A stretch of DNA of 63,257 nt, filler included, from Collodictyon triciliatum (Eukaryota): assembly GCA_043381765.1 (NCBI GenBank). It is 48 parts of 48 records of this genome, joined end to end, with 100 filler letters (N's around TTAATTAATTAA, not from the genome) between each part and the next. Parts side by side here need not be neighbours in the genome. Positions count along the whole stretch, not along the records: positions 62,047 to 63,257 come from JBHJMP010011836.1; 47 more parts are not named here. The stretch is one strand, 5' to 3'. Below, piece by piece: positions 1 to 63,257 of the stretch (position 1 is its first letter; the number at the start of each line of letters is the position of its first letter). Position numbers and translations under genes: made by a program. The notes under the pieces are model-generated. The model worked only from the letters and a program-made list of their open reading frames with translations, ran no database searches and was not told where the DNA came from.

Positions 1-39809: not shown

Positions 39810-40780
39810 TTGCCACCTGCTTGCGTATATGAATCTGGATTGCACGGAGCAGACAGGAGCATACAGAGAATTAAGTTTGTATATGAAAGAAAAACATTAT
39901 TGAAAAGTTCATTCTTCTGATTCACCGTAGGTTGTGTATGACGGCCAAGGAGCCATAAAAAAGAAAGGACTATAAGGGCCAAGCTTTGCTATTTAACTTT
40001 CAATGATACTTACAAATAAACAAAGAGATTTAATTAGCATTGAAAACTATATAGAATGAATAGATTGTAAAAGAGAACAATATTCAGGATTAGTGGATAC
40101 AGCAGAGAAGATATGTAATCTGAACAAGAAAATTTAAGGCGAAAAAGAAAAAAAATAGTATGCTGTTGCGCTAGCTTGGATAGACTGAAAGCGAATAGGA
40201 ATTACTCGAAAATTATATAGGTTTTGTGGGTATGTTCATTTTGTTGGTTGAGATAAAGGTATCAGCTCGTCAAATACGTCTGCGTCTGTAAATTACGGCT
40301 GCAGATTCTGATATTAGCATAATGGAAAAAAAATATTGGTATGAGATAGATAAGCAACCTCTTCAATAGATGATCCATGCTTGTCATAGGTTTGTATCAA
40401 CTCAACAGAACATTATAGTCACATTTTCAATATATATTGGAGAAAAGTAGGATGGATAATATTCTTTATTTGAGATACCAACGCCCTTCAACATCAACTG
40501 GTGATGTTGAAGTTGCCAAGTTCTAGACCATATTTGTTCGGAAAGCAAATAAACACAGGAGGTGATTTTATTTGGGGATAACCATGCGGGAAGATAGAGT
40601 CCCCTTCTTCGGATGAGACATCTCACTGTTGATGCGCTCTGTCCAGTTCTTTCTCCTTTTCCTTTCTCCTTTTATTATTTTATTACCTCTTTGTTACTTC
40701 TTATTTTTATCTTTTGTTATTTCTGTTTGGTTTTTTTTTCGGTCTCATTTCAGTTTATTTGACATGTTCGAGAAGAGCTT

Positions 40781-40879
<99 letters not shown>

Positions 40880-41014
40880 TTTTTTTTTTTTTTTGTTTTT
40901 TTGTTTTTTTTGTTNNNNNNNNNNNNNNNNNNNNNNNNNNNNNNNNNNNNNNNNNNNNTTAATTAATTAANNNNNNNNNNNNNNNNNNNNNNNNNNNNNN
41001 NNNNNNNNNNNNNN

Positions 41015-42232
41015 TAAAGCTTCTTCTCTGCTCCCTTGACATTTTCAATCATTTTCCTGCGATATATGAACCCGAAAAGAAGTAAGAAAGCAAAAAATCC
41101 TCCAACGACGACCCCAACGATAAGGAAATAATTGACTTCGTCTCCTTTGGTGCCTATTTCTAAGTTTATGGATTAATCATCTGAGCCACACTATGTTTAA
41201 ATAAATATAATATATTACAAAACATTTAGAGATACCTTTGTTGCACAGTTCCTGGGGACAAAAAAATTCAATTACTTATATGCAAGGTTTATATTGATCA
41301 TAAAAAAGCACAGTCAAGATAATTTTTATGTTATATTTATATCCTATCATTGACGGTTACCTCGTCCATATAATACCCATTATCACATACGCATTTTTTT
41401 GTGCTCTTGTCCATGTGTCCATTATCAGGGCATTCTGGAGATTTGAAATTTAAGAAAATAAAATCATTTCGTCTTTAATTGAAAATTCCTCTTACTTGCA
41501 TGCGTGACTATGAATCCTTCGCATCCTGCACACGGTTCGTTGTAAGTTTTGTTTTCAGAAAGTTTACTGAAGAACCGAATGACGAATCCACCTTTTGATG
41601 AGTATGAGAAGGTTCCTTTCTCTAGGATTTTTGAATAAAACTCTACACTGTCTTCTATCAGATTGATACTGGTGTACGGCATAACTTCAAAGCTAAGATT
41701 GCGAAATTTGGTAAGTGATTACAGTCTCTGAGTTGCTTAATTTAAAATTAATACGAATAGTAATTGTTATTTTCCATCTTCAGGAATTCATATAATAACA
41801 TCGTATTTTCTACTAGAAACATATCTTACTTATCCACGGAGCGAATATTTGCATCTATAATCAAATGAGTTGCATTCTTTAGAATCCAAGTGCAGTTTGT
41901 ATTCTCCAGATACATAGCTTCTCCACTACCGTCATCGAAAATTGATGAAATGAACGAACTAGATACGTGTAATGGTCTTGGAGAGCAAAAACCTTTGAAA
42001 ATTGTTTCATTAAGTAGTTTTAGTTTATCTTCACGTCAATATACGTCTCATACATGCATTTTTTCTAAATAAAAAAATTCACCAGGTTTGTATGCCACGA
42101 CCTGGTTTGTCATAGAGTGTCCGTTTGTTCCACCGAAGCTTACAAGTAATCCTTTCATAAATGCAGCTCCTTGATTTATCACAGAATCATACCCTTGCAC
42201 CTTGTTCTCTTGGAAAAGTTTCCCTTGCCTTT
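41015..42232 (-). CDS. Type I membrane protein: kelch repeat, CUB-like domain, EGF-like domain, TM helix
   Basis: LLVSFGGTNG (kelch), DDGSGEAMYLENTNCTWIL (CUB), CPDNGHMDKSTKKCVCDNGY (EGF), LIVGVVVGGFFAFLLLFGFIYRRK (TM). Confidence 0.75.
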
Positions 42233-42511
42233 NNNNNNNNNNNNNNNNNNNNNNNNNNNNNNNNNNNNNNNNNNNNTTAATTAATTAANNNNNNNNNNNN
42301 NNNNNNNNNNNNNNNNNNNNNNNNNNNNNNNNTTTCTCTTTTTTCTCTTTTTTCTCTTTTTTCTCTTTTTTCTCTTTTTTCTCTTTTTTCTCTTTTTTCT
42401 CTTTTTTCTCTTTTTTCTCTTTTTTCTCTTTTTTGTGAAGCCGATGCTATATATAAATGCGTGTGTATTTATTTTGTCCTAATTGCCTTTGCGCGTTTCA
42501 TGGTTGTGTAG

Positions 42512-43289
42512 ATATGGTCTCTGCAAGATGAAAACATCGCAGCTCGTTCAGCCGTCTCAGCTTCAGCTACATTGAACGGACATGCATCGTCTGTTATCTC
42601 TGTTCATTTTCACCCGACTGCAGAGAATCTTCTTGCATCCGCGTCGAACGATAAGACTGTCAAGTATGTTTCAGATATCAATTAGTTTAGTTGTTCTCTG
42701 TTTTCTTTTCTTTTTTTTACGACTTGTATTGCGAAATTCAGCTGGCATTTTTTGTTTGTATGAAATGAATCAGGTTGTGGGATATCTCTGTGGGCGCTGA
42801 AAAACAGACGCTTGGTGGACATAACGACGTCATCCAACACGCTGCATGGAGCTACGATGGTAAACTCTTGGTGACCACTTGTAAGGACAAAATCATTCGC
42901 GTTTTTGACCCACGCGCAGACGGTGCTGTTCGTGTAAGTATTTCGAACCTGTACTTTTCGAATCAACAGAGGAGACAACACCAAAGCAAAATGTGATGAA
43001 AATACCTTCAACATTTTCTGTTTTGTTTTGTTTTATTTTAATTTATTTTAAAATATTTTAATTTATTTTAATTTATTTTAATTTATTTTAATTTATTTTA
43101 AAATATTTTAATTTATTTTAATTTATTTTAATTTATTTTAATTTTCTACACCAAATGTCTGTCGATATGCGTTTCATTCAGTTTATAAAATCTGCTGCAA
43201 TGTTATTGGTCTAATAAAATGCCATTTTTTGTAGACTACTCAAGGTCATGCAGGTGTGAAGGCTTCACGCGTTGTATGGCTGGGCTCAT
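42512..43289 (+). CDS. Coronin (WD40 actin-binding protein; possibly coronin-7/villidin type) fragment
   Basis: FHPTAENLLASASNDKTVKLWD, WSYDGKLLVTTCKDKIIRVFDPR and GHAGVKASRVVWLG are coronin motifs. Confidence 0.93.
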
Positions 43290-43650
43290 GTAAGATATTC
43301 TAACAAGTAAATTGCTACATGCTTATGGCACTTGTCATTTCCCTCTATTCATCTTTCATATGTATGTGCAAATAAATAAGTGAAACGTATTGAATTGTCG
43401 TTATATGCTTTACTTTTCTCTCTTTTTCTCTCTTTTTCTCTCTTTTTCTCTCTTTTTCTCTCTTTTTCTCTCTTTTTCTCTCTTTTTCTCTCTTTTTCTC
43501 TCTTTTTCTCTCTTTTTCTCTCTTTTTTTCTTTTTTTCTTTTTTTCTTTTNNNNNNNNNNNNNNNNNNNNNNNNNNNNNNNNNNNNNNNNNNNNTTAATT
43601 AATTAANNNNNNNNNNNNNNNNNNNNNNNNNNNNNNNNNNNNNNNNNNNN

Positions 43651-43844
43651 GATTAAACCTCGCCTTGTATGTCTCATGCAAGCACAAGACCCAGGCTACA
43701 GGCCAAACCGCAGGATGCAATTCCTGATTACCGACTACTTTCCGCCACCCGCCACCAAATAGTGCGTTTATGCAAACGATGGCTAGCGAACCAAAGCCAA
43801 CATCTCAACCATCCTGCACAAAATAGAAAGGAATAAAAAAAAAA
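43651..43844 (+). mobile_element. 3' end of a repeated, poly(A)-tailed element; ORF ends ...RMQFLITDYFPPPATK*
   Basis: Stop at 43760-43762, AATAAA running into an A-tract to 43844; about 50-bp homolog at 59440-59490. Confidence 0.6.
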
Positions 43845-44220
43845 CTCTGTTTGGTTGTGCTGGTTTTTGGCCTTTGTTCTTGGCCATCTGTGTGCTTTCG
43901 ACGATGGAGATGTGCGTGTTGAGTGCTTTTTTCACTGGTGAGCTATTCTTCTTGCTATGGAATTGATAATATTTTACATTTTATATTGGAGTACAAAGAC
44001 ATAGGTAATTTTGTTTTTTTTCATAGGAAATTTTTTGTTTCACTAGAGACACACCAAAAAGAATAAGAAAAAATCAAAGCAAAAACGACGGACGGGACGG
44101 AAGTGGAAAAAATAAGGCTAGTGTCTTGGATAACTGAATAAGCGGGTTAGTGACTGTCTCAAAAGTGAATAGCTTGGAATAGATATGATATCCAGCATAG
44201 CTCCCCACACCGTTACTTTA

Positions 44221-44377
44221 GCCGCGAAATTAGGCTGGTACTTGAATGGTTCTTAATTATTTTTTTTGTGGGATGCAACATGGATTTGGCTGGTTTTGCC
44301 GCGAAATGAAAGAAATATTCAATGAATATGTCTTAAAATGTACAATTCTTATGAATTATACATAATTTGCCGCGAAA
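44221..44377. promoter_or_regulatory. Three GCCGCGAAA (TTTCGCGGC) E2F-like sites
   Basis: Exact 9-mer at 44221, 44298 and 44369 in AT-rich non-coding DNA. Confidence 0.35.
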
Positions 44378-44968
44378 ATAAACCAACTCTGTCGATTCTT
44401 AATTTTTTATTTGCAACAGTCTTTGAACAGAGGGAAATAGTGCAGTTGCACATAATATAATGTGTACCTATGGAAGGTACATTAACATTAACATTAACAT
44501 TAACATTAACATATCAAAAAACAAAAGCACCAGAATATTGCATCGTATTAGTTCAAGAGAAAAGCACAGTGTGCGCATCAAATGGCCCACATATCGACCT
44601 TATCCATTCATATATCTGATGGAAAGGGATACAGTCCGCGATCTAAAAAACCAGTGAATCAAAGCACTTTGATACATTTTACTGCTTATTGTTTCTCTTG
44701 AAAGCACTGCAGGCACATATCGCTATTGGAATCCAAGGTCATTTATTTTATTTATTTTACTTATTTTGTTTATTTTGTTTTATTTTGTTTTATTTTGTTT
44801 TATTTTGTTTTATTTTGTTTTATTTTGTTTTATTTTGTTTTATTTTGTTTTATTTTGTTTTATTTTGNNNNNNNNNNNNNNNNNNNNNNNNNNNNNNNNN
44901 NNNNNNNNNNNTTAATTAATTAANNNNNNNNNNNNNNNNNNNNNNNNNNNNNNNNNNNNNNNNNNNNA

Positions 44969-45059
<91 letters not shown>

Positions 45060-45116
45060 GAGGGAAGGAAGGAAGGAAAAGAAAAGAAAGAAAAAAGAAA
45101 GAAAGAGATAGGTGAC

Positions 45117-45782
45117 CAGCTTATATCCCCAACGGAGACCCATAAACATTCTTTTAGCGTGCCATATGTGAGTCTCCAGCCATCTTCCATTTTTTTGTCT
45201 TCTTGTATATTCGTTTGCCAAGTTAGTAGGTCGTCGCCTCCATTTTCGGTTCATCTTCTTCTTAGTTTTAGCTTCATCGGAGCGCATTTTCTATATTGGA
45301 GAACATGGGCAGCATGAAAAGAAGTATATACGTACTACGTTGCCATGATGTAAGACGTTATAATTAAGAGCGAAGTAATGATCAAGTGATTTACATTTAT
45401 ACTAGAATGAATGCTTTGAATCGAATAAAGGGGAAAAAAAGTACTAGAATGAATGAATGAATTAGGCAATAAGAATTGGGATTGTATAGGCCTTCCCACA
45501 TGATGATTGGAAAAGCATATATGTAATTGAGTCATAAGGTCTATTCGATAATGTAGATTGGCAAATATATGCGTATATTTCGGATTCCAATATACAAAAA
45601 ATAAAATCAAGTAGTGTCCATACTTCCTTGAATGCAGCAGCTCGATGACGCTTCGGAATAAGATGAATATTGTGACTCATGCTTCGACGGCGAGCATGAA
45701 AAGGTAGTTTCTGAAAGACGCGACGATTTCCTTTGGGTGTATTCAAAATTTTGGAAACTATGTTCGCTTCAAGAAGACGAGC
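45117..45782 (-). CDS. POP1: RNase P/MRP subunit POP1, N-terminal exons (45782-45624, 45290-45117)
   Basis: [18 protein letters not shown] and [18 protein letters not shown]...WGYKL are POP1 signatures. Confidence 0.95.
45414..45441 (+). mobile_element. 28-bp retro micro-insertion with 14-bp TSD in the POP1 intron
   Basis: TACTAGAATGAATG at 45400-45413 and 45442-45455 flanks ctttgaatcgaataaaggggaaaaaaag. Confidence 0.85.
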
Positions 45783-46283
45783 CTTTTAAATATAGAAGTT
45801 TGTAATGTTTTAGCAGGTCCGGTACAACAAATCTTGAAATATTAGTGCTATTTTAACTGCGTGTGTAAAATCATTGTCATAAAATATTTCAAGCTATCAT
45901 GTCTTGAATGCATTTGTTTTGATTATAGTCAACCAAGAGCGATTGTATTAGCAACAAGTATATATGTATTATATGCAAAGGAACCATAAGGATAGCAATA
46001 AAAGATAAGGTCAGGGAAAAGATAGGAAAAGAAACAGACATTAAATTTGTGAAATTCTTGAGCGGAACAACCAAAGTCGTTTTCTTTGTGTGTGTATGTA
46101 TGTATGTATGTATGTATGTATGTATGTATGTATGTATGTATGTATGTATGTATGTATGTATGTATGTATGTATGTATGTATGTNNNNNNNNNNNNNNNNN
46201 NNNNNNNNNNNNNNNNNNNNNNNNNNNTTAATTAATTAANNNNNNNNNNNNNNNNNNNNNNNNNNNNNNNNNNNNNNNNNNNN

Positions 46284-46830
46284 AGGTGTATGATGACGAG
46301 ATTGAACTGGACATTGATGGGATTAACGAAGAGGTCTTTGGTATCCTACGAAAGAATCTCGACGAATGGCTGAAAACTGAGAAGGAGGGCGGCGAGACTA
46401 CGGCAAAAGAGGTCACACCAGGTTGATAATTCCTTCCATTGTTCTTCATTGATGGCGAATCAATTTTTTCTATATTATTTTACATACACACTTACAATAT
46501 TTTGACTGAGTATCGGCACACAAACGCATACTTTGCGATGTATGCACAGCCAAAGCCAAAGAGGAACATGCCAAGGACGAGCCCCACCCTAAAGTCAAGG
46601 CAGAAGCCGCAGGCTCTGGTGAGGATGATGATGAAGACGGAGATGAGGAGGAGGTGAGTGGCAACGGGCCAGCGCCACGGTCACAGCCGCCGCAGTCACA
46701 GCCACGCTCATCAACATCCATCAACGCAAACACGTCTGCGTTCCTGGGTTTCAGCAGTGATTCGGACGACTCTGATGACGACTCTGATGACTCTGATGAT
46801 GATGACAACGATGCCGGAAAGGACGAGTGA
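46284..46830 (+). CDS. C-terminus of an ET/NET-domain (BET/GTE-like) chromatin protein with S/D-rich tail
   Basis: DDEIELDIDGINEEVFGILRKNLDEW, then a spliced exon ending SSDSDDSDDDSDDSDDDD...E*. Confidence 0.65.
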
Positions 46831-47400
46831 GCTGAAGCCCCGGTTTCTTCCCTCTTTTCGACCCATTCTTTTCCTTTGATTCTAGCTGTTGACATGTTCC
46901 CACGACTTCCTCCCCCTCCTCTGTCTCATCCGCCTCATTACCGGTGGAGTAGCATTCCTCCAGCCTCCTTCCTCTGTACCCCCCACCATATCCCGGCGTC
47001 CTTTCCTGTTCTCCTGCCTTTGTTTGCATCACCATTCTTCCGGATTCACCCGATAAACGCGGCATCAACGACACAGACAAACAGACCCTGCCTACTTGGG
47101 CGCGTGAGTCATTTATCGCATCAGACTCGATGAATAACTGCAGACGGGGGAAGAGTGAACAGGCAAGAGACACAACATAGTGACGGGCAAGTCGGGCCGA
47201 TGAAGGCGAGGAAGAATAGTAGATACACGAATCTGCGGGACAGGGCCGCTGCGCTCTTCCCCAAATACAATAATCAACAGCAGCAGCACAGAGCAGAGAG
47301 GGAGAGAGAAAGAGGCAGAGGCATTAATGAGCTGCTAACAGACAAACAGACAAACAGAACAAGACAGAACAAGACAAAATAAAATAAAATAAAAAAAGCT

Positions 47401-47499
47401 CTAGAACTTCCTGTTTCCAATCCAGCCGTTCTTCCAGAAGGCAAAGAGGATGGAAGAGGCCAGGAAGATGAAGACACCCCAGACATAAGCGTAGCCGAA
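47401..47499 (-). CDS. corA: C-terminal TM helix of a CorA-family Mg2+ transporter
   Basis: FGYAYVWGVFIFLASSILFAFWKNGWIGNRKF* matches the YGY...FKRKGWL end of CorA; only 32 aa visible. Confidence 0.6.
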   Translation of the reverse strand, partial: FGYAYVWGVFIFLASSILFAFWKNGWIGNRKF

Positions 47500-50229
47500 N
47501 NNNNNNNNNNNNNNNNNNNNNNNNNNNNNNNNNNNNNNNNNNNTTAATTAATTAANNNNNNNNNNNNNNNNNNNNNNNNNNNNNNNNNNNNNNNNNNNNA
47601 AACCAAAACAACCCTACACAGAAAAATATTTGAGGAAAATTGGGAATAGCCTAAATATTGAAGTCACTGTAAAAATAACTTTGATGTATCGGTAAAAACA
47701 TATTTTAAATTAGATATAAATGGAAAGGATAAATGACACGATATAAAGGTTCCAACATCAAATCATAAACTAGTATGCTGGGTCAGTAGGGATAAAAGAA
47801 ATGAAATGAAGAAATGAAGAAATAAAAAAATTAAGAAATGAAGAAGTGAAAAATGAAGGAATGAAGGAATGAAGGAATGAAGGAATGAAAAAAATGAAGA
47901 AATTAAGAAATAAAAGAAATAAAACAAGTCTTCCATCTTTGAATTGAATAAATGAAAAAATGAAAAAAATACGAAAAGTATCCACTTATTAGTCTAAGCT
48001 AATAAAGATAAGCAAGGAAATGAGAAGTCACCACCATTTGATCGATCCAGATGCATTGCGGAGGTCCTCAAGCACAGGCCCGAGTTCTGAGGGGAACAAT
48101 AGAGTGCTCATTCTGAGATGGAACGGCACAACCTACGGGCCAGAGAGAGAATGAGTGAGAAAAGGGAGAGTCTAAGAACTATACACAATGCCACCCTTTT
48201 ACACTTTTCTTTTTCATATAATCAGCCGCAGCAAAATAGAAACTATGAAGAAAAGAATTAATAAAATTAGTTAAGAAAATACCCAGTGAGTTACTGGCTG
48301 AATGAACGAATATGAAAGAAAGAAAGAACGAGTGAACATAGTCTGTCAACCACAAATCAGAAGAATAAATCTGTCTTTCATGCGCACCATTTTCATTTGG
48401 CTCCGTTTGCTCGATGGCTGTCGTCAATCACCATCAACTTCCTCGCCCTTTTTTTCTTTCTTCTTTTTCTTTTCTTGTTCTCAATGTCATTGGGATAATT
48501 AGGTTCGTCCTCTTTTCCATGTTTGCATAGAGTTTTCTGTGTCAGTTACTCTCCTTCATTCTTCCGCGCCACCCAAGCCAAAAGGACAGGAATGACAAGC
48601 GAGTGCCCGGAACCCGAAGAATGGGATCGCCGCTGGCTAAGCGGCCGCATAGGCTTCCACGAATCGTCAGTGAATAGGTGGCAGAATTATATCAAAATAA
48701 CATGATTAGTAAAAACACAGAGCTTCGCTGAGTGCAACAAGGTCGTCAGCGGCTTTTAACATTTGCCCTCAGTATGTATTTGAAGTTTCCACACACTGTT
48801 TACCTACTACGATANNNNNNNNNNNNNNNNNNNNNNNNNNNNNNNNNNNNNNNNNNNNTTAATTAATTAANNNNNNNNNNNNNNNNNNNNNNNNNNNNNN
48901 NNNNNNNNNNNNNNGTTGTTGTTTTGTTGTTGTTTTGTTGTTGTTTTGTTGTTGTTTTGTTGTTGTTTTGTTGTTGTTTTGTTGTTGTTTTGTTGTTGTT
49001 TTGTTGTTGTTTTTACATGTTATTGTAGTACTTTGTCTATTGTATGTATTATATCGTTAGAAAATGCCGCCCTCCATTATCTTGTACAGATTGAAAGGAA
49101 GAATAAAAAAAATTGTGATAAAATGCCGTAGATTTAATATCTTAAATGGAAACCGTTTTATATGCAAACTCACCCCTTCGCAATCACCCAAGCGCTGTTC
49201 TGACTCCCTGTTCCCTTCGCATGGGCTCATAAATAGGTATGTTTGACTCGCAGAACGCCAACCCACAACCCTCCTGATTGAAAGCGTGATGTCAGTAGGC
49301 AGCTTTCAAACAGAATAAAAAAAAATTAACCCAATTCAAACAGAAAACCCTACCGTGGATAAGTGTGATAAAAACCCAAGAAAATGGAAAAAGTTGATGT
49401 TGAGTTTTGATTTGACACAACTGCCTTCCCTGAAAGATGACTCTATTGCAATTTGGTATTATTCTTTACATTCCCACAAAGGTACGCAAAAGTATTGGAG
49501 TTTTTTCTCTTTTTTTTTTTTAAAAAAAAAAAAAACAACCATTCCATAGTGCATCATTGGGAACTATGGAAACCAACGCAGCGAAACCTGAATCCTCTCA
49601 AGTAAACACCACGCCGATGGAAGGCGCCACGGAGGCAAAGGTGATAGTTCGAATCAATGACTTTGATTTTTCCAAAGCTTTTTATGTTGAAATCGTTATC
49701 AGACTCACATCCTTTAACCTCCGCAGGAATTCATCGTCCTGGTCATGGGTACATGATTGATTATACCTTTTGGTTCGGCAATCGGTGTTCTCTGCGGAGG
49801 AGCCGAGCAACGACACCTTAAAAAGGGTGCTGCCTATCATGAATATTATTACAGAAACCATTTGCATGAATTTTCTGTATAACGTTAAAATAATCAATGC
49901 AACGCCTGCTGTAAAAAGGGCTGCAGTCCTGATAACAGCCTCATTTTTATTCGCTGTTACTTCCTTTGCATTATGGTTCGAGTAAGTACCAAATGAATAT
50001 GGTTCGGACCCCTCCAACAATCACAGCAATAAATCTGCGGATGACGCTCTTGCTTTTATGCGCTTCTTTCTCTCTAATTAGTGGTACGACAGTTATCATA
50101 TCCCATACTTTCTTGTGTTTTTATCACGANNNNNNNNNNNNNNNNNNNNNNNNNNNNNNNNNNNNNNNNNNNNTTAATTAATTAANNNNNNNNNNNNNNN
50201 NNNNNNNNNNNNNNNNNNNNNNNNNNNNN

Positions 50230-51243
50230 TTTTTTTTTGATAATATTGGTATTTTGAATTTTGAATTTGAAATAACTTTCTTTTGAAACAATAATGACAC
50301 CGCCAAGCCGTCTGTTTGTATCATGTATTTAATATTGTAGTTTCTTTGATGTAAGACCCTCTTCTTCATTTCAAAGAAATCATCCCATAGGGTATCTTTG
50401 CATCCTGATATATTCTTCTTTAATATTGTTTTCCCATTTGATACTAATAGATATCTCAAACATGCAGTATCTAGAGCAATATGAAATGATATATTGCTAG
50501 TTCTTACAGAGATTGGTTGAAAAGTTTGGTTCCAATGTCCTCAAAAATGCGATTCATGTAAATCAGATACGGTATGTGCTTATTTGGATTGAGTTTGACG
50601 TCATATTCGATACCTTTTACAATATCATTGGGAATGATACGATGCAAATGCGTTCTAGCCCATTCTTTATATTGCTCCGGTATTTCGAGATTCTTGAAGA
50701 TGACTTCTTTAACTTTCGTAACTTTGCCTTTTTAATAGCTTCCGTGATATTCCCATCTTTAGGAGCTGTTTGATTTATAAAGCGCAGTAATCTCTTTACA
50801 AATGTTCCTTAATGTCATTATGATAAGCTGCTAACATTTGCTTCGCCAAGTACGGTAATACATGAGATAATCCAACCAATAGAAAGCGTTCTTATCAGGA
50901 TAAAAGAAATCGGAAATCATAGAGATAAAAAGTCATCATGTCATTGCTCATTTCTGGACGTTTTTTTAAACTTGAGGGTTTATCTTGTGAAACTACCCCT
51001 ATTGTCTTTAAAGCGCACAAAAAAAATTTCATCGATTGTTGGGAGGTGTTGTGATTTCAATATGTAACATCTTGCAAACAGATAAGTGTCGGTAACCAAA
51101 TTATGACACAATAAAATCGTATCCTTGATTTTGTAATAGTCATCCGCATTCTTTACAATCGACTTTAGAGATGTTTTCGCATTTCTATTGTCTGGTTCTA
51201 CAGACTTTAGATTCTCAGACTCAAGGCGTTTTCTTTTCTTCAT
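50230..51243 (-). pseudogene. Fanzor1-like (eukaryotic TnpB) nuclease pseudogene, N-terminal part
   Basis: Across frameshifts: KTSLKSIV, YLFARCYIL, LPYLAKQMLAAYHNDIKEH, KRLLRFINQ, HIALDTACL, LWDDFF and MIQTDGLAVSLLF. Confidence 0.85.
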
Positions 51244-52858
51244 GTGAAAGTCTTTGTTTTACTTTTTCCTTTAGAAAGATACTGAGTTTTCAATTTTAAT
51301 AAAACTTGAGTCAATCAGTCAATTAAAAAAAAAAACTTCATAAAATCAATTTATGTAAAATTAAGCATCTGTCAAGACCCTCAAAATGTGCGCTTTGTGG
51401 CAAACAAACACACAAAGCTTTTGTTATAAGTGATTTGACACAAANNNNNNNNNNNNNNNNNNNNNNNNNNNNNNNNNNNNNNNNNNNNTTAATTAATTAA
51501 NNNNNNNNNNNNNNNNNNNNNNNNNNNNNNNNNNNNNNNNNNNNTACTTTTTATCATATTTACAAGAAAAAAATGTATTTTAGTTTTTTTTGATACAGGA
51601 GATTTACTTTTTTATTACACAAACATATGAGGCGAACAAATATTTAAGATATTGATAAAGATTTTCAAAATATGATATCTCTCAAAGTCTATGTTGCCGC
51701 TTAGGTATATACGTATTTGACAGGGGCGTTGCAGCTTTCGCTCAATTTATTTATGAGATTGCTGAAAATTTACTTGTATCAACGTAAACATTTGAGCTTT
51801 TATGCAGTTATTTGAACATTAAGAAATATGTTATGTCGTATTTTAAACACATCTTCGTTAAAACTTGTCAAAGTAAACTTAAAATCAAAAAAAAGCAATA
51901 ATATATTTGACCATGCAGTGTTTGAATTTATTAAAATGCATTAATTAAAGCTCAAAAGAATATTAAATACTAAGACAGATACGAAGGCGGTTTTGTTATA
52001 CACTTTTTTTTAGAATTGAATGTGACTCGGGTGGGTTTGGCGCTACAGTTTGAAATAAAGGTAAGATTGTAAGCCTTAAAGTATGTACTATAATTTTATT
52101 CATGCTGATTTTTTGACTAATGATTTATGGTTATAGCCGTATGATACATCAGAGAGCTTCAATTTTTATGAATTTTTTCTTGTGAATTTTAAGTGATAGA
52201 TTATGTGAGTTTGTTATAGTTGAGCAGCTGTATTTGTATCACTGTATATTTTAACTAAACGTGACACATACATTTTTTTTTATAAAAAAAGACCAAAAAC
52301 TATGAGCCCAGGCTGTAATATCTCGAACATCTAAGCAAACTTTTTCAAGGTCTTATCTTGAAAAAAAATCGTAAGTTTCAACTTAAAATACCATGTAATC
52401 AAAAGACAAAGCACAATTTTTTTTGATATATGGGAGAATTCGGCCATTTAACTAACGTATGTCCAGAATCAAAATACTTTGGTAAATGTCGGTATTGAGG
52501 GTCAGTTAGATCGACGCGAGGATTATCTTCTTTCTGTTGTGGCAATATATTGTCGACAACAGGAACCAGTGGATCAAAAAAGTCTTCTGGAAGTCCGTCC
52601 AACAGCTATGACACTGCTTCGTTGGTATTGGTTCCCTGGTCTTTGGATTCCTTGCTTTGTGACATTCCCTTATACTAGTTGTTGATTCCCTATGATTGTT
52701 TGTTCTGGTCGTGTTACATAAATATTAAAAATTCACAACCAAAGTGACAATTCTCAATNNNNNNNNNNNNNNNNNNNNNNNNNNNNNNNNNNNNNNNNNN
52801 NNTTAATTAATTAANNNNNNNNNNNNNNNNNNNNNNNNNNNNNNNNNNNNNNNNNNNN

Positions 52859-52953
<95 letters not shown>

Positions 52954-52999
52954 TGGTGATTTTCCCCCGGTTTGAACTCGTTAATATTTTTCGATAGAT

Positions 53000-53560
53000 A
53001 AAAAGAGGCACTTACATGCCTTTGCTTCCCTTATTACAAGTCCCGTTGTCCCGAGGTGGGATAAGCGCAGCCCACTATGCACTCTTTGTTGCTCATTATC
53101 CCTGCGCCATCACAGCCGCAAACGCCTCCCACCGAACTCTGTCGCTTTCCCACGAGCCGTGTACAAACGCGCTTCACTACCTCACTAATCAGTCATCTCG
53201 ACTCAGCCACAAACCTCGTCCAACTTTCGCCATGCCACAAAGAGCCAAGCAGCTCAAATAGTACAGCCACACCGAGCCCAACCGCAATGCCGACCGCGTA
53301 TAGCACCAACGGGCAAAACAGAGCACGGTTAGGGGAGTGCAGACTTTGGCACAAATATGGGTGAATTCTTCGAACTCAAGTCGCTGGCAAGCTCTCGGGG
53401 AATTTGATCCCTGAGACACCCCTCCGTTCTCTAATCGAACAGCGCCACCAAAAACAGCTGGGCAGAAGGCACAAAAGACGCCGTCAAGCAGATGATCCCA
53501 CCCAAACGCGATATAGACACACAGACCCTTGAGACATTCTGAGGAGGCTGGGATTGAGAA
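53000..53560 (+). mobile_element. Possible degenerate LINE ORF2 remnant (post-RT region)
   Basis: LLQVPLSRGGISAAH resembles the L..P...GGLG motif; A/C-rich sense strand with scattered stops. Confidence 0.3.
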
Positions 53561-54383
53561 AAATGAAAAAAAAAATTAACATTATAATATCGCAATAATG
53601 ATAAAAAAAAATGAAAAAAAAAAAAAAGGGCGCTTTTGTCCGTAACGCGCGTTTTCATGCAATTGCCGAAAGGCGATCCCTGAATCAATATGTGCGAGGT
53701 ATTTCTTGTAGGCTGCTTGCTGCTGTGATTCCCTGTTCTCTGTTTTTCCTCTCGTGCTTACTTTGCAGCGGCATTTGCAGACTCATTGCGGAGCAAGAGA
53801 CCAGGGGAAAGGGGAGATTGGCAGCTGAAAGGAAAGACCCCACCAAGCGAGCCTTTCAAAGACCGAGCGAATAAATGGTACCCAACACTCTAACATTATA
53901 TTGTGATTCAGGTCCAAGGAGGGGCAAATCCTGACAGAATCGCCCCACACCGCATGCGATCCCTTTGTATGTTTCTTCTTCTTCTTCTTCTTCTTCTTCT
54001 TCTTCTTCTTCTTCTTCTTCTTCTTCTTCTTCTTCTTCTTCTTCTTCTTCTTCTTCTTCTTCTTCTTCTTCTNNNNNNNNNNNNNNNNNNNNNNNNNNNN
54101 NNNNNNNNNNNNNNNNTTAATTAATTAANNNNNNNNNNNNNNNNNNNNNNNNNNNNNNNNNNNNNNNNNNNNTAGAATAACAGATAGAATAACAGATAGA
54201 ATAACAGATAGAATAACAGATAGAATAACAGATAGAATAACAGATAGAATAACAGATAGAATAACAGATAGAAAAAGACATAATCTCCTGTTGGGCAAAC
54301 CACAGCCATAATCCCAAGATAAATAGCACCCTTAACCACACCAATGACACTGCTCCTTACGACACACAATCGACGCGCGACAG

Positions 54384-55217
54384 AAAGTAGAGGCGCGTCT
54401 GGCAAAGGAGCACTATCTGCAACACCACCCGGAGGTGCGGCAGCTCTGCACGCGCTTCTTCGCCGAGGCACTGCAGCACCAGCCGCGGGACGTGCTGCAG
54501 TTTGCAAAGATGTTCTTCACGCTGCGGCAGCTGCGGCCGATTGCGCACGACGGCCAGCGCCTCCCACTGGAGCCCTTTGTTGCGGCGGGCATTCTTGCCG
54601 CTGCGGATGTGAGTGCAGGCGCAGACTTCAACGTAGACGCAGATGCAGACAAAGACCGGGACAGAGACGCAGCCGCCCATGCAAACACAGACCGGGATGC
54701 TGATGCGAGGCCCGGCAGAGCCCCGCAGGCTTTTGCAGGCTCTGCCTCGCATGACGACATGGCCTCAGCTTCCACCACTGGCCGCAGGCAAAGCACCGGC
54801 CCGCCTGTGCGTAGAGGCGCCGAGTCGCGGCCGCTCAGCGAGGCTGACTCGCATTCCGACGCCAGCGCAGCCACAGTCCGACCGCAGCCCAGAGACGTGC
54901 CCTCCACATTCCTCCCCCATGTGCGCCTCATCATCCTCGCAAACTGCCGCGATGTCTACGCAACTCCGCGCGGTGCAGCAAACATCGCAACCGTGGCCCA
55001 GTTTGTGGCAGCCGCCCGCGCAGGCGCTTTCTTCCTCTCCCCGCTGCCCAAGCGGCGCATCAGCGACCCCACGCCCGGTGCGTCTGCAGGCTTTGCCACG
55101 TCGGCCGAGTGGAGGGCCTTCCAGTCCCGTCTGCGCCGCACACCGACCGTCTTCTGTGTCGGCGGTAATGTGCTTGCACCGAGCCTCTATAGTGCCCTGC
55201 CTTTGCGCATCCGCGAT
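54384..55217 (+). CDS. GC-rich exon encoding an RIIa-type dimerization/docking domain (RIIAD1-like) followed by a 5'-nucleotidase-like metallophosphoesterase start
   Basis: ARLAKEHYLQHHPEVRQLCTRFFAEALQHQPRDVLQFAKMFFT, then VRLIILANCRDVY...TVFCVGGNVLAPSLYSAL. Confidence 0.7.
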
Positions 55218-55287
55218 GTGGGTGTCTGTCATCTTATCTTGTTTTGTCTTGTCATCTTTATTTTGATTCTTCTATATTTGTTCCTAT

Positions 55288-55385
<98 letters not shown>

Positions 55386-55687
55386 NNNNNNNNNNNNNNN
55401 NNNNNNNNNNNNNNNNNNNNNNNNNNNNNTTAATTAATTAANNNNNNNNNNNNNNNNNNNNNNNNNNNNNNNNNNNNNNNNNNNNAAAAAATAAAAAAAG
55501 ATAAAAAAGATAAAAAAAGATAAAAAAAGATAAAAAAAGATAAAAAAAGATAAAAAAAGATAAAAAAAGATAAAAAAAGATAAAAAAGACAAAAAAAGAT
55601 AAAAAAGATAAAAAAAAGATAAAAAAACACAAAGAGATGGAAAGAAAAATGAAATTATGAAGAAATATAGGACGAATGGGCTTGCCT

Positions 55688-56440
55688 CAGGAAAGAAAAC
55701 ATCATTTGCTTCGATAATGTCCCATAGATGCTCCACCTTGTCTAGAGAAAATCAGTATAATTTAACGATTTTTTTTTTTTTTTTTTGCTCTCGATAAAGA
55801 AACAATCTTCCACATGCTAATATTATATTCTGAAATAATCAAAAGGATGAAGGCAAAACAAACAAATAAAACAGCAAAAGAAAAAAAAGGGGGCCAAAAT
55901 ATAATGGGTTATGATTAAAGGTTACACAGAGCAGCATCGTGCATATACTCCAGTCCTCGAGCCAAATCAGAATGAATGAAATTGCGAACTTCAGATAAGA
56001 CAATCATGAGTTCGTCAGATATGATTTTTGGAGAGATGCTTTCACTCTGCATTGTAAAATGATTCAGAAAAGCCCGAATACCTCTACTTATATATGGTAA
56101 TTTTCATCCACAATTAAAGTGATACCATTATATACATTGTGCAAGGAAAACTGGTTACCAATTTATAGGCGCTTGTATGCTCCAAGAACACCTTAAAGAA
56201 TCCAAAGAGGTTGGAATAGAAAAGCATTTTGGAAAAATGACACGACGTCATCCAAGAAATAAGCGGCTGGTTATTAAAAATGTTGTTACTTGGGTATCAA
56301 GTAAAATCCGAACTGCTATTTTAGTGAACAATACATGTCGACAAAAACCATATTGCGCTACAGATTTCGAGAACTCACCAGAATTTCTTTATCTTGCTTG
56401 ATAGCCGCATAGTGGGTGAAGTTTTCAAACATCGACACAT
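55688..56440 (-). CDS. Multi-exon fragment of an unidentified gene
   Basis: AG/GT-bounded exons PLISWMTSCHFSKMLFY..., SESISPKIISDELMIVLSEVRNFIHSDLARGLEYMHDAAL and KVEHLWDIIE. Confidence 0.45.
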
Positions 56441-56797
56441 AATCACAGTTCTATTTTTGTCGTTATTTTTTTAAAACCCAAAAAAACCCAAAAAAAGAGA
56501 AATGAAAAAAGAGAAATGAAAAAAGAGAAATGAAAAAAGAGAAATGAAAAAAGAGAAAAGAAAAAAGAGAAAAGAAAAAGAGAAAAGAAAAAGAGAAAAG
56601 AAAAAGAGAAAAAAGAGAAAAAAGAGAAAAAAGAGAAAAAAGAGAAAAAAGAGAAAAAAGAGAAAAAAGAGAAAAAAGAGAAAAAAGAGAAAAAAGANNN
56701 NNNNNNNNNNNNNNNNNNNNNNNNNNNNNNNNNNNNNNNNNTTAATTAATTAANNNNNNNNNNNNNNNNNNNNNNNNNNNNNNNNNNNNNNNNNNNN

Positions 56798-57560
<763 letters not shown>

Positions 57561-58231
57561 GAGAATTTATTAAAGAAAATTGGTCACTTTTTTCCTTCTT
57601 TTCCTTTTTTCATTTCATTTCACTTTTTTTTCTTTTTCTATTTTCTATTTTCTATTTCCTATTTCCTATTTTCTATTTTCTATTTTCTATTTTCTATTTT
57701 CTATTTTGTTTTTTTTTCTTTTCTTTACCTTTTCTTTTTTCGATTTTCGATTTTGTTTTAACTATTTATTATTTTTTTCTTTCTAGCGCAGTGCTAGTAT
57801 GTCATTTGAGATCATCGGTTACATCGATGATATATAAATACCCTTTTCAACATATCCAATTTTGCCATTTTTTTGGTGCTTTTATGTCAGCCTCTTACTC
57901 CAAATTCTATTTTATTTTAATTCTATTTTATTTTAATTCTATTTTATTTTAATTCTATTTTATTTTAATTCTATTTTATTTTAATTCTATTTTATTTTAA
58001 TTCTATTTTATTTTNNNNNNNNNNNNNNNNNNNNNNNNNNNNNNNNNNNNNNNNNNNNTTAATTAATTAANNNNNNNNNNNNNNNNNNNNNNNNNNNNNN
58101 NNNNNNNNNNNNNNTAATAACAATAATAACAATAATAACAATAATAACAATAATAACAATAATAACAATAATAACAATAATAACAATAATAACAATAATA
58201 ACAATAATAACAAGTACGGTGTAAAAACTAC

Positions 58232-59025
58232 CTGGTTTCCTTGTAGTTCTAATGATGTGATTCTTACCAATCTGGAAAAATTATCCGGAATAGTAGATAG
58301 CTGTTTTATTGATTTATGAGGTAAATTAGTCACAAGGATAATGTGACTGCTAATAGCATACATAAGCGATTTATTTACTTTGCAAAAAGGAAAATGAGCT
58401 TCCTGAAGTGTGGTTATGTTGTTGACACATTCTGGGATAGCACAAAACTATTGAAAAAGAAGGATATTACTTTTTCATTTTGTTTAGTGCTAGAGGATGA
58501 AACTAATATCTTCCTCGAAAGATTTCATTGTACCAATCAGTCTCTATTCTTGAAAGTAAATGTATAAATCCAGTAAGATAAATAAATTTTTACGCAAGAT
58601 AAATTTCATACCTGAATATGAACGCAATGCAGCTGTGATAACTTCAAAGATGAAATGCCAAGAGGAAGATTTGTGACCTAGATCAAATCATAGATCAAGA
58701 ATATATATGTATTACTTGCTACAATTGTGTATTTTGAATCGAATAAAGGAAAAAATGCTACAATTGCAGATACGTTAACTACTCAAAATAATGCAACCAT
58801 ACAAGCGTTTAACCACCAAACATTACCTCACAATGTGTAAGTTTGAGAGCCCTCAAATTTGAGAGGCGAGAGATGCTTGTGGGGAGGTCCATGATATTAG
58901 CTTTGTCGAAATGTAGAAAGTCAATATCCAGAACTTTATCGGTTTGTGATGTATGTATTCTCAAAGACCGAAGAAGAAGACGATTTTCAATCATGAATAC
59001 CCATTCGGGTATTTGTATAGTCTAG
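58232..59025 (-). CDS. Leucine-rich repeat protein fragment
   Basis: IMDLPTSISRLSNLRALKLTHCE|VTNLPLGISSLKL and LSTIPDNFSRLVRITSLELQGNQ. Confidence 0.7.
58728..58755 (+). mobile_element. 28-bp retro micro-insertion with 11-bp TSD in an LRR-gene intron
   Basis: TGCTACAATTG at 58717-58727 and 58756-58766 flanks tgtattttgaatcgaataaaggaaaaaa. Confidence 0.8.
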
Positions 59026-59426
59026 GAAATGCGATATTATAGATAAGTGATTCGTTGGTTCAGCACAAAATGATGAACATATCAAATATAACGAACATAG
59101 TACATTCACTTATTATACGGCGAAAAAAAAATTAAGAATTTATTTGTTTTCAAAATATTGATCGATATTGTGAAATTACGTCGACAAAATTGATCTCTAT
59201 AGTTTCCAATGCCACCAGTGTCGATAGCACATCTGGGACGTGAGAAAACTAAGATAGTGAAATGAAATGAGTTCTCCAAGGTCCGTAATCGACTAAAAAA
59301 TCCTTTCAATAATTAGCTAGTCTGTTNNNNNNNNNNNNNNNNNNNNNNNNNNNNNNNNNNNNNNNNNNNNTTAATTAATTAANNNNNNNNNNNNNNNNNN
59401 NNNNNNNNNNNNNNNNNNNNNNNNNN

Positions 59427-59490
59427 CTACTTGTCGGCGAAGTAGTCGGTACTCAGGATTGCATCCTGCGGTTTGGCCTGTGGCCTGGGT
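59427..59490 (-). mobile_element. Short second copy of the element end at 43651-43844
   Basis: acccaggccacaggccaaaccgcaggatgcaat-cctgagtaccgactactt matches 43689-43740; ends TDYFADK*. Confidence 0.7.
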
Positions 59491-59840
59491 GTTACAAAGG
59501 GGTGTCTGGGGGGCATGGGGGTGCTGAAAAATGTATTGAATTTACGTGCACATTAGCAAGTCGTATGGTTGGATATGTTTATATTGATATGTTACTTTTG
59601 AACATTAGGGGCTTTAAAAACGACACACAAATCAGCTCCTTCCATTGACTATTTATTGCCATTATTTTGGTGCATGAACATGAAATAGAAAGACACCTTT
59701 TTCTGTCACTATCTGGTGTCCTTGTTAAGAATGAGTGTCCTTCTTGGGTCTTGGGTTGATTATCAGTGGTAAGTTGATGGGAGGATGTACATGCAAAGTA
59801 TGTCAAAATTTTCCATCAATCGATAATCTAAAAGACAATA

Positions 59841-60460
59841 TCATGATGGGAAATATAAGCTGTAAAGTACGCTTTCATCTTCTGGACAGCTGGAGCTCGA
59901 CGATCCAGACTTGTTGAAGAAGTCTTCGCATTCTTTTGCATCTTTAGCCAACCAGCTTTCGGTAGGCTGCAATCTATTCGCTGTCTCATCGCTCCATGCC
60001 TCTTCCACAGTACTCTTTGACATAGTTTATTAAAAATGACATTGTGTCTAAACTAAGCAGGAATATAGGCATATACACAAACACCTAAAAAAGATAAATT
60101 ATTTAATAAAAGAGAAAGAACGCATACAAAAGCTGACAGATTGCTGTGGATGAAGGATGCTCCCTAGGAACGAATTTGAAATCATTAAATATGTCTTTCA
60201 AAAGAAATATTATTAAAAATTAGATTGGCTATTTATGACCTTAAGAAATTCAATAAGGGACAATACACTTGCGTCCAAAATCAGAATAATTAAGTGAATT
60301 GTTTACATGGGTGAATGGAGATTGTGAAATTAAAGTTCCGCGTCGTTGAGGAGTGGTTGTTGCTGAGGATTGTCCAGGCGACCGAGCAGGCTTCGCAAAA
60401 GGGGATATGGGCAAAATCCTCCCGACTCGAGAGCTGTTTGGTGTTGTCTGAAACATGCCT
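59841..60460 (-). CDS. Terminal exons of an unidentified Ser/Pro-rich protein
   Basis: Open segments 60460-60270 and about 60028-59841 with plausible splice sites. Confidence 0.35.
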
Positions 60461-60541
60461 TGCGGAAAGTCAGGGAAGTTTACTCTAAGGAAAGGTGGAG
60501 AGGGAATTAAAAAAAAAGGTGGGAAAGGTGGAGAAGGTATA

Positions 60542-60635
<94 letters not shown>

Positions 60636-62046
60636 NNNNNNNNNNNNNNNNNNNNNNNNNNNNNNNNNNNNNNNNNNNNTTAATTAATTAANNNNNNNNN
60701 NNNNNNNNNNNNNNNNNNNNNNNNNNNNNNNNNNNGCAGATGGAACAGTTCCCAGTCCCTTGGTTGCTTTGTCTCATGTCCTTTCATAAGTTCAAAAATG
60801 AACTCAGATTGAGAAAAGTCTGAAAAAAGGCATATAATTTTTTTTAGCTTGAAGAGCATATAATCAAAATATCGAAGGCTGTATACCCAATGATAGCCCA
60901 AAAATGTCGCATGGGAATGTAATATTGAAATTGAATCATACTTTTATCATCAGTACACCGCTATCATTTTCTTCACACAACTATTATCTTGATTCATCTT
61001 CAGCTTTTTGAACCAGTTATCATAGTCTATCGCATATTGATAAATCATACAAAAGATATGTGTTTTTCTTCATTCTTATGTTTCTTGTTCAGCTAAAATC
61101 TTTGTGTTTTATCATCATCTCGAATATAAAAATGCAAATTGTTGTATTTCGTGCTGTCACGTTACGTGTTAACTCCAACATCAACAACATTCAAGATTAA
61201 AAAGGAACAGGAATTGGAGCGCGTGCTAATCCTACAGTTTCATAATTAATTGTAAGTAATCATACAAGTCAAAACTAAGCAAATATCTTTAAATATTCAA
61301 TCAAATCATTAACCATACTCCAAAACAAAATTACACGCAGTTTTTTCTCTTTTAAAACCCACATTCATCATCTAAAGGCCTCAAGTTTCGTCATTTACTT
61401 CCATACGAAATTATGGTCGAGAATTAAGAGCAGATATTCACTCAATGTGTGATTATGATAATAAATATTTATTTTAAAAATGCTTAAATAATGAAGCAAA
61501 AGAGGTTAGGTGCTTACATCTCCCCAGAATTTTCGTCTTTGGATTTTCAAACAGCAGCAAATAGTTGAAGATAGACAACTGCGGCTTTCCCTACCTATTT
61601 TTGCATTTGAAAGTGATTATTATTGATAACCTAATATCGATAAAGCGCCAATTATCAGAGACTATCACTTGCATACAATCTGCGCCACAAGCTCGGAACT
61701 ATGGCACAACGAGTGCGGTATGTCCTGTCAGGCGCACAAAAAAATCAGATAACAACAAAAAATCAGAGGAAAAAAAAACAAGAGCGAAATTGATCCAATC
61801 GGTGCATTTCTGTACAATAGGATACGGGATTACAAAGAACAAGGGTTTTTTTTTTTGTTTAAAATTGCCGCAGGGGCTCTGAATCAGGATTTCGTCAGAT
61901 AGCTTGTGCAGTTTCATATTTCTGAATGATTATTTGTCTGTGAGGTNNNNNNNNNNNNNNNNNNNNNNNNNNNNNNNNNNNNNNNNNNNNTTAATTAATT
62001 AANNNNNNNNNNNNNNNNNNNNNNNNNNNNNNNNNNNNNNNNNNNN

Positions 62047-63257
62047 TTGGTTACCAACACTTATTTGTTTGCAAGATGCTACATATTGAAATCACAACAA
62101 CTCCCAACAACCGATGAAAAGTTTTTTGTGCGCTTTAAAGGCAGTCGGAATAGTTTCACAAGATAGACCCGCGAGATTAAAAAAAAAAAAACCATATATG
62201 AGTAAAGACATGATGACTTTTTATCTCTATGATTTTCGATTCCTTTTGTCCCGAGAAGAACGCTTTCCATTGGTTGGACTATCTCATCTATTACCGTACT
62301 TGGCGAAGCAAATGTTAACAGCTTATCATAATAGCATTAAGGAACATGTTTTAAAGAGGTTACTGCGCTTTATAAATCAAACAGTTCCTAAAGATGAAGA
62401 ATATGACGGAAGCTATTAAAAAGGCAGAGTTACGAAAGTTAAAAAAAAGCCATCTTCAAGAAGCTCGAAATACCGGAACAATATAAAGGATAGACTAAAA
62501 TATATTTGAATCGTATCATTCCCGCGATATTGTAAATGGTATCGAATATGGCGTCAAAGTTAATCCAAATAAGTACATTCCATGTCTGATTTGCATGAAT
62601 CGCATTTTGAGGACATTGGAACAAAACTGCTTCAACCAATCTCTATAAGAACTAACAATATACCTTGTCATATTACTCTATATGCTGCATGCTTGATAGA
62701 TCTATTAGTATTGTCTGGAAAACATCATTAATGAAGAATATATCAGGATGCAAAGAAACCATATGGGATGAGTTCTTTGAAATGAAGAAGAGGGTCTTTC
62801 ATCAAAGAGACTGCAATTATATATAGATGATGCAAACAGGCGGGTTGGCGGTGTCATTATTGTTTAAAGAGAAAGGGATTTCAAATTCAAAATCCAAATT
62901 TAACCAAAAATCCAAGAATATGTCTATAGATATGACCTTTCCGAAGAGCAGCTATCTTTATTAGCGACAAAAAAAAAGTTAGAATGGACGCAGGCAAGTT
63001 TAATTTGGTTTACATGGTGGATGAGACAGGTAAGAAATTATGTTACACAGCACACCAAAGAAGACATGATAGCAAATCTCTTAAAAATCACAAAATAGTC
63101 TTGTGAGAGAAAAAAAGAAAAAAGTACAATAATTCAGGGATATGCATGGCAACAGATTTACAAAGTGCTATTTCTTTTGGTCACATGACTTTTGAAGTGA
63201 ATCAGCGGTTTGAGACATCAAGAGCATCTTTAATCGATTTAGAGACAGAGCTGAGTA
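62047..63257 (+). pseudogene. Fanzor1-like (eukaryotic TnpB) nuclease pseudogene, REC/WED region through RuvC-I and bridge helix
   Basis: Homologous to 50230-51099; continues KKVRMDAGKFNLVYMVDETGKKLCYTAHQRRHDSK...LIDLETELS, matching the Fanzor (V)GxDPGK...YT..QR..ES pattern. Confidence 0.88.

What the first reader, a model, noticed from the sequence alone, without database searches (positions are those of the whole stretch)
62047..63257. Fanzor1-like RNA-guided endonuclease family in this protist genome (RuvC-I-containing copy)
Seen: stitching frames gives YLFARCYIL, LPYLAKQMLTAYHNSIKEH, KRLLRFINQ, WDEFF, QTGGLAVSLLF, then VRMDAGKFNLVYMVD (Asp codon 62987-62989), YTAHQRRHDSK and DLETELS. Established: this motif order is characteristic of Fanzor1, the eukaryotic and giant-virus descendant of IS200/605/607 TnpB, which cuts DNA using an omega RNA encoded at the element's 3' end. 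Inference: the genome carries a multi-copy, possibly undescribed Fanzor family. This copy is disabled by stops and frameshifts, and its RuvC-II/III and omega RNA lie beyond the contig.
Basis: partly seen in the sequence, partly recalled or inferred. Interest (0 to 1): 0.88.

Follow-up and report, generated by a model that had tools for sequence, protein, structure and literature searches.

The report
Broken Fanzor1 transposon gene fragment

Summary
The window is not one locus. It is 48 unrelated contigs of about 1.2 kb joined by N44-TTAATTAATTAA-N44 spacers. The finding is the whole last contig, 62047-63257.

The Asp codon is at 62987-62989.

The contig aligns end to end with residues 49-451 of P0047, an intact 648-aa metagenome protein: 228 of 394 aligned codons are identical. 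In the PDB, P0047 matches only three solved Fanzor1 proteins at E below 0.1: GtFz1 2e-28, PpFz1 3e-24 and SpuFz1 4e-23.

This copy carries 8 frameshifts and 3 in-frame stops. It ends 197 residues before the end of P0047, so the alternative RuvC-II Glu, the zinc finger, the RuvC-III Asp and any omega RNA are absent.

A second decayed copy lies at 50250-51243 on the minus strand: 87% nt identity, 4 frameshifts, 2 stops. It keeps the start codon.

One public run holds up to 13 sequence variants per site, so the family is multi-copy.

Relatives are abundant: 632 long proteins and 510 IMG/VR loci, many on GVMAG-named contigs.

Verdict: a real Fanzor1 pseudogene fragment, a new member of a known kind, of low interest.

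The parts
62047..63257 (+). Whole 1211-bp contig. It is a decayed 5' two-thirds of a Fanzor1 gene, corresponding to residues 49-451 of the intact 648-aa relative P0047, and is truncated by the contig end.
   Evidence: Frame-aware protein-to-DNA alignment: 228/394 identical, 8 frameshifts, 3 stops. Family profile E 1.1e-44.
62987..62989 (+). GAC codon, the RuvC-I catalytic Asp of the motif VRMDAGK (family consensus VGVDPGK).
   Evidence: Read. It aligns with the invariant D372 of P0016 and D364 of P0047. D372 aligns with SpuFz1 D383 (alignment plus the residue numbers in the PMC10432273 passage).
62491..62493 (+). In-frame TAG where relatives have Trp (TGG). Private to this copy.
   Evidence: In one search, position 62492 reads G instead of A in all depth of the three runs that cover it (X2, X3, X5).
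62824..62826 (+). In-frame TAG where relatives have Tyr (TAC).
   Evidence: In one search, 62826 reads C instead of G in nearly all other copies (X5 200.9 of 206.5 depth). A 151-nt contig of run X1 that is 100% identical to the window keeps the TAG.
63104..63106 (+). In-frame TGA where relatives have Lys.
62131..62977 (+). Span holding 8 frameshifts. One extra base near 62131, 62399 and 62448. One missing base near 62524, 62604-62617, 62723, 62914 and 62976.
   Evidence: For 62397, 62523, 62604, 62718 and 62968, other copies in public runs carry the frame-restoring state (table 4).
50250..51243 (-). Second decayed copy on contig 50230-51444, covering residues 1-334 of P0047. It keeps the ATG (51243-51241, minus strand) and a basic N-terminus, MKKRKR. 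It has 4 frameshifts and 2 adjacent stops (TGA 50897-50895, TAA 50894-50892).
   Evidence: blastn 86.9% over 855 bp. Alignment. 192/327 identical to P0047.
61947..62046 (.). Artificial spacer N44-TTAATTAATTAA-N44 between unrelated contigs. Not biology.
   Evidence: 47 identical spacers divide the window into 48 contigs of 1209-1257 bp in roughly descending order of length.

Best explanation
The contig 62047-63257 is a dead, 3'-truncated copy of a Fanzor1 gene from a multi-copy transposable-element family of an unidentified eukaryote that reads the standard code.

Shown here:
- The copy is homologous over its whole length to intact 648-aa and roughly 585-760-aa Fanzor1 proteins.
- The RuvC-I Asp is retained.
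- There are 8 frameshifts and 3 in-frame stops.
- The contig ends before the C-terminal 197 residues.
- A second, independently decayed copy sits in the same window.

Inferred from the family, not from this DNA: intact members are omega-RNA-guided double-strand DNA endonucleases. Their split RuvC site uses the Asp of DPGK, an alternative Glu in the NEFRTS-type motif before a C4 zinc finger, and the Asp of an RD motif. The guide RNA is encoded at the 3' end of the gene and the element's right end. They ride in cut-and-paste transposons.

This copy cannot make a working nuclease. It is a molecular fossil of such an element.
For: Identity of the copy:
- phmmer of the read-through 62936-63256 against 1.84 billion representatives gave 42 hits at E<=1e-3. 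They include full-length proteins of 585-758 aa that match at their residues ~330-560.
- P0016, one of these, hits only Fanzor1 structures in the PDB: SpuFz1 8gkh 9e-37, PpFz1 9cf0 7e-34, GtFz1 9cer 7e-16.
- Same-subfamily relatives also hit the three Fanzor1 structures and nothing else below E 0.1: P0046, P0008, P0047.
- Profile search: E 1e-44 for this contig, 8e-32 for contig 50230-51444, and >=0.25 for the other 46 of 48 contigs.
- Alignment to P0047 residues 49-451: 58% identity, 8 frameshifts, 3 stops.

Active-site residues in relatives:
- In 7 of 7 full-length relatives these are invariant (P0016 numbering): D372-P-G-K, G496 and W498, E530, S534, C537, C540, C564, C567, D581.
- P0047 fits the Bao and Jurka motif D-X(125,275)-[TS][TS]-X-X-C4-X(5,50)-RD (PMC3627910 section 6).

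Copy number:
- Run X5 gave 212 laid contig pieces at 80-100% likeness and up to 13 distinct contigs at one site.
- Most private defects of this copy are absent from the other copies.

Element type in relatives:
- On giant-virus contig L001, a 634-aa relative sits in a ~3.3-kb element with ~33-bp inverted ends and a DDE_3 transposase.
Against: - Pfam found nothing in the window's own 8 fragments.
- Of three window fragments sent directly to the PDB, one gave only a weak top hit to GtFz1 (E 0.017). One gave none. One gave only chance-level PNGase hits at E ~0.8-1. The Fanzor1 assignment therefore rests on one intermediate step.
- PF07282 passed Pfam's own cut-off in only 1 of the 10 hits scanned. 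It appeared at E<=0.01 in 6 of 10.
- RuvC-II, the zinc finger, RuvC-III, the omega RNA and the element ends are not in the window, so none of them could be seen for this copy.
- The host genome is not held, so copy number in this genome, and whether an intact copy exists there, are unknown.
- The profile was built from hits that the window's own fragment retrieved. Its match at the RuvC-I stretch is therefore partly circular. The match to profile positions 9-336 is not.
Confidence: 0.93

Rival explanations
1. The gene is really intact. The apparent stops and frameshifts would then come from sequencing or assembly errors in a low-coverage 1.2-kb contig, from small introns, or from a non-standard genetic code.
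For: Several indels lie in or next to homopolymer runs, such as the T-run near 62125 and the A-runs near 62440 and 62970. The contig comes from a very fragmented assembly. The other copies in public runs mostly lack these defects.
Against: - The three stops stand for three different residues (W, Y, K). Those of the second copy stand for R and Q, so no single reassignment explains them.
- Other contigs have long open standard-code frames with CUE and LRR domains.
- Protein homology runs straight across each frame change, so these are not introns.
- A 151-nt contig of run X1 with 0 differences reproduces 62808-62958, which includes the TAG at 62824 and the shift near 62914. That run may not be independent of the assembly.
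- The two copies are 13% diverged and carry mostly different defects.
Confidence: 0.04
2. The copies are remnants of integrated giant-virus DNA, or viral contigs in the assembly, rather than a host transposon family.
For: 510 of 570 pattern matches in IMG/VR encode relatives, and many lie on contigs named GVMAG. All five window fragments hit these viral loci: 80, 74, 80, 13 and 80 of 80. Bao and Jurka argue for viral spread of Fanzors (PMC3627910 abstract and section 7).
Against: - Among the 80 kept loci, the viral relatives are only 43-47% identical to the window's subfamily proteins P0046 and P0006.
- A scan with the subfamily's intact member P0047 found no close relative in viral contigs. 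This is weak evidence, because that scan needs exact 8-residue words.
- Many diverged, decayed variants in one organism's run fit an old resident repeat family better.
Confidence: 0.06
3. The resemblance is chance or low-complexity similarity, and there is no Fanzor relation.
For: No Pfam hit on any fragment. No direct PDB hit for two of three fragments.
Against: E 1e-44 and 8e-32 for two contigs against >=0.25 for the other 46. 58% identity over 394 codons to an intact protein that hits three Fanzor1 structures at E 2e-28 to 4e-23.
Confidence: 0.01

Closest known systems
Fanzor1 of Spizellomyces punctatus (SPu-1-1p / SpuFz1, PDB 8gkh) and the other solved Fanzor1 proteins (PpFz1 9cf0, GtFz1 9cer)
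   Same: The domain order is the same along the whole length. P0047, the intact relative of the window copy, matches them at E 4e-23, 3e-24 and 2e-28. The RuvC-I Asp of the window copy aligns with SpuFz1 D383. In relatives the alternative Glu and the RD Asp align with E541 and D606 (alignment; residue numbers from the PMC10432273 passage; I inferred the offset of 394 for the MBP fusion from four coinciding residues).
   Different: The sequences are distant: no direct hit for two of three window fragments. The window's subfamily has an extra stretch of roughly 30 residues between the RuvC-I strand region and the LIDLETxLS helix. P0002, P0003, P0008 and P0047 share it; P0012, P0014, P0016 and the other full-length hits aligned lack it. 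The window copy is dead and truncated.
Fanzor1-bearing Tc1/mariner elements of giant viruses and protists (PGv-1, PUl-1 type; Bao and Jurka 2013, PMC3627910 section 7)
   Same: The nearest full-length relatives found in IMG/VR have this layout. L001 has ~33-bp inverted ends (2631-2663 and 5920-5952), a 346-aa DDE_3 transposase on the opposite strand, and a 634-aa Fanzor1 whose stop lies ~15 bp before the right inverted repeat.
   Different: Those proteins are only 43-47% identical to the window's subfamily proteins P0046 and P0006. No transposase, inverted repeat or element end is visible in the window, so the carrier element of this family is unknown.
Prokaryotic TnpB of IS200/IS605 and IS607, and Fanzor2
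   Same: Same RuvC-plus-zinc-finger nuclease superfamily. PF07282 (Cas12f1-like TNB, formerly OrfB_Zn_ribbon) is found in the full-length relatives.
   Different: No TnpB, Cas12 or Fanzor2 structure was hit by P0016, P0046, P0008 or P0047 at E<=1. The relatives have Gly at the canonical RuvC-II position and the alternative Glu, the rearranged site described for Fanzors (PMC10530073 passages).

Membership tests
Fanzor1 | RuvC-I catalytic Asp in a D-P-G/N-K type motif after the WED strands (SpuFz1 D383) | tested here: met
   The window has VRMDAGKFNLVYMVDE with Asp at 62987-62989, aligned to the invariant D372 of P0016 and D364 of P0047. D372 aligns with SpuFz1 D383. Pro is replaced by Ala here, as in P0002.
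Fanzor1 | N-terminal REC/WED half homologous to known Fanzor1 proteins | tested here: met
   Contig residues align to P0047 49-363. P0046, which covers the N-terminal half only, hits GtFz1 6e-15, PpFz1 5e-10 and SpuFz1 1e-9 and nothing else. Directly, window 62090-62416 has GtFz1 as its top hit, but only at E 0.017.
Fanzor1 | Canonical RuvC-II Glu replaced by Gly/Pro, with an alternative Glu about 35-45 residues downstream (G500/E536 of SPu-1-1p; E541 of SpuFz1) | not testable with these tools
   This lies beyond the contig end: the window stops at P0047 residue 451, and G521 and E555 follow. It is met in 7 of 7 full-length relatives (G496, E530 invariant), in P0047, and in fragment P0008.
Fanzor1 | [TS][TS]-x-x-C4 zinc finger followed by an RD motif (RuvC-III Asp) | not testable with these tools
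   Beyond the contig end. No other of the 48 contigs carries it (best E 0.25). It is met in relatives: C537, C540, C564, C567 and D581 are invariant in 7 of 7, and P0047 fits the full regular expression.
Fanzor1 | Omega RNA (fRNA) encoded at the 3' end of the gene and right end of the element | not testable with these tools
   The 3' end is not in the window. No close full-length locus of the subfamily could be fetched. No RNA holder was listed.
Fanzor1 | Carried inside a transposable element and present in multiple copies | tested here: inconclusive
   Multi-copy: 2 of 48 contigs, and up to 13 variants per site in run X5. No element ends or transposase are visible in the window. A 43-47% identical viral relative sits in a Tc1/mariner-type element.
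Functional (intact) Fanzor1 nuclease gene | Uninterrupted ORF of about 600-650 codons | tested here: not met
   8 frameshifts, 3 in-frame stops and truncation at residue 451 of 648. The second copy has 4 frameshifts and 2 stops.
Prokaryotic TnpB / Fanzor2 | Closest similarity to TnpB or Fanzor2 proteins; OrfB_IS605 / HTH_OrfB_IS605 domains | tested here: not met
   Only Fanzor1 chains were hit below E 0.1 in four PDB searches with relatives. No PF01385 or PF12323 hit appeared in 10 relatives.

The most novel reading that the evidence does not exclude
The unidentified host, whose sequences recur in freshwater metagenomes, may carry a large and partly young Fanzor1 family with intact, active members of the P0047 type. 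This would be a cellular lineage only 43-47% identical to the giant-virus Fanzor1 proteins compared here, marked by a ~30-residue insertion after RuvC-I. It could offer a further natural RNA-guided nuclease and a case of virus-host exchange of Tc1/mariner-Fanzor elements.

What does not exclude this: run X5 holds 16 pieces at 99% likeness or more; most defects of the window copy are private; and one intact 648-aa ORF of the subfamily exists in a metagenome.
Probability: 0.3. Interest if true: 0.35.

Novelty: new member of a known kind. Interest (0 to 1): 0.15.

Why it matters
It matters little for this copy, which is a dead fragment of a family described in 2013 and shown in 2023 to be an RNA-guided nuclease.

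The result has three modest uses:
- It records a cellular Fanzor1 subfamily with one intact metagenomic member (P0047) and a lineage-specific insertion.
- It warns that this window is a string of unrelated small contigs, so neighbourhood arguments across the spacers are invalid.

Tried and rejected
- **Whole-genome search:** no genome is held for this window.
- **Earlier notes on this genome or look-alike sequences:** none.
- **Pfam on 8 window fragments of the two copies:** 0 families.
- **Direct PDB search with three window fragments:** none; chance-level PNGase hits at E ~0.8-1; and GtFz1 at E 0.017.
- **Alternative genetic code (ciliate, TGA=W, Euplotes).** Table 6 lengthens frames in most contigs, but the products are low-complexity nonsense. 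The stops in the Fanzor copies stand for W, Y, K, R and Q. Rejected.
- **Finding the C-terminal half on another contig of the window:** none of the other 46 contigs matches.
- **Fetching a full element of the same subfamily.**
  - P0046 in metagenome contigs: 30 pattern matches, none a relative.
  - P0047 in viral contigs: 36 pattern matches, none a relative.
  - P0047 in metagenome contigs: one 21%-identical locus only.
A3 worked on viral contigs.
- **Expression:** no RNA holder listed. Run X5 is only guessed to be RNA.
- **Host identity:** Rfam gave 0 matches and there are 0 tRNAs in the window. Runs holding parts of the contig are mostly freshwater metagenomes at small shares. The host was not determined.
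- **PF26935,** the precomputed Pfam accession on all listed relatives, is not in the local Pfam copy: P0006 and P0046 gave 0 families. I cannot say what it is called.
- **Supplementary tables** of the Fanzor papers were not available. They list species and loci and might already include this host.

Full report
**What the window is.** The 63,257-base window is not a continuous locus. It holds 47 identical spacers (44 N, TTAATTAATTAA, 44 N). These divide it into 48 contigs of 1209-1257 bp, in roughly descending order of length, with G+C from 0.28 to 0.55. The finding, 62047-63257, is exactly the last contig (1211 bp). Nothing to its left across the spacer at 61947-62046 is genomic context. The right end of the 'finding' is simply the contig end. 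No whole genome is held for the window, and there are no earlier notes on it. Other contigs carry open standard-code frames with a CUE domain and leucine-rich repeats. The source is therefore a eukaryote reading the standard code. I could not establish that it is a protist: there were no Rfam matches and no tRNAs.

**The observation.** The Asp codon GAC is at 62987-62989.

**What it is.**
- Pfam sees nothing in the separate fragments.
- A phmmer search with the read-through of 62936-63256 against 1.84 billion representative proteins gave 42 hits at E<=1e-3, 5 of them at E<=1e-10.
- These are short fragments 51-82% identical to the query, plus full-length proteins of 585-758 aa that match at their residues ~330-560. 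One hit, P0013, is low-complexity and was left out.
- Of the 10 hits scanned, PF07282 (Cas12f1-like TNB, the TnpB zinc-ribbon domain) appears at E<=0.01 in 6. It passes Pfam's own cut-off in 1.
- The full-length hit P0016 matches three PDB sequences and no others: SpuFz1 (8gkh, E 9e-37, aligned over residues 14-607), PpFz1 (9cf0, 7e-34) and GtFz1 (9cer, 7e-16).
- A profile of 9 full-length proteins was searched against the six frames of all 48 contigs. It scores E 1.1e-44 on this contig and 7.8e-32 on contig 50230-51444. The best of the other 46 scores 0.25.

**The closest relatives.** Word-based searches found two NCBI-held proteins of the same subfamily. P0046 (331 aa) and P0006 (291 aa) are 59% and 55% identical to a fragment of the second copy. 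An intact 648-aa metagenome protein, P0047, is 76% identical to P0046. Below E 0.1, P0047 hits only Fanzor1 chains in the PDB: GtFz1 2e-28, PpFz1 3e-24, SpuFz1 4e-23. The next hits are myoglobins at E 0.4-0.6. P0046 and P0008 behave the same way.

**Anatomy of the copy.** A frame-aware protein-to-DNA alignment places the whole contig (62047-63256) on P0047 residues 49-451, with 228 of 394 aligned codons identical. The defects are:
- One extra base near 62131, 62399 and 62448.
- One missing base near 62524, 62604-62617, 62723, 62914 and 62976.
- TAG at 62491-62493 in place of Trp.
- TAG at 62824-62826 in place of Tyr.
- TGA at 63104-63106 in place of Lys.

The RuvC-I motif reads VRMDAGKFNLVYMVDE against the family's VGVDPGKFNLVYMVDE. 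The Asp is kept.

In the alignment this Asp column (D372 of P0016) falls on the Asp of IDPNK in SpuFz1. With an offset of 394 for the MBP fusion, that residue is D383. The same offset puts N385, E541 and D606 on N, E and D. These are the four metal-binding residues named in the SpuFz1 paper (PMC10432273, passage seen). I inferred the offset; it is not stated in any output.

**What is missing.** The contig stops at P0047 residue 451. The remaining 197 residues of P0047 hold these features (positions from the motif search):
- G521 in GDWS, a Gly at the canonical RuvC-II position.
- The Glu of NEFRTS (about 555), the alternative RuvC-II Glu.
- The C4 zinc finger.
- The Asp of TRD (604), which is RuvC-III.

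In 7 of 7 aligned full-length relatives the corresponding D, G, W, E, S, four Cys and D are invariant. P0047 fits the Bao and Jurka motif D-X(125,275)-[TS][TS]-X-X-C4-X(5,50)-RD (PMC3627910 section 6). This is the rearranged catalytic site described for Fanzors (PMC10530073, passages). None of it, and no omega RNA or element end, can be examined for the window copy.

**Second copy and copy number.** Contig 50230-51444, on the minus strand, matches the first 852 bases of the finding at 86.9%. It covers P0047 residues 1-334, with 192 of 327 codons identical. It has its own 4 frameshifts and two adjacent stops. It keeps the ATG (51243-51241) and a basic N-terminus, MKKRKR. That is reminiscent of the N-terminal nuclear localisation signals reported for Fanzors (PMC10530073), but I did not test it. 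Both copies shift frame at the same T-run (62131 and 51027-51030). The other defects differ.

Laying Logan contigs of four public runs on the contig gave 212 pieces for run X5. Sixteen were at 99% likeness or more, 55 at 95-99%, 79 at 90-95% and 62 below 90%. Up to 13 distinct contigs cover one site. Runs X3, X2 and X1 gave 79, 44 and 4 pieces. At most of the window copy's defects the other copies carry the intact state:
- 62492 G, giving TGG.
- 62826 C, giving TAC.
- 62840 A, giving the Asp of QTDG.
- Indels at 62397, 62523, 62604, 62718 and 62968.

Contigs that run past 63256 continue in frame with the expected next residues (NSCTVDY; table 7). Two 151-nt contigs of a freshwater metagenome (X1) are identical to the window, including the TAG at 62824. 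These depths are not copy numbers, and the runs are not shown to be the same organism as the window.

**Wider family.**
- 632 proteins of 581 aa or more match P0046 at E<=1e-3, among 2020 candidates.
- In IMG/VR, 510 of 570 pattern matches encode relatives. Many are on contigs named as giant-virus MAGs. The best 80 were kept.
- All five window fragments tested hit these 80 loci: 80, 74, 80, 13 and 80 of 80. The window's subfamily proteins P0046 and P0006 are only 43-47% identical to their best matches among them.
- In L001 the 634-aa Fanzor1 lies in a ~3.3-kb unit shared with L002, L004 and L006 at 74% (L002 and L006 are identical to L004 over their shared length). The unit is bounded by ~33-bp inverted repeats (2631-2663 and 5920-5952). 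It carries a 346-aa DDE_3 transposase on the other strand. The Fanzor stop lies ~15 bp before the right repeat.
- This is the known Tc1/mariner-Fanzor1 type (PMC3627910 section 7). Whether the window's family uses the same carrier is unknown.

**How it works.** By homology, intact members are omega-RNA-guided, TAM-dependent double-strand DNA endonucleases (SpuFz1 and GtFz1: PMC10432273 passages; PMC10530073 abstract and passages). This copy cannot work. It lacks a continuous frame and two of the three catalytic residues.

**Rivals.**
- *Sequencing error, introns or an odd genetic code* are unlikely. The stops replace five different residues, homology runs straight through the shifts, and part of the defects is reproduced in another data set.
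- *A viral rather than host origin* is not excluded, but it is not favoured.
- *Chance* is excluded.

**Novelty and score.** Fanzor1 was described in 2013 and its function shown in 2023. Relatives of this very subfamily are already in NCBI as hypothetical proteins, and all listed hits carry a precomputed Pfam accession. I could not check the supplementary species lists of the Fanzor papers. I did not search the literature for this host, because the host is unknown. I file the finding as a new member of a known kind, with interest 0.15. The boldest reading left open is an active P0047-type family in this host (probability about 0.3).

Noticed in passing
whole window; spacers such as 1227-1326 and 61947-62046: The window is 48 unrelated contigs of about 1.2 kb joined by N44-TTAATTAATTAA-N44. 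Any first-stage finding that spans a spacer or uses neighbouring 'genes' as context is unsafe.
   Followed up: yes
11924-13147 and 22501-23719: Two contigs share a repeat: 91% identity over 1064 bp. Its longest frames (125-150 aa) look non-descript, and the family was not identified.
   Followed up: partly
31781-33002 and 34422-35640: Two G+C-rich contigs (0.49-0.51) share 85% identity over 871 bp. They encode a Pro/Ser/Thr/Lys-rich open frame, 402 aa in the first, with no Pfam match. This may be another repeat-borne or low-complexity gene family.
   Followed up: partly
35741-36862 (-): A 374-aa open frame runs off the contig. It is made of ~24-residue leucine-rich repeats of the LxxLxLxxNxLxGxIP type (Pfam LRR_1, LRR_4, LRR_8).
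   Followed up: partly
many contig ends, e.g. 1100-1226, 7000-7103, 55300-55385, 60540-60635: Contigs often end in microsatellites: (TC)n, tetranucleotide and pentanucleotide runs, and a long (ATT/AAT)-type run before 60636. These probably explain why the assembly broke there.
   Followed up: no
L001:2631-5952 (IMG/VR giant-virus contig): A complete Tc1/mariner-type element with ~33-bp inverted ends, a DDE_3 transposase and an intact 634-aa Fanzor1. Loci L004, L006 and L002 are 100% identical to one another over their shared length although they come from three differently named contigs.
   Followed up: partly
62131 and 51027-51030: Both decayed copies change frame at the same T-run (the KFF|L position). 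This could be a shared ancestral defect or independent homopolymer slippage or error.
   Followed up: no
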